The notes under the pieces are model-generated. The model was not told the DNA's origin. It was given only the letters and a program-made list of their open reading frames with translations, and did no database searches. Below, one piece after another: positions 1 through 64,000 of a stretch of DNA of 64,000 nt (positions are counted from its first letter, which is position 1; each line of letters starts with the position of its first letter). The DNA comes from a candidate division TM6 bacterium GW2011_GWF2_28_16. GTDB taxonomy: Bacteria; Patescibacteriota; Microgenomatia; UBA1400; PJMF01. The position numbers were made by a program, and so were the translations under genes. The stretch lies in contig CP011212.1 of NCBI GenBank assembly GCA_001029715.1, positions 617,715 through 681,714 of the forward strand. Reading direction: 5' to 3'.

Positions 1-1107
1 TACACTCCACTTGGTCTTAAAGTTTTACGCAACATTGAAAATATTGTGCGCAAAGAAATGGACGCCATTGGTGGTCAAGAAATTTTAATGCCGGCTTTAC
101 ATCCAAAAGCCAATTGGTTAACCACTGGCGGTTGGGATAATATCGATGTACTTTTCAAGCTCAAGAGTCGCACTGATAGAGATTACGCCCTTGGCCAAAG
201 TCATGAAGAAATCGTCACTCCACTAGCCAAAGAATTAATCAATTCTTATAAAGATTTGCCATTGGCTCTTTACCAAATCCAGTGGAAATATCGTGATGAA
301 TTGCGTTCAAAATCTGGGATTTTACGCGGTCGTGAATTTTTCATGAAAGACATGTATAGCTTCCATGAAAATCAAGCAGATTTCGAAAAATTCTATGAAA
401 AAGTCAAGGCAGCTTACCTAAAAATCTTTAAAGAAATGGGTTTAACTGCCAAGGTTACTGAAGCTTCAGGTGGCAGTTTTACTGAAAAAATTTCCTATGA
501 ATTTATGGTTTTAACAGATGCTGGTGAAGATGATATTTTTTACTGCGATAGCTGTGATTACTGTGTTAATCAAGAAATTGCCAAAGTCAAAGAAGGTGAT
601 GCTTGTCCAATTTGTGGAGCTCCCCTCAAAGCTGCTCGAGCCGCTGAAGTCGGCAATGTTTTTGATCTTGGTCAAAAATTTGCCAAAGATTTTGAGCTGA
701 CTTTTGCTAATAAAAATGGCGAGAAACAATATCCAATCATGGGCTGTTACGGCATTGGCATTAGTCGCACTATGGGTGTCATCGTCGAAAAATATCACGA
801 TGATAGGGGCATTATTTGGCCAAAAGCAGTTAGTCCTTTTGCTGCTCACGTCGTCGCTCTTAATGGAGCAGAAGAATATGCAATTAAAATCTATGAAACT
901 TTAAAAGAAAATGGGGTCAGCGCTCTTTTAGATGATCGCGCTCAATCTGCCGGTAATAAATTTGCTGCTGCTGATTTACTTGGCATTCCAGTTCGCTTGG
1001 TTATATCACCAAGAAATGAAAAATTAATTGAATGGAAAAAACGCGACCAAGAAGAAATTGAATTAATTGATTTAAATACTGTTTTGACCAAACTCAAAAC
1101 TTCTTAA
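1..1107 (+). CDS. proS: Prolyl-tRNA synthetase (class II), 5'-truncated at window edge. The frame is open from nt 1; the ORF-track start at 46 is an internal GTG.
   Basis: Class II aaRS motifs (…FFMKDMYSFH…, anticodon-binding C-terminus, GCYGIGISR). The reading frame continues upstream to position 1 without a stop. Confidence 0.85.
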   Translation, partial: YTPLGLKVLRNIENIVRKEMDAIGGQEILMPALHPKANWLTTGGWDNIDVLFKLKSRTDRDYALGQSHEEIVTPLAKELINSYKDLPLALYQIQWKYRDELRSKSGILRGREFFMKDMYSFHENQADFEKFYEKVKAAYLKIFKEMGLTAKVTEASGGSFTEKISYEFMVLTDAGEDDIFYCDSCDYCVNQEIAKVKEGDACPICGAPLKAARAAEVGNVFDLGQKFAKDFELTFANKNGEKQYPIMGCYGIGISRTMGVIVEKYHDDRGIIWPKAVSPFAAHVVALNGAEEYAIKIYETLKENGVSALLDDRAQSAGNKFAAADLLGIPVRLVISPRNEKLIEWKKRDQEEIELIDLNTVLTKLKTS

Positions 1108-1110
1108 AAA

Positions 1111-1449
1111 ATGACTAAAATCATTTTAAGTAAACACGCCTTGGAAAGAGCTCGTTCTAGAAAAATGGAGCTTTCTTTGATTGAAAAAGTTGTTGCGAAT
1201 CCAGATAAAAAATTTGATCTTGAAGAAAATAAATCCAAATTTCTAAAAACAATAGATGGCCGTCGTTATCAGGTGGTCGCTACTTACTTACAAAAAGAAA
1301 ATAAATGGCTAGTAATTTCTGTTTGGGTTAGAGGAGAAGAAGACCAGTTGCCTTTTATTTGGATTTTAATCACTTCGCCTTTCCGTTTACTATGGTGGCT
1401 CATCAAGATTATTTGGCAGATTCTTGCAAAAATTGCTGTAAAAAAGTAG
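1111..1449 (+). CDS. Small DUF4258-like protein with a hydrophobic C-terminal tail
   Basis: N-terminal half (SKHALERARSR…IDGRRYQVVATY…LVISVWVRGEE) resembles the DUF4258 family. The C-terminus is strongly hydrophobic. Confidence 0.4.
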   Translation: MTKIILSKHALERARSRKMELSLIEKVVANPDKKFDLEENKSKFLKTIDGRRYQVVATYLQKENKWLVISVWVRGEEDQLPFIWILITSPFRLLWWLIKIIWQILAKIAVKK

Positions 1450-1639
1450 ACCTATATAATAATATCTGATTAGCCAGATATTAAAATTATAGAGCCATTT
1501 ATCAATCTTTTTTTCTTCTATATTTTTCTGTAAACAAATATATATTACTAGATATATCCCGGTGAGGAGTCCTACTAAAACCAAGCAATCTAGCTGGTTT
1601 TGGTAGGCGTTTTGAGTCGTCTAATGTTAGAATAGATTC

Positions 1640-2524
1640 ATGAACTTAATTCCTCGAAAACTCATCGTTACCCATCATGCCCCAGACCTTGACGCAATTG
1701 CTTCCGTTTGGTTGCTGAAGCGCTTCGATGGCCAAAGATATGCAACCGCTAAAGTTGCTTTTGTTAATCCCGGCGATACTATTTCCTTAGAAGAAGCCGA
1801 AAAAGAATTTAATTGCCAACTTCATGAAATCACTCATGTCGATACTGGTCTTGGCGAGTTCGACCATCATCAAGCAGAAAAAGCTGGACTAGAAATTTGC
1901 GCTGCTACTTTGGTTTTTGATTATCTCAAACAAGTTAGACCAGAAATTGCCAATGATCTTGCTTTAATCGAGATCATTAAAGTTATTGTCGATGTTGATC
2001 ATTTTGGAGAAATCTATTGGCCAGAGGCTAAAGAAAGTCGTTTCGTTTTCACTTTGCACGAACTCATTCATGGTCATGAATCCATCGACTCCACTGATGA
2101 CGACTCTCAATTACATTTCGGCATGAAAGCTCTCGACTGTGTTTATGCCGAAATGACCAATCGCATTAAAGCTGAAGAAATTATCTCTACCAAAGGCATT
2201 GAATTTGAAATTGAAGAAGGCAAATGTTTAGCCATGGAAACTCAGAATGATGAAAGCATTAAATTAGCTCAAGTCAAAGGCTATATTATGGCCATTCGCA
2301 AAGACAGCGAATATGGCCACATTAGAATTAAAGTTCGCCCTGATGCAAAATTAAATTTAGATAAGCTTTATAAAGCTATTCAAGAAATTGATCAAAAAGC
2401 TACTTGGTTCTATCACGCCAGTGGCAAAATGTTGCTCAATGGCTCAATTAAGCATCGTAATCAAACCGCTAGCTCACTCAGTCTCAGTGGAATTATTCAT
2501 CTTGTACAAAAGTTATATAATTAA
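1640..2524 (+). CDS. DHH-family phosphoesterase (NrnA/RecJ-like fold)
   Basis: HHAPDLDAIAS and GEFDHHQ motifs typical of DHH phosphoesterases. Confidence 0.6.
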   Translation: MNLIPRKLIVTHHAPDLDAIASVWLLKRFDGQRYATAKVAFVNPGDTISLEEAEKEFNCQLHEITHVDTGLGEFDHHQAEKAGLEICAATLVFDYLKQVRPEIANDLALIEIIKVIVDVDHFGEIYWPEAKESRFVFTLHELIHGHESIDSTDDDSQLHFGMKALDCVYAEMTNRIKAEEIISTKGIEFEIEEGKCLAMETQNDESIKLAQVKGYIMAIRKDSEYGHIRIKVRPDAKLNLDKLYKAIQEIDQKATWFYHASGKMLLNGSIKHRNQTASSLSLSGIIHLVQKLYN

Positions 2525-2527
2525 AAT

Positions 2528-2878
2528 ATGGCAGAAACAATTTTTAGCAAAATTATTAAGAGAGAAATTCCTTCAACCATTCGTTTCGAAGATGAGGACT
2601 TCATTGTCATTAATGACATCTATCCAAAAGCCCCTGTCCACGTCTTAATTATTCCAAAAAAGGCTTATGAGAGTTTGGAAGCAGTTGATCTAAATGATGA
2701 CATTTTTTACGCTAAATTGCTTAAAAAAGCCCGTCAAGTCGCCAAAGAACTAGGTATCTCCGATAACTACAAAATTTTCATGAATATCGGTAAAGACGTT
2801 CAAGATATTCAACATCTCCATTTACATTTGATGGGCGGCTGGAAAAATAAAGAACAGAAGTCGCTTTTTAGCGAATAA
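2528..2878 (+). CDS. HIT-family (histidine triad) nucleotide hydrolase
   Basis: Histidine triad HLHLHLMGG near the C-terminus, ~115 aa, HIT-like N-terminus. Confidence 0.85.
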   Translation: MAETIFSKIIKREIPSTIRFEDEDFIVINDIYPKAPVHVLIIPKKAYESLEAVDLNDDIFYAKLLKKARQVAKELGISDNYKIFMNIGKDVQDIQHLHLHLMGGWKNKEQKSLFSE

Positions 2879-2880
2879 GA

Positions 2881-3534
2881 CTAATTGTTCTTAAAAATGT
2901 ATCCAACGCCTTTGATCGTTTTTATAAAATTTTTACCCAATTTTCGCCTCAAATGAGAAATAGTCATTTCGATGCTATTGCCAAATAAGACTTCCTCTTC
3001 TTGCCAAATTTTTTCTGCCAGGGTGGCTTTGCTTAAAACTTGTTGGCGATGTTTGAGAAATAGTTCTAAAAGTAAAAATTCTTTACGATTAAGCTTAATT
3101 TCTTTGTCATCCATATGAACCTGATGAGCAAAATGGTCTAATTTCAGATTAGCGTTTTTTAGTTTTCGCACTGGTTGCTTGGAATTTTTCTCTAAAAGAT
3201 TGGAGATTTTGGCTTCCAACTCAAGCATGTTAAAAGGCTTAAGTAAATAATCCTCGCCATTTTGTAAACAAGAAACTCTCTTTTTAATATCTAGTTCCGC
3301 CGTCAAAAATAAAATGGGTAAAGTTATTCTGTTTTCCTTCAAATAATCACAAAGCTCATAACTCTTGCCATCTGGAAGAGATAAGTCAGTCAACAAAAGA
3401 TCATAATTTTTAATATCAAGAAAATAGTGTGCTTGCTCTAAATTTTTAGCTAAATCAAAGACGTGAAATTTGCTCAAATGAGTTTTAATTAGGGTGGCTA
3501 AAGAAAGATTGTTTTCTACAAGTAGGATCCGCAC
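2881..3534 (-). CDS. OmpR/PhoB-family two-component response regulator
   Basis: N-terminal receiver domain (MRILLVENN…LLLTDLSLPDG…LTA) plus C-terminal winged-helix trans_reg_C (…KEFLLLELFLKHRQQVLSKATLAEKIW…GYIF). Confidence 0.85.
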   Translation of the reverse strand: MRILLVENNLSLATLIKTHLSKFHVFDLAKNLEQAHYFLDIKNYDLLLTDLSLPDGKSYELCDYLKENRITLPILFLTAELDIKKRVSCLQNGEDYLLKPFNMLELEAKISNLLEKNSKQPVRKLKNANLKLDHFAHQVHMDDKEIKLNRKEFLLLELFLKHRQQVLSKATLAEKIWQEEEVLFGNSIEMTISHLRRKLGKNFIKTIKGVGYIFKNN

Positions 3535-3624
3535 TCGAGTAGTTTAGCAAAAATTGAGCTTCCAATCAAGCCTTTTCTAAGCTATGCACAGCATCTTTCA
3601 TACCAGCTGCTTTTTGCAATGCAA

Positions 3625-3653
3625 TTGCAAAAAGACAGGGTCTGAAATATAAT
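3625..3653 (+). promoter_or_regulatory. Near-consensus sigma70 promoter (TTGCAA-17 nt-TATAAT) upstream of rpsU. The -35 hexamer is embedded in an 11-bp/3-nt/11-bp palindrome (3610-3634).
   Basis: ttgcaa at 3625-3630, 17-nt spacer, tataat at 3648-3653. CTTTTTGCAAT-gca-ATTGCAAAAAG is a perfect inverted repeat. Confidence 0.6.
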
Positions 3654-3698
3654 CAGCTTCTTAATAGTTAATCAAAATGGGAGGGGAGGTGATTCTTT

Positions 3699-3950
3699 CT
3701 GCCAATCGTTATTAGAGCTAAAAAAAACCAGTCGACTTCAGATCTTATTAGACAGTTTAAAAAAGCTGTGGCTGCTACTGGCTTAGTCCAGATAGTGAAA
3801 GATCGTAGATATTTCCAAAAACCTTCCAAGATTAAATCTTTGAAAACTGCTGAAAACAGCCGTTTAAGAAAAAGAGCCCATTCTCTTAGAAAAACTAAAA
3901 ATATTTCCGCCCTTACTATTTCTAAGATCAGAGCAAGACTCGGATCGTAG
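3699..3950 (+). CDS. rpsU: Ribosomal protein S21. The start codon is uncertain: no ATG is available, so a non-ATG start (CTG/ATT region) lies upstream of the GTG the ORF track used.
   Basis: …IRAKKNQSTSDLIRQFKKAVAATGLVQIVKDRRYFQKPSKIKSLK…RKRAHSLRK matches the S21 pattern (…RRFKR…RR.YEKPS..RKR). A GGGAGGGGAGG Shine-Dalgarno at 3678-3688. The in-frame stop upstream is at 3690-3692. Confidence 0.6.
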   Translation: MPIVIRAKKNQSTSDLIRQFKKAVAATGLVQIVKDRRYFQKPSKIKSLKTAENSRLRKRAHSLRKTKNISALTISKIRARLGS

Positions 3951-4013
3951 TTGACTGAGCTCCAGCGAAGGAATGTCCGGAGTGGAGACGGAGAACTAAG
4001 TTGAAATTAAAAT

Positions 4014-4044
4014 TTAAAACCCGCTTGAAAAAGCGGGTTTTTTG
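4014..4044. terminator. Bidirectional Rho-independent terminator between convergent rpsU and the 4151-4648 gene
   Basis: AAAACCCGCTTgaaaaAGCGGGTTTTTT: a GC stem flanked by an A-tract and a T-tract. Confidence 0.7.
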
Positions 4045-4150
4045 ACCGAGCTTTGCGACTGAGTTATACGAAGGAGTGTCTGAAGCGTGGGCGGAAGACG
4101 AGAGGGAATGTCTGGAGTGGAGACGGAGGACGAATCCCTTACGTTAAAAA

Positions 4151-4648
4151 CTATAGCTTCTTCGCCTTAATCTTAGCTCTAATGCTGAAATCCCATTGAT
4201 CACCATCGCTGGTGTCAAAACTCATTGAATTAGTCAAAGCGTGATAATTAACCAAGTGGCTACTTAAAGTCTCTTCTAATTCTTTCTTTTGTTGATTGAG
4301 TTCAGCCACATCGATTTTTAGAGAGGTCGACTGAGGATCATTTTGCAATTGAACTTTGCGTTCTTTCATTGCTTCGTTGTGTTTTTCAACTTCTTCTTTG
4401 GCTTCCATTAATTGGACATCATTGTCGAAAACACTTTTCAAACTTTGTCTCTTTTCCTTGAGTTCACCATCGATACGAGTCAGCTCGCGGGCGTGCTTTT
4501 CGATTAAATTACTTAGAGAAGTGAGGGTCTCAGCCAATTCATTGGACTTGCTAATTTCCTCATCTCCATCAGCCTCCTGACTCGCTTGACTAAGCGCGTC
4601 CAAAGCTAAATCGTCGCTACTAGTGATTTGTTTTTGATCGTCTGCCAT
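4151..4648 (-). CDS. Acidic coiled-coil hypothetical protein
   Basis: Long ORF with charged heptad-like composition (E/K/L/Q rich). No recognisable catalytic motifs. Confidence 0.5.
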   Translation of the reverse strand: MADDQKQITSSDDLALDALSQASQEADGDEEISKSNELAETLTSLSNLIEKHARELTRIDGELKEKRQSLKSVFDNDVQLMEAKEEVEKHNEAMKERKVQLQNDPQSTSLKIDVAELNQQKKELEETLSSHLVNYHALTNSMSFDTSDGDQWDFSIRAKIKAKKL

Positions 4649-4702
4649 ATAATCTTACCTTTCAGATGACAGGTTAGCAAAATTCTGCGATATAATAAAG
4701 AG

Positions 4703-5040
4703 GAAGAACGTGGCACTAGGACAATGGATCTTGGTTCGCCAAGATAGGAAAGTCCGGACAACCGAGTAGAGGGTGCCTGACGAAAGTCAGGGATTGTTTT
4801 GGTTAGAGCAGTAATGCTTACTGCCAAAATAAGCCAGTCTAGAGCAACAGAGACGAACCGAGTAGCGTCGGCTGAAACGACCAAGCTTTTGGGTATTTCA
4901 CGCAAGTGGAATGGCAATCCTCCCCGTTGCGAGCTACGACTTTGACCTAAATGGTACTACTCCTTATCATGGTCATAATGTGAGCGCATAGATAAATCAT
5001 TGTCGAGAAACAGAATCCGGCTTACTAAACCACGTTCTTC
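4703..5040 (+). ncRNA. rnpB: RNase P RNA (bacterial type)
   Basis: The conserved AGGAAAGTCCGGAC (P4 region) and ACAGAATCCGGCTTA 3' element are present. The P1 helix GAAGAACGTGG (4703-4713) pairs with CCACGTTCTTC (5030-5040). A TATAAT at 4691-4696 sits just upstream. Confidence 0.8.
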
Positions 5041-5043
5041 ACT

Positions 5044-6558
5044 TTAAAGAAAAAAATCCCTAAAATTAAAGGCCTCCAGCACATCTTCTTTTTGAATCGT
5101 TTTTTTCTCTGCCAAATCCGCAATCGTTCTGGCTACTTTGAAAAGTTTGAAATAACCACGAGTGGATAATTTTTGGTGACTAGCCATTAGATCAAGAATT
5201 TTCTTGGCTTCTGTGGAAATCTCACAAAAATGTAAGACTGCCTGTGAATCTAAATTTGAATTATTAAGAAAAGCTGTTTTAGCGTAGCGTTGACGCTGTA
5301 GGGCAACTGCTCTCTCAACTCTTTTTTTGATCTGCAAAGAACTTTCCGCTCTATTCTCAACCATTTCCTTAATTTCGATCGCCTCAATCCTCAACATTAA
5401 GTCAATACGATCAAGAATCGGACCAGAAAATCTACTGCGATAGCGTTGCAGATCATATTCGCTACAACGACATTTATGTTTGCTACCAGCAAAACCGCAG
5501 GGACAAGGATTGCTGGCAGCAACCAGAGTAAAATTAGCTGGATAAATACATCTCTGCTTGCCACGATTGATTTCAATCAAGCCAGTTTCCAAAGGTTGAC
5601 GTAACATTTCTATAAGTTGGTGTTTAAATTCGGCAAATTCATCTAAAAATAAAATTCCCCGATGCGCCAAACTAATTTCTCCTGGCGTCTGATAAAAACC
5701 GCCGCCAATTAAAGCGATTTGCGAAATGCTTTGATGAGGCGAACGAAAAGGGCGACTGCTAAGCAAAGAATTTTGTAGTAAACCACAGAGCGAATAGATA
5801 CGATTCACTTCTAGAAATTCCTCTTCGCTTAAATCTGGCAAAATCGATAGTAAAGCCTGAGCTAATAAACTTTTGCCAGAACCAGGCGAGCCAAACATCA
5901 GGAGATTGTGTCCGCCAGCCGCCACAATTTCCAAAGCTTTCTTTGCCTGCGCGTGACCAAAAATATGAGCAAAATCTATTTGCTTAGTTTGCAAGTTAAT
6001 CAGTTTTTGAGAAGGCATAGCTTTGCGCAGACTCAAGCACCCACGCGTAAAAGCCAAAAACTCCTGCAAAGAAACCAGCGGATAAAACTCTAAATTACTA
6101 ATTTTTGGCAACTCACCTACATTTTCACGAGGAAAATAGATCTTTTTAAAACCCATAGTTCGCGCCGCTAAAACAATGGAGACAAAACCTTTGATTTTTC
6201 GCAATCTTCCATCGAGAGCTAACTCACCCAGAAATAAAGAATCTTCGGTATTAAAAGTCACTTCGCCATATAATTTCAGCATCGCCACAGCGATAGCCAA
6301 CTCAACACTGCTAGATTTTTTATCCAAATCTGCTGGTGCTAGATTGACCACTGTTTTCTTCGGTCTAATCCTAATTCCACATTGCGAAAGGGCAGCCGTG
6401 ATGCGTTCTCTAGATTCATCGATCACCCGATTAGCCAAGCCAATAATAATAAAAGAAGGCTTGCCAAAAATAGTTTTAATCTCAACTTCAATCTTAATTG
6501 TCTCAAGACCTTTATTGACTGCACTAAAAATTCTGCCCGACATAAAAATGCTCCTCAA
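5044..6558 (-). CDS. comM: YifB/ComM-family Mg-chelatase-like AAA+ ATPase
   Basis: N-terminal Lon-like/ChlI domain and Walker A GSPGSGKS. The CPCG…C…C zinc motif and a C-terminal Mg-chelatase ChlI region are present. Confidence 0.85.
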   Translation of the reverse strand: MRSIFMSGRIFSAVNKGLETIKIEVEIKTIFGKPSFIIIGLANRVIDESRERITAALSQCGIRIRPKKTVVNLAPADLDKKSSSVELAIAVAMLKLYGEVTFNTEDSLFLGELALDGRLRKIKGFVSIVLAARTMGFKKIYFPRENVGELPKISNLEFYPLVSLQEFLAFTRGCLSLRKAMPSQKLINLQTKQIDFAHIFGHAQAKKALEIVAAGGHNLLMFGSPGSGKSLLAQALLSILPDLSEEEFLEVNRIYSLCGLLQNSLLSSRPFRSPHQSISQIALIGGGFYQTPGEISLAHRGILFLDEFAEFKHQLIEMLRQPLETGLIEINRGKQRCIYPANFTLVAASNPCPCGFAGSKHKCRCSEYDLQRYRSRFSGPILDRIDLMLRIEAIEIKEMVENRAESSLQIKKRVERAVALQRQRYAKTAFLNNSNLDSQAVLHFCEISTEAKKILDLMASHQKLSTRGYFKLFKVARTIADLAEKKTIQKEDVLEAFNFRDFFL

Positions 6559-6637
6559 ACAATATTTTAAAGAAGCAAGGCTACAAGAAGTGTAGGAAGG
6601 GTGAAATTACTGCGAAATCTGCTATCATATTAGAATA

Positions 6638-7894
6638 ATGCCAAGTGAACTTATCTATCGACTCAAGAGACCTTATCATTTCTTCAAAACTGGCCTAATC
6701 AAGGGACTACCGGCCCGCATCAAATATCTTTTCCCAGATAAGAAACTCAAGATTATCGCCATTACTGGCACTGACGGTAAGACCACTTCTTCAACTTTGC
6801 TTTATCATTTACTTCAAGAAAGCGGCAAAAAAGTCGCTTTAATTTCTACTGTTGGCGCCTATATCGGTGATCAAAAAATTGAGACTGGCTTTCACGTCAC
6901 TAGCCCTAGTCCAGATCAGCTTTTTGCTTTCATGAGAAAGATGCTCCAAGAAAAAACTGAATACTTGGTCTTAGAATTCACTTCTCAAGGAGCTTATCAG
7001 TATCGTCTTTTTGGTATCAAGCCTTTGATCGCTGGCATTACCAATGTCGATCAAGATCATTTTGACTATCATCTCAATTACCAAAACTATCTGGAGGCCA
7101 AAGCCAGTGTCATGCAAAAAGCCAAGACAGTCGTCCTCAATGAAGACGATCAGTCATATTATCGCCTCAAAAAGCTTTTCCCTAGCAGTCAATATAATGT
7201 CTTGGAATATAGCCAAGAACAAAAATTAAATGCCAAAATTGAGCGCGCTATCAAAGAACGTTTTCCAGAGGCTTTTAACCAAAATAATGCTCGTTTGGTA
7301 AGCACCATTGCTTTGGAAATTGGTTTAGACGAAAAAGAAATTAGCCAATCATTAATTAGCTTTCAAGGAGTACCAGGCAGAATGCAATTTATCGAGAACA
7401 CCAAAGGTATTAAAATCGTTGTGGATTTCGCCCACACTCCGCAAGGTTTGCGCAGCGCTTTAACTGCTCTTCGTTTCATCATGAAGAAGGACAAGGTGAA
7501 TGGCGAAGCCAGAGAAGGTGCCCTAGGGCACAAGTTGCCAGGCAGACTAGTCGCTGTTTATGGCTGCGCTGGTCTTCGTGATGCCATCAAAAGACCAATG
7601 ATGGGGGAGATCGGTGCAGAGTTAGCTGACTTACTAGTTTTTACCGCTGAAGATCCACGTACTGAGGATATTTGGTCAATCATTCGACAAATGAAAGAGT
7701 CTTTAACTACTGGCCACGATAAAATTTCCTCTATTCCAAATCGCCAAGATGCCATTGATTTCGCTATCCAAAAACTAGCCAAAAGAGGCGATCTTGTCGC
7801 TATTTTTGGCAAAGGCCCAGAGCAAAGTATGTGCTACGGCACAGAGGAAATCGCTTGGAGTGATGAGGCGGCAGTTAAAAAAGCACTTAAATAA
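6638..7894 (+). CDS. murE: Mur-ligase family enzyme, most likely UDP-MurNAc-tripeptide synthetase (MurE-type) lacking the N-terminal domain
   Basis: ITGTDGKTT P-loop of Mur ligases and a central plus C-terminal Mur ligase domain. It lies directly upstream of murC. Confidence 0.65.
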   Translation: MPSELIYRLKRPYHFFKTGLIKGLPARIKYLFPDKKLKIIAITGTDGKTTSSTLLYHLLQESGKKVALISTVGAYIGDQKIETGFHVTSPSPDQLFAFMRKMLQEKTEYLVLEFTSQGAYQYRLFGIKPLIAGITNVDQDHFDYHLNYQNYLEAKASVMQKAKTVVLNEDDQSYYRLKKLFPSSQYNVLEYSQEQKLNAKIERAIKERFPEAFNQNNARLVSTIALEIGLDEKEISQSLISFQGVPGRMQFIENTKGIKIVVDFAHTPQGLRSALTALRFIMKKDKVNGEAREGALGHKLPGRLVAVYGCAGLRDAIKRPMMGEIGAELADLLVFTAEDPRTEDIWSIIRQMKESLTTGHDKISSIPNRQDAIDFAIQKLAKRGDLVAIFGKGPEQSMCYGTEEIAWSDEAAVKKALK

Positions 7895-7895
7895 T

Positions 7896-9278
7896 ATGGC
7901 ATTTCTAGACGCAAATAACTTCTACTTAGTCGGCATCAAAGGGGTTGCCATGACTTCCGTTGCTCAATGTTTGCTGGACGCGGACAAAACAGTGCGCGGT
8001 TCCGACATTGAAGAAGATTTTGTAACTGAAAAAATTCTTACCGAATTAGCAATCGAGATTGATAACATTTCTACCATTCCAAATTTTACTGAATTAAAAA
8101 TCGACGCGCTCATTTACACCGCTGCTCATCAGGGTGTGGATAACCCTCAAGTTAGAACCGCCATTGAAGCTGGCATTTCTGTTTATTCCCAAGCCGAAGC
8201 TTTGGCTGAATTTTTCAACCAAAAACAAGGCATTGCAGTTTGTGGAGTAGGGGGCAAAAGTAGCGTTTCCGCGATGATTAGTTTTGTTTTGGATAAACTA
8301 GCTCCCGAGCAATTATCTTTTTCCGTAGGCGTCGGTGAAATTATTGGCATGCCAAGAACTGGCCAGTGGAAAAATGAAGCTAAATATTTCGTTGCCGAGG
8401 CTGATGAATACGTCATCGATCCTCACGCTATCGAAAAAGGTGAAACACTCAGACCTAGATTTTCCTTCCTCAATCCTTTCATAACTATCTGTACCAATCT
8501 GAAATATGATCATCCAGATGTTTATAAAAACTTTGGCGAAACCAAAGCTACATTCAGCAAATTTTTTAGTCAAATTAAAAGCAATGGCTTTCTAATCATC
8601 AACGGCGACAATCAAGATTTAGTCGATTTAGCTAAACAAAGCGTCGGCTCTGACATTAAAATTCTGACTTTTGGCGAAAAAACTAATTGTGATTTCAGAC
8701 TCCAAGATTTTGACTTTGACCTCCAAGTCCCAGGTAAATTCAATCTCATGAACGCCCTCGCAGCATTAGCCTGTATTGCTCAACTTGGTTTCAGTGATCA
8801 AAAAATTATTAGCGCCCTCAAGGAATTCAAATCAACCAAACGCCGCTTCGAACTGATTGAAAAAACTGCAGAATATTCGCACTTTGACGACTACGCCCAT
8901 CATCCTTCAGAAATTTTAGCGGTCATTGATACTCTCAATGAAAAATTTGGCGACGAGAAAAAACTCATTTCCTTCCAACCTCACACTTTCTCTCGCACTA
9001 GAGAGCTGTTCAGTCAATTCGTTGATTCCTTAGCCATGCATACTAAGCCAAACGACGAAATTCTCCTGATCGACATCTTCCCCTCAGCCCGCGAAGCCTA
9101 CGACCCAGACATGAGCTGCGACAAACTAGCCGCCGCCGTCAAAAACAAATATCCAGAATGTAAAATCCAAAATCTCAAAGATGTCGAAGGCTTAGCCGAC
9201 TACGTCAAAAACCACCCACACAAAATCTTCATCACCATCGGCGCCGGCAACATCTACCACGCCCATGAATTAATCTAA
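7896..9278 (+). CDS. murC: UDP-N-acetylmuramate--L-alanine ligase. The true start is probably the ATG at 7896, which overlaps the murE stop; the ORF-track start at 7794 is an upstream extension.
   Basis: MurC N-terminus (YLVGIKGVAMTSVAQ), the GxGGKSS P-loop and a C-terminal Mur ligase domain. Confidence 0.8.
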   Translation: MAFLDANNFYLVGIKGVAMTSVAQCLLDADKTVRGSDIEEDFVTEKILTELAIEIDNISTIPNFTELKIDALIYTAAHQGVDNPQVRTAIEAGISVYSQAEALAEFFNQKQGIAVCGVGGKSSVSAMISFVLDKLAPEQLSFSVGVGEIIGMPRTGQWKNEAKYFVAEADEYVIDPHAIEKGETLRPRFSFLNPFITICTNLKYDHPDVYKNFGETKATFSKFFSQIKSNGFLIINGDNQDLVDLAKQSVGSDIKILTFGEKTNCDFRLQDFDFDLQVPGKFNLMNALAALACIAQLGFSDQKIISALKEFKSTKRRFELIEKTAEYSHFDDYAHHPSEILAVIDTLNEKFGDEKKLISFQPHTFSRTRELFSQFVDSLAMHTKPNDEILLIDIFPSAREAYDPDMSCDKLAAAVKNKYPECKIQNLKDVEGLADYVKNHPHKIFITIGAGNIYHAHELI

Positions 9279-9336
9279 TTGATCTTAAAATTACTCTCAA
9301 AAGCTTCGCCAAGGAGTGATATAATTTCAACGTTAA

Positions 9337-9420
9337 GCCGCGATGGCGGAATTGGTAGACGCGCGAGACTTAAAATCTCGTACTAGCGATAGTGTAAGGG
9401 TTCGATTCCCTTTCGCGGCA
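9337..9420 (+). tRNA. tRNA-Leu (anticodon UAA), long variable arm
   Basis: Acceptor stem GCCGCGA/TCGCGGC and anticodon loop CTTAAAA. A long extra arm is present and the T-loop is GGTTCGATTCC. An extended -10 (TGATATAAT, 9316-9324) lies upstream. Confidence 0.85.
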
Positions 9421-9469
9421 CGACTCTAGGGGCAAGATCACAAGTCTCGCCCCTAGATCAAATTAAAAA

Positions 9470-9543
9470 CGGAGAGTAGTTCAGATGGCTAGAACGTACG
9501 CTTTGGGAGCGTAAGGTCGCAGGTTCGAGTCCTGTCTCTCCGA
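9470..9543 (+). tRNA. tRNA-Pro (anticodon UGG)
   Basis: Acceptor stem CGGAGAG/CTCTCCG, anticodon loop TTTGGGA and T-loop GGTTCGAGTCC. Confidence 0.85.
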
Positions 9544-9550
9544 CAAATAC

Positions 9551-9580
9551 AAAAAAGCTGGCTATATGCCAGTTTTTTTG
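9551..9580 (+). terminator. Rho-independent terminator after tRNA-Pro
   Basis: AAAAAAGCTGGCtatatGCCAGTTTTTTT. Confidence 0.7.
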
Positions 9581-9727
9581 TATTTATTGGTGGAGGCAAA
9601 GGAGTCGGAACTATTTTAAGGTTCCGACGGAGAGAACGAGTTTTTTGTAAAACGAGTTCCCTCCTAGCACTCGAAGAGTGGAGTCCTACAAAAACCCAAA
9701 TCTCAAATCATAGTATAATTATCACAA

Positions 9728-10519
9728 ATGATTGAAGACAATTCATCTAAACAAGTTAACTCAGAAAAAGGTCATAAACTTAAAAAAATAATTTGGCCAA
9801 TACATAAAGAACAATACGAAGAAATTAACTTTTCTTCGATTACTGGTTTAAAAGAAATAGAAGCAAAACAAAAATCCATAGATGAAATTAATAATTTTTT
9901 AATTGACATTTTGCAATTTGCTCAAACAGTATTAAGCACGCCTGGTCCAAATACCCTACATATTAGTGCAGAACTAGATATTGATGTTGTCGCAACATTT
10001 TCTATTGATGATGAAGGAATTCCGCAGATAGATCTCTCAAAAATCTATTATGATTCCATCATAAATCATATCTCTCTTATTTTAAGCAAAAAATATTCGC
10101 CTGATAAAATAGTTAGTTTTGGAGAAAACGAAGAAATCAAAGAGATTTTTAAAATAGGAGTTGGTTTGGTTGTTTCTCAAGTTGTCTCTTCTTTAGGTCA
10201 TGAAATGTACCACTTGCGACAGGCTCATCAAGATTATGAATCTTATCAAGAAACTGTACAAGAAAACTGGCCACATCGTTTTTGGCGAGAAAGAGCAAAA
10301 GCAACCAATAATGCAGAACTAAAAAATCATGGAATGGATGTCTATAAAAATTCTTTAGGAGAGCGATCTGCAAACGGCTTTGCACTTAGATTTGTTTTGG
10401 AATACAAGAAAAAAATACTTGCCAAAAATGATAAAGATAGGTCTTTAATTGAAAAACTATTTTTATCTGGTGTAGATAAGGCCATTGAGATCTTCAAAAA
10501 AGATTTTATAAAAAATTAA
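9728..10519 (+). CDS. Hypothetical protein with an HExxH (zincin-like) motif. It is the first gene of an AT-rich three-gene block.
   Basis: LGHEMYHLRQAH motif, no signal peptide, and very low GC with AGA/ATA-rich codon usage unlike the flanking murC and ABC genes. Confidence 0.5.
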   Translation: MIEDNSSKQVNSEKGHKLKKIIWPIHKEQYEEINFSSITGLKEIEAKQKSIDEINNFLIDILQFAQTVLSTPGPNTLHISAELDIDVVATFSIDDEGIPQIDLSKIYYDSIINHISLILSKKYSPDKIVSFGENEEIKEIFKIGVGLVVSQVVSSLGHEMYHLRQAHQDYESYQETVQENWPHRFWRERAKATNNAELKNHGMDVYKNSLGERSANGFALRFVLEYKKKILAKNDKDRSLIEKLFLSGVDKAIEIFKKDFIKN

Positions 10520-10640
10520 CTCCTAATTTTTTATAACTTTTAAAAGTCTCCATTAATTGCAGAGTCCTACAATTTCCCTCACACCCTTGAATCACAAGGC
10601 TAAACCATCTACTATATTTGTAGTTACAATAAAGGTACTG

Positions 10641-12416
10641 ATGGCAATAATGGATGAGCTCCAAATAAATCAACAAAAAGAACCTGAAAAAAAAGTTGCT
10701 GGGGAAGATTTTTTTGCTCGTGAAGCCGTACTTATTCAAGATTTTGCCTCAGGTCTACCAGTAACATTCGAGCCTGGAGATGGCTGGCAAATCGATCCAG
10801 ATAAAGGGAAAGCCAACTATGATCCAAAATTTTTTACTGACAAAGGCTATTCACAATCTCAGACACTGTTTGCCACCCTACACGAAGTAGATCATTTTAA
10901 AGAAGCTACTCAGGCTAAAAAATCACCAAAAGATAAAGCTATTTGGGAAGCGCGACAAGAAAAAGAGCAGGCTAATCGTCGCTACCATTCACTGGATAAC
11001 TGCATAGATGATGTTGGCAACAATTATCGTGTTTTACAATTTGCTCCTGCACTAAAAGAAGAAACCAGGCGACTGTATGCTGAACAATTGACTAAGAGCA
11101 CAGACCTAACCAAACATTCTAGACACATGCAGTTGGCCTACGCCATCTTACGTCAAGGGATGTTGCCTCAAGATCAGATTCAAGTTGCAGAGGAAGTTGA
11201 ACAAGCACTCCAAGAACTAAAAAATGTTAAAGGGAAAAAAGGTAGCTACGACATAATTAAAATGGTCACTGATCCTAATTGCAACCCAGCCACCAAAAGG
11301 AAACTAACTGAAAAATATATTGATCCGATTTTTGATAAATTATTCGAACAAGATAAAAATGATAAACAGAAAAACAAAGACAACGATCCCAATCAACAAA
11401 ATAATGATAACCAAAGTAATTCAGAGGAAGATTTCACAGATGAATATGATGAATTTGACGAATCAATGCCGCAGGGATTTGAACAAGAACAAATAGAATC
11501 CGTTTCTAAACCAGAATTTGGTAAAGACATCGCTGCTCGTCAACAATCAGGATACGAGGCTGAACATCAAGTGTCACAAAAAGATATGCTTGATTACAAA
11601 CAAGAATTTCAAAAAGTTATTCAATATATGGAACCTATCAGAGAACAATTTAGAAGAATTGTCGCAGAGCGTTTGATTCCTAAACGTAGACTTATTTCTG
11701 GTCGTGATGAAGGAATTATGATTAATCCCGGTTTAGCGGGGATTGCGCAAGAAGCTTTCAATAGAGGTCAATATGATGGACCATTTTTTAATGATTTTGA
11801 GGGCAGAGTTGTACGAGAAGAACTACCATCAGCATTTGAAATTTCTGGAGTATTTGATCGTAGCGGATCGATGGCATCTGGTAACAGAATTGAAGAACAA
11901 AGAAGGGCGGCTATATTACTAATGGAATCTCTACAAGAATTCATGGATCAACCAGAAGTTAAAGAAAGACTCTTAGACCCAGATCTATATGCTTCATGTG
12001 AAATAAGGTCTTTTGGTGGAACGAAAGAAAATGTGGTTATCAAACCTTTCTCAAAAGAATTAGCTGAGAAACAAAGAATTGAAGTCTTTAAAGTTTTAAA
12101 TGATTGCTCTGGATGGTCTACCGATGACGATGTTTCTCTTGGACAAATATTAGATGAGATGAAAGCCAGAGAGCAGTTTGAGACAGGATATTTAAATAAA
12201 GTAAAAACTAGGAAAATTAAAAAAATAGTGGCTGTTTTTTCTGATGGTGGAAGTTCAAACCAAACAGTTTTCGATCAGAGAATACAAACACTTTCTGAAA
12301 TGGGCGTACAAGTCGTCCAGTATCGAAAAATTGATGGAGTAACTGAATTTGTACCAAAAATGTCAGAAGTTCTTAAACAAGGGTTGGATGAACTCTGCTA
12401 TCATGAAGAAAGGTAA
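10641..12416 (+). CDS. vWA (MIDAS) domain protein with an N-terminal HExxH putative metallopeptidase domain (DUF2201_N/DUF2201-like architecture). The ORF-track start at 10557 probably over-extends the N-terminus.
   Basis: An N-terminal LHEVDHF motif and a low-complexity acidic/N-rich linker. The C-terminal vWA has a MIDAS DRSGSM (DxSxS) motif plus downstream T and D positions. An ATG at 10641 is preceded by AAAGG. Confidence 0.6.
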   Translation: MAIMDELQINQQKEPEKKVAGEDFFAREAVLIQDFASGLPVTFEPGDGWQIDPDKGKANYDPKFFTDKGYSQSQTLFATLHEVDHFKEATQAKKSPKDKAIWEARQEKEQANRRYHSLDNCIDDVGNNYRVLQFAPALKEETRRLYAEQLTKSTDLTKHSRHMQLAYAILRQGMLPQDQIQVAEEVEQALQELKNVKGKKGSYDIIKMVTDPNCNPATKRKLTEKYIDPIFDKLFEQDKNDKQKNKDNDPNQQNNDNQSNSEEDFTDEYDEFDESMPQGFEQEQIESVSKPEFGKDIAARQQSGYEAEHQVSQKDMLDYKQEFQKVIQYMEPIREQFRRIVAERLIPKRRLISGRDEGIMINPGLAGIAQEAFNRGQYDGPFFNDFEGRVVREELPSAFEISGVFDRSGSMASGNRIEEQRRAAILLMESLQEFMDQPEVKERLLDPDLYASCEIRSFGGTKENVVIKPFSKELAEKQRIEVFKVLNDCSGWSTDDDVSLGQILDEMKAREQFETGYLNKVKTRKIKKIVAVFSDGGSSNQTVFDQRIQTLSEMGVQVVQYRKIDGVTEFVPKMSEVLKQGLDELCYHEER

Positions 12417-12421
12417 CTTTT

Positions 12422-14854
12422 ATGCAAGACATTAATGGAGAAATATCTCAACCATTTGCACCAGGTATATATCGAAAACTAGAAACGGCAGCTGGATCAA
12501 TAAAATCATTATTTGAATCAAAAATTAAAACGGAAAGCTCATCTAGCACAGTTGAAGAGCGAGCTAATACTTTACTCCAGTTATTATTAGATAAAGTTGA
12601 GCTACAAGTTGATATTGCTCGTCGAGCAACAACAATTGTGGATGCTTTAGGTCTAGATGGAAGTGCTCGCCAAAGAAAACTACAAGAACTTAAGTCATTA
12701 AATAATCAATCTTCAATAAATGAAAATAAGAACTCTAATGAGAGTCAATTGTCCGCAGCGAATATAAACGAAGCAGATATTGTAAGTGGTAAATTATCGA
12801 TGTCTGACTTAATGAAAAGTATTAAAACAACTCCAAAGACTGAAGGCATCAATTCACAAACAGAGCAAGAAAACCAGCTTTTAGCGGAGAGTAAAAGACA
12901 ATTATCTAAAATAAATGAACAGGCTGAAATACTAATAAACGATACTCAGGTTGTTGAGCATTATCAAAACATGCACCAAGAAAAACTAAAACTATACCGT
13001 AAAGTCAGAGAAGCGGCTTCTGGCAAGAAAGCTATTCGAGATATTGAAATCATGCAAGAGAGATTAGCTAGACAAGTTTTTCTAAATAAACGCACTTTTT
13101 CTCCTGCTGAAGAAGCGGTTACTAAACAAAATCAATTAATTTCAAAGGCGATTGAAAAACGCATTGCCGACCTTATATCAGATCCTGAGGTTTTTGATTT
13201 AATGAGATGGCGACAATTGAGAGAATATCAAATCGGTCTAAAAAAAGACAGATTTGCCGAAACTCCAAGCAGAACAAAAATGTTAGCTGAAATTAGGCAA
13301 ATGTGGTCAGAAGGTAGAAAAGTTTTAGCTACTGGTCCAACTGGAAGTGGTAAAACAGAATTATTTTTTCATGCTTCAAGATCTTTGCTTGGTAGCGAAC
13401 CAGAAAGAGCTACTGGTCATGAACTATTAACTTCATATGAAATATATGGCAAAGCTACTGGTAAAGGGTTTGAGCCAGGACCACTCACAAGAGCTATTGA
13501 TAACAATAAACCTTTTGTGTTGGACGAAATTAATCTAGTACCAAATAAAATTTTAATGCGTTTAAAGACTGATCTTAATGCTAGACCAGGGCAAGAAATA
13601 ACTATTCAAGAAGAAAATGGAGTGCGACATCAAGTCAAAGATAATTTCGTGGTTGGCGCCACAGCCAACGTAAAAAGCGAAAAACATCCAGATCGAGAAA
13701 AACTTGATCCAGCCCTAGTGCGTATGTTTGAACCGCTTCCAGTTGATTACCTACCACCAGAAGAATTGCACGACATGATGCTAGCTCTATTAATGGATAT
13801 AAAAGGTGGTATTCAGCTTTCAAGCAAAGATGATTTAGCTGCCTTAGCTGAACTATGTATGTCCACTACATGGACGCAAAAAGCGTATCAAGGATATGAA
13901 GTTGAATTAAATAACGGTGACAAACTCTATGCTCGCGGTGGGGAATCTACTGGCAAAATAGCCACACTAAGAGAAGCTGTTCTCGATCCAGGCAAAGCAC
14001 TGGATATGGTTAATGGTTGGGATGATTCAAGATTGAAGGGTAAAACACTTAGAGAACATATTAATGCCAAAATTATTCAATTTGTTAAAAACGAAAACTT
14101 TCCTGAAGAAGATCGTTATCACTTAATCCGCATTTTCGCCTTAAATGAATTTTTGAAAGGAGTAGACGTTAATGAGCTAGGAATTAGCGGCCTAGATCAA
14201 GCTACTTTAGATGCTTGGAATGGCTTCACTGGTCGTAAAGTGAAAGCAGGAGATTTATATCTCGATGCCAATAAAGTCGCCAAAATTGATCCTTTCGGAA
14301 CCGTAAGAAGGCCTGATGGGTCAGACGTTGATGATCTACTTGGCGAAGATGAAACAGAAGAAATGGAAGATGAGGACATAGACGAAGAAAACCATCTTGC
14401 GATTGGAATAAAAGCATTTGAGCAAAGAAGAAGAGAGAAAAACCAATCTACACAAATTGATCCAGAGGCAAAAGAAATTCTCGATCAACTAGATAAATCT
14501 GAGCTAAAAAAATTTCTAAAACGTGAAGATAAATATCAAATTTATCCAGACAAACTCAATGATATATATCTTATGTATCCATCTACTTTAGAAGAAATCA
14601 TAAGAAAATATAGAGAAATATTCTTTGACCAAGATACTCAGGAAAATATAGGCAATGTGTTCGATTTATTGAAAAGGTTTATAATACTAGTTAAAGAAAT
14701 AAAACAATCTAATGTTAATTTTCCAAAAGATGTAATGATAATTGCGAAAAAAACAGATAGTATTTTAGAAACATCTAATAGTGCATCTACAATGCCTACC
14801 ACTAGAGAAATGTGTGAAAAACTTGTCAAACAAATTTTTGAGCTAGCTAAGTAG
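12422..14854 (+). CDS. Large AAA+ ATPase of the MoxR/AAA_5 (dynein-related) class, partner of the upstream vWA protein
   Basis: The central AAA module has Walker A GPTGSGKT, Walker B FVLDEIN and sensor/arginine finger-like positions. A ~300-aa N-terminal coiled-coil/low-complexity region and a ~350-aa C-terminal extension with the acidic tract DDLLGEDETEEMEDEDIDEEN flank it. Confidence 0.65.
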   Translation: MQDINGEISQPFAPGIYRKLETAAGSIKSLFESKIKTESSSSTVEERANTLLQLLLDKVELQVDIARRATTIVDALGLDGSARQRKLQELKSLNNQSSINENKNSNESQLSAANINEADIVSGKLSMSDLMKSIKTTPKTEGINSQTEQENQLLAESKRQLSKINEQAEILINDTQVVEHYQNMHQEKLKLYRKVREAASGKKAIRDIEIMQERLARQVFLNKRTFSPAEEAVTKQNQLISKAIEKRIADLISDPEVFDLMRWRQLREYQIGLKKDRFAETPSRTKMLAEIRQMWSEGRKVLATGPTGSGKTELFFHASRSLLGSEPERATGHELLTSYEIYGKATGKGFEPGPLTRAIDNNKPFVLDEINLVPNKILMRLKTDLNARPGQEITIQEENGVRHQVKDNFVVGATANVKSEKHPDREKLDPALVRMFEPLPVDYLPPEELHDMMLALLMDIKGGIQLSSKDDLAALAELCMSTTWTQKAYQGYEVELNNGDKLYARGGESTGKIATLREAVLDPGKALDMVNGWDDSRLKGKTLREHINAKIIQFVKNENFPEEDRYHLIRIFALNEFLKGVDVNELGISGLDQATLDAWNGFTGRKVKAGDLYLDANKVAKIDPFGTVRRPDGSDVDDLLGEDETEEMEDEDIDEENHLAIGIKAFEQRRREKNQSTQIDPEAKEILDQLDKSELKKFLKREDKYQIYPDKLNDIYLMYPSTLEEIIRKYREIFFDQDTQENIGNVFDLLKRFIILVKEIKQSNVNFPKDVMIIAKKTDSILETSNSASTMPTTREMCEKLVKQIFELAK

Positions 14855-14874
14855 TCTTTAAATATAAATCAATT

Positions 14875-16638
14875 ATGTCCATCTTTCTCCGCCTCTACCG
14901 CTTCATCTGGCGACGCAAATGGCTCTTCATCATCGGCACTATCCCCATGATCCTAGCCCTCGTCCTCAGCAACCTCTCTCCATTCTTCGTCAAATGGCTA
15001 ACTCAAGCTGTTCAAGACGGCCAACTCGACCACGCCTTTAACCTCGTTCTCATTTTTGGCCTCGTCCTAGTCGCTAGCAACCTACTTGAAAACATTGGCT
15101 TCTTCATCACTGACAAAAACATGGTCGGCACCTCCACCGACATTTCCCATGCCGTCCTCACTCATATCCACAACCTAGACTTTGCCTATCACACCAACAA
15201 AAGCTCCGGCAGACTCATCAGTCTTATGAAAAGGGGCGACGACGCCTTTTTTACCTACTACGACATTGTTAACCGCCAATTTTTAGGCATTATCATCAGT
15301 TTCGCTGTCATGTTTACTGCTTTCGCACGCCTCCGTTATGACTACTTACTTTTTGCAAGCTGTCTTCTTATCATTACCATTCTCGTCGCCTTTTTTCTGA
15401 TCAAAATCAACATCCGCAAGCGTATTCTTTTCAATAATGCTGACGATGACGTCTCTTCGGCTAGAGTAGACAACTTAGTCAATTTCGACACCGTCAAATA
15501 TTTCGCCAATGAAAAATTCGAGCAAAAACGTTTTTCTAACCTGCTCAACATTTGGAATAAACGCCTCCAAGATTACTTCTTCACTTTCCGTTATTTTGAC
15601 GGCATCGTCGGTAATCTAATTAATATTTCTTTGGTCGGTATTATGTTTCTAGCAGTTCGTGATCTGCGCAGCGGACAAATTGTCCTAGCAGATTTCCTCT
15701 TAGTAACTACTTTTTCGATGACCCTTTTTCCCAAAATGATGCACCTACTTTTTAGTCTCCGTGAATTAGCCAAAAAACACACTGATATCTCTACCTATTT
15801 AAACTTACTCGACGAAGAAGTCTCCGTCAAAGATCCAGTTAATCCGCAAAAAATCGAGTCCGTAAAGGGAGAAATCACTTTCGACCAAGTCGGCTTTGCC
15901 TACGAAAACAAACAGTTAGTTTTGGAAGATTTTTCTCTGAATATTAAAAGTGGCGAAGCCATCGCTCTGGTCGGTTTTTCCGGCGCCGGCAAAACCACTA
16001 TCGCTAAATTACTGATGCGTATGTACGACCCAACCCAAGGTAAAATCTTAATTGACGGTGTAGAAATTAACAACTTACGCAAAGATGATTTACGCAAAAT
16101 GGTCGGTGTCGTTCCTCAAGATCCTTTGCTATTTAATAACACTGTTTATTTCAACATTTCCTACGCTAATCACCAAGCCAGTAAAGAAGAGGTCCTTGCT
16201 GCTTCCAAAGCCGCTCAGGTCGATGTTTTTATCAAAGACCTTCCTAACGGCTATGAAACCATCGTCGGAGAACGTGGCATTAAATTATCTGGTGGTCAAA
16301 GACAACGCCTCGCTATCGCTAGAGTTCTCCTAGAAAAACCAAAAATTATTGTCATGGACGAAGCCACTAGCTCACTCGATAGTGCTTCAGAAAAAATCAT
16401 TCAAGAAGCTTTCTGGGATCTAGTTAAAGATAAGTATAATCCTCGCACCAGTATCATCATTGCTCATCGCCTTTCCACTATCATGCAAGCCGATCGCATC
16501 GTCGTCATGGATGACGGCAAAATCGCCGAAGTCGGCAGCCACCAAGAACTTATCGATAAAGACGGCGGCATCTACCAAAGACTCTGGTCACTGCAGAAGA
16601 ATGGGTTTATAGGCGACGGAGAGGACGAATCTTCATAA
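14875..16638 (+). CDS. ABC transporter, fused permease/ATPase (MsbA/exporter type)
   Basis: Six-TM N-terminal domain and Walker A GFSGAGKTT. The ABC signature LSGGQRQRLAIARVL, Walker B IIVMDEATS and the H-loop are present. This gene is visibly more GC-rich than its neighbours. Confidence 0.9.
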   Translation: MSIFLRLYRFIWRRKWLFIIGTIPMILALVLSNLSPFFVKWLTQAVQDGQLDHAFNLVLIFGLVLVASNLLENIGFFITDKNMVGTSTDISHAVLTHIHNLDFAYHTNKSSGRLISLMKRGDDAFFTYYDIVNRQFLGIIISFAVMFTAFARLRYDYLLFASCLLIITILVAFFLIKINIRKRILFNNADDDVSSARVDNLVNFDTVKYFANEKFEQKRFSNLLNIWNKRLQDYFFTFRYFDGIVGNLINISLVGIMFLAVRDLRSGQIVLADFLLVTTFSMTLFPKMMHLLFSLRELAKKHTDISTYLNLLDEEVSVKDPVNPQKIESVKGEITFDQVGFAYENKQLVLEDFSLNIKSGEAIALVGFSGAGKTTIAKLLMRMYDPTQGKILIDGVEINNLRKDDLRKMVGVVPQDPLLFNNTVYFNISYANHQASKEEVLAASKAAQVDVFIKDLPNGYETIVGERGIKLSGGQRQRLAIARVLLEKPKIIVMDEATSSLDSASEKIIQEAFWDLVKDKYNPRTSIIIAHRLSTIMQADRIVVMDDGKIAEVGSHQELIDKDGGIYQRLWSLQKNGFIGDGEDESS

Positions 16639-16699
16639 GAAGACGAGGCCCCCGCCTAGTGCTCGTAGAGCGGGATGGGGAGGATGAGTAAATCGCCAC

Positions 16700-17848
16700 C
16701 TACCAACCTGTAATCTCTATTTCATCATCAGTTTGTGGTGACTTAATGCCGTTATTTTCTGCTAGTGTCTTTGACACAAATTCCTCACTGCTGTATTCTT
16801 CAATTTTCTTTTTATAAAATAAAACGTCGCTTTCTATTCTTTCCAATAATTGTGCTTTCGCCTCCTCTTTATTATCCAATTTTGCCAAAGCAATGGGCCT
16901 GAGTCTATCAATCATTGCTAATTTTCTTTGATAAGACAAGATGTTATTTTCAATTGCCTCTCTGGTTTTTGGTTTCCAGTCTTCTTCAGAAGCACTACGG
17001 TTAACAATATTAAAAAACATTGGGGTAAAATAATTTTGTATTAAATCACTCTGCGATTTTTCTTGTTTTGCATCTCCGACATAATCAAATGAGTTAATAA
17101 AATCAATAAATCCAAACCCTGATTTTTCATCATACATTATATTTTTACTCTTATTTTCCATTGGTAGACCTCTTTGCCAGGCAATTAATAAACTGTCGAA
17201 ACATTGATTAATCTGTTCATCGCTGATATTCTCTACCACATCTGGGTTTAATTTGTTCAGTTGTTGGCCGGGTATTTTTTCAGCAATTGTGACCCCATCT
17301 TCTACTGAAGCAGCTACAATCTGTTCAAAATGTTCTTCACCATCAATATATAAAGCACCCATCATATAAGCTCCTACATCACCTGGGCTTGGTCGATATC
17401 TCATCACATACTCTTTGCCGCTAATCACAACATTAAAAACATTTTGGGCAATATGAGCCTGATGACCTCTTATATCTTCAAGCTGTTTAATTTGCTGTAA
17501 AAAATCTCTTACCTCAGATTGGTATTGTTTGTAATTATTTAATCGCTGCTCCATATAACGAATAATTCGCTCTTTTTCTTCACCCAACGAATCCAAAAAT
17601 TGCTTATATTCTTCTGCCGATACTACATTGATGATGTCGCCCAACTTCATTTCTCTTCTTTCCCATCCATGATTCTTTATATCGTCTTTATTAACCTCAT
17701 AACTAATCCCCAGAAATGCTGCTCGAACAGCATTGCCCACGATATCGCTATAAATACGCTCTCTGTCACCATATTTAACTTCGTTATGACTGGCAAATCC
17801 CACCAATTTAGCTACATTGTAATTTTGATCTTCATTCATGTATTTCAA
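16700..17848 (-). CDS. Hypothetical protein with a possible degenerate protein-kinase-like (APH-like) fold
   Basis: AT-rich. The segment …NIMYDEKSGFGFIDF… resembles the catalytic-loop/DFG region of the APH/choline-kinase fold, but it lacks the HxD catalytic residues. Confidence 0.3.
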   Translation of the reverse strand: MKYMNEDQNYNVAKLVGFASHNEVKYGDRERIYSDIVGNAVRAAFLGISYEVNKDDIKNHGWERREMKLGDIINVVSAEEYKQFLDSLGEEKERIIRYMEQRLNNYKQYQSEVRDFLQQIKQLEDIRGHQAHIAQNVFNVVISGKEYVMRYRPSPGDVGAYMMGALYIDGEEHFEQIVAASVEDGVTIAEKIPGQQLNKLNPDVVENISDEQINQCFDSLLIAWQRGLPMENKSKNIMYDEKSGFGFIDFINSFDYVGDAKQEKSQSDLIQNYFTPMFFNIVNRSASEEDWKPKTREAIENNILSYQRKLAMIDRLRPIALAKLDNKEEAKAQLLERIESDVLFYKKKIEEYSSEEFVSKTLAENNGIKSPQTDDEIEITGW

Positions 17849-17925
17849 TTATGCCATAGTTTTTAGCAAACTTCAGTTATTTACTTAACCAGCTTTAGCA
17901 TAAAGCCAATGCTATACTAAAATAT

Positions 17926-18705
17926 ATGTCCAAAAATATCCTCATCACCGGAGCCTCCAGCGGAATTGGCAAAGCAGTCGCTTTGGAATTCGCTAAAAAA
18001 GACGGCTCCAAAAATCATTTAATCTTAGTGGCTCGCAATCAAGCTAAACTTGAGTTAGTCGCCGAAGAAGCCAGAGTTCTCGGTGCGACGGTTAGCACCT
18101 TCATTGCTGATCTTGGCAAAACCGCCGACATCGCCAAACTCTTTACTGATCTAGGAGAGAAAGTTGAAACTCTAGATCTGGTTTTCAATAATGCTGGCCT
18201 TGGTTTTGTCAAAGAGGTTCATCTTTTAAGTGATGACGAAATCGAGCAGATCATTGACGTTAACGTCAAAGGTATGATGTTAGTTGCCAAAAAAGCCACT
18301 CAAATGATGATTAAACAAGGTTATGGTCACATCATTTTTACTTCTTCTTTGGCAGGCTACGTTTTGCTCCCAACTTGGTCAGTTTACTGTGCCAGCAAGT
18401 GGGGTATCACTGCTTTTGCCAATGTTTTGCGCCAAGAAGTGGCCAAGCATGGCATCAAGGTCACCACTGTCCATCCTGGGCCAGTTAAGACCGAGTTTTT
18501 CGACCCAAACAAGGCCGATGTTGACCTAAGTAAAAGTGCTAAAACCATGCCGGCTATTCCAGCTAGTGACGTCTCAGCAGCAATTTACAAAATCGCCTAC
18601 ACTGATAAGCAAAGAATTTTCTGCCCACCTTCTTTGGTGGTCGCCGCAGAAGCTTTTAGATTCTTTCCTAATTTCATGCAAAAAATGTTTGCCAAAATGA
18701 CCTAA
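17926..18705 (+). CDS. Short-chain dehydrogenase/reductase (SDR) family oxidoreductase
   Basis: TGASSGIGKA Rossmann motif, NNAG, and the catalytic S…YxASK (YCASKWG). Confidence 0.9.
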   Translation: MSKNILITGASSGIGKAVALEFAKKDGSKNHLILVARNQAKLELVAEEARVLGATVSTFIADLGKTADIAKLFTDLGEKVETLDLVFNNAGLGFVKEVHLLSDDEIEQIIDVNVKGMMLVAKKATQMMIKQGYGHIIFTSSLAGYVLLPTWSVYCASKWGITAFANVLRQEVAKHGIKVTTVHPGPVKTEFFDPNKADVDLSKSAKTMPAIPASDVSAAIYKIAYTDKQRIFCPPSLVVAAEAFRFFPNFMQKMFAKMT

Positions 18706-18753
18706 ATGGTTTTGATGAACTTTCTTGCAAACTAGCTCTGTTATAAAAAAACA

Positions 18754-20232
18754 GTGTCTAGCGATTATGAAGTTCTGGCAATTACCACTTTGCAAAAATA
18801 CTTTGGCTTTAACAATTTTAGGCCAGGTCAATTGGCGATTATCACTGCCATTCTAGAAGGCAAAAACGTCTTGGCAATTTTACCAACTGGCGGTGGCAAA
18901 TCCATTTGTTTCCAAGTGCCGGCTCTCGCTCTGGATGGAACTGCTCTGGTAATTTCACCGCTCATTTCCCTAATGAAAGATCAGGTCGATCACTTGGAAG
19001 AGAAGGGCATTAACGCCAGTTACCTGAGTAGTAATTTAGAAAAAGCAGAAATTACTTTGCGTCTAAAAAAGCTGGCTGAAGGAAAATATAAAATCTTTTA
19101 TTTAGCACCAGAGAGATTGGCTAATCAAAAAATTATCGATATTTGCCAAAAAATAAAAATCTCTCGCCTCATCATCGACGAAGCTCATTGCATTAGTTTG
19201 TGGGGTCATCAGTTCCGTCCGAACTATCAAAAAATTCCCCAATTTGTCGAAAAAATTCAAAAAAAATCAGAAAAAATTGCTTTAGCCGCCTTTACAGCTA
19301 CTGCCACTAGCATGGTCAGTGTAGAAATTAAGAATTTTTTAGAATTAGAAAAAGCGACTGTTTTTAGTGGCGGTTTTTTGCGTAAAAATTTAATTTTTCA
19401 CAATTTAATTTGTGACTGCATTTGGACTAAAAATATCTATTTATTTAAGCTGCTTAAAGTCCACCAAAGTGAAAATATTATTATTTATTGCTGTACGAGA
19501 GTAGAGTGTGAGCGTTTGCTGAGACTCATTAAACATTATGATTTTAGCAATCGCTACCAGATAGATATTTATCATGGCGGATTAGACAAAGACAAAAGGG
19601 AAAACTGTCAAAATGATTTTCTAAGCGGCAAAATTAAAATTATTATTGCCACCAACGCCTTTGGTATGGGCGTCGATAAAAGCGATGTCCGCGTAGTTAT
19701 TCATTATCAAATTTCTGCCAATTTAGAAAATTATTATCAAGAAGCTGGACGTGCCGGTCGCGATGAAAAATTGAGCTATGCCTATTTGCTCTATAGTGAA
19801 AAGGATTTATTAATTCAAGCTGAAATGATTAATAAAAATTATGAAGATTTAGATAATCCAAGAAGAAAAATTGAAATTTCTAAACTTAAAACTATCAAAA
19901 ACTATACCATCAGTCGAAGCTGCTTACAAGAAAAAATTATTAAATATTTTGGACAAAACGAATCAGCTTCACTCTGTCAAAATTGCCATCATTGTCTCCA
20001 AAGAAAAATCGAATTAGACGAAAAAGAACAACAATTTATTCAAAAATTAGAACGAATCAATCAACTCTACCTAGAAAAATGTGATACTGAAAGTCTGCCT
20101 AATCTTTTTACTATTAAACAAATGGAGCTGATGGCGATTTTGGAAGTCAGAACCTTCAGCGAATTAAAAAAGATTCCTGGAGTCGGAAGTGGTATAATAA
20201 GCTTCTATGCAAATCAAAGAATTAGTGGCTAA
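18754..20232 (+). CDS. recQ: ATP-dependent DNA helicase RecQ (short form without the HRDC domain)
   Basis: RecQ N-terminus (…QKYFGFNNFRPGQLAIITAIL…PTGGGKSICFQVPAL), the DEAH box (IDEAHCISLWGH), helicase C and the RQC zinc-binding cysteines. Confidence 0.85.
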   Translation: MSSDYEVLAITTLQKYFGFNNFRPGQLAIITAILEGKNVLAILPTGGGKSICFQVPALALDGTALVISPLISLMKDQVDHLEEKGINASYLSSNLEKAEITLRLKKLAEGKYKIFYLAPERLANQKIIDICQKIKISRLIIDEAHCISLWGHQFRPNYQKIPQFVEKIQKKSEKIALAAFTATATSMVSVEIKNFLELEKATVFSGGFLRKNLIFHNLICDCIWTKNIYLFKLLKVHQSENIIIYCCTRVECERLLRLIKHYDFSNRYQIDIYHGGLDKDKRENCQNDFLSGKIKIIIATNAFGMGVDKSDVRVVIHYQISANLENYYQEAGRAGRDEKLSYAYLLYSEKDLLIQAEMINKNYEDLDNPRRKIEISKLKTIKNYTISRSCLQEKIIKYFGQNESASLCQNCHHCLQRKIELDEKEQQFIQKLERINQLYLEKCDTESLPNLFTIKQMELMAILEVRTFSELKKIPGVGSGIISFYANQRISG

Positions 20233-20563
20233 GTATCAAGAAATTGCTGACTTCTTAAATACCCGCTGGCCTCTCAAAGATCATAATCAAAGAGTCTTCG
20301 CTCGTACCATGAAAATCGTCGAGGAATTAGGTGAATTGGCTGATGAAATTCTAACTAGCATGAACTTGCAACGCAATTCAAAAATCGCTAAATTTTCCAG
20401 AGAGAATTTGGAGGATGAATTTGCCGACGTTTTAGGTTCTTTAATTTTGCTCGGTTGTGAATTAGAAATTGACGTCGAAGCCATCATCCAGAAAAAAATT
20501 GATTTCACCCGCGAACGTTTTGAAATGGATAAAGATAAAAAAGATCAAAGCTCCAAAAACTGA
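20207..20563 (+). CDS. MazG-like nucleoside triphosphate pyrophosphohydrolase
   Basis: EExGExxDE…EDEFADVL motif pattern of the all-alpha NTP-PPase family. Confidence 0.65.
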   Translation: MQIKELVAKYQEIADFLNTRWPLKDHNQRVFARTMKIVEELGELADEILTSMNLQRNSKIAKFSRENLEDEFADVLGSLILLGCELEIDVEAIIQKKIDFTRERFEMDKDKKDQSSKN

Positions 20564-22398
20564 TAAAGCTCGCCGTCGCTAAAACCTCGTTTTCTATAAT
20601 ATTCTTTTGTGCCAATCGCTGAGATGACGGCTAGTTTTTGATAGCCTTCTTTCTTGCTAATCTCTGCTGCTTTGAGAATAAGTTTTTTGCCAAAACCAAA
20701 ATGCTGAGCTTTTTCTTCACCTTTTTGCCCGATAGATAAACTACGACCATAGACGTGAATTTCTCTGATCATCGCGGCACCGTCGAGTTCTTCGATGACC
20801 TCATTCTTTTTTACAGTTGGTAAACTCAAACGCAAGAAGGCTAGAATCTTATCGCCATAAACAAATTGCAAAAACTTTTCTTGGCTGATGCTGGTTTTGT
20901 AATTAGTAATTTTGAGCTTCACTTCCTTAGGATCAAATACGGTTGAACGGATTTCGCGCGAACGAATATCTTGCATTTTTTGCTTAGTTTTATTGACGTA
21001 ATTTTCGGCGATTTGTCTAAAATTGCTCTTAGTATTACCCACCACAATATCTTGAGCAGGAATATCACGGATCATTCTAGTGATGCGACAATAGGCGGGA
21101 GTATGAGTCAAAGTGAAGGCAGTAATTTCTAATAATTCTTCGTGGGTATATGGTTTCCACAAACCTTTTTTGTAATATCTCATTAGCTCAGCAGTCTCGA
21201 TCAGAGAACAAGGATAGATTTTTAATTCATCTGGGCAAAAATCTTGATCGCTAAAAAGTTTTTTAAAATCTCTTTTATCTTTGACGACACTGCCACCATA
21301 AAGATTGGCCATAAAATGAATGTGCAATTTAAAACCAGCCTGACGCAAAAGCGCAAAAGCTTTTCTGATCGCTTGCACACCGTGACCTCTTTTATTTTTT
21401 CTTAAAATTTCATCGTCAAGCGATTGGATACCTAGCTGAACTTTAGTGGCCCCTAAGCGGCGAATATTTTTCACACTTTTTAGCGTAATTTCATCTGGTC
21501 GAGTTTCGATTACTAAACCCACGCAGCGTTGTAGCGCCGTCTCATTTTTAACTTGTTCTTTTTCTAATTCTAGCCAATCAGCTTTTTGATATTCAAGCAC
21601 CCCCAAAGCATTTTCTGGAGCTAAATAATACTTGGTGACCAATTGATTATAAGTATCAGAAATGTTTTCACCAGCAATTTGCAGCTTAGCAAAATTGGCT
21701 TGATTTTCTTTGGCATCAGTACTTAAAAAAGTCTTGGTCTGCCATTTTTTTTCAGTTTCTTTGAATTTTTTTTGAAAATTTTGGTATTTTTTTACAATTT
21801 TTACTGTGTCATTTTTAGTTTGAAAATCATTCATGGCTCTAAAGCATTCTTTCACAAACCAAATCTGATAAGTTTCTGGATAAGCCGTCCAAGTGCCACC
21901 TAAAATAATTAACTCAATTTTATCAACTTTGTGGCCCATGGAAAACAAAGCCTCTAGACGGTTGGTGGTTTGCAAATATGGATCGAAGTAATTTTTTTCA
22001 GCTCGCTGTGCACCTGGCTCACTAGCTAAATAACTTTTAGGCATACGCAAATCATTTGGACAAAAAATACATTTCCCCGGACAAGGATAGGGCTTAGTCA
22101 GAACTGTCACCGGTGCCACACCGGAAATAGTGCGGACTGGTTTTAATAAAATCTTTTCTACTAATTTGGGATTATATTTTTTAAGACCTTGCGTGCCAGC
22201 CAACTTTTTATATTCTTCAATAATCTCAGAATAACTCCAATGAGCGCCATTACTTTTTTGATATTTTTTAATCAAACGCAACAAATCCTCAATTGATTTA
22301 TCTAAGTTTTGCTCTAGTTCTTGTAGAAGAGAAATTATATTGTTTTCCATCTGGTGTTTATTATAACGCAAGTCTGACATAAAATAGGCTTGATGCAA
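20545..22398 (-). CDS. Elongator Elp3-like protein (radical-SAM domain fused to a GNAT acetyltransferase; tRNA wobble-uridine modifying enzyme homolog)
   Basis: A radical-SAM cysteine cluster (CPGKCIFCP) and an Elp3-type central region (…LGIQSLDDEIL…GHG…FKLHIHFM…). The C-terminal GNAT domain ends (…KGYQKLAVISAIGTKEYYRKRGF). Confidence 0.75.
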   Translation of the reverse strand: MHQAYFMSDLRYNKHQMENNIISLLQELEQNLDKSIEDLLRLIKKYQKSNGAHWSYSEIIEEYKKLAGTQGLKKYNPKLVEKILLKPVRTISGVAPVTVLTKPYPCPGKCIFCPNDLRMPKSYLASEPGAQRAEKNYFDPYLQTTNRLEALFSMGHKVDKIELIILGGTWTAYPETYQIWFVKECFRAMNDFQTKNDTVKIVKKYQNFQKKFKETEKKWQTKTFLSTDAKENQANFAKLQIAGENISDTYNQLVTKYYLAPENALGVLEYQKADWLELEKEQVKNETALQRCVGLVIETRPDEITLKSVKNIRRLGATKVQLGIQSLDDEILRKNKRGHGVQAIRKAFALLRQAGFKLHIHFMANLYGGSVVKDKRDFKKLFSDQDFCPDELKIYPCSLIETAELMRYYKKGLWKPYTHEELLEITAFTLTHTPAYCRITRMIRDIPAQDIVVGNTKSNFRQIAENYVNKTKQKMQDIRSREIRSTVFDPKEVKLKITNYKTSISQEKFLQFVYGDKILAFLRLSLPTVKKNEVIEELDGAAMIREIHVYGRSLSIGQKGEEKAQHFGFGKKLILKAAEISKKEGYQKLAVISAIGTKEYYRKRGFSDGELYQFLEL

Positions 22399-23181
22399 AA
22401 AGGCTTAATTAAAGCTCTCAACCAACTCAATCAAGATTTCTACGCACAAATTAGTGAAGATTTTAGTGCCAGCCGCAACTTTTCATGGCAAGGTTGGACA
22501 GAAATTATTAAATATTTACCAAAAAAAGAAAATCTAAAAGTTCTGGATATCGCTTGTGGCAATGGCCGCTTCGTAGAATTCTTAAAGCAAAATCTTCAAA
22601 GTTCTTTTTCCTATTTAGGTTTAGATAATTCCAAAAGCTTATTAAAAATCGCCCAAAATAAATTTAAGGAACAGCAATTTGAATTTTTCGATTTAATCAA
22701 AAATTATTTAACTAAAGAAAAAATTGTTTTTAATACTCAAGAAAAATTTGATTTAATTATTAGTTTTGGACTTAGTCATCATCTGCCTTCCGCCAAAATT
22801 AGAAAAGAATTTTTACAAAGTCTCAAAAGTAAACTAAACAAGAATGGCCTAATCGTCGTTAGCAATTGGCAATTCGCCAAAGAACAAAATCGTTTTCAAA
22901 AAAATACATTAAATTGGCAAAAAATAATTAAAAATCCAAAAATAAATCTTTGGCAAAAAATAAAACTCATTTTCCTTTTATTAAATTTAGAAAAAAATGA
23001 TTTTTTACTGGATTGGCGAAAAGGGGACAAAGCCAATCAAGTCTTTCGCTATTGCCATCACATCAAAGAAAAAGAAATGCTGGGCCTCGTCAAAAAAAGT
23101 GGATTAAAAGTAATCGCCAAATTATCTGCTGATGGTAAATCGCAACATCTCAATCAGTACTTCTTACTTACAGCACTTTGA
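22390..23181 (+). CDS. Class I SAM-dependent methyltransferase
   Basis: VLDIACGNGRF (motif I) and LIISFGLSHHL (motif II). It is divergently transcribed from the Elp3-like gene. Confidence 0.75.
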   Translation: MMQKGLIKALNQLNQDFYAQISEDFSASRNFSWQGWTEIIKYLPKKENLKVLDIACGNGRFVEFLKQNLQSSFSYLGLDNSKSLLKIAQNKFKEQQFEFFDLIKNYLTKEKIVFNTQEKFDLIISFGLSHHLPSAKIRKEFLQSLKSKLNKNGLIVVSNWQFAKEQNRFQKNTLNWQKIIKNPKINLWQKIKLIFLLLNLEKNDFLLDWRKGDKANQVFRYCHHIKEKEMLGLVKKSGLKVIAKLSADGKSQHLNQYFLLTAL

Positions 23182-23319
23182 AAAAAGACCTTGAGAGATT
23201 ATGCACAGCATCTTTCGTACCTGCTACTTTTTGTATGGTACAAAATTCGCTAAAGCATCTTTTGTACCGCAGGGTCCGAAATTCACACAAGGTATCTTTC
23301 GTACCAACTACTTTTTGTT

Positions 23320-23348
23320 TTGCAAAAAGATAGGGTCCGAAATATAAT
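23320..23348 (+). promoter_or_regulatory. Second copy of the near-consensus promoter module (TTGCAA-17 nt-TATAAT) driving tRNA-Gln. The upstream region carries internally duplicated copies of the element seen before rpsU.
   Basis: ttgcaa at 23320-23325 and tataat at 23343-23348. The region 23200-23349 shares TATGCACAGCATCTTTCGTACC…CTTTTTG…AGGGTCCGAAATATAAT with 3583-3653. Confidence 0.6.
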
Positions 23349-23368
23349 AGAACCCTTGCCTTGCATAT

Positions 23369-23439
23369 TGCCTGATCGTCTAATGGCAGGACAGAGGCCT
23401 TTGAAGCCTTCAATCTTGGTTCGAATCCAAGTCGGGCAT
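23369..23439 (+). tRNA. tRNA-Gln (anticodon UUG)
   Basis: Acceptor stem TGCCTGA/TCGGGCA (one G-U pair), anticodon loop CTTTGAA and T-loop GGTTCGAATCC. Confidence 0.8.
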
Positions 23440-23444
23440 CATTT

Positions 23445-23478
23445 TAAAAAATCTCACCAAAGCGTGAGATTTTTTAAA
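23445..23478 (+). terminator. Rho-independent terminator after tRNA-Gln
   Basis: AAAAAATCTCACcaaagcGTGAGATTTTTTAAAA. Confidence 0.75.
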
Positions 23479-23652
23479 ATTATGTGCTGGCAATTGGATA
23501 CGGGCACTTTAGTTCGCGCCACATGGCGAAAGAATTGAGCCAGGTTAGTGCATGCGAGCGATTGCAAAAAGCGAGTCGTAAATCTGAGGTTGAGTATTAG
23601 CTCGGTTACCTCACTTAAACAGTTATATTTATTTTTGCTATAATCCCAATAT

Positions 23653-24523
23653 ATGAACACTCCAATGAAAACTTTAAAAAATGGTTTTTCTATGCCCATG
23701 TTCGGCCTAGGCACTTGGCAAATGGGTGGCAGAGAAACTCGCGATTTTCAAAATAATGATCAAAAAGATATTTCAGCAATTCAGAAAGCAATTGAACTAG
23801 GTATTATGCACATAGACACAGCAGAAAGCTATGCTGACGGTTATGCAGAAACCCTTTTAGGCCAAGCAATCCTTGGATATGATAGGTCAAAACTTTTTTT
23901 AACGACTAAGATACATGCTGAACATCTAAAATATGATGACGTTTTGCGATCGTGTGAAGCCAGTTTAAAAAGAATGAGATACAGATTATTTAGATCTATA
24001 TCTCATTCATTCTCCAAGCATGCAAATCCCTATTCAAGAAACGATGCGTGCTATGGACAAACTAGTTCAAGATGGCTTAGTAAAAAATATTGGTGTTAGC
24101 AATTTTAAAACAGATCGCTTAAAAGATGTTCAAAAACACACAAATAATAAAATTGTTGTCAATCAAGTTTATTACAATCTTTTAATGAGGGAGCCTGAAC
24201 ATGAAGGGCTTTTAACATATTGCCAACAAAACGATATTTTTCTAGAGGCTTATCGACCATTAGAAAAAGGCATGCTTTTAGATAATCAATCAGCACTCAT
24301 TATAGATTTGGCAAAAAAATATAATAAAACCCCATCTCAAATTGCCATCAATTGGTTAATCTCTCAAGAAAACGTGATTACACTTTCCAAAACCTCAACC
24401 ATAGAGCATTTAGAAGAAAACCTCGGAGCAATAGATTGGAAAATGGATCAAGAAGATATTGAAAAACTAAGAAAAGATTTTCCAAATCAAGTGAAAATCC
24501 CTGAAAATCTGCCGTTAAAATAA
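23653..24523 (+). pseudogene. Aldo/keto reductase interrupted by a single frameshift near 23970-23985. It is split into ORFs 23653-24099 and 24020-24523.
   Basis: The N-terminal AKR motifs (LKNGFSMPMFGLGTW, …IDTAESY) are in frame 1. The continuation (…TDYLDLYLIHSPSMQIPIQETMRAMDKLVQDGLVKNIGVSNF…) is in the +1 frame. The switch occurs at the AAAAAGAATGAGATACAG region. Confidence 0.7.
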
Positions 24524-24562
24524 AATATTTAAAAAAGGTTCTAATTTAAGAAAATAAATCAT

Positions 24563-25177
24563 ATGCGACATATTCTTTTTGGCGACAGCATCGGTTTCGG
24601 CGTAGGGGACTATGAAAATGGTGGTTGGGCTACTCAGCTGAGACTTTTCATTGATAGAGATAAAAAATCCAAAGATCACAATTTAATTAATCTAAGCGTT
24701 TCAGGTGACACCACCAGAAATCTCCTCAATCGTATGGAGAGAGAAGCTAAGCTTAGAATTAGAGACAATAAGCCAGAAGAATTTAAATTTTTAATTGCCA
24801 TTGGTACCAACGATGCCAGAATTGATAAAGAAAAATTTAATAATAATATTTCGCTTGAAGAATTTGAGAAAAACATACTTCAAATAATTGAAATTGCTCA
24901 AAATTTATCCAAAGAAGTTATTTTAATCGGTTTAGTTCCGGTTGATGAATCGCTGACTAGACCGTACAAAGAAAACAAGCATTACTTAATAGAGCAATTA
25001 AAAAAATATAACCAAATTTTAAAAAATGTTGCTCTAGAAAAAAACTTAAAATTTATTGACATGTTTGATGAGTGGATGCAAAAAGACTTGCCATCACTTT
25101 TTGCTGATGGGCTACACCCAAACACATTGGGACACCAAATGATTTTTGAAGCTGTAAAAACTAATTTATTTAAATAA
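24563..25177 (+). CDS. SGNH/GDSL-family hydrolase (lipase/esterase-like)
   Basis: N-terminal GDS motif (ILFGDSIGFG) and C-terminal DGLHPN catalytic block. Confidence 0.8.
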   Translation: MRHILFGDSIGFGVGDYENGGWATQLRLFIDRDKKSKDHNLINLSVSGDTTRNLLNRMEREAKLRIRDNKPEEFKFLIAIGTNDARIDKEKFNNNISLEEFEKNILQIIEIAQNLSKEVILIGLVPVDESLTRPYKENKHYLIEQLKKYNQILKNVALEKNLKFIDMFDEWMQKDLPSLFADGLHPNTLGHQMIFEAVKTNLFK

Positions 25178-25180
25178 CTT

Positions 25181-25630
25181 ATGAACTTTTACTTAATAAT
25201 ATTTACTATTTTTGTATCAAGCGTGTTTGCTCTTCTTGAAATTCAGATCGAAGGTGAAAATGGATGGGCTAAAAATTTACCAACTTGGAAACGGCCTAAT
25301 CCTTTCAAAAAAATTATAAACTGGCCATACATTACTGGATATCATTTATTCCTAAACTTATTTCTCTTTTCTGTTTTCCAATTTCCATTCTTTATCGGAC
25401 TTGATCTAAATTTAAATAATGAATTGCTAGTTGCCGAAGTTCTCTTAACCATATTTATATTAGAAGACTTTCTTTGGTTTGCTTTTAATCCTAAATGGGG
25501 TGTGAATCGATTCTTTAAAAAAGAAATTCCGTGGCATGCTAATAAAATTTTATATTTACCAAAAAATTATTGGGTTGGTTTGATTGTTTTAATAGGATTA
25601 GATTTACTGAGAAAATTTCTTTTACACTGA
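25181..25630 (+). CDS. Hypothetical integral membrane protein
   Basis: Three to four predicted hydrophobic helices. No known motif. Confidence 0.4.
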   Translation: MNFYLIIFTIFVSSVFALLEIQIEGENGWAKNLPTWKRPNPFKKIINWPYITGYHLFLNLFLFSVFQFPFFIGLDLNLNNELLVAEVLLTIFILEDFLWFAFNPKWGVNRFFKKEIPWHANKILYLPKNYWVGLIVLIGLDLLRKFLLH

Positions 25631-25652
25631 TTAATAATCATTTGATATTTAT

Positions 25653-25958
25653 GTGGCACATGATAGAATCTCTTTTTACAAAGAAGATATGACAGAAGAT
25701 TTAAATAAAAAACTAAGTGATGAAGAATTAAAAAAATTTATTAACGAGGCCCTAGAAGTCGGAGAAACTTATACTATTATATCTGCACTGGCAGCTCTGC
25801 AAGATATTCAAGATAAATATCAAGAACTAGCTGATTTTTTACAAACTCCTGAAGCTGTGTGTGCTATTATTTGTCTCATTACTAAAACAAATTTTGATTG
25901 GGGTGATAACAGCTATAAAATGGTCTGGAATGGCTTCGTAGCTCCTAAAGAATCTTAG
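25653..25958 (+). CDS. Hypothetical protein
   Basis: ORF only, in a dense coding context. Confidence 0.35.
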   Translation: MAHDRISFYKEDMTEDLNKKLSDEELKKFINEALEVGETYTIISALAALQDIQDKYQELADFLQTPEAVCAIICLITKTNFDWGDNSYKMVWNGFVAPKES

Positions 25959-26562
25959 TCAACTCTTCACTCGCTTTTTCAGGATTTTGGTCATCATATG
26001 TAAATGTCTGCCAACCACGTTTTATAGCCACCTCTGTATTAGAAGACATATTATCAATAAACATAATTTCCTCTGGTTTTAGACCAGTTTTTTGCTCAGC
26101 TAATTCAAAAATCTTTGGATTAGGCTTCTCAAAGCCAACTACGCTTGAATCAATAATCAAATCCCACTTAATATCTTGCATTAGACCAGCTTTTTGGATT
26201 GAACTAAGCATTCTTGGATACATATTAGTTAGCATACCCACTTTTTTGCCAAGTTTCTGAGCTTTTCTAACCACTGGCCAAATATAAGAATTAACTTCAA
26301 ATCGAGAAATAAAATCGTCGAGCATGGAATATTTTTTTGGAAAAACGAGACCAGTTTTTTCATGTAGTTCTGGAATCATATTATCTATGTCGTAATCAAT
26401 CCCTCTTCTATATTGATATTTTTGCCACACTGATTCAAACGCTTCATCGGTTTTTTTCGTCACCCCTAAATCGCTTTTCATTTGCGACCATTTATCAGTA
26501 TTGGAAAAATCCAAAATCAAAACCCCGCCTACATCAAAAAAAATAAATTTAGTTTGGTTCAT
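25945..26562 (-). CDS. HAD-superfamily hydrolase
   Basis: Motif I FFDVGGVL (DxG) and downstream HAD motifs (…GMLTN…, …DD…). Confidence 0.7.
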   Translation of the reverse strand: MNQTKFIFFDVGGVLILDFSNTDKWSQMKSDLGVTKKTDEAFESVWQKYQYRRGIDYDIDNMIPELHEKTGLVFPKKYSMLDDFISRFEVNSYIWPVVRKAQKLGKKVGMLTNMYPRMLSSIQKAGLMQDIKWDLIIDSSVVGFEKPNPKIFELAEQKTGLKPEEIMFIDNMSSNTEVAIKRGWQTFTYDDQNPEKASEELTKIL

Positions 26563-26590
26563 AAACTTTATTATGTGCTATTCTTAAATT

Positions 26591-26866
26591 ATGAGCAATC
26601 TAGAAAATTTGTGTTTCAATGGTCAACGACTTATAAGTAAAGAGCTCACAATAATAGCGACTAGTAGAGTACCAATTACTCCAGAGCAAAAAGCAATGTA
26701 TCTAGAAATGAGAAAAACAAACATACGACTAACCGATCAAGAACTTATGGCTCAGGTTATCGCCAAGACTGCCGATCTCGAAAACGCGAAACAATTTCTC
26801 CTTGCATTTCCAACCGTCGTCTTAGCAAATTGTCTAGCAGATATTCCAGAGTTAGCTATTTCTTAA
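26591..26866 (+). CDS. Hypothetical protein
   Basis: ORF only. Confidence 0.3.
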   Translation: MSNLENLCFNGQRLISKELTIIATSRVPITPEQKAMYLEMRKTNIRLTDQELMAQVIAKTADLENAKQFLLAFPTVVLANCLADIPELAIS

Positions 26867-27328
26867 ACCCTCAATCAGCTTATCTACCTTCTCAACAATC
26901 AGTCTAAATGTCTGTTCTGTTAATTCAATATGATTGATATCTGTTTCAAGACCAGATTGAGTAGAAGGCATAAAACCATCCATTTCATTCAAGTCAGGAA
27001 CATCCCACACTTCAAATTCTCCAGTATAACCCATTCCATTCTGGCAAAAATCTAAATGTTCTTGGCGCATACAAATCAGCAGATCGACTCCGCTCAAAAG
27101 TTCTTTCGTTGTTTGTTGCTGCTGCCATGACATAAATTCAATCAGAGCATTACGTTTCATCAACCTCATTGCATACCAACAAATCGGTCCATTGCCAAAT
27201 TTGTGTAAACTTGCCTCTATTCCACTAGAACTAACTTTTATTTCTTTTGAGCCAAGTTTAGATTTTAAATAAGCCTCTGCCAAACGGCTTCTGTAAGAAT
27301 TTCCAGAACAAACAAAGTGAATATGCAT
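26852..27328 (-). CDS. Low-molecular-weight protein tyrosine phosphatase/arsenate-reductase family
   Basis: P-loop VCSGNSYRS (CX5R) at the N-terminus and a DP motif near the C-terminus. Confidence 0.8.
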   Translation of the reverse strand: MHIHFVCSGNSYRSRLAEAYLKSKLGSKEIKVSSSGIEASLHKFGNGPICWYAMRLMKRNALIEFMSWQQQQTTKELLSGVDLLICMRQEHLDFCQNGMGYTGEFEVWDVPDLNEMDGFMPSTQSGLETDINHIELTEQTFRLIVEKVDKLIEGLRNS

Positions 27329-27331
27329 ATC

Positions 27332-27983
27332 TTATTTCTTCTTCCTCAGGGTAAATCTTCCCTCAGAAAGATACATTTTCATCCTATATAAAAAATGGAG
27401 AATGCAAACTACACCAAAAACTATAGATAGTTCCACATGCAGATAGAGTAGACTGGGCGTCGCAATCTCCATAGCCATCAATATTCCAAAGATAAAAGAT
27501 GGAATCAAACCAAGTAACATTACACTGTTCCAAATAAAATCATGTTTAGGTTTGACCAATAATTTCATGCTCAGGAAATATAAAACAATGGTTATCAGAA
27601 ATGGTAGAAAAACGTTATATTTTTTAACTGTGTTATTGACCGGAACTGAAGTCGGAGAAATATTCGACACAGTACTTAAAGTCCCAATTTTATAATTAAC
27701 CAATAGTTCGTCCGCTTTTGGACTATGATCCTTTCCACGACCAGCTTCAGTATTGTAATCTTCGCTGGCATCCGAGCCACACCATGGTCTGATGTCGAAC
27801 TCGCGATCATGCTCTGATAAATAAGCGCTTACATTATAGACAACTCCATCAATAGCCATCCAACAATCAGTGGAACTGGCATGCATGGCAATTTCTTCCA
27901 AGGTATATGAATTAACTGCTTTGGCAGAACCCATAGAAAGAACTAATAATAAAAAAGCAACAAAAATAGCACTAAAAAATTTC
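27332..27983 (-). CDS. Membrane-anchored cytochrome b5-like heme/steroid-binding domain protein. The ORF extends to 28003; the start is probably MKFF at 27983.
   Basis: A signal/anchor helix precedes the b5-like core YTLEEIAMHASSTDCWMAIDGVVYNVSAYLSEH…KDHS, which carries both candidate axial His. Two C-terminal TM helices follow. Confidence 0.5.
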
Positions 27984-28043
27984 ATAATTAAATGATATAC
28001 CAAAACTTCTGAGAAAACACTGAAAATTTGTTATACTTTTCTT

Positions 28044-28511
28044 ATGAAGAAAATTCTCACCCTCCTCGTCTCGATCATCACTTGTCAGTTGGCTGGCGCC
28101 ATTGGTTCAATTTTTACTTTTTCTGCCATTCCAAACTGGTATAGCACTATTAATAAACCATTTTTTAACCCACCAAATTGGCTTTTTGGACCGGTTTGGA
28201 CTTTGCTTTATTTATTCATGGGCATTGCTCTCTATCTAATTCTCATTACAAAAAAGACTGCCAAAAGAAAAACAGCGTTGATTGTCTTTTTTACTCAACT
28301 AGGATTGAACTCTTTATGGTCAATAATATTTTTTGGTCTGCACTCACCGGGTTTCGCATTTATTGAAATCATTTTCTTGCTAATCTTCATCGTGCTTAGC
28401 ATTTTAAAATTCCTGCCAATTTCTAAAAAAGCAGCCTATCTCTTAGTCCCATACTTGCTTTGGGTAAGTTTTGCTAGTATTCTCAACTTTAGTATTTTCT
28501 TACTCAACTGA
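28044..28511 (+). CDS. tspO: TspO/MBR (translocator protein, tryptophan-rich sensory protein) family
   Basis: Five TM helices with the conserved PxWxFGPVWTLLY, GIALYL, NSLWSIIFFG and LLVPYLLWVSFAS blocks. Confidence 0.85.
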   Translation: MKKILTLLVSIITCQLAGAIGSIFTFSAIPNWYSTINKPFFNPPNWLFGPVWTLLYLFMGIALYLILITKKTAKRKTALIVFFTQLGLNSLWSIIFFGLHSPGFAFIEIIFLLIFIVLSILKFLPISKKAAYLLVPYLLWVSFASILNFSIFLLN

Positions 28512-29578
28512 TGAAAAAACTACAAAGACTTCCAAACGCAGATTTAATCCGAGTTCTAGCCATGATTATGGTGATTTTTCTACATACTATTTTGAATTTC
28601 ACCATTAGACCAGATTTTTTTGCCACTAAACTATATTTTCTATTAGAACCGATTATCGCTATCTCAAAAACCTGTGTTCTTTTATTTTTTATGCTGAGCG
28701 GTTATCTCGTGGTTTCTAAAAATCGTAGCCTCAAAGAAAACACCACTAAAACTATAAATAAAATTATATTGCCACTTGGATTTTTCACTTTGCTTAATAT
28801 TGCCTATGCTTTTACTAAGTTTGAATATAATGGCAACAACATTGATGTTTTTGTAATTGAGCAATTGCGCAGAATGGCAAGTTTTCCAAGTTCACCAATG
28901 TGGTTTTTAGTTGTCTTGGCTTTCCTTTATTTGTTAAATCCAGTTTGGCAATTAATTTTTGCAAAAACTCAAAAGCCAGCGTTAGCAAGATTTATAACGG
29001 CTGCAGCTCTAATATTTTCCTTATTAATAACGATCATCGCATTTCCCATTAATAAAATTGATTTAATGTTCAATAGTTTTACCAGTTGGACCGGATTTGC
29101 TTTTTTCTATTTGTATGGAGCTTTAATTAAAAATAAATGGATTGAAATTAACAAACCAAAAATTAATTTACTAATGATTGGGTTGGGAATTTCTCTAACT
29201 ATTTTTGGAGATTTTATAACTATGTGGCAAAAAGTTAATGCGGTTCCATTTATCTGGAATGATTACACTGGAAATTATCTAAGTATCCCTGTAACTATGA
29301 CCGCTATTGGTCTTTTTAATTTGTTAATCAAAACAGATTTGCATTGGCTTAAATCAAAATTACTAGTTTATCTAGCCAGCATGTCTTTTGGTATTTATTT
29401 GATTCACACTTATGTAATCAGCCTTTTTACCGACATCATCGGCTTTGATTTTAATAAGTTAGGAATTAATGTCTATCTATACAATTTTCTCAATGTTCTA
29501 TTAGTATTTTCGATTAGTATCATAATCGTCACTATCTTAAAAAAGATTCCTAAACTAAAAACTGTTGTCGGAGGCTAA
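28511..29578 (+). CDS. Acyltransferase family 3 (OafA/YrhL-like) membrane protein
   Basis: About 10 TM helices and the N-terminal R…RVLAMIMVIFLHT block typical of acyltransferase_3. Confidence 0.7.
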   Translation: MKKLQRLPNADLIRVLAMIMVIFLHTILNFTIRPDFFATKLYFLLEPIIAISKTCVLLFFMLSGYLVVSKNRSLKENTTKTINKIILPLGFFTLLNIAYAFTKFEYNGNNIDVFVIEQLRRMASFPSSPMWFLVVLAFLYLLNPVWQLIFAKTQKPALARFITAAALIFSLLITIIAFPINKIDLMFNSFTSWTGFAFFYLYGALIKNKWIEINKPKINLLMIGLGISLTIFGDFITMWQKVNAVPFIWNDYTGNYLSIPVTMTAIGLFNLLIKTDLHWLKSKLLVYLASMSFGIYLIHTYVISLFTDIIGFDFNKLGINVYLYNFLNVLLVFSISIIIVTILKKIPKLKTVVGG

Positions 29579-29632
29579 AATCAATCAGGCTTGCCATCTG
29601 AAAAAAAATTGGTATATACTAACTCCTTGTCT

Positions 29633-30319
29633 ATGAAAAAAGAAAATATTTTAGTTGTAGTTCTAGCCGGATTTTTACTTTTTGTTGCTGTCCTCAGCAT
29701 TAAAAAAATGAATAGAAGCCAGGCAAACACTGCCGACAAAAATAACAATAGTATTAAGTACAACAATAATGAGGATAAGAGCATGCCAGCTAGTCTGTCA
29801 GCCAACAAAAAAATGAACAAACCAGAAATGATCGTTGATCAAAATAAAACTTACAACGTCACACTCCACACCAGTGAAGGCAATATCACCATCAGCATGG
29901 ATATTAAAAACACTCCTCTCACCGCTAATAATTTTATTTCTTTAGCTAAAAGCAATTTCTACGACGGAGTTATTTTTCATAGAGCCATTAAAGGCTTTAT
30001 GATCCAAGGCGGTGATCCTCGCGGTGATGGCACTGGTGGGCCAGGATATCAGTTTGACGATGAAGAATTCACTGGCGAATACCTTCGTGGCACCGTAGCC
30101 ATGGCAAATGCTGGTCCAAACACCAATGGTAGCCAATTTTTTATCATGCATCAAGATTACGCACTACAACCCAATTATGTTATTTTTGGTCACGTCATTA
30201 GTGGCATGGAAGTGGTTGATAAAATCGCCGAAGCTGAAGTCAGTACCAGTTTCAGTGGCGAAATGTCTAAGCCAATTAACCCAGTTAGCATAGATTCTGT
30301 CAGCGTTGAAGAAAAATAG
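29633..30319 (+). CDS. Cyclophilin-type peptidyl-prolyl cis-trans isomerase with an N-terminal membrane anchor. The ORF track starts at a TTG at 29591.
   Basis: FHRAIKGFMIQGGDP…GTGGPGYQFDDE…GTVAMANAGPNTNGSQFFI cyclophilin core. Confidence 0.85.
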   Translation: MKKENILVVVLAGFLLFVAVLSIKKMNRSQANTADKNNNSIKYNNNEDKSMPASLSANKKMNKPEMIVDQNKTYNVTLHTSEGNITISMDIKNTPLTANNFISLAKSNFYDGVIFHRAIKGFMIQGGDPRGDGTGGPGYQFDDEEFTGEYLRGTVAMANAGPNTNGSQFFIMHQDYALQPNYVIFGHVISGMEVVDKIAEAEVSTSFSGEMSKPINPVSIDSVSVEEK

Positions 30320-31180
30320 TTAAATAAACTCTTTGATTGCTTTGGTCAGATCAACCTTGTTTGGGAATTGTTCAATAAGAGTCTTCTCATTTAACTGAGG
30401 AATTCCTTTGTGGTAAGCAGAGCGATTATTGTTTTGATATAAAATTCCCAAACTAAGTTTCTGACTGTTTAGTATATCTGTCATTGCTTGAGCTTGATTA
30501 CTAGGATCGTAAGCTTCATCTAAATCAAAAACATTTTCCTGATACCAAGCGTAGTCTTGTTCTTTGTTAAAACTTGGGCAAGGCTGCTGAACATCAATCA
30601 AAGAAAAACCCTCGTAAAGAATACCTGCCTTAATTAGTTCGACCATTTGTTTAAGTTTGCCAGCATAAGCTCTAGCCACGAAGCCAGCTCCATTACCAAT
30701 AGCAATATTCAAAGCTAAGAGAGGAGTTTCAATTAAACCCTGAGGAGTAGATTTACTAACTGTTCCTTGAGCTGAGGTAGGAGAAGACTGACCAGTAGTT
30801 AAGCTATAGCGATGATTATTAAAAACCAAAGTCGTAATATCATGATTCCCACGACAAGCCGCCACTAGATGATTCAAGCCTTCACCATAAATATCACCAT
30901 CGCCACCGATCATAATTACTTTTTGCTTATGATTGGCTAATTTAATACCAATGGCATTTGCCATACCACGGCCATGAAGTCCATGCAAACCATAACACTT
31001 GATGAAATCAGCGGTATTACCACTGCAACCAATGCCAAAAACAATTACTACTTCCTCCATTGACAAGCCCAATTCAACTAAAGCCTGTTTCAAGGCAGTT
31101 AAAATGCTGAAATTACCACAACCAGGGCACCAAGTCGGTTGCATTGGAGACAATAATTTATCTAAAGTAATTTCTGTCAT
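30320..31180 (-). CDS. 2-oxoacid:ferredoxin oxidoreductase, beta (TPP-binding) subunit
   Basis: PTWCPGCGNF motif and the TPP-binding GGDGD block. It overlaps the stop of the alpha subunit gene. Confidence 0.85.
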   Translation of the reverse strand: MTEITLDKLLSPMQPTWCPGCGNFSILTALKQALVELGLSMEEVVIVFGIGCSGNTADFIKCYGLHGLHGRGMANAIGIKLANHKQKVIMIGGDGDIYGEGLNHLVAACRGNHDITTLVFNNHRYSLTTGQSSPTSAQGTVSKSTPQGLIETPLLALNIAIGNGAGFVARAYAGKLKQMVELIKAGILYEGFSLIDVQQPCPSFNKEQDYAWYQENVFDLDEAYDPSNQAQAMTDILNSQKLSLGILYQNNNRSAYHKGIPQLNEKTLIEQFPNKVDLTKAIKEFI

Positions 31181-32946
31181 ATTAATCGATATTGTTCATT
31201 TAGTTTTTGACTTACTAAAAATTCTAAAATGTCCTCACTATAAAAAGGTCGACCATCATAGCGCAAAATTGAACGCAAATTTGTCAAGCTAGTTTCTTTT
31301 TTAATCAAAGCTGCTAATTGTCCAGTTGAATCACCCTCTAAAACAAATAGCTCTGCTTTTTTATTTTTGACTAATTCTTCCAATTCAAGAGTAGGGAAAG
31401 GACAAACGCATGGCAGATGAATAAGAGCAATGTTTTTGGCTGCTTCATCAAGTAAAACTTCTCGCAAAACATTAACCGTCGAACCAAAAGAGATTAAAAT
31501 CTTTTCTGGATTCTCAGAACCCAAATAAAGAGGCTTTGGCAAATCTTTTCGTAAAGCTTCTAATTTAGCCGCTCGCTTATCAACTGCCTCTTTGGTAGTG
31601 ACCGCATCTTCCGTGGCAAAACCATATTCATCATGTTCATAGGAATTAGTTAATTGTAGAGCATTGGTCTGGCCAGGAATCGAACGCAGCGAAATGCCAT
31701 TCTCGCTTGATTTATAACGTAAATATTCGCCATCAACTAAGCCAGTCTCACCTAATTTGCCATCATTTAACATTGAAAAACGAGCATTCTGATTAGATAA
31801 AATCATCTTTGGCATACTCTGATGAGATTCCAAAATATATTTATCTGACATGATCAAAACTGGAAGCTGATATTTTTCGGCTAATTCGACTGCTAATTTA
31901 GCTAACTTATAATGTTCTTCCACATCGCCAGGAGTTAAAACCACTCGCAAAAATTCACCATGACCAGCACTTAGAATAAAATTCAGATCTCCCTGAGAAG
32001 TCCAGGTCGGCAAGCCAGTGGCTGGGCCCTGTCTAACTGCCTCTACTACAACTAAAGGAACCTCTGCCACTCCAACAAAAGATAGCGATTCAACCATAAG
32101 AGCAAAACCACCACCAGAACTGCCGGTCATCGCTCTCACTCCAGCAAAAGCAGCTCCAATAGCATGATTAATGGCTCCGAGCTCATCTTCGGCGTGTTTG
32201 ACTACAATTGGGTAGTCATTCTGTCTAGCAGCTAAATAATGTAAAATACCAGTGGAGGGAGTCATTGGATAAGCAGAATAAAACTGCAAACCAGCTGCCA
32301 AAGCACCAAGACCGATAGCCTCACTGCCAGTCATCAAAAGTTGTTCATCTACACCTGTAGAAATTAATTTACCAAAAGATTGCAGCTCACCCTTTTCAAT
32401 GAATTGTTGAGTGATCTCAAAGGCTGTTTTCAGCACTGCTAAATCTTTGACAGCAGCTTCCTTACTTCTGGCAAATTCATCTATTACCACTCGACCCATT
32501 GTCTCCAAGTCCATGCCAAACAAACAAGCACTTAGACCAAGAGCAGCAATGTTACTGGAAAGAGGATTAGCCCCTTGGTCTCTGGCAATTTTAGTTAAAT
32601 TAATGGCTATAACTTTAGCTTTCAATTCTGGATATTTACTAGCATCAAAAGCATTAGCATTAACAACTACTAAAGAGCGTTCATTTAGTTCTGCCAAATG
32701 ATCAAGAATAAATTTTTCGTGAAAAACAATTAAAAGATCTAGAAAACGACGCTGACAAGTTGCCCCTCTTAAAGCAGCGTGCACTTGACCACTCTGCAAA
32801 CCACCCTTAATTAGGGAAGGATATTCATAATAATTAAAAACGGCGAGACCTTGTTTTTTACAAGCTTTAGCAAAAAGCTTGGCTGATGACATAACCCCTT
32901 CACCAGCTTTAGCAGAAATTTTCCAATTAAGCGATTCCAAGTCCAT
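31177..32946 (-). CDS. 2-oxoacid:ferredoxin oxidoreductase, alpha subunit (fused gamma+alpha domains)
   Basis: An N-terminal POR gamma-like domain, then the pyruvate-flavodoxin/ferredoxin oxidoreductase core (…YPMTPST…, …GGGFALM…). Confidence 0.85.
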   Translation of the reverse strand: MDLESLNWKISAKAGEGVMSSAKLFAKACKKQGLAVFNYYEYPSLIKGGLQSGQVHAALRGATCQRRFLDLLIVFHEKFILDHLAELNERSLVVVNANAFDASKYPELKAKVIAINLTKIARDQGANPLSSNIAALGLSACLFGMDLETMGRVVIDEFARSKEAAVKDLAVLKTAFEITQQFIEKGELQSFGKLISTGVDEQLLMTGSEAIGLGALAAGLQFYSAYPMTPSTGILHYLAARQNDYPIVVKHAEDELGAINHAIGAAFAGVRAMTGSSGGGFALMVESLSFVGVAEVPLVVVEAVRQGPATGLPTWTSQGDLNFILSAGHGEFLRVVLTPGDVEEHYKLAKLAVELAEKYQLPVLIMSDKYILESHQSMPKMILSNQNARFSMLNDGKLGETGLVDGEYLRYKSSENGISLRSIPGQTNALQLTNSYEHDEYGFATEDAVTTKEAVDKRAAKLEALRKDLPKPLYLGSENPEKILISFGSTVNVLREVLLDEAAKNIALIHLPCVCPFPTLELEELVKNKKAELFVLEGDSTGQLAALIKKETSLTNLRSILRYDGRPFYSEDILEFLVSQKLNEQYRLI

Positions 32947-33017
32947 AATATATGGACATTGTACGAGCCTGCCTTTGAATGGTCAATTACTTATCTATTT
33001 GCTACAATGAAAATATT

Positions 33018-33476
33018 ATGGCAAATACTTTACTCATTTACGGAAGCTTAACAGGTAATACTGAGGGTGTCGCTCATAAAATTCAAGAAATGAGCCAAGC
33101 AAGAGGAAAAGAGATTGAAGTCAAAAATGCTCTTGACGCAGACCTAGCAGATTTGACCGGACCTTATAGTAGTTTTATTTTTGCTTCTTCAACTTGGGAT
33201 GATGGTTTACCACAAGCCGATTTTGCCGACTTTATCGAAAGAGTTAGTGCCTCCAAACCAAATTTATCCGGCAAAAAAGTTGCCATCTTAGGTTTGGGAG
33301 ATAGTAATTATGTACACTTCTGCGGAGCTACTGAAACCATTGAACAGCTTTTTATCGGAGAGATGGCTGGTCAGAAAATCATCGAGAACTTACGCATCGA
33401 CGGCTATCCAGAAATGGAAGAAAACCAGACCGCTCTTAAAAATTGGGTAGATAAATTAGTTGAGCTTATTGACTAG
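33018..33476 (+). CDS. Flavodoxin. The ORF-track start at 32979 is likely an N-terminal extension.
   Basis: LLIYGSLTGNTEGVA FMN-binding loop and …FIFASSTWDDG…. Confidence 0.8.
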   Translation: MANTLLIYGSLTGNTEGVAHKIQEMSQARGKEIEVKNALDADLADLTGPYSSFIFASSTWDDGLPQADFADFIERVSASKPNLSGKKVAILGLGDSNYVHFCGATETIEQLFIGEMAGQKIIENLRIDGYPEMEENQTALKNWVDKLVELID

Positions 33477-33763
33477 GCTTTCTTTTTGTTAGAAACAGTT
33501 TTGGCTTTGGCAACAACTTTTTTGCTGATTCTTTTTGCTTCGACGCCGGCTTTTTTAGCCATTCTTCTGGCGAAAGCTTCAGGATTTTTCTTAGCTTCAG
33601 CGGAAAGTTTCTTTAGCTGAGCTTTGCCTTTTTGAACAGTTTTTTCTGCTTTAACACGATTCTTCTTATCAGAAAAGAAAACTGCGGCTGCACCAGCAAC
33701 TGCACCTACTAACATTGGGAAGACGCCACCTCTTTTATTTGACATATACATTAAGCATAGCAA
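33473..33763 (-). CDS. YtxH-like small lysine-rich membrane protein
   Basis: A glycine-zipper helix (GAVAGAAAVFF) is followed by a K/A-rich amphipathic tail. Confidence 0.45.
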   Translation of the reverse strand: MLCLMYMSNKRGGVFPMLVGAVAGAAAVFFSDKKNRVKAEKTVQKGKAQLKKLSAEAKKNPEAFARRMAKKAGVEAKRISKKVVAKAKTVSNKKKA

Positions 33764-33768
33764 ATAAA

Positions 33769-35172
33769 TTACTTGACGTCTACTAAAAGCAAACTATCGG
33801 TTTTACGAGCGGCAGTTTTTTCACCCATGCCAGCAATGATTAAAACTTTTTGACCAGATTTGACGACTTTATTATCTTTGAGATTATCAATAATGCTTTT
33901 CTCACTAGAGTAGTCAAAGCTTTTATCGCTTGTCAAAATTGGATCAACTCCATAAACAAGAGCTAATTTGTTGTAAACAGTTTTATCGCAAGTAACGGCT
34001 TTTATCTGTACATCTGGTCTGAAACGAGAAAGCTGACGAGCAGTTCTACCACTTGCAGTTAAACAAACTACTAAATCAACTTGCTCTTTGCTCGAATCAA
34101 GTAAGGAGAAAGCAGCGTGAGTAATGGCAGAAACATCGCCGTCATCAGCCCAATCCCAGAGATAGTTCTCAGTAAATGGCTCATTGTAAGCAGCAATTTT
34201 GGCTTGGGTTTCAACACACTGAACCGGATATTTCCCAATAGTAGTTTCTTCAGAAAGCATAACTGCATCAGTACCATCATAGATAGCGTTAGCGACATCA
34301 CTAACCTCAGCTCTGGTTGGACGAGGTTCAAAAGTCATGCTCTTTAACATTTGAGTAGCAGTAATGACTGGTTTACCAGCATTACGGCATTTCTCAATAA
34401 TCATTTTTTGGTAGTAAGCCAGTCTCTCAAAAGGAACTTCAACTGCTAGATCACCACGAGCCACCATGACTGCATCTGAAGCAGCAATAATTTCATCTAA
34501 ATTATCGATAGCAGATTGGTTTTCAATCTTAGCCACCACATCGGTATGAAGACCTCTTTTCTTGAGTTCATCACGCAAAATAGCGATGTCTTTGGTATCA
34601 CGTACAAAAGACAAACCAACAAAATCAATGTCATCATCGGTCATATTGTCTAATTGCACTAGATCATTTGGAATTAAAGAAGGCATATCAATTGAAATAC
34701 CTGGAGTATTCATGGTCTTACGATGTTTGACGGTGATATTAGTAGGAGACTCAACGGTCACGCTAGTTTTATCTTTTTTAATAACTTTATATTCACAAGC
34801 ACCATCATCAGTAGAAACAGTATCACCAACTTGCAAAGCTTCAATAACGTTGGCTGGAATACTCATTTCCTTATCACCTGGCTCTGTGGATACAAATTTA
34901 GCTGTTTCACCAGCTTTAAGTTCAAAAGAACCACCATCCTTAACATTAATGCGAATTTCTGGTCCTTGGAGATCAAGTAAAACACCGACTGATTTGCCCA
35001 TTTTCTTAGCAACGTCTTTAACGCGGTGAATACGCTCCAAATGCCATTCTGGAGTACCATGTTTAGTATTAAAGCGAGCAATGTTCATACCGGCTTTAAT
35101 CAAGTCCTCCATAACTTCTGCTGTTTCTGTGGCTGGACCTAATGTTGCGACGATTTTGGTGAGTTTGGACAT
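33769..35172 (-). CDS. pyk: Pyruvate kinase
   Basis: MSKLTKIVATLGPAT…, NIARFNTKHG, and MVARGDLAVE active-site blocks. Confidence 0.9.
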   Translation of the reverse strand: MSKLTKIVATLGPATETAEVMEDLIKAGMNIARFNTKHGTPEWHLERIHRVKDVAKKMGKSVGVLLDLQGPEIRINVKDGGSFELKAGETAKFVSTEPGDKEMSIPANVIEALQVGDTVSTDDGACEYKVIKKDKTSVTVESPTNITVKHRKTMNTPGISIDMPSLIPNDLVQLDNMTDDDIDFVGLSFVRDTKDIAILRDELKKRGLHTDVVAKIENQSAIDNLDEIIAASDAVMVARGDLAVEVPFERLAYYQKMIIEKCRNAGKPVITATQMLKSMTFEPRPTRAEVSDVANAIYDGTDAVMLSEETTIGKYPVQCVETQAKIAAYNEPFTENYLWDWADDGDVSAITHAAFSLLDSSKEQVDLVVCLTASGRTARQLSRFRPDVQIKAVTCDKTVYNKLALVYGVDPILTSDKSFDYSSEKSIIDNLKDNKVVKSGQKVLIIAGMGEKTAARKTDSLLLVDVK

Positions 35173-35254
35173 TTTTTCTTTCTATATATCTACTATTTAA
35201 TTTTTAACTGAAGCATTCATTATCCCCCAAGGATAGTTTATAATCAAGAAGCTT

Positions 35255-35887
35255 ATGAAAAAAATCTATTTTGTTAGACACGGAGAAAGTGAGGGAAATG
35301 TTACTAAGAGTCATCAAAGTGCTAAAACCCCTCTTTCAGAAATAGGTCAATCACAAGCTAAAATAGTTGCCCTGCGCTTCACTAAGATTCAAGCATCGCT
35401 CATTATTGCTAGTCCTTATTTGAGAGCTCAACAAACAGCTCAGACAATAGCCGAAAAAAATAATTTAAAGATTGAAACAAGTGAGCTTTTCAGAGAAAAA
35501 AGTGGCCCAAGTGAATTGTTTGATCTTTCCCATGAAAACTTAAAATCTGTAGAAACTAGAAAAATAATTGCCAGCCATCTTTTTGATCAAAATGGTAACT
35601 GGCGATATTCTGACGAAGAAACTGCTCGTGAGTTTATTGATAGAGTTGAAAAAGCCCTAGACTTCTTACGTCAAAGATCAGAAGAAAATTTAATTGTCGT
35701 TTGCCATTCTTTGATTTTGCATATGATTTTTACCAAAATCTTAAGTCCAAAGAGTGACTTGAAAGAGCTCTACGCTATTCAAAATAATTTTAAAATTAAT
35801 AACACTAGCATTAGTGTTGCTTCATATGATGAATTGAAACAAAAATGGAGTGTTGATTGTCTCAATGATTATTCACACCTTGGCTAG
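35255..35887 (+). CDS. Histidine phosphatase (phosphoglycerate mutase-like) family protein
   Basis: N-terminal RHGESEGN catalytic motif. Confidence 0.8.
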   Translation: MKKIYFVRHGESEGNVTKSHQSAKTPLSEIGQSQAKIVALRFTKIQASLIIASPYLRAQQTAQTIAEKNNLKIETSELFREKSGPSELFDLSHENLKSVETRKIIASHLFDQNGNWRYSDEETAREFIDRVEKALDFLRQRSEENLIVVCHSLILHMIFTKILSPKSDLKELYAIQNNFKINNTSISVASYDELKQKWSVDCLNDYSHLG

Positions 35888-35920
35888 TAATTAGTTGTAT
35901 ATAATAGTTATAATAAAATC

Positions 35921-37168
35921 ATGAAAAACCCAACCTTTATCGTTTTAGCTGGAGGGATTGGTAAAAATTTTGCTCCTTTAGTAACCAATAAAAGTATTTT
36001 TCCTTTCTTTGGTAAACCTTTTATTGCTCATGTTCTAGAAATGATTCAGGTTGCTGGAGCAAAACAGGCCATTGTTGTTTGTAATAGTAGAAACCAAGAA
36101 ACCATTCAAAAGTTATCTAGTAAGAATCTTAGCGTTAAAACCGTCATTCAAGATGAAGCCATTGGTCAAGCAGATGCAATTTTACTTGCCTCTAAATTAA
36201 TTGTCAGCGATCAGCCAATTATTATCATCAATGCCGTTGATTTGATTGAGCCAATGTTCCTAAAAAATTTTCGCAAAAGAGCAGCTGGCAATTATGCTCA
36301 AATCGTCGGTATGAAAGTAAAAGAATACTTTCTAGGTGGCTATCTGAAAGTTGAACAAGATAAAGTAGTCAGTATTGTAGAAAAACCAGTTAAAGGTCAA
36401 GAACCCAGTGATATCGCTAATTTATTCTTTCATTATTTTTCCAAGCCACAAGATCTTTTTGCCCTACTTAGTAAGCAAAATGGAGTAGACGACGCTTACG
36501 AAAGAGCCCTAGACGAGATCATGAAAAATAAAGAAATTAAATTTATGATTTACGAGGATTACTGGCAGAAACTGAAGCAAGCTCACCACGTTTTGGACAT
36601 AGCTCAGTTATTCCTTAAATATAAGCTAAAAAATAAAATCGCTAAAACAGCCCAAATAGATAAAAGTGCCAAAATTATCGGTCCCGTGCAAATTGAAGCT
36701 GGCGTTAAAATTTTAGCTGGTGCAATTATCAAAGGACCAGCCTACATTGGCAACAATGTCATTGTTGGCAATCACTCTCTAATTAGAGATTCAATTGTTG
36801 AATCAGGTAGCGTCATTGGCTTTGGTTCAGAAATTGCTCGTAGCTACATTGGACCAAACTGTAAACTCCACCATAATTTTATTGGTGATAGCGTTCTGGA
36901 AGCAGAAGTTAATCCAAGCTATGGCACCTGCACCGCTAATTTACGTTTTGATCAAGCTAAAGTTAAAATGCGTTTGTCCAATGGAAATGCTGAAGATTTA
37001 TTAATCGAAACCAATAAAGACAAACTCGGTGCCATTATGGCCAAAGGAGTCTTTCTCGGTGTAAATTGTTCAATTCTCCCAGGAATTACCATTGGTACCA
37101 AAGCCAACGCTATGCCTGGATCAGTAATTAAACGAGCCATTAAAAATGGAGAAATGTTCAAAGAATAA
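35921..37168 (+). CDS. Sugar-1-phosphate nucleotidyltransferase with a C-terminal left-handed beta-helix (hexapeptide) domain
   Basis: N-terminal LAGGIGKNFAPL nucleotidyltransferase motif. The C-terminus has repeated [LIV]-G-x-x-x-x hexapeptides (IGNNVIVGNHSLI…). Confidence 0.7.
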   Translation: MKNPTFIVLAGGIGKNFAPLVTNKSIFPFFGKPFIAHVLEMIQVAGAKQAIVVCNSRNQETIQKLSSKNLSVKTVIQDEAIGQADAILLASKLIVSDQPIIIINAVDLIEPMFLKNFRKRAAGNYAQIVGMKVKEYFLGGYLKVEQDKVVSIVEKPVKGQEPSDIANLFFHYFSKPQDLFALLSKQNGVDDAYERALDEIMKNKEIKFMIYEDYWQKLKQAHHVLDIAQLFLKYKLKNKIAKTAQIDKSAKIIGPVQIEAGVKILAGAIIKGPAYIGNNVIVGNHSLIRDSIVESGSVIGFGSEIARSYIGPNCKLHHNFIGDSVLEAEVNPSYGTCTANLRFDQAKVKMRLSNGNAEDLLIETNKDKLGAIMAKGVFLGVNCSILPGITIGTKANAMPGSVIKRAIKNGEMFKE

Positions 37169-37173
37169 AGGTT

Positions 37174-37485
37174 ATGTCAGAAAACTTAGCTAATAATCCA
37201 GAAAATAAACCAACAGTTGGTTCGCCAGAATGGAATATTAATTACATTCTCAATGACTTAAACGATCAAGCTAAAAGTGGAGGTAAAGATCAAGCAAACG
37301 TAGAAAATCGTTTTTCTACAGCTGGTCCATATTGGCCAAAAGAGATTTGGTTTCGCTACTGCGGAAGAGTTAAAGAACAACTAATTAGCAATGGTTATTC
37401 TGAAAAAAAAGCTGACGAGGCAATTGCTAAAGCCACAGAAAAAGCCAAGCTAGTTGAATATAAACTGGTTTCTTCAGATAAATAA
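37174..37485 (+). CDS. Hypothetical protein
   Basis: ORF only. Confidence 0.35.
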   Translation: MSENLANNPENKPTVGSPEWNINYILNDLNDQAKSGGKDQANVENRFSTAGPYWPKEIWFRYCGRVKEQLISNGYSEKKADEAIAKATEKAKLVEYKLVSSDK

Positions 37486-37544
37486 GTTTTATAATTATTT
37501 AATCGCATTGATTTATCTATTATGATCTACTAAGATATATAGAT

Positions 37545-37964
37545 ATGCCTCAGCTAGTTGAGCAATTAGATCACTTGCTAATAAACACAGAATTGTCGTC
37601 ATGTGCTAGCTGTCCTTTTTTGGCTCAGGCAAACGAAACTACTTCCAACAATTATCTGCAACTATCTTGGGTTTTAGCTTTCATGGTTAAACACTTAGCT
37701 ATGAGTTCTGAAGAGCGGCAACAAATTGCGAACACTGCTGACCATATTAAACAAGCTATGATCTATCCTGGAGTAGGCGCTGATAAAGAATTGTTTCTTT
37801 GCGAGCTTACCGATTCAGTACAACGAGCTCAGCAACGAGGTCAAGATCTGATTGCCGCTGGACACAAAATTAACGAAATCAATTTTGTAGAATCTTTTTC
37901 TAGAGGAAAACAAATAAATACTGATTGTCCTAAAAATTACCCTGCAAAACTTAAAAAGGTTTAA
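37545..37964 (+). CDS. Hypothetical protein
   Basis: ORF only. Confidence 0.35.
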   Translation: MPQLVEQLDHLLINTELSSCASCPFLAQANETTSNNYLQLSWVLAFMVKHLAMSSEERQQIANTADHIKQAMIYPGVGADKELFLCELTDSVQRAQQRGQDLIAAGHKINEINFVESFSRGKQINTDCPKNYPAKLKKV

Positions 37965-37971
37965 ACAACTT

Positions 37972-38280
37972 ATGCCAGAAAAATTAGATCAAATACTAAA
38001 TCGTGCCATTATTCAGGCAAATCGTTTAATAATTACTGATGGAAAGTATGAGCACATTGATGGAAGTGAAATGCTTGTTTTATACAATGTTGTGTTTGAC
38101 ACTATGCTGCAATCTATTCCAAAATTTTTACCAGATTGTGAATCAACAAAGAATATAACTGGTGACTACAGCGAGATATCAGACGCCGACATGGAAAAGT
38201 TTATAAAACTAGCCAACAGCGTAGCTATATCTGTTTTATCAGAACATTGTGCCAAAAAAATTGATGGTTTTAAATTTTAA
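37972..38280 (+). CDS. Hypothetical protein
   Basis: ORF only. Confidence 0.35.
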   Translation: MPEKLDQILNRAIIQANRLIITDGKYEHIDGSEMLVLYNVVFDTMLQSIPKFLPDCESTKNITGDYSEISDADMEKFIKLANSVAISVLSEHCAKKIDGFKF

Positions 38281-38282
38281 TT

Positions 38283-38360
38283 TGGGTGGCTGACGAGACT
38301 TGAACCCGCGACCTCCGCTTTCACAGAGCGGCACTCTAAACCAACTGAGCTACAGCCACC
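38283..38360 (-). tRNA. tRNA-His (anticodon GUG) with G-1, encoded CCA
   Basis: Reverse complement GGTGGCTGTAGCTCAGTTGG…CTGTGAA…GGTTCAAGTC…CAGCCACCCA. An extra 5' G pairs with the discriminator C. Confidence 0.8.
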
Positions 38361-38392
38361 GTTTAATGTTAAAGATTTCAATCAAACAAAAG

Positions 38393-38466
38393 TATGCTGG
38401 GTGGGATTCGGACCCACGACCTACTGCTTAGAAGGCAGTTGCTCTATCCAGCTGAGCTACCAGCAC
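38393..38466 (-). tRNA. tRNA-Arg (anticodon UCU)
   Basis: Reverse complement GTGCTGGTAGCTCAGCTGGATAGAGCAACTGCCTTCTAAGCAGT…GGGTCCGAATCCCACCCAGCAT. The anticodon loop is CTTCTAA. Confidence 0.8.
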
Positions 38467-38577
38467 TTTTTATGATAAAACCTCAGGGGAATTATAAGTA
38501 AAATAGGGCAAAAAGTCTATACTTCAGCAAAAGAGCGCTAAAGCAATATTTATTGATATATAATAGGTAGTTCTAAA

Positions 38578-40698
38578 ATGAAATTTAAGCTCCACTCACC
38601 ATACCAAGCCACTGGCGATCAACCTCAAGCAATTGAGGCTTTAGTTGATGGAATAAAGAACAAAGTTGATGACCAAGTTTTACTCGGTGTGACTGGTTCT
38701 GGCAAGACTTTTACCATTGCCAATGTTATTGAAAAAACTCAAAAAGCCACTTTAGTAATTGCTCATAACAAAACTTTGGCTGCTCAACTTTATCAGGAAT
38801 TACGTGATTTCTTTCCAGAAAATGCGGTTTCTTACTTCGTTTCTTATTACGATTATTACCAACCAGAGGCTTATCTACCTAGCAGTGACACCTATATTGA
38901 AAAAGAAGCCACCATTAACGAAGAAATCGACAAGTTGCGCCTCGCTGCCACTACTTATCTGATGACTAGACCAGACGTCATTATCGTTGCTTCTGTCTCC
39001 TGTATTTATGGTCTTGGATCCCCAGCTGACTACAGTAATTTTGTTTTAGAAATCGTTGAAGGCGAATTGATTGATCGCCAAACTTTACTTTTACAACTTA
39101 GCAATCTCCAGTATGAACGTAGCAACACTGATTTACTCAGAGGTAGCTATCGTTTGCGTGGCGATGTTATTCAACTTTGGCCAGCCTATCAAGATACTGC
39201 CATCAGAATTGAAACTCTTGGTAATGAGATCATTAGTATTAAAGATATTGATCCTATTTCTGGCGCAATTGTCGAAAAAGAGGCTAATCCATTTTATAAA
39301 AACAAAATGGCTATCATCTATCCAGCCAAACACTATATGGTGGAAAGCAAAGGTCAAAAAGAAACTATCGCTCAAATTCGCAAAGACATGGAGGCTAGAG
39401 TAGAAGAGCTCAAACAAGAAGGTAAAAGCATCGAAGCTTATCGCCTCGAACACAAAGTTAATTATGATCTAGAAATGATTGAAGAATTTGGTTCCGTCAA
39501 TGGCATCGAAAACTATTCACGCTATTTCGATGGTCGCCAAACTGGCGAAGCCCCTTACACTTTACTTGATTACTTCAAATATAACCAAGAAAAATTTGGC
39601 CAAGATTCATTTTTGACCGTCATCGACGAAAGCCACATTAGTCTGCCTCAAATCAAAGGCATGTATTTTGGCGATCGCTCCCGCAAAGAGACTTTAATTA
39701 ATTATGGTTTCCGTTTACCCAGTGCCATCGATAATCGTCCGCTACAACTCAATGAATTTTTACAAAGAAAACAACAGGCTATTTACGTTTCCGCCACTCC
39801 TAATGAATGGGAGCTACAAAGAAGTAAAAACAGAGTCGTTGAGCAATTAGTTCGTCCAACTGGTCTTCTTGATCCAAAAATAGATATTCGTCCAACCGGC
39901 AATCAAGTTGAAGATTTGACTCTAGAAATTATTAAAAGAAAAAAACTTGGTCAGCGTGTTTTAGTCACCACCTTGACCAAAAAAATGGCAGAAGCTCTCA
40001 GTGATTATCTCAACGATCATGAAAAAATTAGCAAATTAGTCAAAAAAAATCTTGGCTATGATGGCCAAGAAATTGATTATCCAGAAGTAGCTTACCTGCA
40101 TTCTGATGTCAAAACTCTCGATCGCAGCGACATCTTAGACGATTTGCGTAATGGTAAATATGACGTTTTAGTTGGCATCAACTTATTGCGTGAAGGTCTA
40201 GACCTTCCAGAAGTTAGTTTGGTCGCAATTCTCGATGCCGACAAAGAAGGTTTTTTGCGTTCTAGCACTGCTCTCATCCAAACTATGGGTAGGGCGGCGC
40301 GCCACGTCGAAGGCTTAGCCATTCTTTACGCCGACAAGATTACTAAATCAATGGATTTTGCCATCAAAGAAACTACGCGCCGCCGAGAAGTGCAAGAAAA
40401 ATATAACTTAAACAATAAAATTACTCCAATTGGCATCAGTAAGCCAGTTAGAGAGAAATTAATGCAAAGAAAAAGCAAGGAAGAAACTTCCGAAGAAAAT
40501 AAGAAAAGTATTTTGCTAAAAATTTCTAGTAAAGAAAAAATAAATCTTTCAGCCATTAATTCAGAAGAGCTAACTCCTGGAGAAAGACAAGGTTTAGTTA
40601 AAAAATTGCGCACCCAAATGAAGAGGGCAGCTAGTGATCAAGATTTTGAACTAGCAGCCATTATCAGAGATAAAATTAGCGAAGTTGAGTCTTCTTAA
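38578..40698 (+). CDS. uvrB: Excinuclease ABC subunit B
   Basis: UvrB N-terminus, Walker A GVTGSGKTFT, helicase motifs and a C-terminal UVR domain (…RDKISEVESS). Confidence 0.95.
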   Translation: MKFKLHSPYQATGDQPQAIEALVDGIKNKVDDQVLLGVTGSGKTFTIANVIEKTQKATLVIAHNKTLAAQLYQELRDFFPENAVSYFVSYYDYYQPEAYLPSSDTYIEKEATINEEIDKLRLAATTYLMTRPDVIIVASVSCIYGLGSPADYSNFVLEIVEGELIDRQTLLLQLSNLQYERSNTDLLRGSYRLRGDVIQLWPAYQDTAIRIETLGNEIISIKDIDPISGAIVEKEANPFYKNKMAIIYPAKHYMVESKGQKETIAQIRKDMEARVEELKQEGKSIEAYRLEHKVNYDLEMIEEFGSVNGIENYSRYFDGRQTGEAPYTLLDYFKYNQEKFGQDSFLTVIDESHISLPQIKGMYFGDRSRKETLINYGFRLPSAIDNRPLQLNEFLQRKQQAIYVSATPNEWELQRSKNRVVEQLVRPTGLLDPKIDIRPTGNQVEDLTLEIIKRKKLGQRVLVTTLTKKMAEALSDYLNDHEKISKLVKKNLGYDGQEIDYPEVAYLHSDVKTLDRSDILDDLRNGKYDVLVGINLLREGLDLPEVSLVAILDADKEGFLRSSTALIQTMGRAARHVEGLAILYADKITKSMDFAIKETTRRREVQEKYNLNNKITPIGISKPVREKLMQRKSKEETSEENKKSILLKISSKEKINLSAINSEELTPGERQGLVKKLRTQMKRAASDQDFELAAIIRDKISEVESS

Positions 40699-40755
40699 AT
40701 ATTAACTCCATAGCTCTTGCCCATCTATCAGATTTAGTGATTAAATAGATAGAGC

Positions 40756-41520
40756 ATGAAGAAATTGCGTAAACAAGCTAAATTCAAAAGCAGAAATAGA
40801 AATAAATTCTTAGCTGGGATAGCTATGGTCATACTTCTATTCCTTGGGTTTGTTAGTTCCATTATTTTAATTAATCAGAGGCACGATGATCGCAGTCAAG
40901 CTTCTTTTACTGGTGGAGCATTAATTAATTTCAAAAAAGTTGGACCATTTCCAAAGAACACTCTCGTTTCTGTGCCAGTTTATTTAGACACTCAAAACAT
41001 AGACCTTAATCTCTTAAATCTTAAAATCAATATCGTAGGTGAAGTTGAAAGCCTAGGAATAAAAATTAATTCAAAGTTACCAATTAAAAAGGTAGATGAA
41101 AAGATTGAAGACAAAAGCGTTTTTATCTCTCTCACTGAGCTAGAACCAGATCAAGGTTGGAATACAAACCAAGATACAGAACTTTTAAAACTAAATTTCA
41201 TTTATGATGGAGATGGAGAAATTGGATTGAGTTTTGATCAAAAAGAAACTATAGCTAAATCAGCTGCTAGCGATGAAAACATCATTACTCTCGGTGAAAA
41301 TACTAATATTAGAATTGGCAACATAACTCCAGCAGAAGTAGCTCCAGTTCAAACAGAAGTAATTTCAAAAACAACTGATAAAAAAAATAACGATATAAAT
41401 AACAACCTATTAATTGGCATAATTACTAGCTCATTTTTAGCCTTCTTTATGACCACGCTCTATATTTCAAGAAATCAAAAAAGAGAAAAACAGAGTCAAA
41501 CAATGAGAGTTGCTGCTTAA
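40756..41520 (+). CDS. Hypothetical bitopic surface protein (N-terminal and C-terminal TM helices)
   Basis: KR-rich N-terminus followed by a TM helix, and a C-terminal TM helix followed by RNQKREKQ. Confidence 0.4.
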   Translation: MKKLRKQAKFKSRNRNKFLAGIAMVILLFLGFVSSIILINQRHDDRSQASFTGGALINFKKVGPFPKNTLVSVPVYLDTQNIDLNLLNLKINIVGEVESLGIKINSKLPIKKVDEKIEDKSVFISLTELEPDQGWNTNQDTELLKLNFIYDGDGEIGLSFDQKETIAKSAASDENIITLGENTNIRIGNITPAEVAPVQTEVISKTTDKKNNDINNNLLIGIITSSFLAFFMTTLYISRNQKREKQSQTMRVAA

Positions 41521-41559
41521 CTAGAAATTTACCTATTTTTCCGCTATAATACCCGCCCT

Positions 41560-44514
41560 ATGGCTTTGAGAAATACTATTAAGATTACCGGAGCTCGTGA
41601 GCATAATCTCAAAAATATTAACTTGGAATTTGAAAAAAATCAGTTAATTGTTTTTACTGGTCTTTCAGGTAGTGGTAAAAGCTCTTTGGCTTTTGATACC
41701 CTGTACGCTGAAGGTCAACGTCGTTACGTTGAATCACTCAGCTCTTATGCTCGTCAATTTTTGGGCGTAATGAATAAGCCAGATGTTGACCAAATTGATG
41801 GTTTGTCTCCAGCAATTTCAATTGACCAAAAAACCACCTCTCACAATCCTCGCTCAACCGTTGGTACCATTACTGAAATTTATGATTATTGTCGTTTACT
41901 TTTTGCTAGAGTAGGGCATCCTCATTGCCATAACTGTGGTAAAGAAATTAGCACTCAGAGTATTGATCAAATCATTACTCAAATTTTTAATCAGATTGAA
42001 GAAAAATTTGCGAAAGCAAAAAACACTCCGCAAAAAATTATGATTTTGTCGCCAGTCATTAAAGAGAGAAAAGGCGAATTTGATAAGTTGCTCCAAAACC
42101 TAATTAAAAAAGGCTATAACAAGGCTAGAATTGATGGGCAAATTTATAACTTAGATCAAGAATTAAACCTTATTAAAACTAATAAACACAGCATTGATGC
42201 CTTGATTGATCGCTTGGTAATCAGTAAGGTTCAGTTAAATGACAAAAAAGAATCAACTATCTTAAAAAGTAGACTCAATCAATCAATTGAAGAAGCTCTT
42301 AAACTTGCTGGAGGCTTAGTTATTGTTAGCTGGGTTAACGATTCTAGCTTTACTTTTCCAGAGAATCCTCAGGATACTAAAGATTTTCTTTTTAGTGAAA
42401 ATCTCGCTTGTAGTGATTGTGGTATTTCTCTTAAAGAGCTGGAGCCACGTTCTTTCTCTTTTAATTCGCCTGAAGGAGCCTGTCCGAAATGTAATGGTCT
42501 AGGCTCGATTTTAAAAATTAATCCTGACAGAATTATTGCTCCAAGTTTAACCATGAGCGAAGGGGCAGTTATTCCTTTTGCGCGCATGATGGGCAACGAA
42601 GGTTGGTTTGCTCGTTTAGTCAGAATTGTTTTGGAAGATTTTTCTGCCGATTTTCGTATGACTAAATGGGAAGATATGTCCAAAGAATTGCAAGATATTT
42701 TGCTTTACGGTAGCGAGAAAATTTATGATGTGGTTGGCGAGAACCGTTTCGGCAATATGACTAGTTATCAAAGTAAATTTGAAGGTTTTATTAAAAATCT
42801 CGAACGTCGCTACACTGAAACTGATAGTGAATTTATTCGTCGAGAAATTAATCAGTTTATGCATAAGGAAGTTTGCCCAGATTGTAAGGGTGCTCGTCTC
42901 AAAGAAGAAGTGCTTTCTGTCACCATTGATGAAATCAATATTTCTCAATTTAGCCAACTAACTATTGATCGCAGTTTGAAATGGATTGAAAAAGTCAGTA
43001 ATCCAAAAGAAAAAATCCTATCCGCTAAAGAACTACAGATTGCCACTTCGATTCTCAAAGAGATTAAAACTCGTTTGCACTTTCTTTCTGCTGTTGGTTT
43101 AAACTATCTAACTATTTCTAGAGAAGCAGCTAGCTTGGCTGGTGGTGAGGCTCAAAGAATTAGACTAGCTTCACAGATTGGCACAGGCCTCACAGGCGTT
43201 CTCTATATTCTTGATGAACCAACTATTGGCCTTCATCAAAGAGATAATCGCCGTTTAATCGAAACTCTCCAAGAATTAAAAAATAAAGGCAATACTATTG
43301 TCGTCGTTGAGCATGATCGCGACATCATGATGGCGGCTGATCACATTATTGATTTTGGACCTAAGGCTGGCAGTGAGGGTGGAGAAATAGTTTTTGATGG
43401 TAGCTATGAAGAAATTTTGAAAGCCAAAGATTCTCTCACTGGCAAATATTTATCTAGAAAAAAAGAAATTAAAAGAGAAAAAACTGCTAATAAAAAAGAT
43501 GTTCATAAAAAGGCTAAAATTGCTATTCATGGTGCAAAATATAATAACCTAAAAAACATCGACGTAGAGATACCACTCAATGCTCTTACCTGTATCACTG
43601 GTATTTCTGGTTCTGGCAAATCTACCTTATTGCATAATGTCTTACATAATCATTTAGCAAAAAATCTTGGCTATACTTATTCTGGAAAATTAGCGGAAGT
43701 AGAAAAAATTTCTATTCCACCACAAGTTAAAAGACTAAGCATGATTGACCAAAGTCCAATTGGTAAAACTCCAAGATCTAATCCGGCCACCTACACCAAA
43801 GCTTTCGATTATATTCGCCAGATTTTTGCTCGCACTAAAGATGCGGCCATGCGTGGCTATAAAATAGGTCGCTTTAGTTTTAACGTTAAGGGCGGCCGCT
43901 GTGAAGCTTGCCAGGGTGAGGGCCAAATCAAAATTGAAATGCAGTTTTTACCAGATGTTTATGTAGAGTGTGATGTCTGCCATGGTCAACGTTACAACGA
44001 AGAAACTCTGCAAGTTTTATATCAAGATAAAAACATTGCTCAAGTCTTAGATCTCAGCATTGATGAAGCTTTTGATTTTTTCAAAAATCACAGCAACATC
44101 CGTCAGCGCATGCAAACTCTTAAAGAAGTTGGCTTGGGTTATTTGAAACTGGGTCAACCAGCTCCAACCTTAAGTGGTGGTGAAGCACAAAGAGTTAAAT
44201 TAGCCAAAGAGTTAAGTACTAGGTCTCATGATCATTTAATTTATCTTTTAGATGAACCAACTACTGGACTCCATTTTGCTGATATTCAAAAACTACTCAA
44301 CGTCTTACATCAATTAGTTGAACAAGATAACACTGTGATTTTAATTGAACATAACTTAGACGTCATTAAAAATGCTGACTGGCTAATCGATCTCGGACCA
44401 GAGGGTGGAGAATACGGTGGCGAAGTGGTTGCTTTTGGCACTCCAGCTGAAGTGGCAGAAAACGAGAAATCCTTTACCGGTCATTATTTGAAAGAAGAAT
44501 TAAGCAGAAATTAA
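41560..44514 (+). CDS. uvrA: Excinuclease ABC subunit A
   Basis: Two ABC ATPase modules (GLSGSGKSSLAF, GISGSGKSTLL). Zinc-finger cysteines and LSGGEAQR signatures are present. Confidence 0.95.
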   Translation: MALRNTIKITGAREHNLKNINLEFEKNQLIVFTGLSGSGKSSLAFDTLYAEGQRRYVESLSSYARQFLGVMNKPDVDQIDGLSPAISIDQKTTSHNPRSTVGTITEIYDYCRLLFARVGHPHCHNCGKEISTQSIDQIITQIFNQIEEKFAKAKNTPQKIMILSPVIKERKGEFDKLLQNLIKKGYNKARIDGQIYNLDQELNLIKTNKHSIDALIDRLVISKVQLNDKKESTILKSRLNQSIEEALKLAGGLVIVSWVNDSSFTFPENPQDTKDFLFSENLACSDCGISLKELEPRSFSFNSPEGACPKCNGLGSILKINPDRIIAPSLTMSEGAVIPFARMMGNEGWFARLVRIVLEDFSADFRMTKWEDMSKELQDILLYGSEKIYDVVGENRFGNMTSYQSKFEGFIKNLERRYTETDSEFIRREINQFMHKEVCPDCKGARLKEEVLSVTIDEINISQFSQLTIDRSLKWIEKVSNPKEKILSAKELQIATSILKEIKTRLHFLSAVGLNYLTISREAASLAGGEAQRIRLASQIGTGLTGVLYILDEPTIGLHQRDNRRLIETLQELKNKGNTIVVVEHDRDIMMAADHIIDFGPKAGSEGGEIVFDGSYEEILKAKDSLTGKYLSRKKEIKREKTANKKDVHKKAKIAIHGAKYNNLKNIDVEIPLNALTCITGISGSGKSTLLHNVLHNHLAKNLGYTYSGKLAEVEKISIPPQVKRLSMIDQSPIGKTPRSNPATYTKAFDYIRQIFARTKDAAMRGYKIGRFSFNVKGGRCEACQGEGQIKIEMQFLPDVYVECDVCHGQRYNEETLQVLYQDKNIAQVLDLSIDEAFDFFKNHSNIRQRMQTLKEVGLGYLKLGQPAPTLSGGEAQRVKLAKELSTRSHDHLIYLLDEPTTGLHFADIQKLLNVLHQLVEQDNTVILIEHNLDVIKNADWLIDLGPEGGEYGGEVVAFGTPAEVAENEKSFTGHYLKEELSRN

Positions 44515-44527
44515 TGTAAAATAAAGT

Positions 44528-46558
44528 TTGATGCTTATTCGTTTTATCAAGAAGATTATCTTTTCTTTTTTCCTTATTGTTGTTTTTTCAACTCAAATTG
44601 CTTCTGCCCAAACGAGTGAAGCCCTTGATGAAATTCCTGCTGATGGTTCTGAAAATTTCACCATTACTCTACACAGCACTTACACCGTTACCGCCACTGG
44701 TAAAACCATTGTTGAGCAAAAATTTCAGATCAAAAATAAAAACCCAGAATTATTCGTCAGTAAATATGGGATCGTCGTTAGCTCCACAAATTTAAACAAT
44801 GTTAAAGTCAGCCACAATGGTAAAGAGCTAGAACCTTTGACTACTAGTCAAAAAGGTCAAACCAGCATTGGGGTAACTTTTGAAGATAAAGTTGTCGGCG
44901 AAGGCAAAAACAACGAGCTGGTGATTAGCTACACCGATCAAGATATTGCTCTAATTAGTGGCAAAATTTTGGAAGTTAATATTCCCAAGCTTTCTGACCA
45001 TTATCAGTATCAGAGCTATCAATTAGAGCTACGCGTGCCAAGCATTTTTGATACTCCTAGTCGCATTAGCCCAAGTACTTTTACTCTTAAACAAGATGGC
45101 GACTATAATGTTATTAGCTATAGCGATCTTAAAGATCAGTCTGTTTCAGCAATCTTTGGCAACAAGCAAATTTTTGATTTAAAATTAAATTATTATTTAG
45201 ACAACCCAAGTAGTCAAAATGCCCTAACTCAGATCACTCTTCCCCCAGAAACTCCCTACCAAAAAGTTTATTATCTAAATCTTGATCCTATGCCTAATAA
45301 TATAAAAGAGGATCAAGATGGCAATTTCATTGCTACCTATGAAATTCCTGCTAATAATTCTTTTAATGTTGAGCTTTTTGCCCAAATTACATTAACTCTT
45401 CGTGAAAATCCACTCATTCCTTTTAGTCCTGTTTTGCCTGCTCATCTCACTGAACAAAAATTTTGGGAAATAAATAGCCAAGAAATAATCAGTGCTACTC
45501 AAAATCTTGATGGTGTTAAAAGTATTTATGACTTCACTGTCGAAAAGCTAAATTACACCTCAAAAAATCTTGACCAAAATTTTGAAAGACTGGGTGCAGT
45601 GACCGCACTCAATAAGGCAAATGAAAATGATGCCACCTGTCAAGAGTTTACCGATTTATTTATTACTTTGGCCAGACAGGAAGGTATTCCTGCACGCAGG
45701 GTGGTTGGCATTGCTTATTCAAATAATGAAGAGTTGCGCCCTAGCAATTTAGCTAGCGATATTTTGCACACCTGGCCAGAATATTATAATCAAGAACAAA
45801 AAGCTTGGTTAAGGTCAGATCCTACCTGGGAAGATACTACTGGTGGCATAGATTACTTTAATAATTTCGATCTTAATCACATCGCCCTAGCAATTAATGG
45901 CTCATCTAGTACTTTGCCTTACCCTGCAGGTTCATATTTGGGGAATAATGATGAAAAAAACAAAAAAATATATTTAGATTTTTCTAAAGAAGAGCTAGCC
46001 GAAATTAATCCTGATTTAGAAATAAACTTACTTAATAAAAAAGTCTCTGGTCTTAATATTCCAGGGAATTACGACATACAAATATTTAATAAAACTGGCA
46101 AAGTTTGGTATTTCTCAGATGTAAAAATTAGTGGCAATGATTTGGAAATTGTCATCAATCAAGATCATGAAGTGCAAAAAATTCTGCCTTTTTCCAAAAT
46201 AGTTTTGCCAATCACAGTTTATAATAAGGATAATAACATTACTCAAAAGTATAAAATCGAGGTAGTGGTCATTTTAAAAGAAGGCCAATTCGCTAAAAAT
46301 GAATTCGAAGTCAAAGCAAGTCCTCAACTCAAAATTGAAGATCCCAAAAAAATCATTTTCTTGGGAGCTGGATTTATTATCTCTACCCTCATCACCGGGA
46401 GTTTATTCTTTCTTGGACGCAGATGGGCAAATTCTTTACGTAGGAAAGGCCAAAAACTTGAAGAAGAGGGTCACAAGCTACAAGAGATCTCAACTGCTCT
46501 CAAAGAAAATCAAGAAAATGACGGAGTTAGCAAGGAGAGTGGAACACCAAGTTCTTGA
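44528..46558 (+). CDS. Secreted/surface protein with a transglutaminase-like (papain-fold) core and a C-terminal TM anchor
   Basis: Signal peptide. The motif …TCQEFTDLFITLARQEGIPARRVVG… matches the G/TCxxFA…R..GIPAR.V.G Cys motif. A downstream HTWPEYY supplies His and D-containing blocks follow. The C-terminal TM helix IIFLGAGFIISTLITGSLFFLG is followed by RRW. Confidence 0.6.
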   Translation: MMLIRFIKKIIFSFFLIVVFSTQIASAQTSEALDEIPADGSENFTITLHSTYTVTATGKTIVEQKFQIKNKNPELFVSKYGIVVSSTNLNNVKVSHNGKELEPLTTSQKGQTSIGVTFEDKVVGEGKNNELVISYTDQDIALISGKILEVNIPKLSDHYQYQSYQLELRVPSIFDTPSRISPSTFTLKQDGDYNVISYSDLKDQSVSAIFGNKQIFDLKLNYYLDNPSSQNALTQITLPPETPYQKVYYLNLDPMPNNIKEDQDGNFIATYEIPANNSFNVELFAQITLTLRENPLIPFSPVLPAHLTEQKFWEINSQEIISATQNLDGVKSIYDFTVEKLNYTSKNLDQNFERLGAVTALNKANENDATCQEFTDLFITLARQEGIPARRVVGIAYSNNEELRPSNLASDILHTWPEYYNQEQKAWLRSDPTWEDTTGGIDYFNNFDLNHIALAINGSSSTLPYPAGSYLGNNDEKNKKIYLDFSKEELAEINPDLEINLLNKKVSGLNIPGNYDIQIFNKTGKVWYFSDVKISGNDLEIVINQDHEVQKILPFSKIVLPITVYNKDNNITQKYKIEVVVILKEGQFAKNEFEVKASPQLKIEDPKKIIFLGAGFIISTLITGSLFFLGRRWANSLRRKGQKLEEEGHKLQEISTALKENQENDGVSKESGTPSS

Positions 46559-47669
46559 TAGTGAAATTGAAGCCTTACTAATTGAGGCAGAACTCATCAA
46601 AGCTCACCAACCATACTTCAATAGCCGATTAAAAGATGATAAGTCCAATATTTATCTTTTGATTAGCAAAGAAAAATTTCCAAAAATTTTAAGAGTTCGT
46701 AAAACTGATTTAAGTAAAAAAAAGTACCAAGAAAAACTGGCTCTTTTTGGCCCCTTCGCCAGTAGCTATCGTTTAAATGAATTATTAAAAATCATTCGTC
46801 CTATTTTTAGATGGTGTAATCAAGCCAATCAAAAACAAAATAAAGCCTGTCTCTATCATCACATCGATCTTTGCTCTGGAGCCTGTTGCCAAAAAATTAG
46901 CGAAGAAGAATATCAAAAAGACATTCAACAATTAATAATTTTTCTAAAAGGACAAAAAAAAGATCTGCTTAAAGAATTAGAAAAAGAGATGCTGGCCCTT
47001 GCCAAAGAAGAGGCTTTTGAAAAAGCTCAGCTCAATAAAAACAAGCTCGCATTAATTAAAGAAATTACCAGTAATAAATATAAGTTGAAGTCAGACCTTA
47101 TTTTGCCAAATTTCTCTCAAGAAGAAAACAAAGAAGCTCTGATTCACCTAAGAAAAATTCTTCATCAGGATGGTGTAGTTGGTCAAAACCAAGAATTCAA
47201 GCGTATTGAAGGTTATGATGTCAGCAATACCATGGGACAAAACGCCACAGTTTCTATGGTTGTTTTAACAAATGGAGAAGCAGACCAGAGCCAATATAAA
47301 TTTTTCAAGATTCGCACATTAAATACTCCCAATGACTATCAAATGTTACAAGAGGCATTAAAAAGAAGACAAAATCATCCAGAATGGGGAGAACCAGACC
47401 TAGTTATGATGGACGGTGGCAAGGGCCAAGTCAGAGCAGTTGCCAAAATTTGGCAAAGTCAGACCCCAGTTATTGGTTTGGTAAAAAATCCAGATCGTCT
47501 AGTAATTTGTTTTAAAAATAAAGAAAAAAAAGATGCTTTAGAAACAAAAATTATTCAACTACAAGAAAACCATCCAACTCTTAAAATGTTGCAACGACTA
47601 CGCGATGAAGCTCATCGCTTCGCCAAAAAACAGCATACTCGACTTAGAGAGAAAAATCTTCTAAAATGA
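46299..47669 (+). CDS. uvrC: Excinuclease ABC subunit C, short form lacking the C-terminal (HhH)2 domain. The start is uncertain, and the gene overlaps the 3' end of the upstream gene in another frame.
   Basis: GIY-YIG motif [33 protein letters not shown], a UvrB-interacting UVR-like region and an RNase-H-like endonuclease domain ([11 protein letters not shown]…[11 protein letters not shown]). The protein ends ~150 aa earlier than canonical UvrC. Confidence 0.8.
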   Translation: [456 protein letters not shown]

Positions 47670-47673
47670 AACT

Positions 47674-48036
47674 ATGAAATTTATTAAAGCGATCATTTCC
47701 TCAATTCTAACCATTGCTCTTTTAGCCTGGTTTTTCCCAAATATTAATTACAGTGGCTCACTTACTTTAATTATTGCTGCTGTTGTTTTGACTTTGCTAG
47801 AAAAACTCGTCAGGCCAATTCTTAAAATTTTGTTTCTGCCAATTAACGTAGTAACTCTAGGGCTTTTCTCTCTGGTTATTAATGTTTTTATTCTTTACTT
47901 AGCTACTTATCTTGTCCCGGGTTTTGTAATCAGTAACGTGGTTATATTTGGAATTCACTTCAATCAATTCTTTTCATTGCTTCTGGTCTCATCCTTGATT
48001 GGTTTTCTGCAAGGGGCTTTCGCCATGATCTTGTAA
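47674..48036 (+). CDS. DUF360/phage-holin-4_2 family small 4-TM membrane protein
   Basis: LPINVVTLGLFSLVINVFILYLATYLVPGF block characteristic of PF04020. Confidence 0.6.
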   Translation: MKFIKAIISSILTIALLAWFFPNINYSGSLTLIIAAVVLTLLEKLVRPILKILFLPINVVTLGLFSLVINVFILYLATYLVPGFVISNVVIFGIHFNQFFSLLLVSSLIGFLQGAFAMIL

Positions 48037-48055
48037 AATGTTATAATAAAAGATA

Positions 48056-49087
48056 ATGAAAATTACTCAAATTGCCCTAATCTCCTTTGTTTTATTTCAG
48101 TTCCTAATCAGTTCCTTGATTAGTCCAAGGTTTGCTTTAGCTCAAACCAGCACTGCTAAAACAATTAATGTCTCAACCACTGATACTTTATTAGAAAATC
48201 CCGAGGCCACTCTTGCTGGAGAGGCAGCCGAATCCACTGATAGTGGCAAGCTTTCTTCACCTTCAGCTGAGGTAGTAGAGAAGTTGCAACAGAAAACCGA
48301 CCAAGATATTACAGAAACTAGTGGTCAGAAAAAAAGTGTTTTAGCTGCTTATTTAGACGAACATCCAGTCGGAAAATTGAGCTGGAATAACCTTATTCAG
48401 AAAGCCATTCGTAAAGCTATTTCTAGTGGTATGCCTGCCAATATTATTGTTATTTTGCTTATTTTCCCAATTATTGCCTCCTTAGTTGCTTTTTCTAGAC
48501 ACGTCATTGGTTTAAAAGGCTTTGGCATCTATATCCCAGCTGTTTTATCAGTAGCTTTTGTGTCTACTGGTATTTTAACTGGAGTAACCGTTTTTGTAGC
48601 TGTTTTATTAGCTGCTCTTTTCACCAGACCAATTCTTAAAAAATTGAAGCTACCAATGCTCCCAAGAACCGCCATGCTACTTATGAGCGTCTCGATTACA
48701 GTTCTGGCATTGATGTTAGTTGGTTCAATTTATAACATTGATTTAGTTATTGATATCAGTATCTTTCCTCTGTTAATCATAATACTTTTGACCGAAAACT
48801 TCATGGAGACCCAGCTTTTTAATAGTCAAAAAGAAGCTCTGCAAATAACTTTTGAGACTTTACTTATTGCTGTTCTATGTTCACTAATTCTTGGTTCAGA
48901 AACTATCCAAAAATTTGTTATTTTAAGACCAGAACTCACCTTAATCGGAGTCGCTCTAATCAACTTCGCAATTGGTAAATACACTGGCTTACGCTTCCTT
49001 GAATATCTAAGGTTTAGAGATCTGCTAAATCAAAATAATAAGTTTAAAGACACTTCTTCAGATAATAATTCTCAAGAAGAGGAATAA
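48056..49087 (+). CDS. Seven-TM membrane protein with an N-terminal secreted region, resembling the 7TM module that partners RimK-like ATP-grasp/transglutaminase systems
   Basis: A signal peptide and ~110-aa extracytoplasmic segment precede seven predicted TM helices. It sits immediately upstream of the ATP-grasp gene. Confidence 0.5.
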   Translation: MKITQIALISFVLFQFLISSLISPRFALAQTSTAKTINVSTTDTLLENPEATLAGEAAESTDSGKLSSPSAEVVEKLQQKTDQDITETSGQKKSVLAAYLDEHPVGKLSWNNLIQKAIRKAISSGMPANIIVILLIFPIIASLVAFSRHVIGLKGFGIYIPAVLSVAFVSTGILTGVTVFVAVLLAALFTRPILKKLKLPMLPRTAMLLMSVSITVLALMLVGSIYNIDLVIDISIFPLLIIILLTENFMETQLFNSQKEALQITFETLLIAVLCSLILGSETIQKFVILRPELTLIGVALINFAIGKYTGLRFLEYLRFRDLLNQNNKFKDTSSDNNSQEEE

Positions 49088-49092
49088 GTCTA

Positions 49093-50382
49093 ATGTTTGT
49101 TAATAAAGCCAAAGATCTCTTGGGAATTAATGCTCGTAATTCTTTGTACCTGAGCCGTAGTTCTGGTAAAGCCAAGGCTATTGTTCATTCCAAATACGCT
49201 ACTAAAATTCTTTTACGAGACAATGACATAGCCACTGCAGAAATTTATGGCATCCTTGGTACAGGAGAAGATGTTAATGATTTTGATTGGCAAAATTTAG
49301 ATAAGAATTTCGTGATCAAACCAACCAACGGCTATGCTGGCACTGGAGTAGTAGCTTTTCGTGAAAAAACTGCCGATGGTGTTTGGATTGACATGCTCGG
49401 TAAAAAATGGGATTTAGCCGACTTAAAATTGCATTGCGATGATATTCTCTCTGGTCAATATAGCATTCATGGATTAAATCATAACGTTATTATTGAAGAA
49501 AGAATTCCAATTCATCCAAAATTACTTAAATATTCATATAAGGGAACCCCTGATATTAGAGTCATTGTTTTTAACAGTGTTCCAGTCATGGCTATGTTGC
49601 GCTTACCAACTGAAGAATCTGGTGGCCGCGCTAATGTTACCCAAGGAGCAATTGCTGTTGGTATAGATATCGCCACCGGAATTACTACTTATGCCGTGGC
49701 TCATAAAAGTAATGCCATCCGTTATTTGCCAGGTACCAAAAAGAAACTTAATGGAATTATTATTCCAGAGTGGGACAGAATGCTCGAGACTGCAGTTACT
49801 GCTAGTAATGCGGCTGAGCTAAATTTTGCTGGCGTAGATCTTTTCATACACAAAGAAAAAGGACCCATGGTCGTGGAGCTCAATGCAGCACCTGGACTAA
49901 CTATCCAAGCTGCTAATCGAGCAGGTTTGCGTAGACGCTTGGAAAGAGTCGAAGACCTTAGTATCCAAAATCCAAAACATGGAGTAAAAGTTGCTCAGGC
50001 ACTTTTTGCCAGCGATTTTGCATCTAAAATTAAAAATAGGGCAGATTTCCCAGTTGTTTCTCTCCAAGAAGAAGTTATTGTTTGGGGAGATGATAAACAA
50101 AAGATTGAAACCACTGCCTTTTTAAACACTGGTCGTTTCAGTAGTGCTATCTCTAAAAAATTAGCTCAAGAACTTGGCTTAATTGATGTTGATGACTTAC
50201 TCTGGTTCCAGTCAGAACAAGAAGAGGGAAAAGTTCCAGTAGTTGAAGTCAAATTTAAGATTAAGGAACAAGTTGTTAAAACAACTATGATCGTCAGTAA
50301 TAAATTAAATAGCAAAAAAAATAAAATTGAAATTGGCCGTCAGGATTTAAAAAACTTTATCATTCGTTTTGATGAAGAATAA
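49093..50382 (+). CDS. RimK-like ATP-grasp ligase (alpha-L-glutamate-ligase-related) fused to a C-terminal retropepsin-like (RimB/PF05618-like) domain
   Basis: ATP-grasp blocks FVIKPTNGYAGTGV and AGVDLFIHKEKGPMVVELNAAPGL. The C-terminal ~120 aa has FLNTGRFSSA in place of the DTG(A) retropepsin catalytic motif. Confidence 0.65.
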   Translation: MFVNKAKDLLGINARNSLYLSRSSGKAKAIVHSKYATKILLRDNDIATAEIYGILGTGEDVNDFDWQNLDKNFVIKPTNGYAGTGVVAFREKTADGVWIDMLGKKWDLADLKLHCDDILSGQYSIHGLNHNVIIEERIPIHPKLLKYSYKGTPDIRVIVFNSVPVMAMLRLPTEESGGRANVTQGAIAVGIDIATGITTYAVAHKSNAIRYLPGTKKKLNGIIIPEWDRMLETAVTASNAAELNFAGVDLFIHKEKGPMVVELNAAPGLTIQAANRAGLRRRLERVEDLSIQNPKHGVKVAQALFASDFASKIKNRADFPVVSLQEEVIVWGDDKQKIETTAFLNTGRFSSAISKKLAQELGLIDVDDLLWFQSEQEEGKVPVVEVKFKIKEQVVKTTMIVSNKLNSKKNKIEIGRQDLKNFIIRFDEE

Positions 50383-51352
50383 AAACATGCCTAAACTAAA
50401 TGACTTAGTTCCAACTAATTTAGAGAGTGAAAAAGAAAAATTTTTTGCTTCTGGTTTTCGTTATAATCCGCAATTCATTTATCAAAAGAATATCTCCGAA
50501 AAAGAACTAATCAGATATGGCAAACCAAAATTATGGTACTTATTTTTGGCCAAAAGAATTCTCAGAAAATATTTGAAACAGAATGATCTTGTAAGTCAAA
50601 AAATAAATAATAAGATTTTTCTTGACCAAGATGGAGTAGAGGACTTAATTGAAGAAAGATTGGGCAACTATGGTTTAGCTAGTCGCTATAAAATTATTTT
50701 TTCTAAAGATTTTATCAGTCGGATTGCAGTCAATAATAACAATGAAGTTATTAAAGTGCGCCTGCCAATAATGATCGATAAAAACGAGATTGAAGCCATC
50801 CTAAATCATGAGATAGATACCCATATAATTAGACAGTTAAATTATGAAAGGCAACCTTGGTTTAAAAAGAAAAAAAGCAACGCTTTTAAGCCATATCTGC
50901 GCACCGAGGAGGGTCTCGCTGCTGTCAATGAGTTGATTGTAAGCGAATCTAAACTAGCTTATAAATCAGCAGCTAATTATTTGGCAGTTGATCTGGCTCT
51001 TAAAAAAGATTTTGTGACGGTTTTTAATTTCTTCTATAAAATCTGGCAAGATTCGGAGAGAGCTTGGACTTGGACTTTGAAGAAAAAAAGAGGAATAAGA
51101 GACACTAACAAAAAAGGAGCTTTTACCAAAGACTTAGTTTATTTTGAAGGTTTCATGCAGGTTCTACGTTATCTCAAAAAAAATGATTGCAATCCAACTG
51201 AGCTTTACTATGGAAAGATAAATTATAAAGACGTAAAAAAAGCCAAAAAAAACTGCTCTCAAGAAGAATTAATTTTGCCAAAATTTTTCACAAAAGACAA
51301 AGAAGCTTACAAACAAGCCGTAACTGAAATTATTAAGAATAATTTATTTTAA
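50369..51352 (+). CDS. DUF1704/MATCAP-family putative metallocarboxypeptidase (QEGLA-motif protein)
   Basis: Atypical zinc motif HEIDTH (HExxxH) followed ~30 aa later by TEEGLAAVNE (QEGLA-like). Confidence 0.6.
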   Translation: MMKNKNMPKLNDLVPTNLESEKEKFFASGFRYNPQFIYQKNISEKELIRYGKPKLWYLFLAKRILRKYLKQNDLVSQKINNKIFLDQDGVEDLIEERLGNYGLASRYKIIFSKDFISRIAVNNNNEVIKVRLPIMIDKNEIEAILNHEIDTHIIRQLNYERQPWFKKKKSNAFKPYLRTEEGLAAVNELIVSESKLAYKSAANYLAVDLALKKDFVTVFNFFYKIWQDSERAWTWTLKKKRGIRDTNKKGAFTKDLVYFEGFMQVLRYLKKNDCNPTELYYGKINYKDVKKAKKNCSQEELILPKFFTKDKEAYKQAVTEIIKNNLF

Positions 51353-52592
51353 TAGCTTCTTTCACCTGTTTAAACAACTGAATAGCTAGATTTTTACTCT
51401 TTAAACAATCATTAGCCTCTACATAAAAACTCACAATAGTTTTTCCACCAAACTTAGCTTGCTCCGCTAAATCACCAATTTTATCTCTTATTTTTATGTT
51501 GCTGACAGCTGGATTTTTATACAAAAAATCTAAATCTATTTTTTTAATCAAGCCTTTCTTATCAGCAAAATATTCCACTACTGAAATGGCTCTTTGTGGC
51601 TGATCTATTTCTTCAATATCAAGACCAGCGGCAGTTTGAAACACTGCAAGACTATAATCAAATCCAGTGGTCAAAATTGTCATTTCAGCACGATTGCCAC
51701 CACCCCTAGGGGTAGATTCAATTACTGAGTACTGATTGTTTTTCTCATCAAAAAATACTTCAGTGTGGCAAACACAGTTTCTAGCAGAAAGAGCATTGAG
51801 GGCTTTTGTCACCGTTTGATAAACTAGCTTTTCTTGGCGCTTCGTAAGCACGGTCGGCATAGTTCTAATTGGTAAATAAGTATCATCTAACCCCAACTCA
51901 TGAGCCATAACGTATTCACAAATAGGAGTATGAATGAGACGATTCCCTGAAACAAAGGTGTCAACTGTCAACTCTCTACCATAAAGCATTTCTTCCAATA
52001 AAAACTGACAATCCTCTGATTTATGTTTATAACCCTCAACTGGTTTGGAAGTGACATAACCGCTAACTTGGCTTTTCAAAAAAGCTAATTTTTCAAACAG
52101 ATCTTCTTTAGATTTAACTTTAACCACATAATTCGAATGAGCAGCTGAAGTTTTTTTAAGGATTAAAGGAAAAGAATGTCTTTCCAAAAATTCATCTAGA
52201 TGATTTAAATTGTCTAGACAAATCCCATCGGCACAGGGAACCTGTGCTGCTAGCCATTTTTGCTTCATTAAATATTTATTACAAAAATTTCTAGAGGTTG
52301 CATAGTCAATACCATCTAAACCAAGATATTGGTTAATCGCTCCAACTATAGTTACATAGTTCTCATGCCTTGTTAAAACAACATCAATTTTTTCGCCCTG
52401 ATCTATGGCATTTCTTAATTGCTTCCAATTGTAAATATCTTCAACCACTAAGACTTGGTTAAAAAGTTTTTCATATTCATTTTTGTACTTATCACGATTA
52501 ATTAGTAAACTAATTTTAGCGTCAGTTTTTAAAGCTGATTCTAAATAAATTTTCTTTCCACCAAAGCCAATCATGAGAAAATGAAGTTGCAT
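51333..52592 (-). CDS. ATP-grasp domain enzyme (carboxylate-amine/peptide ligase type), convergent with the DUF1704 gene
   Basis: PLILKKTSAAHSNYVVKV, EEMLYGRELTVDTF and C-terminal ATP-grasp blocks. An N-terminal pre-ATP-grasp domain is present. Confidence 0.6.
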   Translation of the reverse strand: MQLHFLMIGFGGKKIYLESALKTDAKISLLINRDKYKNEYEKLFNQVLVVEDIYNWKQLRNAIDQGEKIDVVLTRHENYVTIVGAINQYLGLDGIDYATSRNFCNKYLMKQKWLAAQVPCADGICLDNLNHLDEFLERHSFPLILKKTSAAHSNYVVKVKSKEDLFEKLAFLKSQVSGYVTSKPVEGYKHKSEDCQFLLEEMLYGRELTVDTFVSGNRLIHTPICEYVMAHELGLDDTYLPIRTMPTVLTKRQEKLVYQTVTKALNALSARNCVCHTEVFFDEKNNQYSVIESTPRGGGNRAEMTILTTGFDYSLAVFQTAAGLDIEEIDQPQRAISVVEYFADKKGLIKKIDLDFLYKNPAVSNIKIRDKIGDLAEQAKFGGKTIVSFYVEANDCLKSKNLAIQLFKQVKEAIKINYS

Positions 52593-52655
52593 ATTTTTAT
52601 CTTTTTATGATTTCAAAGAAGGTATTTTAGTACAATATGTCTGTTACGCAATATG

Positions 52656-54698
52656 TCAAATTTTTTTGATTTCTAGGGGAATCTCTTCTTCTTTTTTCTC
52701 GAGGGAAAACAATTGGCTGGCTGAGATCAGGCCATCTTTTTCTAAAGCATAGTTTTTAGCAAAAGCAGAGATGAAAACTTTGTCAAAAGAATGCTTAATA
52801 ACTTTAGATTTTGAAAATTCAAAAGGCATAACCAATGATTGAGCTTTTTCACTGCCTTCTTCAAATAACGACATAATCAGGTTGTTGGAAAATTGATTAC
52901 CACTAGATAATTTTACTAATAAATTTAAAGATTTTTGCTTTTTAAGTAAGTAGAACAATTTATAAATAAGGATAAACAAATAGACTAATAAAATTGCACT
53001 ATTAAACATACTTTGATAACGCAAAGCAAAAAGCAAAGCAAATAATAAAGAAATAATCAAAAACCAAAATGGATAATCTAATAAATACAAAACAAAAATA
53101 CGCAATCTCTCAAAAAATGGCAACTTTTCTTGACCGGTAGCCCGCAAGGTAGGAATTAAGATCGGCTGACCATGATAATTCTCATCATCAAACATTTGAT
53201 TTTGATAGAACTGCCAAAAATCTAGTTGATTTGGCTTCTCATCGCCAATTGGATAATAGAAGTTACCATCTTTGACCTGCAATCTCCAAGAGCTACTGAT
53301 TGGAAAATTTAAATCGTTGAAATTACCCTGCAAATTAGTAATAGTAAAATCAAGCAACTGCTCATTTTGATCAAACAGCTCCACTTTCACTAGGGGACTG
53401 GCTAAAGTTTCCTTATATTCAAAAACCAAATGCTTATTAGCTTTAAATATAAACGGGAAAAGGAGCATTGAAACTTTTTTTAACAAGGAAATGGAAATAT
53501 CTTTCATAAACTTGCTTAGTAAAAGCAAAAAGGCTGAGAAATAAAATAAAAGCAAAAATAAAGAAGTGAGAAATAAGGATAAGTTTAGCCAAGTTTTCGA
53601 CTTTAAAAAAGTTCTTAGATAATCTCCAGTTGTCTCTGGCAAAAGTTCTATCAATTCGTCCCCAACTTCATGGATAATTTCTTTTGGCGGAACAATTGGA
53701 ATAATTCCAGTCGGTGCTGGTGATTGGGTTGAAGTCAAAGTTGGACTAATGCTTGGTTTAGAACTTGGCTCAACACTCGTGCTAACACTAGGGCTTAGCG
53801 TTGGAGTTGCAGTTGGAGTTGTCGTTATAGTTGTCGGCGTGGCTGTTGGCCAGTATTGTAGACTGATGCGAAAATAAACTTTTTCCAAAACACTAACCTG
53901 ACCAGCCTGATCAGTAATAATAAAATCAAGCCTAATATCAACATCGCGAGGTAGAATTCCCAGTTTTAATTCATAATAACCACTACTATCAATAGTAGTA
54001 TTAAAAATCTGAGTAGGATCGTCTGGGATAATAACAGTCAACTGAACGTTACTATTAGCTTCGCCACCAGCTATAAGGATTGGCTCATTAGCAGTAGCAT
54101 CATTTTGAAAAATAAGGATTGGGCTACTTGGCACAGTTCCCACATCTGCGGCTGAAATACTTACAACAGTATCTCCAATTTTTGTAAGTATAAAGCTTGG
54201 CGCCTGAGTATCAATTCTAAAGTCCCAGGTATCCGATGATGCACTCAGCCCTGCATAATCAACTGCCACTATTTTCCAGGTGGCAGAACCGTCTGAAAGA
54301 GCGTTTTTTGGAGTTAGAGTGTAAGTCCCATCTATTCCATCATAATCTAACAAATAATGGCTATTATCAGTGTCTACCAAGGGAACATTGCTATAAAAAA
54401 CATTATTATTTAAATAAAAAACGTAATGTGACAAAGCAAGATTGTCAGTTGATTCATACCATTTAAAAGAAGGGGTGCTGTCACTTAAAATCGCTCCATC
54501 ACTAGGTTCTATTAGAATTGGTGCTGATGGTGCTTCTAAATCTGGTATGTTTGCACTTATATTTATATCTTCAGCTAAAACCACAGATTTAGCAGAAAAA
54601 AGCAAAAAAAGAGTCAAAAAAGATAAGAAGAAATTAGTTTTCTTGCTGTGGATTTTTAGGTTCTTCATTATTTGTTTCCAAATCAGTGGTGGAAGCAA
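52656..54698 (-). CDS. Large surface/membrane protein: signal peptide, Ig/FN3-like repeats, Thr/Pro-rich linker and a C-terminal multi-TM domain
   Basis: Signal peptide, beta-rich repeats, the linker TATPTTITTTPTATPTLSPSVSTSVEPSSKPSISPTLTSTQSPAPTG and at least 5 hydrophobic helices at the C-terminus. Confidence 0.5.
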   Translation of the reverse strand: MLPPLIWKQIMKNLKIHSKKTNFFLSFLTLFLLFSAKSVVLAEDINISANIPDLEAPSAPILIEPSDGAILSDSTPSFKWYESTDNLALSHYVFYLNNNVFYSNVPLVDTDNSHYLLDYDGIDGTYTLTPKNALSDGSATWKIVAVDYAGLSASSDTWDFRIDTQAPSFILTKIGDTVVSISAADVGTVPSSPILIFQNDATANEPILIAGGEANSNVQLTVIIPDDPTQIFNTTIDSSGYYELKLGILPRDVDIRLDFIITDQAGQVSVLEKVYFRISLQYWPTATPTTITTTPTATPTLSPSVSTSVEPSSKPSISPTLTSTQSPAPTGIIPIVPPKEIIHEVGDELIELLPETTGDYLRTFLKSKTWLNLSLFLTSLFLLLFYFSAFLLLLSKFMKDISISLLKKVSMLLFPFIFKANKHLVFEYKETLASPLVKVELFDQNEQLLDFTITNLQGNFNDLNFPISSSWRLQVKDGNFYYPIGDEKPNQLDFWQFYQNQMFDDENYHGQPILIPTLRATGQEKLPFFERLRIFVLYLLDYPFWFLIISLLFALLFALRYQSMFNSAILLVYLFILIYKLFYLLKKQKSLNLLVKLSSGNQFSNNLIMSLFEEGSEKAQSLVMPFEFSKSKVIKHSFDKVFISAFAKNYALEKDGLISASQLFSLEKKEEEIPLEIKKI

Positions 54699-55641
54699 CT
54701 GGATTAATTTCCTTACTAGCTTCTTTACGCTTCTTTACTGAAATGAACAAAATAATGCCTATCAAAATTACAACTAAAGTTAATAAAATTATTTTGACAG
54801 GAATCAAATATAAACCAGCGCTTGCCACCATCACGCCACCTTGACTACCATAGGCTGACTCGACAATTGCTTTATAGTAACCAAGACCCCAAACTTTATT
54901 CCAAGTTCCAGAAAAACTTCTATTACTTTTTGGGAAAATGTTTTTAGCCTCAAGCTCAATACTTTCAATTTCTTTGCCAAATAAATTATAAATTTTTAAA
55001 ATTGGCTTCGTATTAATATGGACATCTGACTCATTATTTATATCCAAAGAAAAATCAACTGGACCGTTTTCTAAAAACTTTGGCCAATTAAAACTGGTTA
55101 TATAAGCTTCTTCATTAATTGGACCTGTTACTATCACATAGAGTAAAGTTCCCACCCTTTGTGAAATACCAGCTCCAGAATCTACAACTGGATTTGAATT
55201 TATTGGGCGATGATAAATCATTGCATAGTGACCACCAGGAAGAGCGTCTTTTGGAACTTCAATTAAAACATTCACTATCGCAACTTCTTCATTGGCCAAG
55301 GTATGTTCTGCTGGAGCCAAAGTTAACCAAGTAGCTAGACTCCAACGTAAATCTGCTTCTTCTGCACTAATTACTATGGGAGTAGAACCATCTTCAGCCA
55401 CTACAAAATCGGCAACCTGACTTTCTAATACAACTTGGTCAGTAGAACCATTGCGCACTTTGATTTGAACTTGTTTTTTCTCTCCAGGAGCAAGACTAAT
55501 GCTGAAATCGTCCCCTAACCGAACTGGTGTTGCTGTTAAAGACATTGAAGAAGAAGCTTGGGCTTGATTGAAGAAGGAAAAAAGAAAAAATAAACTTAAA
55601 ATAAGAGTATTAATTATTGAAGATGGGCAGATCTTTTTCAT
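54634..55641 (-). CDS. Membrane-anchored cell-surface protein, DUF916/DUF3324-like (PapD-like beta-sandwich N-domain), paralog 1
   Basis: Signal peptide, then LTATPVRL…GEKKQVQIKVRNGSTDQVVLESQVADF. A C-terminal TM helix is followed by KKRK. It is similar to ORF 57160-58218. Confidence 0.45.
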   Translation of the reverse strand: MKKICPSSIINTLILSLFFLFSFFNQAQASSSMSLTATPVRLGDDFSISLAPGEKKQVQIKVRNGSTDQVVLESQVADFVVAEDGSTPIVISAEEADLRWSLATWLTLAPAEHTLANEEVAIVNVLIEVPKDALPGGHYAMIYHRPINSNPVVDSGAGISQRVGTLLYVIVTGPINEEAYITSFNWPKFLENGPVDFSLDINNESDVHINTKPILKIYNLFGKEIESIELEAKNIFPKSNRSFSGTWNKVWGLGYYKAIVESAYGSQGGVMVASAGLYLIPVKIILLTLVVILIGIILFISVKKRKEASKEINPVASTTDLETNNEEPKNPQQEN

Positions 55642-55656
55642 ATTTTTGTTTTTAAT

Positions 55657-57111
55657 TTAAAAAGTAGCAGAGGCCGTATAAACAAGATAATTTTCATAAC
55701 CTCCAGCCGCATTGGTAGCAGCAGGAGTAATACGATAACAAACGTCGACTATGTCGCTAGATGCTACGGTTGCTTTATTAAAAATGGTTTGTGCCACTTC
55801 AGAATCTGCCAAATCAGCAAATTGCTTAGCTGAAAAAGTTCTACTAGATTCATTATAAGTAAAAACCAAAGTCGGAGTACCTGCAGCCGCAACTAAACTA
55901 TAACCAAAACCAGGATCTCCAGAGGCATCTGTCCAATCAGCTGAGGCAGTGTGAGAAGCTCCAGTAACACTAGCGTCACTTATACAGCTAATGCTCGCTG
56001 AACCATCTCCAGCACAAGCAGCGGCATCGCGACCAAGCTGATCATTTTCAGCAGCAGTAACCGAATAGCCTCCAATGGCATTAGTCGTGACAGTCAATCT
56101 TTGGGCAGCATCTGTAAAAGAAGCAACGGTTAGATCACCGAAAGGAACAGTTAGGGCAGTGGTAGTTACATCAGTACTAATTCCGCAAGCAGAGCTACCA
56201 GAATTTAAACCAGCAATTGTAAAAGTTAGCTGTGGAGCAATGGTGGCAGAAACCTTGACTGCATCAATTACGCCTATTTTAGTAACAGTTTGATCAATTA
56301 CAGAATCAGCCGAATCTCTTTGCTGAATAATAACCGCATAAGTGTCTGCCTGGCCAAGCACGTGATCAGTAGAACCTGATTTTGGAGCTGGATTAATCAA
56401 GTCAGAAATAATAAAAGCCTCTTCAGTTGTCCCATCAAAAGGAGTTCCAACAGCACCCAAGCCGTCATAAGCACAAATAAAAGAGTGATAGTTTATTCCA
56501 TCGAGTGTTACTGGAACAGCCTCGGCATTATTTGAAGTAGCAGTGAAAGTACCATAACTAGCAGTAACTGGACAGGCAATCGAAGCTGGAGTTCCATCAG
56601 TATTACCAAACTCAAAACCACCTTCATCTGGATAGCCATCGTGAGAAGTACTGGTGGCTGAAACTGCAGGAACTAAGATTCGAAAAGAACCAGCATTTAA
56701 AGCACTGATGGTAGTTAAGCGCACTGTTAAAGTAGCAGATTGAGAAGCATAGACACCAAAATCATCTGTTATATCACTTGCATCTAAACCAGCAGTTAAA
56801 TTAAAAGTATTGTCGCTAGCGTCATCAATAGTTGTCGCTACAGTATATTCAGAATCATTAATCAAAACAGTGTCACGGTTTTGTAGTTGTAAAACTGATT
56901 CAGATGGGTAATTGGTAACATCAATAGTTACCAAAGAGGAACCGGTTATCTGAGCTCCTTCCAAAGCACCTTTAAAAGAAAGCCTTGCATTACTAAGGGT
57001 GGCTGAAGTACTAGTAAATTCTCCAGAGAAAACTACAAACTTTTTAGCTACAAAAAAGACAATAAAAACTGATGACAGTAAAAATAAACACTTCTTAATA
57101 TTTAAGTTCAT
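55657..57111 (-). CDS. Secreted T/S/A-rich surface protein sharing a conserved C-terminal domain with ORF 58230-59000
   Basis: A signal peptide and repetitive beta-rich sequence. The C-terminal block …ADWTDASGDPGFGYSL…AKQFADLADSEVAQTI…GGYENYLVYTASATF is shared with …TSWTDPAQAGFGFNASG…FRQFADNEASEAMQQI…GNYQTSIVFVAVPGY. Confidence 0.5.
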   Translation of the reverse strand: MNLNIKKCLFLLSSVFIVFFVAKKFVVFSGEFTSTSATLSNARLSFKGALEGAQITGSSLVTIDVTNYPSESVLQLQNRDTVLINDSEYTVATTIDDASDNTFNLTAGLDASDITDDFGVYASQSATLTVRLTTISALNAGSFRILVPAVSATSTSHDGYPDEGGFEFGNTDGTPASIACPVTASYGTFTATSNNAEAVPVTLDGINYHSFICAYDGLGAVGTPFDGTTEEAFIISDLINPAPKSGSTDHVLGQADTYAVIIQQRDSADSVIDQTVTKIGVIDAVKVSATIAPQLTFTIAGLNSGSSACGISTDVTTTALTVPFGDLTVASFTDAAQRLTVTTNAIGGYSVTAAENDQLGRDAAACAGDGSASISCISDASVTGASHTASADWTDASGDPGFGYSLVAAAGTPTLVFTYNESSRTFSAKQFADLADSEVAQTIFNKATVASSDIVDVCYRITPAATNAAGGYENYLVYTASATF

Positions 57112-57159
57112 AGTTCGTATTGTTTTGATTTAAATTTTACTATTTTAATATAAACCACT

Positions 57160-58218
57160 TTAATTATTCAAGTCAACAGGTTTTTTAAAAGATTTAACAA
57201 GCAAATTAAAAGTCCAATATATGAGCGGTAATAAAATAGCGATTAATAAAACAGAAAAAGGTAAAACAATCACTCTTTTTTGTAAAATATCATCACCAAC
57301 TTTTAGTTCTAAATCATAAGCTCCAATAAGGAAACTTTTTTTGTAAAATTGTTTTGTTTTTAATTTTTCATTAATAAATTTTGCTTTCTTTGCTTCGTAG
57401 TCTTCGCCAGCGGCTATTTTAATATCTTTGCTTTCCTCCATTTTTGCTAAAGTTTCAAGATCTTCCTGCAACATTGACCTTACTAATCTTTTTCCTCCAG
57501 CTAAAACCATGTCTGGATAAAGCTCATATATTTCTACATTCTGATCTGGCCAATGACTAATTTTAATATACCCATCGACTGAAGTAGCATTAATTCCTAT
57601 GTTTTTAACTAAAGCCGAAAAATTAAAACCAATAAAACTATCAGCCATTTTTGGCAAAAAGAATTGTTCAATGGTCAACTCTCCGCGATTTTGATCATCA
57701 GCACTAACTAACAAAATCACATTACTAACTACGACTGCAGAAAGAGAAGTGTCTTTACTAGAATCATTAGTGTAAAGAAGTTGCTTAGCTTGAAAAAGAA
57801 TAGATAAGTAATGTTCCTTATATTCAGCATCAGAGGGTAGAGCAATTACAAAATTAAGAGTTTGCTCTTCACCTGGCTTAATAATAAAGCTCTTACTCCA
57901 TTTATTTTCATCACCATCAAGATTGAGATACTTAAAATCACTTTTCTGCTCCAAAATTACTTGACCCACTTGATCGTCGCTATGAAAATTAACCAAAGCA
58001 GGAGTAATTTCTAAAGTATAGAGCCCATCATTTTTTAATTTAATTTGATGATTAACACCAGCTCCTGGTTTAACCGACAAATACGAAGTAGGAGGAAAAA
58101 CTTTTAAATCCAAAGCTGAAGCAGCTTTGATAAGATTGGAATTGATGGCTAAAAAAAATAATGCAAAAAAGCAATAACGCATGCAAACAGTGACTTGATT
58201 TAAAAATTTTAAAAACAT
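57160..58218 (-). CDS. Membrane-anchored cell-surface protein, DUF916/DUF3324-like, paralog 2
   Basis: Signal peptide, then LKVFPPTSYLSVKPGAGVNHQIKLKNDGLYTLEITPALVNF. A C-terminal TM helix is followed by a KSFKK tail. Confidence 0.45.
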   Translation of the reverse strand: MFLKFLNQVTVCMRYCFFALFFLAINSNLIKAASALDLKVFPPTSYLSVKPGAGVNHQIKLKNDGLYTLEITPALVNFHSDDQVGQVILEQKSDFKYLNLDGDENKWSKSFIIKPGEEQTLNFVIALPSDAEYKEHYLSILFQAKQLLYTNDSSKDTSLSAVVVSNVILLVSADDQNRGELTIEQFFLPKMADSFIGFNFSALVKNIGINATSVDGYIKISHWPDQNVEIYELYPDMVLAGGKRLVRSMLQEDLETLAKMEESKDIKIAAGEDYEAKKAKFINEKLKTKQFYKKSFLIGAYDLELKVGDDILQKRVIVLPFSVLLIAILLPLIYWTFNLLVKSFKKPVDLNN

Positions 58219-58229
58219 ATTAACTTAAT

Positions 58230-59000
58230 CTAATACCCTGGTACCGCTACAAAAACTATACTGGTCTGATAATTGCCAGCCGTTTGATTGCCAGGCATTG
58301 AAGCCTTGTAACTAATGGTGGCAGTGCGATCCAAGGCAACATTACTCGAACCCATAATCTGTTGCATCGCTTCGCTCGCTTCATTATCAGCAAACTGACG
58401 GAAATAATTAGTGTTTACAAAATCACTAGATACATCGTCACCGCTGGCATTAAAACCAAAACCAGCCTGAGCTGGATCGGTCCAAGACGTAGCAATTGTT
58501 TCATCACAATCATTTGCATCACAAGTTGTGTCAATAATAGTATCCGAACCAGCAACCATTCTTAAAGGATGGTTTTCAAAAGCATAAACTCCATAACCAC
58601 CAGCTCCATTAGTGGTAATATTAATTGTATGGGAATCAGTTTTAAAACTGTTTGCAAAAAGCTCTCCTAATTCAATACTCAACTTAGAAATACTAAAAGC
58701 AAAATAATCTATTTGATAAACGTATTGAAAACCACTCCCAATAAAATAATTGCTACTACCATATTGTCCATAAGGTCCAACTGCTAAACCACCCATGGTG
58801 TCAGATAAAATATAAGTATCTCCAGATCTTTTTCCAGAAGCCATATTGAAATTACCAAACTGAATTTTGTAAGAGTCAGACTCCATGTTGTCAGCAAAAA
58901 CCTGGCTTTTTTGTCCGGCAAAAAAATAAAACAGAATAAAAAATAAGAAAACCGGTTGAAAAAGTTTAGCTTTCATCATTTTTTTGAGCCGAGAGCTCAA
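58230..59000 (-). CDS. Secreted surface protein sharing a conserved C-terminal domain with ORF 55657-57111
   Basis: Signal peptide and shared WTD…GFG…QFAD…Y…VxxA C-terminal block. Confidence 0.5.
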   Translation of the reverse strand: MSSRLKKMMKAKLFQPVFLFFILFYFFAGQKSQVFADNMESDSYKIQFGNFNMASGKRSGDTYILSDTMGGLAVGPYGQYGSSNYFIGSGFQYVYQIDYFAFSISKLSIELGELFANSFKTDSHTINITTNGAGGYGVYAFENHPLRMVAGSDTIIDTTCDANDCDETIATSWTDPAQAGFGFNASGDDVSSDFVNTNYFRQFADNEASEAMQQIMGSSNVALDRTATISYKASMPGNQTAGNYQTSIVFVAVPGY

Positions 59001-59742
59001 TTTCTACCTCTTCTATTAAAGCCTCCATTTTTTCATCATTCAGCTTGTTTTTTTCAGCAATTTGTTTTGTTAGCAGATTCAAATCTCTTTTAAGCACCTT
59101 AACTTCCGATTCTATTGTTGACTTATTTTTTTCAGGAAAGCTGAGAAGGAATTCCAACATTGGCAACCGTCTATCTAGAAGAGAAGAAACGAATTCAGCA
59201 ACTGCTCGATCGTCGCTCTGAGCCCTATTTAACTCTCTCGCCTCAGCGTCAACTAACAAAGAGCTATGGTAAGCCTTCTCATATTGATCCTTAGCAAAAA
59301 GATAAAAAATCATCACCACTGGCAAAGCCAATAAATTAGATAATTCTGAAACTGACAAAACAAAATTACTACTTGTGGCAATACTCAGGCTGAAATGAAA
59401 AACCATGATTTCTAAAGCCATTAAAATTGCGACTTTATTAAGAGTCGCTAAAGCAATAAAAAACAATTCAATAAAAGTCAAAGCAAAAAATGGAGAAGAG
59501 AGCGAACCGCTGGCTCCTATTAATAGTAAAAAAGCAAAATTAATTAAAGCTAAATTAGCTGAAGAATTTTCAGGTAAAATCAAATAAACACGCCCTCTTT
59601 GTTTTTTTTGCAAAATTAGATATATAGCGGTAATTAAGGCAAAAACTTGTAGTGAATAATGTCTCAAAAAAGGCACTTGTAAATACAAATAAGCACCAAG
59701 AACACTCATCGTTAACAAAATAGCATGTTTAATGGCAGGCAT
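58966..59742 (-). CDS. Polytopic membrane protein with a cytoplasmic coiled-coil tail; first gene of the surface-protein operon
   Basis: About 5 hydrophobic helices followed by a charged coiled-coil C-terminus. It overlaps the next gene by 35 nt. Confidence 0.45.
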   Translation of the reverse strand: MPAIKHAILLTMSVLGAYLYLQVPFLRHYSLQVFALITAIYLILQKKQRGRVYLILPENSSANLALINFAFLLLIGASGSLSSPFFALTFIELFFIALATLNKVAILMALEIMVFHFSLSIATSSNFVLSVSELSNLLALPVVMIFYLFAKDQYEKAYHSSLLVDAEARELNRAQSDDRAVAEFVSSLLDRRLPMLEFLLSFPEKNKSTIESEVKVLKRDLNLLTKQIAEKNKLNDEKMEALIEEVEIELSAQKNDES

Positions 59743-60069
59743 ATTAAAAAGTATAAAGTAAATAAGCCATATTGACTATTGTCTTTTAACAAACTTGCCC
59801 TTAAAATAACTCCCACTTAACAGTTTTGTTCTCAGTAGGGATAAAATTCCTCAGCGTTTAAGAGATTAGGGAAAGCTAATAAAAGTTTTCTTTCCTTTTT
59901 TTGCCTTTTGCGCTTAGCTTAGTTGAGTAAAAGATCTTTAAAAAGTAAACAGCCAAATAATTGGAAATAAATATAGTGATAGAAAGTGTGCAAGGATTTT
60001 TCTCCAAAAGAGAAAGATCCGTCAATTTTTTAAGTAAATCAAATTAGTTTTTATAGAGCTAATCAAACT

Positions 60070-61557
<1,488 letters not shown>

Positions 61558-61710
61558 TAAGGAGAATGGGTAGGGGTTTTTTCACGACCTCCTTCTCCCA
61601 TCTAGGGTGACCTAGATGAAACAACAACAAAATCCTATGACCAAGTGTCTAGGTCTCACTTTCTGTCACTGTATTTGTATCTAAATTGGCTTTTTACTTT
61701 TGCTTTTGAT

Positions 61711-61737
61711 GAACCGCTTTTTATGGCGGTTTTTTTG
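61711..61737 (+). terminator. Rho-independent terminator ~150 nt after the 16S 3' end
   Basis: AACCGCtttttatgGCGGTTTTTTTG. Confidence 0.65.
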
Positions 61738-61803
61738 TGCCAATTTCACAAATTTAGATCGATAGGTTACAATCGGATTAAATTTAGTTAAAAGAAAGAA
61801 ATT

Positions 61804-62025
61804 ATGACAGAACAAAAGTATAGAGATCACAGTCAAGAAACTATGAGAAAAGGAATTCCTCCCGATCCAGAAATAATGAAAAGATTTGAACAAAATAGAA
61901 CAGAAGTTGTTAGAGCATTCAAAAATCCCGACCTATCTTACAAAGAAGCAATGGCTTTAGCGATTGATTTACTTGGAGAAGAAGAAGCAAGAGCAATAGG
62001 AGAGGGGCTGACTAAAGAAAATTAA
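61804..62025 (+). CDS. Small hypothetical protein (73 aa) in the 16S/tRNA-Ile spacer
   Basis: ORF with a plausible promoter (TTCACA-17-TACAAT, 61751-61779). It shares an A(M)ALA..LLG.EEA motif with the next ORF. Confidence 0.4.
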   Translation: MTEQKYRDHSQETMRKGIPPDPEIMKRFEQNRTEVVRAFKNPDLSYKEAMALAIDLLGEEEARAIGEGLTKEN

Positions 62026-62033
62026 GGAAAAAC

Positions 62034-62234
62034 ATGACTACCTATCGTGAGGAAGAAAATAACAAATTGATAAGCGATTTTCAAGAATTAAGAAAAGAGC
62101 ACGATAGTAAAATGGAAAAAGCCAGAGAAATACTAAAGCAAGACCTTCCTCCGTTTTTAGCATTAGCAATGGCATCTAGAATTATTGGCAGAGAAGAGGC
62201 CAAAAAACTGCAAAAAACTATTTCTAAAAAGTAG
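62034..62234 (+). CDS. Small hypothetical protein (66 aa), weak paralog of the preceding ORF
   Basis: The two are tandem with an 8-nt gap. The shared motif is LALAMASRIIGREEAKKL vs AMALAIDLLGEEEARAI. Confidence 0.4.
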   Translation: MTTYREEENNKLISDFQELRKEHDSKMEKAREILKQDLPPFLALAMASRIIGREEAKKLQKTISKK

Positions 62235-62461
62235 TCTAAAAATAATTACTTCTGTTTTTAATAAATATATCGAAATGTATCAAAATATATACTGATATAT
62301 CAATTCTTCTGCCTGAGAGAGCAAATTGGCAGAGTCATCTAATGATTGCTAATTAGCCGATGTAGTGCTAAAATTTTTAAACAAGATAATTATTCAAATC
62401 CTTGAGGAAAAATTTGATGGTAAAAAATCCATCATGTGTTAAAATATAACTCTGTTTAAAT

Positions 62462-62535
62462 GGGTGTGTAGCTCAGATGGTTAGAGCGCAGTCCTGATAA
62501 GACTGAGGTCCTTGGTTCGATTCCAAGCACACCCA
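62462..62535 (+). tRNA. tRNA-Ile (anticodon GAU)
   Basis: GGGTGTGTAGCTCAGATGGTTAGAGC…CCTGATAAG…GGTTCGATTCC…CACACCCA. Confidence 0.85.
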
Positions 62536-62605
62536 CTATAGAGCGAGAATGGCGCCTGTCTAGTACTCTAAAAGTACTCTATCTTTCCTCAAAGGTGCTT
62601 GAAAT

Positions 62606-64000
62606 ATGTTGAAACAAAAATCTCTACCAGCTAGCCAACTCACCTTACCAGTTATTCCTATTCGTGAGGGCGTTTTATTTCCATCGACTGAATCGGTTTT
62701 AACTTTTGGTAGAAAATTATCACTGCAAGCTATTAAACAGGGAGAAGGAAACGGTAAATACGTTGTTTTGTTAACTCAAAAAAAAGCCAGCTTAGAAAAA
62801 CCTAAGAGTTCAGACTTATATCAAATTGGTACTTTAGGCATTGTTGAAAAAACATTAACCACTGGCGACAGCGTCAGTGCTCTTGTGAGAGGCGTCGGTC
62901 GTGTCAGAGTCCAAAATTTTATCCAAGATCGTCCTTTTATCATTGCTAGCGTTGAAAAACTTTATGATTTGTTCGAAAGAGATGAAGAGCTAACAGCTCT
63001 TAATAATCAGCTTCAAAAACTTTTTAAAAAAACTGTCCAAATGGGCAAACAAATTGAATTCTTAAACTTCATTAAGTTGTTGAGTGGTGTCAACGAAGGG
63101 GAAATGGCTGACCAAATTGCCAGCACCCTTAGTTTGTCCACCAAAGAAAAACAAGAAATTTTAGAAATTTCTGAGGTTAAAAGTAGAATTAAAAAAATTA
63201 TTTTTCATTTATCCAAAGAAGTTAAAGTTTTGGAAATTGAAAAAGACGTCTCCAAAAAAACTCAAGCTAAATTTGACCAGCACATGCGCGAAAGCATTTT
63301 GCGCGAACGCATGCACACCATTCAAAAAGAATTGGGCGAAATCGATGATGAAGAAGAAATAATCAGTGATTACTCTAAAAAACTTAAGAAAATTAAGCTT
63401 CCTAAAGAAATAGCAGAGCGCGTTCAAAAAGAAATTAAAAAGCTAGAACAAATGTCGCCTAACAATCCTGAAGGATCTTATATTCGTAGTTGGCTAGACT
63501 TAGTTTTGGAATTGCCTTTTGGCAAATTCAAAAATAAGCAAATTGACATTAAAAAAGCATCCGAAATGCTAGACAAAGATCATTATGGCTTAGAAGACGT
63601 CAAAGATCGTGTCCTTGAATACATGTCAGTTTTACAGCTTAAACAAAAACAAAAGAGCAAAAAAAGTAAAAATATTCCTACCATTCTATGTTTTGTTGGC
63701 CCTCCTGGAGTTGGTAAAACTAGTATTGGTCGTTCTATTGCTAACGCACTTGGTCGCGATTTCACTAAGATTTCTCTAGGTGGAGTGAAGGATGAGGCAG
63801 AAATTCGTGGTCACAGACGTACCTATGTTGGCGCTATGCCAGGTAGAATCATCAAAGCTATTTCCAACGCCAAAAGCATTAATCCTGTTTTTATGCTTGA
63901 TGAAGTCGATAAACTTGGTAACGATTTTCGTGGTGATCCTAGCTCAGCTCTCTTGGAAGTACTTGATCCAGAACAGAATCACGCCTTTGAAGATCACTAT
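62606..64000 (+). CDS. lon: ATP-dependent Lon protease, 3'-truncated at window edge
   Basis: Lon N-terminal substrate-binding domain (…LPVIPIREGVLFP…), a coiled-coil region and the AAA+ module with Walker A GPPGVGKTS and Walker B FMLDEVDK. The ORF is open to the window end. Confidence 0.9.
   Translation, partial: MLKQKSLPASQLTLPVIPIREGVLFPSTESVLTFGRKLSLQAIKQGEGNGKYVVLLTQKKASLEKPKSSDLYQIGTLGIVEKTLTTGDSVSALVRGVGRVRVQNFIQDRPFIIASVEKLYDLFERDEELTALNNQLQKLFKKTVQMGKQIEFLNFIKLLSGVNEGEMADQIASTLSLSTKEKQEILEISEVKSRIKKIIFHLSKEVKVLEIEKDVSKKTQAKFDQHMRESILRERMHTIQKELGEIDDEEEIISDYSKKLKKIKLPKEIAERVQKEIKKLEQMSPNNPEGSYIRSWLDLVLELPFGKFKNKQIDIKKASEMLDKDHYGLEDVKDRVLEYMSVLQLKQKQKSKKSKNIPTILCFVGPPGVGKTSIGRSIANALGRDFTKISLGGVKDEAEIRGHRRTYVGAMPGRIIKAISNAKSINPVFMLDEVDKLGNDFRGDPSSALLEVLDPEQNHAFEDHY

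Follow-up and report, generated by a model that had tools for sequence, protein, structure and literature searches.

Promoters of the Escherichia coli rrnB P1 type carry an UP element and several Fis sites as upstream activating sequences. DNA hairpins take part in transcription at the promoters of the phage N4 virion RNA polymerase, where short hairpins (5-7 bp) are read by the phage enzyme, and supercoil-dependent cruciforms have been engineered into E. coli promoters. Natural cruciform-controlled promoters are, to our knowledge, poorly documented in cellular bacteria. We likewise know of almost nothing on transcription control in the CPR/Patescibacteria, whose regulatory repertoires are minimal and which do not grow on their own. 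Promoter regions of E. coli contain more cruciform-capable inverted repeats than expected, being enriched in them (PMC6060812), and a class of symmetry-based bidirectional bacterial promoters has been described (Warman et al. 2021, PMC7612053; PMC10268837; PMC12825309), where it is the -10 element that is symmetrical and 18 bp separate the two start sites (PMC10268837).

Here we describe a palindromic module found before rpsU and tRNA-Gln in the 64,000-nt stretch of CPR DNA that was analysed (the window). Like promoters of the rrnB P1 type, it appears to be a strong sigma-70 promoter for tRNA and translation genes, with a conserved sequence that covers the -35 box and extends upstream of it, and with repeated upstream sites. 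Unlike them, its upstream DNA is one covarying, hairpin-forming palindrome, its repeats duplicate the promoter's own arms in tandem, the window's rRNA and several of its tRNAs lack it, and its cognate factor is putative. With hairpin and cruciform promoters it shares an inverted repeat in promoter DNA whose pairing potential, rather than sequence, is conserved; in contrast to the N4 promoters, its hairpin is about 20 bp long, the promoter is of the cellular sigma-70 type, and extrusion is a predicted potential. Resemblance to the bidirectional promoters lies in its pseudo-symmetry, in the genes that leave both sides of it in an AT-rich lineage, and in the complement of TATAAT, which provides a -10-like hexamer on the minus strand (the complement of TATAATN reads NATTAT or TATATT). 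In the module, however, the axis of symmetry is found some 25 bp further upstream, at about -38 to -40, roughly 60 bp separate the two -10-like boxes, and the arms carry compensatory changes.

Results

The preliminary description had recognized, before rpsU, a TTGCAA-17-TATAAT promoter whose -35 hexamer is covered by a perfect 11/3/11 palindrome, and both are present at 3583-3653, where the sequence matches the earlier quotation exactly. The arms CTTTTTGCAAT and ATTGCAAAAAG (3610-3620 and 3624-3634) are 11 nt long, 100% complementary and separated by 3 nt, and folding places them at the mere apex of a longer imperfect hairpin that spans 3596-3647. Perfect hairpins with 11-bp arms and loops of 3-8 nt occur at four sites in the window, one of them the rpsU unit, as compared with 0-2 in Markov-simulated control sequences; at least two of the other three are ordinary terminators (4016-4041 and 23446-23475).

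On the + strand, the rpsU unit is preceded by a leader box, ATGCACAGC (3584-3592), which recurs before the first units of arrays in many genomes and is replaced at internal units by TTCGCTAAAGC, TTCGCTTTGC or TTCACACAAGGT. The left outer arm, ATCTTTCATACC (3593-3604), was delimited by folds and pair counts, and the inner hairpin, CTGCTTTTTGCAAT-gca-ATTGCAAAAAG(A)CAG (3607-3638), by folds and stem covariation; the latter includes the 11/3/11 palindrome (3610-3634) and holds the -35 hexamer TTGCAA (3625-3630) within its 3' arm. The right outer arm, AGGGTCTGAAAT (3637-3648), fills the spacer and adjoins the -10 hexamer TATAAT (3648-3653). In a consensus scan the two hexamers, 17 nt apart, match at 10 of 12 positions. 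The outer stem joins TTTCA and ACC of the left arm to TGAAA and GGT, respectively, of the right arm, and a T.C mismatch separates the two paired stretches; AG at 3605-3606 is unpaired and A 3635 is bulged. Transcription is predicted to start at about 3659-3661. The gene served by the unit, rpsU (ribosomal protein S21; 3699-3950, + strand; Pfam Ribosomal_S21, E 2.9e-9), probably begins with CTG (3699), which 6 nt separate from the preceding Shine-Dalgarno sequence GGAGGTGA (3685-3692), and the gene upstream of the unit is divergent. A divergent response regulator was rejected as the cognate factor because it is linked to the module only at rpsU loci (the window, L011, L023 and L075).

The related sequence reported before tRNA-Gln is real, and proved to consist of three units in tandem, one truncated, one minimal and one full (23200-23348), rather than of a single copy. 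The two loci have the 29-mer TTGCAAAAAGAYAGGGTCYGAAATATAAT in common, whose two occurrences in the window compare with an expectation of 0.00. All three units lie on the + strand. A leader box and a variant unit, B1 (23201-23246; repeat families D1 and D2), with left arm ATCTTTCGTACC (23210-23221), then ...TTTTTGTA and right arm TGGTACAAAAT, are followed by B2 (23257-23282), a minimal unit without inner hairpin that reads ATCTTTTGTACC-GC-AGGGTCCGAAAT, and by the full terminal unit B3 (23294-23348), which scores 80.2 bits with the covariance model. Its -35 TTGCAA (23320-23325) and -10 TATAAT (23343-23348) again have a 17-nt spacer and 10 of 12 consensus matches, and the tRNA-Gln (UUG) gene served by the array (23369-23440, + strand) starts 20 nt after the -10. 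The covariance model pairs the left arm of B1 with the right arm of B2 (36.9 bits). A perfect 9-bp inter-unit complement exists in this B1/B2 variant, and pairing between units is possible for variant units; as a general rule, pairing of a right arm with the next unit's left arm was rejected, since the succession of a G-C and then an A-T unit at locus L048 favours pairing within units. An unfiltered covariance-model search of the 64-kb window returned only these two loci (next best 15.6 bits, E 0.21), and the module was not found before the window's other five tRNAs or its 16S rRNA. The 14-mer GCATCTTTCRTACC, allowed 3 mismatches, is uninformative on its own, with 12 matches in the window against 8.6 expected.

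Further copies are numerous, in CPR genomes as well as in metagenome contigs. Pattern and covariance-model searches recovered approximately 150 units in 14 species-level CPR genomes (Pacebacteria/Microgenomates-like) and many metagenome contigs, with 3 to at least 17 copies per genome or large contig by exact pattern. False positives were recognized by their context; those removed were 13 identical '...ATCTTTTGTACCTGAGGGTCAGAAAT...' matches and a dozen matches without linkers from the relaxed metagenome pattern, and the match L026 from the genome scan. Units stand singly or in tandem arrays of 2-6, and three sizes can be distinguished: full units of ~60 nt, minimal units of 35 nt and micro units of 26 nt. 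Arrays of the window's lineage (14 reference genomes) always end in a full unit, the only one that a -10 follows; this hexamer is almost always TATAAT, and TATAGT or TACAAT at a few arrays. The units of one array are nearly identical, and orthologous loci differ in copy number. Outer arms are spaced by 4, 12 or 36-44 nt and inner arms by 3-10 nt. The asymmetric loop of short-loop units gives TTGCAA or GTGCAA on the + strand only, leaving the minus strand without a -35, whereas long-loop units have TTGCAA on both strands and read TTGCAA-17-TATAAT (+) and TTGCAA-18-GATGCT (-). Unit junctions (GGGTCCGAAATTCGCT) show a sigma-54-like GG-N10-GC spacing, with TATAAT in place of the GC box at terminal units, which is a resemblance only. 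The arrays differ from CRISPR arrays in having linkers of 9-12 nt between tandem units and no spacers, and from integron attC sites in their fixed orientation to genes, their orthologous conservation and the lack of cassettes; a phage origin was rejected because the pattern had no match in viral contigs. Full-text literature searches did not find a description of this motif, and on the comparisons made here the cassette is a previously undescribed, highly conserved element of a group of uncultivated, small-genome bacteria.

Both window loci have the hallmarks of a sigma-70 promoter, a -10 near TATAAT that has A as its second and T as its sixth base (3648-3653 and 23343-23348) and, within the usual 16-18 bp upstream, a -35 near TTGACA (TTGCAA, 17-nt spacer). 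The genes behind the module comprise 12 tRNA species, ribosomal proteins S21, S15, L31, L11, S12, S10 and S17, EF-Tu, GlyRS, trigger factor, PNPase and GroEL, which bears out the proposal of a shared conserved promoter module lying mostly before translation-apparatus genes (tRNAs, ribosomal proteins, EF-Tu and GlyRS). All terminal units face a gene start, about 6-80 nt away. For the 12 tRNA species, 5' ends lie 17-43 nt past GAAAT and 12-38 nt past TATAAT, and in leaderless cases (e.g., L044, L046, L041, L050 and L080) the ATG follows TATAAT by 6-13 nt with no Shine-Dalgarno sequence. The covariance model scores approximately 80 bits on the forward strand versus 28 on the reverse. Because a tRNA 5' end or gene start comes 6-40 nt behind the -10, often without a leader, the module is, judged by its sequence, a promoter, and gene starts directly behind the -10 agree with the start position after TATAAT that the preliminary description expected. 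The alignments show the predicted core promoter to be the unit's right half, in which the inner hairpin supplies the -35 through its 3' arm and the right outer arm forms the 17-nt spacer before TATAAT; transcription would start about 6-8 nt past TATAAT, outside the hairpin.

Different species have the module before the same genes (tRNA-Gln, -Thr, -Arg, -Val and -Leu, S21, S15, L31 and GlyRS), which indicates vertical inheritance. This bears on the idea of a mobile, promoter-carrying palindromic repeat that spread through genomes in the manner of REP/BIME sequences, Neisseria Correia elements, MITEs or 'mobile promoters'. Those elements are also multi-copy, imperfect intergenic palindromes, some of them known to carry promoters, and the module is palindromic, amplifiable in tandem and present in the copy numbers given above. 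The module differs from them in that its orientation and distance to genes are constrained at every terminal unit, its sites are orthologously conserved, and signs of transposition are absent: no intragenic copy, target duplication or linked transposase was seen, and viral contigs gave no match. We consider such an origin very improbable.

A second, AT-rich lineage has kept the outer arms, has a wholly different inner stem and a poor -35, and has lost TTGCAA. Many of its units are followed by poor -10 hexamers (TAAAAA, TAAGGT, TAATTG), and for this reason the predicted promoter function is less secure there. Only in this lineage do divergent genes, at least seven of them, have an ATG 7-9 nt to the left of the unit, six at exactly 7 nt; the left edge of the cassette may here serve divergent leaderless genes as well, so that it would work in both directions.

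The whole unit folds as one imperfect hairpin of about 20 bp (-21.8 kcal/mol with RNA and -17.1 kcal/mol with DNA parameters; z -3.2 and -4.7) and shows strong covariation. In counts from copies that are related by descent, perhaps also by gene conversion, and thus are not independent events, the outer R/Y pair is G-C 39 times, A-T 22 times, and G-T and A-C once each; a second pair count, on an alignment that was fitted to the covariance model, gave 54 G-C, 31 A-U and 2 G-U. When N was allowed on both sides, true members still had only G-C or A-T at this position, and both states of paired positions are found in one genome. Variants of the inner stem match their own partners (CTGC/GACAG, CTCC/GGAG, CTAC/GATAG, CTCA/TGAG, CTCT/AGAG and CTGAATT/AATTCAG), and native arm pairs have a mean energy of -11.1 kcal/mol versus -4.9 +/- 0.26 with shuffled partners. 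Across the 87 units of this fitted alignment, 97% of cells are paired, double changes occur in 10 of 19 pairs, and the covariation score is 0.262 versus 0.085 +/- 0.006 after shuffling, a value reached by none of 500 shuffles; slid controls gave at most 0.07. The T.C mismatch and the AG and A bulges recur across the units seen, some of these columns, like many invariant columns of the outer arms, being partly fixed by the search patterns. Upstream units without a promoter, minimal and micro, are palindromic too. These comparisons show that the intrastrand complementarity of the whole 45-56-nt unit has been kept by compensatory change, while inner-stem sequence, loop and length drift. At the gathering threshold, Rfam searches of the window and 13 loci gave no match to the module, only tRNA, 16S or chance matches, and at E up to 10 the region 3540-3700 gave only chance-level matches.

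The preliminary description had suggested a dedicated transcription-factor site. A classical operator, at which a dimeric activator or repressor of a translation regulon binds the double-stranded palindrome over the -35, would account for the strongly conserved outer arms, the regulon-like gene set and the overlap of the site with -35 and spacer, and it has a precedent in acetogens, where a clade-specific promoter motif has a dedicated TetR-family activator (PMC6873888). As in CIRCE/HrcA-type operators and in such motifs, a conserved inverted repeat marks a regulon; theirs, however, have fixed half-site spacing and no covariation within sites, whereas the half-sites of the module are 3-10 nt (inner) or 4-44 nt (outer) apart, a variation of tens of nucleotides. 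Paired positions covary in single sites, with both states in one genome, and the second lineage has replaced the inner-arm sequence altogether. Variable arm spacing and within-site covariation therefore argue for intrastrand pairing rather than for a fixed double-stranded recognition sequence, and make a classical operator distinctly unlikely. The part of the suggestion that stands is the possibility of a dedicated factor, which would have to read the structure or the separate arms; a conventional dimeric operator does not fit the spacing and covariation.

It is also possible that the palindromy has no function of its own, and reflects back-to-back promoters with a common centre, templated correction from arm to arm (quasipalindrome template switching or gene conversion) and growth of arrays by slippage. 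The reading of TTGCAA on both strands of long-loop units, the divergent genes of the AT-rich lineage and the lack of strand bias in folding energy are consistent with this, and near-identical units within arrays and variable copy number at orthologous loci are typical of slippage or conversion. Correction should erase imperfections, however, yet the T.C mismatch and the AG and A bulges recur. Moreover, the palindrome has outlasted full turnover of the inner stem between lineages, although unselected palindromes tend toward deletion, short-loop units keep the stem though their minus strand has no -35, and upstream minimal and micro units remain palindromic without a promoter. We regard this explanation as unlikely, and return to selected pairing.

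Covariation is usually a sign of RNA, and the prior favours RNA, but where the hairpin is placed does not: it stands 5' of the -10, upstream of the predicted start site. This placement, and ATGs of several genes only 6-9 nt behind TATAAT, speak against the earlier alternative of a structured 5' element in the downstream transcript. At about half of the loci, the upstream gene ends 4-60 nt before the array with no terminator, and there the hairpin is probably transcribed as the 3' tail of that gene. A promoter whose pairing takes effect in the RNA of a transcribed unit, as a protector of read-through 3' ends, a weak terminator or insulator, a processing site or the 5' hairpin of a divergent mRNA, would agree with these co-directional arrangements, which leave no room for a terminator (at tRNA-Gln in the window, 23181 to 23200), with a covariation strength typical of RNA, and with U.G-type wobbles at several pairs. 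At rpsU, a promoter-like minus-strand sequence, TTGATT-18-TATATT (3675..3646), would place a transcript start within the right arm.

The hairpins are, however, equally intact where a divergent upstream gene excludes read-through (-17.8 kcal/mol, n=24, and -17.9 kcal/mol, n=24, behind co-directional genes). A divergent start paired with the -10, about 18 bp from the + start (PMC10268837), would fall inside the right arm and exclude the outer stem from the transcript, although the outer R/Y pair covaries. Folding energy shows no strand asymmetry (-18.7 versus -18.5) and G.U counts are similar, a result that is uninformative as to the RNA strand. Termination was rejected: a T-run is absent on both strands, the terminator scan, which flags 4016-4041, leaves the A/T-rich stem with its following ATAAT unflagged, and ordinary terminators lie nearby at 4016-4041 and 23446-23475. 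With a divergent gene upstream of rpsU, the palindrome is also not the terminator of an upstream transcript, as the preliminary description had considered. A role in RNA is, in our estimation, rather doubtful. Since the hairpin lies upstream of the -10 and is equally intact without read-through, the structure most likely acts in DNA.

Discussion

We tentatively favour, with confidence a little short of even, a clade-specific palindromic sigma-70 promoter with selected intrastrand pairing, most likely at the DNA level. The cassette would drive highly expressed genes of a CPR clade, among them many tRNAs, ribosomal proteins, EF-Tu, GlyRS, chaperones and some others; its hairpin would not be part of the downstream transcript, and the selected structure would act in DNA. 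This could occur in two ways. A cruciform or hairpin extruded by negative supercoiling may make the -35 and the leading bases of the -10 inaccessible, creating a supercoil-sensitive switch on translation genes. Alternatively, the folded arms may be the target of a clade-specific protein, with the invariant outer arms, the mismatch and the bulges as recognition features. More speculative, and fairly unlikely in our view, is the stronger proposal of a cellular promoter class that depends on a conserved DNA hairpin or cruciform, extruded by supercoiling or held by protein, which gates access to the -35 and to the -10 at its upstream edge.

Covariation in promoter DNA is unusual and implies a selected nucleic-acid structure upstream of the start site. 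A natural, conserved example makes cruciform regulation of natural bacterial promoters directly testable. The cassette is also a precise, searchable marker for the promoter set of one clade, with dozens of sites in each genome; it defines a candidate regulon centred on translation and predicts start sites and many leaderless mRNAs. In practical terms, it may improve the annotation of gene starts and operons, and could supply a compact, strong promoter for work with CPR bacteria.

CPR bacteria are not known to have much of the usual machinery of growth-rate control. If a hairpin-gated promoter proves to be real, it would be a structural, supercoil-coupled throttle on the synthesis of tRNAs and ribosomal proteins in these organisms, with the upstream tandem units tuning the response.

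Results

Direct comparison with the window confirmed the sequence first read at 3583-3653: a repeat finder returned two 11-nt arms (3610-3620 and 3624-3634) that are 100% complementary and 3 nt apart, and a consensus scan gave 10 of 12 matches for TTGCAA (3625), a 17-nt spacer and TATAAT (ending at 3653). The related locus that the preliminary description placed before tRNA-Gln is real as well, with TTGCAA (23320), a 17-nt spacer and TATAAT (23348) located 20 nt upstream of the tRNA (23369-23440). A 29-mer common to both loci occurs twice in the window against an expectation of 0.00, and perfect 11-bp hairpins are scarce, with four sites in the window and 0-2 in simulated sequences; at least two of the other sites are terminators (4016-4041 and 23446-23475). 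The first copy lies between a divergent, minus-strand gene for an OmpR-type response regulator (2881-3534) and the gene for ribosomal protein S21 (rpsU; Pfam E 2.9e-9). An unfiltered covariance-model search found no third copy in the window, and the module is absent at its other five tRNAs and 16S rRNA, where promoters are ordinary or unrecognisable.

The surroundings of both copies have features of their own. The S21 frame lacks an ATG, GTG or TTG start and opens with CTG at 3699-3701, the probable initiation codon, which follows a Shine-Dalgarno sequence (GGAGGTGA) by 6 nt (3685-3701); this arrangement recurs at module loci L011, L023 and L075, and CTG initiation might be a means of controlling rpsU translation. 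A second conserved repeat, GGAATGTCCGRAGTGGAGACGGAGGAC, occurs on the plus strand at 3970-3996 and 4105-4131, on either side of the rpsU terminator (chance expectation 0), and there may be a degenerate third copy at about 4060-4100; in related genomes it is found just 5′ of module arrays (L005, 2495-2521, minus strand; L008, 5710-5736; L012, 5067-5093). Beyond tRNA-Gln, overlapping plus-strand ORFs at 23653-24099 and 24020-24523 resemble N-terminal and C-terminal portions of a single aldo/keto-reductase-like protein, and may reflect a frameshift or pseudogene, or else an error in sequencing.

A longer structure extends beyond the palindrome, which forms just its tip. Positions 3596-3647 form one imperfect hairpin whether folded as RNA (-21.8 kcal/mol, z -3.15) or DNA (-17.1 kcal/mol, z -4.65), composed, from the outside in, of a TTTCA/TGAAA stem, a T.C mismatch, ACC/GGT, an unpaired AG, CTG/CAG, a bulged A and the 11-bp apical stem. 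The apical stem supplies the -35 hexamer through its 3′ arm, and the right outer arm occupies the spacer and shares its final T with the start of TATAAT. The tRNA-Gln locus (23200-23348) is a tandem array and not a single unit, in which a leader box, TATGCACAGC, is followed by a variant unit (B1), a minimal unit with no inner hairpin (B2; ATCTTTTGTACC-GC-AGGGTCCGAAAT) and a full unit (B3), after which comes ATAAT. The right arm of B1, GGTACAAAA (23237-23245), is also perfectly complementary, over 9 bp, to the left arm of B2, TTTTGTACC (23260-23268), which offers an alternative pairing between units; the same nested variant precedes tRNA-Val at L013 and L055.

Scanning one genome per species for an exact pattern (ATCTTTYRTACC-N2-32-AGGGTCYGAAAT) yielded 56 loci, including one false positive (L026). 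The true loci reside in 14 CPR assemblies, each with about 12 loci at most, whose labels read Pacebacteria (CPR phylum Minisyncoccota per NCBI), Microgenomatus or Parcubacteria or are wrong. A covariance model trained on 63 units retrieved additional, more divergent units within known loci and clearly separated the strands (about 80 bits forward versus about 28 reverse). When variable positions were opened to N, a metagenome scan gave 75 loci, about 25 of them unrelated chance matches; among the remainder, large contigs (533-841 kb) carried 3 to at least 17 units each. Viral contigs contained zero pattern matches, no Rfam family matches the module, and a full-text literature search found no description of the motif.

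The module is a promoter. In the window's lineage, a -10 stands only behind the last unit of every array (nearly always ATAAT, in a few cases ATAGT or ACAAT), linkers such as TTCGCTAAAGC, TTCGCTTTGC or TTCACACAAGGT come after internal units, and the terminal unit is always full, the sole type supplying a -35. The 5′ ends of 12 tRNA species lie 17-43 nt past GAAAT; protein genes behind the module encode S21, S15, L31, L11, S12, S10 and S17, EF-Tu, GlyRS, trigger factor, PNPase, GroEL and MurA, as well as several membrane or unknown proteins. Many of these genes have an ATG 6-13 nt after TATAAT with no Shine-Dalgarno sequence, the layout of leaderless or near-leaderless mRNA, and transcription would thus start just past the -10. 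Since the module accompanies the same genes across species, it is inherited with the gene and not recently inserted; orthologous loci differ in copy number and unit type and the units of one array are nearly identical, which points to local amplification.

A few units depart from this pattern. Full units at L020 (about 1513-1614, minus strand) and L040 (5384-5442, minus strand) are followed by an A-run (GAAATAAAAAAAAAGACG...) in place of TATAAT, with no tRNA or ORF start beyond it, and may be decayed promoters or units used differently. At L048 and L049 (both minus strand), the roughly 150 nt past the terminal -10 yielded no ORF, tRNA or Rfam family, and these modules may express unannotated small RNAs. 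The tRNA behind the module at L004 (7341-7414) was called by ARAGORN as tRNA-Ile with the rare anticodon TAT.

Covariation indicates conservation of the hairpin at the level of structure. The purine of TTTCRTACC pairs with the pyrimidine of GGTCYGAAA in 61 of 63 units (G-C in 39, A-T in 22), and both states coexist in single genomes and at orthologous promoters, such as those of tRNA-Gln, tRNA-Leu and tRNA-Lys; the metagenome scan, which allowed any base at both positions, still gave G-C or A-T only among true members. Inner stems vary in matched fashion (CTGC/GACAG, CTCC/GGAG, CTAC/GATAG, CTCA/TGAG, CTCT/AGAG, CTAT/ATAG), including a switch from TTTTTGC/GCAAAAA to TTTTTAC/GTAAAAA, and a second, AT-rich lineage (contigs Ga0209976_10000001 and _10000002) keeps the outer arms around an inner stem that is CTGAATTTT...AAAATTCAG or a variant of it and lacks TTGCAA. 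Folding of native arm pairs gave -11.1 kcal/mol, versus -4.9 ± 0.26 for shuffled partners. Among 87 model-aligned units, which are mutually related, were fitted to the structure and have several outer-arm columns fixed by the search patterns, 97% of cells are paired, both partners have changed in 10 of 19 pairs, compensatory cells number 167 versus 48.6 ± 5.1 in shuffles, and the covariation score is 0.262 versus 0.085 ± 0.006, a value reached by 0 of 500 shuffles that collapses with slid partners. At the level of sequence comparison, these data show that the hairpin has been preserved through compensatory change.

Discussion

Our analysis establishes the promoter architecture, the arrays and the set of genes served. 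The preliminary description was right to propose a promoter module shared mostly by translation genes; its fixed operator or structured 5′ leader gives way to a conserved hairpin. A 5′-UTR element of the downstream gene is excluded by the position of the hairpin 5′ of the -10, and a terminator by the absence of a T-run and of any call in the terminator scan, with true terminators close by. A classical dimeric operator does not fit either: the inner arms lie 3-10 nt apart and their sequence is dispensable, and the gap between outer arms runs from 4 nt in micro units to 12 in minimal and 36-44 in full units. A mobile repeat of the REP or MITE kind is countered by fixed gene orientation and distance and by orthologous sites.

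The hairpin might also act in RNA, through read-through. This is possible in about half of the loci, where the 3′ end of a co-directional gene lies 4-60 nt upstream, but single units whose upstream neighbour is divergent pair equally well (-17.8 versus -17.9 kcal/mol; 19.2 paired bp behind divergent genes versus 19.5), and the two strands fold equally.

Long-loop units have TTGCAA on both strands, with GATGCT, complementary to the conserved AGCATC, 18 nt past the minus-strand copy. At least seven divergent genes of the AT-rich lineage, among them exonuclease III-like, rubrerythrin-like and epimerase-like examples, have their ATG 7-9 nt from the unit's left edge (six at exactly 7 nt), the minus strand reading ...GGTACGAAAGATACTGTGT and then ATG. 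Because some of these units have no gene at all on the right, the cassette evidently serves the left-hand gene there, and so can act leftward, rightward or both ways. The left -10-like box is weak in the window's lineage, and the response regulator has a separate plausible leaderless promoter between the module and its GTG start at 3534 (TTGATT-17-TAAACT-6-GTG, 3534-3568, minus strand; 8 of 12 in the consensus scan, just under threshold); we therefore make no claim of bidirectional use at 3583-3653. Overlapping the rpsU -10 is another minus-strand promoter-like site, TTGATT-18-TATATT (3675..3646). In known symmetric bidirectional promoters, 18 bp separate the two starts (PMC10268837). A divergent start coupled to the -10 in this way would land inside the right arm, leaving the outer-stem covariation unexplained. 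A further rival holds that the palindromy has no function and is kept by templated correction between two back-to-back promoters.

We infer that the selected pairing acts in DNA, and the most economical model would be a supercoil-sensitive cruciform or a protein that reads the structure. The folded state would bury the -35, and AT/TA pairs extending the outer stem would also hide the two leading bases of the -10; recognition features may be the invariant outer arms together with the T.C mismatch and the bulges. We know of no natural, conserved cruciform-type promoter repeat with covariation. In Escherichia coli, promoter regions are enriched in inverted repeats with cruciform potential (PMC6060812). 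The element described here is a new, clade-wide variant of the bacterial promoter, and its hairpin's mode of action is experimentally tractable.

Follow-up and report, generated by a model that had tools for sequence, protein, structure and literature searches.

DGRs are unusually numerous in CPR bacteria, where the main class of target consists of AAA ATPases with a variable C-terminus. Proteins made of DUF2201_N (PF13203, a putative metallopeptidase) and DUF2201 (PF09967, VWA-like) adjoin MoxR ATPases, and in midasin (Rea1/MDN1) the MIDAS domain follows an acidic segment rich in D and E. AAA ATPase-CLec proteins are DGR targets of CPR and DPANN (Paul et al. 2017, as cited in PMC10907252), and the DGR target class UVR4 has a 'Midasin' AAA match (Wu et al. 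2018, PMC5758913). MoxR-vWA couples have been proposed to gate a peptidase or other effectors and to be diversified by DGRs in cyanobacteria and purple sulfur bacteria (PMC7159879, PMC10907252).

The locus studied here comprises three co-directional ORFs, g1, g2 and g3 (Table 1), lying in the window, that is, the whole 64-kb stretch of DNA that was analysed. The original prediction took them for a single, tightly spaced system with two HExxH modules. The motifs that it quoted are all present (GHEMYH in g1, LHEVDHF and DRSGSM in g2, GPTGSGKT and VLDEIN in g3), and the location is indeed tRNA-adjacent, with tRNA-Leu and tRNA-Pro close by upstream. Tight spacing was observed between g2 and g3 (5 nt) but not between g1 and g2 (121 nt from the ATG at 10641 given for g2 in the public record; an in-frame TTG upstream at 10557 would make a protein of 619 aa). 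The supposedly atypical composition was not found: the G+C content of the three-gene region, 0.36, falls inside the window range of 0.31-0.47, and the purine skew alone is raised. The context is only weakly island-like: a variable spot next to tRNA genes, where one strain has a toxin-antitoxin-like pair.

Table 1. Coordinates of the features of the g1-g3 region (numbering of the window)
Feature	Position	Strand	Remarks
g1, 263 aa, with HEMYH (GHEMYH)	9728..10519	+	variable spot downstream of tRNA-Pro; not in cassette
g2-g3 cassette, present/absent segment	10536..14870	.	between g1 and ABC-transporter gene
g2, 591 aa: zincin-like N-domain, acidic/polar linker, helical segment, vWA/MIDAS	10641..12416	+	
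g2 N-domain, residues ~22-250	10704..11390	+	zincin-like
HEVDH (H81-E82-x-x-H85, then E88)	10881..10895	+	within LHEVDHF
g2 low-complexity acidic/Asn-Gln-rich linker, residues 236-296	11346..11528	+	20 D+E, 16 N+Q of 61
g2 vWA domain with complete MIDAS	11826..12395	+	DRSGS, residues 406-410, at 11856-11870; T494; D535
g3, 810-aa AAA_5 ATPase	12422..14854	+	start codon 5 nt past g2 stop
g3 N-terminal extension, residues 1-275	12422..13246	+	moderately conserved (alignments)
g3 FAETPSR motif	13253-13273	+	invariant; after N-terminal extension
g3 AAA_5 core	13322..13729	+	Walker A GPTGSGKT 13334-13357; Walker B DE 13523-13528 (VLDEIN)
g3 post-AAA helical region, residues 437-625	13730..14296	+	61-77% column conservation; family-specific
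g3 D-L-L motif and acidic run, residues 633-656	14318..14389	+	core/tail boundary; 16 D+E of 36
g3 hypervariable C-terminal tail, residues ~651-810	14372..14851	+	position of relatives' DGR variable region

Comparison with closely related strains separated g1 from the other two genes. In L014 and L015, the alignment with the window runs from 9515/9588 to 10535 and then passes straight to 14871-16638, so that g1 is present without the pair; a 4.3-kb cassette is missing from a strain that is ~90-93% identical and has the same flanking genes. Conversely, the alignment of L016 begins at 10572 and continues onward, and in this closest strain with the pair other genes occupy the g1 position. A search of 5.8 billion proteins returned a single g1 homologue (90% identical), which adjoins an ABC transporter with no g2-g3 pair there, and no g1-like gene was detected in any other of ~60 loci. 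Searches of Pfam, NCBIfam, PADLOC and the PDB gave no match to g1, nor was any similarity between g1 and the g2 N-domain detectable (hhalign probability 0.45%). One could still suppose that g1 is a free-standing zincin working with the vWA-zincin protein and the ATPase, as it is adjacent and co-directional and its HExxH is unlikely to be a chance occurrence: the 47 ORFs of at least 150 aa in the window contain four such motifs, against 0.37 expected (0.005 per protein of g1 size). An HExxH motif by itself is no proof of a zincin fold. With the separate occurrence of g1 and the pair and the gap before g2, we consider a role for g1 in the system extremely unlikely. As a conserved system the three-gene reading is refuted; g2 and g3 alone are the unit, and g1 is an orphan outside the cassette.

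The two-gene unit recurs widely. Of the 34 loci whose context is informative, 29 have the zincin-vWA and AAA_5 genes side by side, and the stop codon of one often overlaps the start codon of the other. The trio for which neighbourhood mining had been proposed did not recur: no third gene family was found repeatedly within 5 kb of 26 cassettes except DGR genes, and no other protein family recurs beside the RT-less cassettes. Most loci lie on metagenomic contigs without a taxonomic label, the few named records being almost all CPR; viral contigs lack the cassette. A vWA partner is missing from five distant ATPase loci of good context, and in one locus (L005) the vWA-zincin gene stands alone, with resolvase, Fic and GIY-YIG genes beside it. 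Around full pairs, the flanks are unrelated from locus to locus (T4SS genes, Prim-Pol, housekeeping genes), and no cognate enzyme is encoded next to them. Since strains that are ~90% identical differ in having the pair, and its neighbourhoods are unrelated, the cassette is accessory and strain-variable, and not a housekeeping operon beside its cognate enzyme.

The N-domain of g2 is represented by 498 sequence clusters, and the full protein has 37 close homologues. The AF2 model of g2 has a mean pLDDT of 82, with low values at residues 256-258, and its N-domain is built of three short beta-strands (42-60), a long helix bearing the HExxH (72-92) and a helical bundle. H81, E82 and H85 do not vary in 26 close or 36 distant sequences; E88 is constant among the close ones alone. 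HExxH is found in 22 of the 26 cassette partners; one clade has HExxxH instead, which may mean that the family can do without catalysis. The claim that this domain is a zincin stands in part: the fold is plausible and drew weak support from a fold search, but no zincin Pfam family matches g2 or g1. Likewise, the DUF2201_N/DUF2201 architecture assigned to g2 could not be recovered at the sequence level, since neither PF13203 nor PF09967 matched any of the 37 family members (E <= 1 for g2, E <= 0.01 for the other 36). The length of the linker that follows varies in the alignment. The C-terminus has a Rossmann-like vWA fold, in which the MIDAS residues D406, S408, S410, T494 and D535 are invariant and the motif is intact in 25 of the 26 cassette partners. 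The best solved match of this MIDAS domain is midasin, with a weak direct match to NorD; one distant family member matches CobT_C.

As predicted, g3 matches Pfam AAA_5 over residues 301-436 (E 6.4e-11; 42.9 bits, the curated cut-off being 22), which follow an N-terminal extension of ~300 aa, and PF07728 is precomputed for most g3 homologues. The best solved matches of the family profile are the AAA modules of midasin (E 4.6e-14), followed by NorQ and CobS; at the sequence level both NorQ (E about 1e-4) and CobS (0.019) match weakly, and phrog_249, labelled 'porphyrin biosynthesis' in PHROGs, matches g3 at 3.3e-11. An AAA_5 ATPase of the MoxR/midasin clade is paired with a vWA/MIDAS protein carrying an N-terminal HExxH domain, as originally described. 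G305-K311, D368-E369, N416 and R434 are invariant in 16-22 sequences; by position only, N416 would be sensor 1 and R434 the Arg finger or sensor 2. The sequence of the N-terminal extension suggests a helical region or coiled coil, and distant relatives are also extended, their Walker A starting near residue 215 (L009) or 300 (L013). Similarity to the DGR-target ATPase of L009 (35% identity over 334 aa, E 9e-52) reaches through the post-AAA region and excludes the tail. D638, L639 and L640 are invariant or nearly so. The acidic stretch containing them had been taken for the C-terminal tail of g3; it is internal and is followed by a variable domain of ~150 aa. From the conservation of the Walker, N416/R434, HExxH and MIDAS residues, g2 and g3 are predicted to be active enzymes. 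In a 19-aa Kyte-Doolittle window, no hydrophobic segment of g1, g2 or g3 exceeds 1.4, and g2 and g3 are predicted to be cytoplasmic, with no predicted signal peptide or membrane segment.

The weak matches to NorQ, CobS and phrog_249, the CobT_C match of a distant member and the presence of an acidic linker, typical of AAA_5 and vWA pairs of this type, would all suit a housekeeping chaperone or metal-insertion couple (of the NorQ/NorD, CbbQ/CbbO, CobS/CobT or CoxD/CoxE type), with the HExxH holding metal for a client enzyme encoded elsewhere. We judge this improbable. No conserved client enzyme gene lies nearby, the cassette comes and goes between near-identical strains, g3 is 2.5-3 times larger than the ATPases of such couples and has family-specific N- and C-terminal regions, and a fixed client is hard to square with the fate of the ATPase tail, which is hypermutated by DGRs in relatives and replaced or very rapidly diverged in the window, as follows.

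Many relatives have a complete DGR inside the cassette; its TR, Avd-like ORF and RT usually separate the ATPase gene from the zincin-vWA gene. Of 13 loci with an RT, 11 contain a template repeat of 113-124 nt that matches the ATPase gene at its very 3' end, and nearly all TR/VR mismatches are at adenines of the template (14/15, 24/25, 14/14, 12/12 and 13/13, for example). Because a mutagenic retroelement rewrites the ATPase tail in these relatives, the pair looks like a sensor plus effector and not like a housekeeping couple.

The corresponding tail of the window's g3 is also hypervariable. In 50-aa windows, g3 and its counterpart in L016, a 91%-identical strain, share 56, 40, 30 and 30% identity along the tail and 86-98% upstream of it, the change from one to the other being abrupt. 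At the nucleotide level, the tail diverges by 42%, spread evenly over codon positions, and the core by 7.8%, with 71% of the differences at third positions, indicating purifying selection on the core. A blastn search with 14478-14851 gave no match. Between strains, the helical tail has either been replaced or diverged very quickly. A CLec-tail HMM gave no match to it, and the 64-kb window (of a genome of 853 kb) contains no CLec tail, TR/VR-type repeat or RT, so that within it g3 has neither the VR nor the adenine-mismatched TR and RT of a DGR target. Since neither a CLec-like tail nor an RT is found there, only the position and variability of the tail suggest a sensor role for the window's clade.

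We considered the possibility that what the window holds is a DGR cassette in decay, deprived of its RT and CLec domain and now drifting free of any function. The RT-less clade does nest among DGR-bearing clades (NJ tree, no bootstrap), one relative has a frameshifted vWA gene (L012/L024) and, as noted above, the vWA gene occurs alone in L005. Yet both ORFs are intact here, the catalytic motifs are invariant across the RT-less clade, the core is under purifying selection, and many members of this diverse clade, at 40-60% identity, have kept the gene pair. Decay is therefore a very improbable explanation.

The reading that best fits these findings is that g2 and g3 form a conflict or regulated-proteolysis system, as first proposed; it would be a self-contained, two-protein, ATP-driven system, so far mainly of CPR, in which the ATPase tail would be the sensor, the MIDAS domain the coupler and the zincin-like domain the effector. 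We hold this with even confidence. In such a model, g3 would be a midasin-like AAA_5 ATPase, presumably a ring-forming remodeller, and its C-terminal tail the target-recognition module. The g2 protein would dock on it through the vWA/MIDAS domain, for which the acidic D-L-L-x-E-x-E segment of g3 is a candidate ligand, and its zincin-like metallopeptidase domain would provide the output. Binding of a ligand at the tail would drive ATP-dependent remodelling of g2, by which the peptidase is unmasked or delivered; once freed, it might cut an invader protein, or a host protein, leading to dormancy or abortive infection. In many relatives the tail is the variable region rewritten by the cassette-embedded DGR, and the window holds an RT-less form from a clade nested among those that bear DGRs. 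The physical coupling of the two proteins, the peptidase activity, the nature of ligand and substrate and the defence role are what we infer from this arrangement. Against this reading, the defence-system models of PADLOC-DB 2.0 gave P-loop-level matches only (mad8, 0.0017; DinG, 0.0069). Going one step further, the AAA ATPase-CLec proteins of CPR bacteria, their commonest class of DGR target, could be the sensor subunits of a protease switch made of two proteins and driven by ATP. Such a switch would be an intracellular immune receptor that is anticipatory, like an antibody, and has its effector built in, and the window would carry a version of it, independent of a retroelement, that renews its tail by allele replacement; this extension is tentative.

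A variable tail could also serve to recognise molecules of the host cell on which a CPR episymbiont lives, the machine then remodelling or processing attachment or uptake proteins. Host interaction has been proposed for the DGR targets of CPR and DPANN (Paul et al. 2017, as summarised in PMC10907252), adhesion is a classic role of vWA/MIDAS domains, T4SS/pilin genes lie beside one relative, and the tail differs between strains. The lack of a signal peptide or membrane segment in either protein and the need of an AAA+ ATPase for cytoplasmic ATP argue against it, as does the association with secretion genes, which is not conserved. Host recognition is, in our view, unlikely.

Since the ATPases of the g3 family are the DGR targets of CPR classed as 'AAA ATPase-CLec', the g2-g3 system is not wholly undescribed, as had been claimed; what holds of that claim is that we found no description in the literature of a conserved zincin-vWA partner gene or of an RT-less form. 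With that class g3 shares its ATPase family, a midasin-like AAA module and named records that are almost all CPR, but in the window it is without a CLec-type tail, TR/VR or RT. The vWA-MoxR ternary conflict systems (Kaur et al. 2020, PMC7159879), together with those of them that are linked to DGRs (Dore et al. 2024, PMC10907252), have in common with g2-g3 a MoxR-clade ATPase with a vWA co-component, peptidase domains, frequent DGR association and a proposed logic running from sensor to ATPase switch to effector. Their third component (VMAP, iSTAND, FtsH or beta-propeller) is missing here, and Pfam searches found none of these domains in g2 or g3. Their DGR-diversified domain is on the vWA protein, whereas in the g2-g3 family it is on the ATPase; their peptidase is a C-terminal trypsin or caspase of the vWA protein, and here it is an N-terminal zincin-like domain. 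In addition, the g3 ATPase is 2.5-3 times larger, and its host is a CPR bacterium, theirs being multicellular.

Midasin is the best solved match for both the AAA_5 module and the MIDAS domain, and the acidic linker preceding the vWA domain of g2 adds to the likeness. It is one eukaryotic polypeptide of ~5000 aa with six AAA modules, acting in ribosome biogenesis, whereas g2 and g3 are two bacterial proteins with a single AAA module and an extra zincin-like domain. NorQ-NorD, CbbQ-CbbO, CobS-CobT, RavA-ViaA and CoxD-CoxE also combine an AAA_5/MoxR ATPase with an adjacent vWA/MIDAS partner; g2-g3 differs from these chaperone couples in having no client enzyme nearby, strain-level presence/absence, a hypervariable or DGR-diversified tail, the extra HExxH domain of g2 and the long N- and C-terminal extensions of g3. 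DUF2201_N/DUF2201 proteins show the same order of parts (HExxH domain, vWA-like domain, AAA_5/MoxR gene alongside), but the g2 family is distinguished by its size (~600-780 aa), its long acidic linker and the absence of a match to either Pfam family. The locus should accordingly be annotated as two genes, not three, and as neither DUF2201-like nor a NorQ/NorD-type maturation pair. The conserved MIDAS/zincin partner turns an orphan observation on CPR DGR targets into a testable model of sensor, ATPase switch and protease, and the RT-less clade, with its apparent strain-level tail swapping, would allow retroelement- and recombination-driven diversification of the same receptor to be compared. 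With the model, the vWA-MoxR logic would reach beyond multicellular bacteria to ultra-small symbionts, where two genes would be its minimal form.

We found all three co-directional ORFs of the 9728-14854 interval, together with every motif quoted for them: g1, an orphan carrying HEMYH; g2, which joins a zincin-like N-terminal domain to a vWA domain with a MIDAS motif; and g3, an AAA_5 ATPase. The observations behind the original prediction, a three-gene vWA-MoxR system with two HExxH zincin-like modules, were thus largely correct, apart from the tight g1-g2 spacing and the atypical composition. Only g2 and g3 are tightly spaced (5 nt), the g1-g2 gap being 121 nt, and an in-frame TTG at 10557 offers g2 an alternative start (619 aa). 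The G+C content (0.36) equals that of the surroundings and the purine skew alone is raised; a G+C anomaly was therefore discarded as a sign of transfer. The location next to tRNA genes was confirmed upstream, and downstream an ABC-transporter gene starts 20 nt past g3. Promoter and terminator scans gave counts no higher than the shuffled expectation. The window also holds a full-length 16S rRNA gene (60069-61556), which would permit precise phylogenetic placement of the organism, followed by tRNA-Ile (62462-62536).

Coordinates of the features of the window and of related loci (L numbers denote fetched relative loci; VR, variable repeat; TR, template repeat; RT, reverse transcriptase)
Feature	Position	Strand	Description
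tRNA-Leu and tRNA-Pro	window 9337-9544		upstream of g1
g1	window 9728-10519	+	263-aa ORF
g2	window 10641-12416	+	591 aa; ATG is the start in the public record
g3	window 12422-14854	+	810-aa ORF
VR	L009:5251-5373		123-nt repeat in the last ATPase codons
TR	L009:5693-5815		copy 442 nt downstream, rich in AAC codons
Small ORF	L009:5816-6412	-	recurrent family
Small ORF	L029:6372-6764	+	opposite to RT; lies past the 5' end of RT, which is on the reverse strand
Small ORF	L038:3110-3343	-	recurrent family
Small ORF	L039:11421-11798	-	recurrent family
Small ORF	L040:4760-5176	-	recurrent family
Small ORF	L046:10311-10673	-	recurrent family
Small ORF	L049:10272-10742	-	recurrent family
Small ORF	L051:4892-5410	-	recurrent family
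Small ORF	L056:10415-10759	-	recurrent family; same strand as RT

Scanning g1-g3 against Pfam, NCBIfam, PADLOC and PHROGs identified AAA_5 and a weak vWA as the only domains, and no zincin or DUF2201 family matched any of the three proteins. The AAA_5 match covers g3 residues 301-436 (E 6.4e-11). Alignments with 16-22 homologues show no variation in Walker A (G305-K311), Walker B (D368-E369), N416, R434 or the motif FAETPSR (residues 278-284) ahead of the AAA core, and conservation extends to about residue 640 before collapsing. The best solved relatives of the g3 family profile are midasin AAA modules (E 4.6e-14), followed by NorQ and CobS. PHROGs entry phrog_249 ('porphyrin biosynthesis'), which we take to be CobS-like, matches residues 173-453 (E 3.3e-11), and annotation transfer from it could mislabel g3 as a cobalt chelatase.

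The C-terminus of g2 gave a weak vWA match by Pfam alone; distant homologues that carry PF00092 and a match of the family profile to solved vWA domains show it to be a vWA domain. Its MIDAS residues (D406, S408, S410, T494 and D535) are invariant. A 61-residue linker, acidic and Asn/Gln-rich (20 D+E, 16 N+Q), separates it from an N-terminal domain some 230 residues long, whose H81-E82-x-x-H85 motif does not vary across 26 close and 36 distant sequences. The DUF2201-like architecture that had been predicted was not recovered: none of the 37 members scanned had a Pfam match in the N-terminal domain, DUF2201_N and peptidase families included, and the domain profile had no match among PDB sequences. 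As the full-length g2 model matched only vWA domains in the PDB, the N-terminal domain was modelled on its own (pLDDT 87, pTM 0.83), giving a predicted fold of three short strands, the HExxH helix and a helical bundle. Foldseek returned no significant match for this model; its top, non-significant matches were the selecase minigluzincin, anthrax lethal factor and 3cmn, for which a literature search found no paper describing a zincin. We therefore regard the domain as zincin-like; its membership of the zincin fold is plausible but weakly supported. In one clade of partners (the zincin-vWA genes of L013, L027, L028 and L029, and proteins P0031-P0033), HExxH is replaced by HExxxH, for example HEIKCH or HEIRAH. 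Judging from sequence, this one-residue insertion should alter the metal-site geometry, and in that clade the domain may lack activity or function in another way.

Does g1 belong to the same system? It had no match in the four domain libraries or in a PDB sequence search. No kinship with the g2 N-terminal domain was detected: hhalign aligned only the five-residue motif (probability 0.45%). In L001, the 261-aa gene that precedes the pair is unrelated to g1. Its HExxH may nonetheless be meaningful, because the motif is a rare one here: the window's 47 ORFs of at least 150 aa have it 4 times where 0.37 would be expected. Beyond g1 and g2, the motif is confined among the large ORFs to a 294-aa ORF at 1640-2524 (+), which has it twice, as HEITH (residue 62) and HELIH (residue 140).

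Among 5.8 billion proteins, g1 has a single relative, 90% identical, found on two short contigs of near-identical strains (L014/L015), where the orthologous ABC-transporter gene follows it directly and neither a vWA nor an ATPase gene intervenes. The DNA of these contigs aligns to window 9515/9588-10535 and then straight to 14871-16638, at 90-93% identity. In a third strain (L016, about 91% identical over the pair), g2 and g3 lie beside the same ABC transporter, and the place of g1 is taken by a toxin-antitoxin-like pair, a 101-aa ORF and an ORF with a dnstrm_HI1420 domain. Since g1 occurs without the pair and the pair without g1, the two are independent in both directions; the unit is g2 plus g3, and the three-gene reading is hardly tenable. 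Present in some strains and absent from others, the pair occupies a 4.3-kb segment (about 10536-14870) of a variable site on the downstream side of tRNA-Pro. Three states of the interval from tRNA-Pro to the ABC transporter (9545-14874) were seen across the window and these strains: g1 only, g1 with the cassette, and the toxin-antitoxin-like pair with the cassette. Inspection of the cassette junctions revealed no obvious attachment-site repeats.

A word-indexed protein search returned 37 g2-like and 31 g3-like proteins, many sharing contigs. An exhaustive search with the N-terminal domain profile gave 498 cluster representatives, 341 of them at E <= 1e-10 and nearly all of 600-780 aa, the same architecture as g2. 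About 60 loci were fetched, and their genes were marked with HMMs built from our own alignments; one broad alignment (A4) was too divergent for locus mining, and a peptide-pattern scan of genome contigs, narrow in using a single pattern, gave 4 loci. By our tally, the zincin-vWA gene adjoins the ATPase gene in 29 of the 34 loci with informative context, frequently with overlapping stop and start codons. The neighbourhood mining proposed for the trio therefore recovered a recurrent pair of which g1 is not a part. Four of these loci are resolved only if UGA is read as sense. The ATPase, RT and vWA genes of L043, L048, L050 and L053-L057 are fragmented under the standard bacterial code and full-length with UGA as a sense codon, which suggests an alternative genetic code in these lineages.

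The exceptions to pairing are a solo zincin-vWA gene (L005), five distant ATPase loci with no visible partner, and a Berkelbacteria relative (L012/L024:538-2272) whose vWA gene is split into ORFs of 522 and 79 aa, either a true frameshift (a possible pseudogene) or an assembly error. The solo gene (L005:8001-9737) lies on a contig shared with L011, and recurs on the short contig L006. A 170-aa ORF comes after it, and the surrounding region has GIY-YIG, NYN, resolvase and Fic genes. Unlabelled metagenomic contigs make up most of the loci; names are attached to a few records, which belong to Pacebacteria/Paceibacterota, Berkelbacteria and Levybacteria, plus one MAG labelled Gammaproteobacteria, that of L005, whose label may be a binning or labelling error. 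Neighbours of full pairs are otherwise unrelated (T4SS/pilin genes, a Prim-Pol gene, ordinary housekeeping genes), and clustering the flanking ORFs of 26 cassettes revealed no recurrent third protein in those lacking an RT. A phage origin was dismissed, as IMG/VR viral contigs lack the family save for one generic AAA_5 match.

Complete diversity-generating retroelements (DGRs) are nested inside some relatives. L009, a 31% identical relative, has the order ATPase, small ORF, RT, zincin-vWA, and 14 of the 15 mismatches between its two repeat copies fall at adenines of the downstream copy, which by sequence is the TR/VR signature of a DGR. The same pattern was found in 11 of 13 RT-bearing loci (L009, L026, L030, L037-L040, L042, L046, L049 and L051), with mismatches at template adenines of 24/25, 14/14, 12/12, 17/19, 14/15, 14/14, 14/17, 18/19, 13/13 and 16/18. 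Without exception the VR occupies the very 3' end of the ATPase gene; three ATPases of about 1110 aa (L037, L039, L040) have two VRs served by one TR. Cassettes are laid out either as ATPase, TR, RT, zincin-vWA or as zincin-vWA, ATPase and an RT encoded on the other strand. Besides these genes, one family alone recurs in the flanks, a small ORF, which in 7 of 9 loci lies between TR and RT on the strand opposite to RT and could, by position, be the Avd accessory gene known from DGRs of the CPR-type architecture. About 750 nt from the 3' part of the ATPase gene occur twice in L031 (493-1243 and 3834-4584) and L051 (3816-4556 and 8600-9340); the L051 duplicate contains a VR-like segment of its own that matches the TR, suggesting a second target gene.

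The window's own copy is without the retroelement: no RT, TR/VR-type repeat or CLec-like tail was found in the 64 kb. Still, g3 is homologous to the ATPase of L009 over a stretch that starts ahead of the AAA core and reaches into the post-AAA region (35% over 334 aa, E 9e-52), and in an ATPase-core tree (neighbour-joining, midpoint root, no bootstrap, hence indicative only) its RT-less clade sits among DGR-bearing clades. The nearest outgroups (L026, L029, L030) have an RT, a CLec-type tail and the same gene order. Compared with its L016 orthologue, g3 is 86-98% identical per 50-aa window over residues 1-650, and the final four windows fall to 56, 40, 30 and 30%. Core nucleotides differ by 7.8%, and because 71% of these differences lie at third codon positions they indicate purifying selection. 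The last ~470 nt differ by 42%, evenly over codon positions, and 14478-14851 has no blastn match in L016. The boundary falls directly after a conserved D-L-L motif and an acidic stretch (residues 633-656). The part that DGRs diversify in relatives is thus the fast-changing one in g3 as well, here probably by allele replacement or very rapid divergence. Purifying selection on the core and the intact motifs make it highly improbable that the pair is a decaying remnant.

The data thus show an ATPase of the AAA_5 type whose catalytic motifs are intact, its consistently adjacent partner with a complete MIDAS site and an invariant HExxH domain, an accessory and strain-variable distribution, and a tail that is hypervariable here and targeted by DGRs in relatives. 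The mechanism that we infer is held at roughly even confidence. The g3 tail would bind a variable ligand. The MIDAS domain would couple the two proteins, perhaps by way of the conserved acidic segment of g3, since MIDAS domains such as those of integrin and midasin recognise acidic residues in the ligands that they bind. ATP hydrolysis by g3 would then remodel g2, whose zincin-like domain would be the output. Two other functions were weighed. Recognition of a host or partner by an episymbiont is unlikely, though it deserves some weight; the cytoplasmic features of g2 and g3 speak against it, and no hydrophobic membrane or secretion signals were found in the proteins of the locus. A maturation couple like NorQD, CbbQO or CobST is rather improbable, given the strain-level loss of the pair, the absence of a client gene nearby and the targeting of the ATPase tail by DGRs. 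The sensor-tail mechanism has the same logic as that put forward for vWA-MoxR conflict systems and their DGR-diversified sensors (PMC7159879, PMC10907252).

These results partly support the original interpretation: the locus is a real and coherent system, probably functional, of two genes rather than three and with no DUF2201-type sequence match. Its most telling feature, kinship with DGR-diversified ATPases, is invisible from the window alone. The finding is mechanistically suggestive and makes the function of CPR DGR targets testable.

The ATPase family is already known as a DGR target, since the UVR4 class of CPR DGR targets matches a 'Midasin' AAA motif (Wu et al. 2018, PMC5758913) and Dore et al. 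2024, citing Paul et al., treat it as one (PMC10907252). In the searchable literature, which excludes the text of Paul et al. 2017, we found, provisionally, no description of the zincin-vWA partner, of a DGR nested between the ATPase and zincin-vWA genes, or of a clade that lacks RT and has swapped tails. Kaur et al. excluded CPR from their multicellularity statistics and did not describe the cassette family (PMC7159879). Unlike their ternary vWA-MoxR systems, which have a third component and carry the variable domain on the vWA protein, the cassette family lacks that component, has its variable domain in the ATPase and places a zincin-like domain at the N-terminus of the vWA protein.

Follow-up and report, generated by a model that had tools for sequence, protein, structure and literature searches.

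A MoxR/AAA_5-class ATPase with long family-specific extensions and its adjoining HExxH-vWA partner: a conserved two-gene module in CPR bacteria with a putative switch role

The large ATPase encoded in the window (the whole 64-kb stretch of DNA analysed here) belongs, as the motor subunit, to a conserved two-gene module with a vWA/MIDAS partner, and a family-specific helical arm and post-AAA domain flank its AAA+ domain. Its fast-changing C-terminal tail looks, from sequence comparisons, like a target-recognition end, and we lean, by a modest degree, towards the view that the pair works as a sensor-motor plus adaptor-effector switch, kin to MoxR-vWA conflict systems and to the CPR 'AAA-CLec' DGR targets.

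The ATPase and its extensions

The ATPase gene and the parts of its product are located as follows:

12422..14854, + strand: ATPase gene, 810 aa (ATG 12422, stop 14852-14854; uninterrupted ORF)
12440..12472, + strand: N-terminal short motif EISQPFAPGIY, consensus EISxxFxPxLP (predicted disordered, pLDDT <50)
12551..12694, + strand: first long N-terminal helices, aa 44-91 (AF2 helices 44-76 and 81-91; pLDDT 74-79)
12695..12847, + strand: S/N/Q/T-rich disordered spacer, aa 92-142 (45% S/N/Q/T; pLDDT 31-57)
12848..13309, + strand: helical arm just before the AAA+ domain, aa 143-296 (AF2, conservation)
13310..13756, + strand: AAA+ P-loop (alpha/beta) subdomain, aa 297-445 (Pfam AAA_5, conservation, AF2, Foldseek)
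13334-13357, + strand: Walker A GPTGSGKT, aa 305-312
within 13433-13501, + strand: helix-2 beta-hairpin insert (AF2)
13514-13528, + strand: Walker B FVLDE, aa 365-369
within 13655-13732, + strand: sensor-1 N416 and post-sensor-1 loop ANVKSEKHPDREKLDPALVRMF
13757..14326, + strand: lid and extra conserved post-AAA domain, aa 446-635 (pLDDT 80-92)
14327..14461, + strand: acidic disordered linker, aa 636-680 (38% D+E; pLDDT 41-48)
14462..14851, + strand: variable C-terminal helical bundle, aa 681-810 (six predicted helices, pLDDT about 80-90)

The protein is a 100% full-length match to UT13_C0001G0636 of Candidatus Pacebacteria bacterium GW2011_GWF2_38_9; the identical 810-aa sequence is found under four NCBI accessions on 6 contigs, representing several independent Pacebacteria assemblies, and a fifth assembly encodes it with one residue changed. 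The gene has a Shine-Dalgarno-like sequence (GAAAGG) and starts 5 nt past the partner stop; a scan for promoters and terminators found sites no commoner than in shuffled sequence. Both N- and C-terminal regions were collinear in an alignment of 28 homologues (660-920 aa), and dN/dS against a close orthologue was 0.04-0.07 for aa 143-635 and 0.04-0.23 in every part but the tail; strong purifying selection acts on the core, and this in very small genomes: the pair is kept in one of 853 kb. The AF2 model (mean pLDDT 78) was confident for ~640 of the 810 residues; the AF2 models of both ATPase and partner represent full-length proteins, and fold searches were run on whole chains. The sequence-only reading had named mis-assembly or a frameshift as possible origins of the long extensions; an artefact of either kind, including the fusion of neighbouring genes, or low-complexity non-coding read-through, to which the biased composition and predicted disorder of aa 92-142 and 636-680 lend some colour, is ruled out by the independent assemblies, the collinear homologues, the low dN/dS outside the tail and the confident structure prediction. 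We give it almost no credence, and the extensions are real.

Pfam AAA_5 (PF07728) matched residues 301-436 (E 6.4e-11; 42.9 bits vs a cut-off of 22) over profile positions 2-139 of 139, and the 810-aa chain contains exactly one AAA_5 match and one P-loop. Thirteen residues (G305, T307, G308, G310, K311, D368, E369, N416, K418, K421, R425, D429, and R434) are invariant among 29 sequences, and the AAA+ signature is also retained in distant members; N416, R425, and R434 lie inside ATANVKSEKHPDREKLDPALVRMF, where R425 and R434 are candidate arginine fingers. In the AF2 model, the helix-2 insert consists of strands 343-346 and 349-352 between helices 338-342 and 354-360, and a pre-sensor-1 hairpin (strands 392-395 and 401-404) precedes the sensor-1 strand (411-416). 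The best Foldseek PDB matches were NorQ (9qh7_E, E 2.2e-9) and CbbQ2 (6l1q_A, 1.7e-8), with a TM of 0.72-0.76 over the target, and the NorQ matches include NorQ-NorD vWA complexes. Judged from these motifs and the predicted fold, the protein is built on one catalytically intact-looking AAA+ domain of the helix-2-insert (MoxR/midasin/dynein) clade. Searches of other collections were less specific: NCBIfam returned spurious low scores alone, PHROGs matches were limited to CobS-like and generic ATPase families, and no PADLOC defence model was matched, with sub-threshold P-loop matches alone.

The assignment to the MoxR/AAA_5 class and the unusual size noted earlier were thus both borne out: the MoxR-class chains NorQ, CbbQ, and CobS in the PDB have 268-328 aa, about one third of the window ATPase, which carries ~300 aa before and ~250 aa after the NorQ-like module and so lies well outside the compact-MoxR size (~270-350 aa). 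NorQ and CbbQ (about 250-270 aa) align to it over about 290 columns, which take in part of aa 446-635; therefore, the helical lid occupies part of what had been described as the C-terminal extension. The module as a whole exceeds the core given earlier (about residues 290-460); its P-loop subdomain lies at ~297-445.

The N-terminal region comprises segments of very different character. The EISQPFAPGIY motif is kept in the window-type clade (P14 at least 90%) and is missing from distant members; mean pairwise identity is 40% across aa 44-91, and the spacer (aa 92-142) varies in length, with large insertions in some homologues. The helical arm has AF2 helices at 143-172, 175-221, 228-252, 255-276, and 282-296 (pLDDT 78-94), a mean pairwise identity of 49% and a dN/dS of 0.056, and closes with FAETPSR, an invariant motif, and helix alpha-0; the ATPase profile is matched in distant family members from about position 30-200 on. 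The N-terminal region had been portrayed as an S/N/Q/E-rich coiled coil. Only aa 92-142 are S/N/Q/T-rich and disordered, a crude heptad scan gave no coiled-coil signal in aa 1-300, and aa 143-296 are long conserved helices.

Likewise, the ~350-aa C-terminal region reported around a poly-acidic tract does contain that tract (VDDLLGEDETEEMEDEDIDEEN, residues 636-657), but it consists of three distinct parts (aa 446-635, 636-680, and 681-810). The post-AAA domain shows a mean pairwise identity of 62%, as compared to 66% for the ATPase core, and a dN/dS of 0.065; no Pfam match was found in it. The acidic linker opens with DDLL (family consensus [DE][DE][LF]L; L639 and L640 at least 90% conserved), a motif with which the conserved core also ends in distant members.

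The HExxH-vWA partner

The gene directly upstream encodes a 100% match to UT13_C0001G0635, which consists of an N-terminal zincin-like domain, a charged linker and a vWA domain:

10641..12416, + strand: partner gene, 591 aa from the annotated ATG (start given by the ORF tool, TTG 10557)
10698..11390, + strand: N-terminal HExxH domain, aa 20-250 (pLDDT 88-98)
10881-10904, + strand: HEVDHFKE
11346..11465, + strand: D/E/N/Q/K-rich low-complexity linker EQDKNDKQKNKDNDPNQQNNDNQSNSEEDFTDEYDEFDES (pLDDT partly low)
11670..11831, + strand: candidate pore-inserting 'finger'/MIDAS loop, aa 344-397, between a long helix and vWA strand beta-1
11832..12395, + strand: vWA domain with complete MIDAS
11856-11870 (DRSGS), within 12111-12134 (T494) and within 12234-12254 (D535), + strand: MIDAS residues

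The vWA partner proposed from the sequence is therefore present, with a full MIDAS, next to the ATPase gene. It adjoins the ATPase gene in 7 close and 3 distant loci, as well as in every metagenome locus long enough to show it; the two genes are 5 nt apart in the window and overlap by 8 nt in four related loci. The co-evolution check suggested with that proposal gave a mirror-tree correlation of r 0.99 between partner and ATPase. The partner is obligate and is co-inherited with the ATPase across a family of hundreds of sequence clusters; in one related locus, the partner gene is split by an IS element. Neither protein has hydrophobic segments, so both are probably cytoplasmic.

HExxH is invariant in all intact partner copies, and the H, E, H, and E(+3) of the motif, plus a downstream R, N..D, and H.Q, are invariant in distant partners too; the invariant E(+3), D, and H are candidate third metal ligands. 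The predicted topology of the N-domain (a helix, three strands, the HExxH helix, then further helices) and the invariant motif suggest that this domain is, presumably, a zincin-like peptidase. Pfam scans and a PDB profile search gave no sequence match to the HExxH domain, and a protein search with the N-domain alignment returned zero matches, known relatives likewise being missed.

Matches from the fold search with the full-length partner were dominated by the vWA domain, for which the best structural match was the midasin MIDAS domain, with the NorD vWA also close. In front of this domain, R344, P347, D356, E357, G358, P363, G364, G376, G388, and P396 are invariant or nearly so, despite low pLDDT. 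In Rea1, the element II loop lies between alpha-1 and beta-1 (PMC6624252), and partner aa 344-397 are at the corresponding position; from this position and the conservation, we infer that aa 344-397 are a candidate pore-inserting finger.

Tail divergence, family distribution and retroelements

The 130-aa tail (aa 681-810) has a mean pairwise identity of 21% within the clade and is 34% identical to that of the L011 orthologue, while the ATPase core is 94-97% identical. Nucleotide identity to this close relative falls from 91% to about 55% over 14478-14851 and is back up at 14852. The tail has a dN of 0.69 and a dS of 1.5; with dS this high, recombinational replacement of the allele explains the divergence no worse than positive selection does. 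Other clades carry unrelated modules at the tail position; the window tail showed no similarity to the tails of DGR-linked relatives, and Pfam gave no credible match for four different C-terminal tails. The idea that the extensions serve partner or substrate recognition is upheld for at least the C-terminal one, which behaves like a recognition module (hypervariable, clade-swapped and DGR-targeted in relatives).

Collinear homologues of the ATPase number ~28, and a further 229 or more cluster representatives are more distantly related. Nine or more related loci (L012, L035/L039, L050, L053, L054/L107, L062, L073, and L097) contain a DGR (RT, Avd, and template repeat) that hypermutates the ATPase gene at its 3' end, with adenine-specific TR/VR mismatches; in sister clades, the ATPase ends in a C-type-lectin-like module that is hypermutated by the adjacent DGR. 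The window ATPase is homologous to these DGR-linked ATPases over the stretch that starts with the helical arm and ends with the acidic motif (blastp, 31-40% identity at E 1e-50 to 5e-124, aa about 150-630), and the family profile matches them with E-values of 1e-86 to 1e-192. The 64-kb window was found to contain neither RT nor Avd homologues, nor any repeat of the ATPase 3' end, and a template-repeat search for the tail returned chance 11-17-mers alone. Because the window has no RT or template repeat and its tail is helical rather than lectin-like, the 'sensor' reading of this tail is carried over, by analogy, from the sister clades.

No third gene is shared next to the pair, and the flanks differ in every non-sister locus compared. 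Only the window and its close relative have an ABC exporter 20 nt downstream of the ATPase gene, and a 263-aa HEMYH gene upstream, considered as a third component, was rejected, being absent from all other loci, the closest relative included. Searches beyond the family's own loci added no members: phage and plasmid records were not matched in tblastn by the ATPase, a distant ATPase or the partner; an IMG/VR scan recovered generic AAA_5 cores alone (~30% identity over aa 298-448); and a scan of genome contigs gave mostly generic P-loop matches and two AAA matches, both unrelated.

Relation to known systems and proposed role

NorQ-NorD and CbbQ-CbbO likewise combine a single helix-2-insert AAA+ domain (fold match TM 0.75) with an adjacent ~600-aa partner whose C-terminal vWA/MIDAS is joined by a linker to an N-terminal domain. 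The NorD vWA is matched by that of the window partner, and the conserved post-sensor-1 loop and helix-2 hairpin with which NorQ grips NorD (PMC13036017) are also present in the window ATPase. In contrast to NorQ and CbbQ, the window ATPase is 3x larger, with a 300-aa N-terminal region, a post-AAA domain, an acidic linker and a variable tail; its sequence identity to them is just 15-18%, and no nor or cbb client operon lies near the pair. The partner, unlike NorD and CbbO, carries HExxH in its N-terminal domain; we know of no such domain in NorD, CbbO, or ViaA.

NorQD has been described as working by a finger in the pore and linker twisting (PMC13036017), and the MIDAS loop of Rea1 lies inside the ring pore (PMC6624252). 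If the pair works as NorQ-NorD, CbbQ-CbbO, and Rea1 do, a ring would be made of six ATPase chains; the conserved loop before the partner vWA would enter its pore and be gripped by the helix-2 hairpins, and ATP hydrolysis would twist or pull the vWA domain, such that the linker to the zincin-like domain is remodelled. The variable ATPase tail may bind a ligand that sets the timing or the target of this remodelling, the HExxH domain would be the presumed proteolytic output, and the acidic motif may be a MIDAS ligand or docking peptide.

A MoxR and vWA core is also found in ternary conflict systems of the VMAP, iSTAND, FtsH, and beta-propeller types, as described by Kaur et al. 2020 (PMC7159879), where a metallopeptidase is a rare effector and CPR organisms were omitted from the statistical analysis; in these systems the vWA proteins carry fused effectors, and the sensors are diversified by DGRs (PMC7159879; PMC10907252). 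The window pair shares with them the MoxR and vWA core, a putative effector-like domain on the vWA protein, a DGR link among relatives and a variable context. It differs in having no conserved third component (VMAP, iSTAND, FtsH, or beta-propeller), in the large ATPase extensions and in the placement of the DGR-diversified module, which is on the ATPase in the window family and on the vWA protein in the conflict systems; Pfam bpMoxR gave a weak, sub-threshold match to one distant family member alone. The ATPase tail is variable and, in relatives, a retroelement target, the genomic context is patchy and changes between loci, and one copy is IS-disrupted; all this speaks for involvement in biological conflict or in the recognition of a partner (phage, mobile elements, or host), not for housekeeping. 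Strong purifying selection on the core in very small genomes would also fit housekeeping.

CPR have many DGRs, whose commonest targets are AAA ATPase fusions of unknown function according to PMC10907252, with AAA ATPase-CLec fusions as the commonest target architecture (Paul et al. 2017 as cited in PMC10907252). The ATPase region of these targets is homologous to the window ATPase; the window clade differs in having a helical tail, not a lectin-like VR, and no RT, Avd, or TR in the 64-kb window, and the window pair thus offers a natural DGR-free variant for dissecting the core machine. Our analysis ties the window protein to the CPR DGR-target ATPases as a NorQ/CbbQ-like MoxR motor with family-specific arms, always seen next to an HExxH-vWA partner, the MIDAS of which probably belongs to the midasin/NorD docking type, and with the variable module on the motor; the accessible portions of two accounts of CPR DGR targets (PMC10907252, PMC5758913) contain no mention of a conserved HExxH-vWA partner or of a MoxR/NorQ-type ATPase structure. 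What was a 'hypothetical protein' becomes a testable two-component model with an inferred function, which elaborates known MoxR-vWA logic and adds no new principle. A bolder form of the switch reading, possible but in our judgement doubtful, would make the pair a previously unrecognised compact two-protein immune/recognition switch of CPR, in which the AAA+ motor carries a hypervariable antigen-binding end, mutated by a retroelement in sister clades and either swapped or fast-evolving in the window clade, and ligand binding causes the MIDAS-docked partner to unleash a zincin-type protease; if true, it would give the abundant and opaque 'AAA-CLec' CPR DGR targets a concrete mechanism and an effector.

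The pair may alternatively be a dedicated maturation chaperone, as are NorQ-NorD, CbbQ-CbbO, RavA-ViaA, and CoxD-CoxE, that inserts metal into, or remodels, one housekeeping CPR client, with extensions that merely tether. Every experimentally studied bacterial MoxR-vWA pair acts in this way (PMC13036017), and NorQ and CbbQ are the best fold matches. The purifying selection on the core and retention in an 853-kb genome would agree with such a role, but a tail that is hypervariable, and DGR-targeted in relatives, is unexpected for recognition of a conserved client, and one partner copy is IS-split. The neighbouring ABC exporter would also agree with it, yet it is adjacent in the two closest genomes alone, and no conserved third gene accompanies the pair, the flanks of which differ in every non-sister locus. 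The partner's HExxH domain, to our knowledge foreign to NorD, CbbO, and ViaA, also argues against a maturation chaperone, which we regard as unlikely.

The extensions had also been likened to a miniature midasin, and the pair could, on these lines, be a split-gene prokaryotic relative of midasin/Rea1, in which a single-AAA ring with its MIDAS in trans pulls a factor off a ribonucleoprotein, e.g., a ribosomal precursor. Midasin AAA domains are indeed the best PDB sequence matches of the family profile, and a 4005-aa six-AAA archaeal protein scores 8e-53 against it; however, the best single-domain midasin scores (22-27 bits) equal that of NorQ (25 bits), such that a special midasin affinity of the AAA core is not demonstrable, and Foldseek places NorQ and CbbQ above Rea1 for the ATPase. 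Midasin/Rea1 also shares with the window pair AAA_5-type domains, acidic low-complexity linkers (D/E-rich in both ATPase and partner) and a conserved loop that precedes vWA beta-1, could enter the ring pore and recalls element II of Rea1. The window ATPase has one AAA domain per chain, not six fused; its MIDAS domain is on a separate protein encoded by the upstream gene; its linkers are short and acidic or charged, with no detectable counterpart of the roughly 1700-aa midasin linker; and the ATPase extensions have no detectable similarity to the midasin linker or tail. Ribosome-biogenesis gene neighbours are not conserved, and hypervariable DGR-targeted tails and IS disruption are hard to square with essential ribosome assembly. 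Kinship of this type is, in our view, very unlikely; because of the partner HExxH domain and the hypervariability of the tail, neither of which the sequence-only reading had noted, the 'mini-midasin' is better read as the sensor-coupled MoxR-vWA switch favoured here, in a family that is bacterial and patchy. The likeness nevertheless has limited and indirect backing, also in that 'Midasin domain' matches had earlier been reported for some CPR DGR targets (UVR4 targets) by Wu et al. 2018 (PMC5758913).

The ATPase gene and its domain architecture

The ATPase is encoded by a single unbroken open reading frame (ORF) on the plus strand (12422–14854; 810 aa), of which residues 301–436 match Pfam AAA_5 above threshold. 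Over its full length it is 100% identical to the hypothetical protein UT13_C0001G0636 of Candidatus Pacebacteria bacterium GW2011_GWF2_38_9, encoded on an 853-kb contig; different assemblies have contributed the identical sequence under four NCBI accessions, and one residue is changed in a fifth. A set of 28 homologues (660–920 aa, 36–84% identity) aligned collinearly, and comparison with the orthologue in L011, the locus of a close relative, gave a dN/dS of 0.04–0.07 for residues 143–635 and of 0.23 for residues 1–142. Together, the identical assemblies, the collinear homologues, and the low dN/dS exclude a frameshift or mis-assembly. The sequence-only reading of an oversized MoxR-type ATPase with long extensions was therefore correct as an observation, while its interpretation was supported only in part; the coiled coil proposed for the N-terminal extension, in particular, found no backing, as a crude heptad test of the first 300 residues gave no signal.

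An AlphaFold2 model built from a 29-sequence alignment (mean pLDDT 77.9) was read jointly with conservation to delimit the following features.

Features of the ATPase (amino acid positions; gene on the plus strand)
7–17: short conserved motif EISxxFxPxLP in the disordered N-terminus (model and conservation)
44–91: N-terminal helices (model)
92–142: disordered spacer rich in S/N/Q/T (model and conservation)
143–296: conserved arm of long helices, with an invariant FAETPSR motif at its end
297–445: P-loop subdomain with invariant Walker A and Walker B
343–352: helix-2 beta-hairpin, in the P-loop subdomain
392–404: pre-sensor-1 hairpin, in the P-loop subdomain
416: sensor-1 (N416) of the P-loop subdomain, followed by a strikingly conserved post-sensor-1 loop, ANVKSEKHPDREKLDPALVRMF
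446–635: lid and an additional conserved domain, as conserved as the ATPase core
636–680: acidic disordered linker
681–810: six-helix bundle (the tail), confidently predicted and poorly conserved

The poly-acidic tract remarked on in the sequence-only reading corresponds to residues 636–657. In a Foldseek search of the PDB with the ATPase model, NorQ (including the 2026 NorQ-NorD vWA complexes) and CbbQ2 ranked on top, with approximately 290 aligned columns and a TM of 0.72–0.76 over the target, and Rea1 and dynein ranked below them. Midasin was the top match when PDB sequences were searched with the family profile, because its scores are summed over six domains; the best single-domain scores were the same for midasin (22–27 bits) and NorQ (25 bits). 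The protein is an intact MoxR-class AAA+ motor. The helix-2 hairpin (window 13433–13501, aa 338–360) is approximately 10 residues shorter in this protein and its nearest relatives than in most clade members (a gap at alignment columns 485–494); the partner's candidate finger loop, described below, shows no length change that would compensate.

The HExxH-vWA partner

The gene directly upstream (10641–12416 as annotated; 591 aa) has its stop 5 nt before the ATPase start and encodes the vWA partner that had been proposed for the ATPase, a proposal borne out by the vWA domain at its C-terminus, whose MIDAS motif is complete.

Features of the partner protein
aa 20–250: N-terminal domain (pLDDT ~90) with invariant HExxHxxE and invariant R, N..D, and H.Q
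between the N-terminal and vWA domains: linker rich in D/E/N/Q/K
C-terminal: vWA domain with a complete MIDAS motif (DRSGS, T494, D535)

The N-terminal domain has no sequence relatives in Pfam or the PDB; its predicted topology (a helix, three strands, the HExxH helix, and further helices) is zincin-like. A conserved loop of low model confidence (aa 344–397) connects a long helix to vWA strand beta-1. The "MIDAS loop" of Rea1, which enters the ring pore, occupies the equivalent site (PMC6624252), and a comparable finger of NorD enters the NorQ pore (PMC13036017); by this analogy, the loop is a candidate pore finger. Neither protein contains a hydrophobic segment, and both are therefore probably cytoplasmic.

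Association of the two genes extends well beyond the close relative, whose partner (93% identical, 591 aa) also lies 5 nt upstream of its ATPase gene. Each of the five more distant contigs examined carries a partner homologue (595–639 aa, 47–58% identity) directly upstream of its ATPase gene, with an 8-nt overlap in four of these and a 2-nt spacing in the fifth (L001). Even in three very distant family members (ATPase identity 22–25%), a homologous partner adjoins the ATPase gene, upstream in L010 and downstream in L009 and L012. Pairwise divergences of ATPase and partner across ten loci were strongly correlated (r = 0.99; Mantel p <= 0.0002); neighbouring genes inherited together are expected to show this, and it fits a physical partnership without proving one.

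In one related locus (L008, 2982–5995, encoding P0033), the partner gene is broken by an IS element, with an inserted DDE_3 transposase gene cutting it into pieces of 371 aa and 277 aa; its HExxH motif is degenerate (HELRCH), more transposases flank the locus, and the pair appears to be decaying. The very distant pair in L010 (3711–9618; GC 67%) lies between two phage-type integrases, a Peptidase_U49 gene, and a TrwB-like gene, and this high GC content and these flanks suggest carriage on an integrative mobile element in a host outside the low-GC CPR lineages.

Variable tails, retroelements, and a putative mechanism

A search of 1.84 billion cluster representatives with the family profile yielded 229 matches at E <= 1e-30 and 882 at E <= 1e-10, mostly of 600–1400 aa, in which the match typically starts at the helical arm and ends near the acidic linker. 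A [DE][DE][LF]L motif recurs at the end of this conserved core, distant members included. The tails that follow are 33–739 aa long (median 268) and contain WG repeats, modules that recur internally, or other sequence unmatched in Pfam. In the window clade, no part of the ATPase is less conserved than the tail (21% mean pairwise identity). Nucleotide identity to L011 is 91% across the partner and the ATPase to position 14477, drops to approximately 55% over 14478–14851, and recovers at 14852; the tail proteins share 34% identity (dN 0.69, dS 1.5), as compared to 94–97% for the core. The high dS suggests that the tail was replaced by a divergent allele, rather than, or on top of, undergoing positive selection in place.

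In other branches of the family, the C-terminal end is the target of diversity-generating retroelements (DGRs). L012 contains, in order, an ATPase gene (1118 aa), an Avd gene, a reverse transcriptase (RT) gene, and the HExxH-vWA partner; two regions, located where two repeated C-terminal ATPase modules end, match a template repeat of 118 nt, with mismatches nearly all at template adenines, a pattern that is the DGR signature. The corresponding L012 intervals are 5053–5170, 5872–5989, and 6231–6348. A signature-based scan of metagenome contigs gave 80 pattern matches, 17 of them additional family loci; all 10 of these loci with enough flank to show it have the partner directly upstream, and RT and Avd homologues were found beside the ATPase 3′ end in most loci with downstream room (L035, L039, L050, L053, L054/L107, L062/L071, L073, L095, and L097). 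In all of these except L095, a template repeat whose mismatches are adenine-specific pairs with a variable region at the ATPase 3′ end. In some DGR-linked ATPases (L012, L097, and L054/L107), two C-terminal modules stand in tandem; each has a separate variable region, and a single template repeat serves both. L054/L107 also has a second target ORF after the ATPase. No RT was found in the window or in the related loci L001–L005, L011, L052, and L069, no repeat of the ATPase tail occurs within the 64-kb window, and the helical bundle described here bears no relation to the tails of its DGR-linked relatives.

The components are an intact motor with a variable C-terminal end and a co-inherited partner, which combines an HExxH domain with a MIDAS-bearing vWA domain, probably of the ring-docking subtype. 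By analogy with NorQD and Rea1, the ATPase would form a hexamer, the partner loop would enter the ring pore and be gripped by the helix-2 hairpins, and the post-sensor-1 loop would touch the partner; ATP hydrolysis would then twist or pull the vWA domain and remodel the linker to the HExxH domain. The behaviour of the tail and the literature on conflict systems suggest that the tail may bind a ligand that gates or directs this action, with the HExxH domain as the putative output. More speculatively, the acidic [DE][DE][LF]L motif could supply a carboxylate completing MIDAS coordination, as an auto-inhibitory or docking contact. The ligand may be a phage, mobile-element, or host molecule; PADLOC and the phage, plasmid, and IMG/VR collections gave no match bearing for or against a role in defence.

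The broad ATPase family is already known as a set of DGR targets. Doré et al. 2024, citing Paul et al., name AAA ATPase-CLec fusions as the commonest DGR target architecture in CPR, and suggest that the ATPase relays what the C-terminal region senses (PMC10907252); Wu et al. 2018 report that one class of CPR targets matches the "Midasin domain" (PMC5758913). Kaur et al. 2020 described MoxR-vWA ternary conflict systems, which have an effector, rarely a metallopeptidase, and a DGR-diversified domain fused to the vWA protein, and whose third component is conserved (PMC7159879). The protein in the window belongs within known kinds, namely MoxR-vWA machines and CPR AAA-type DGR targets. The literature covered contained no mention of a NorQ/CbbQ-type motor structure, of the arm and post-AAA domain specific to this family, of an obligate HExxH-vWA (MIDAS) partner, or of the DGR-free clade with a helical tail to which this protein belongs. 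Our results introduce no new principle; for a large family of CPR proteins that lack an explanation, they provide an anatomy, a partner, and a mechanism that can be tested. A separate match to the family profile (E 8e-53) was P0133 (MFC1753351.1; 4005 aa) from a Thermoproteota archaeon, in which six stretches match the family AAA core in a midasin-like layout.

Genomic surroundings and strain mosaicism

Two tRNA genes (9337–9420 and 9470–9543) lie just upstream of a 263-aa ORF (9728–10519) that contains a separate HExxH motif (HEMYH) and matched nothing in Pfam, NCBIfam, PADLOC, or PHROG. In L011 (1–902), two small genes follow the tRNA end instead (one of 101 aa and one of 90 aa that matches dnstrm_HI1420); the interval from tRNA to cassette is therefore a strain-variable islet. 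From 10572 to 20533, identity to L011 is mosaic: ~91% in the partner and ATPase genes, ~55% in the ATPase tail, ~75–85% in an ABC exporter, 88–97% over a 382-aa minus-strand ORF (16700–17848; no family match in Pfam, NCBIfam, or PADLOC), which exceeds its flanks, 62–84% (mostly in the 70s) in SDR and RecQ genes, and again ~90% in a MazG-like gene. This mosaic suggests recombination among related strains. Also present in the window are one bacterial 16S rRNA gene, which is complete, and four more tRNA genes, in the following regions.

60069–61556, 62462–62535, 38285–38466, and 23369–23439: 16S rRNA gene and further tRNA genes
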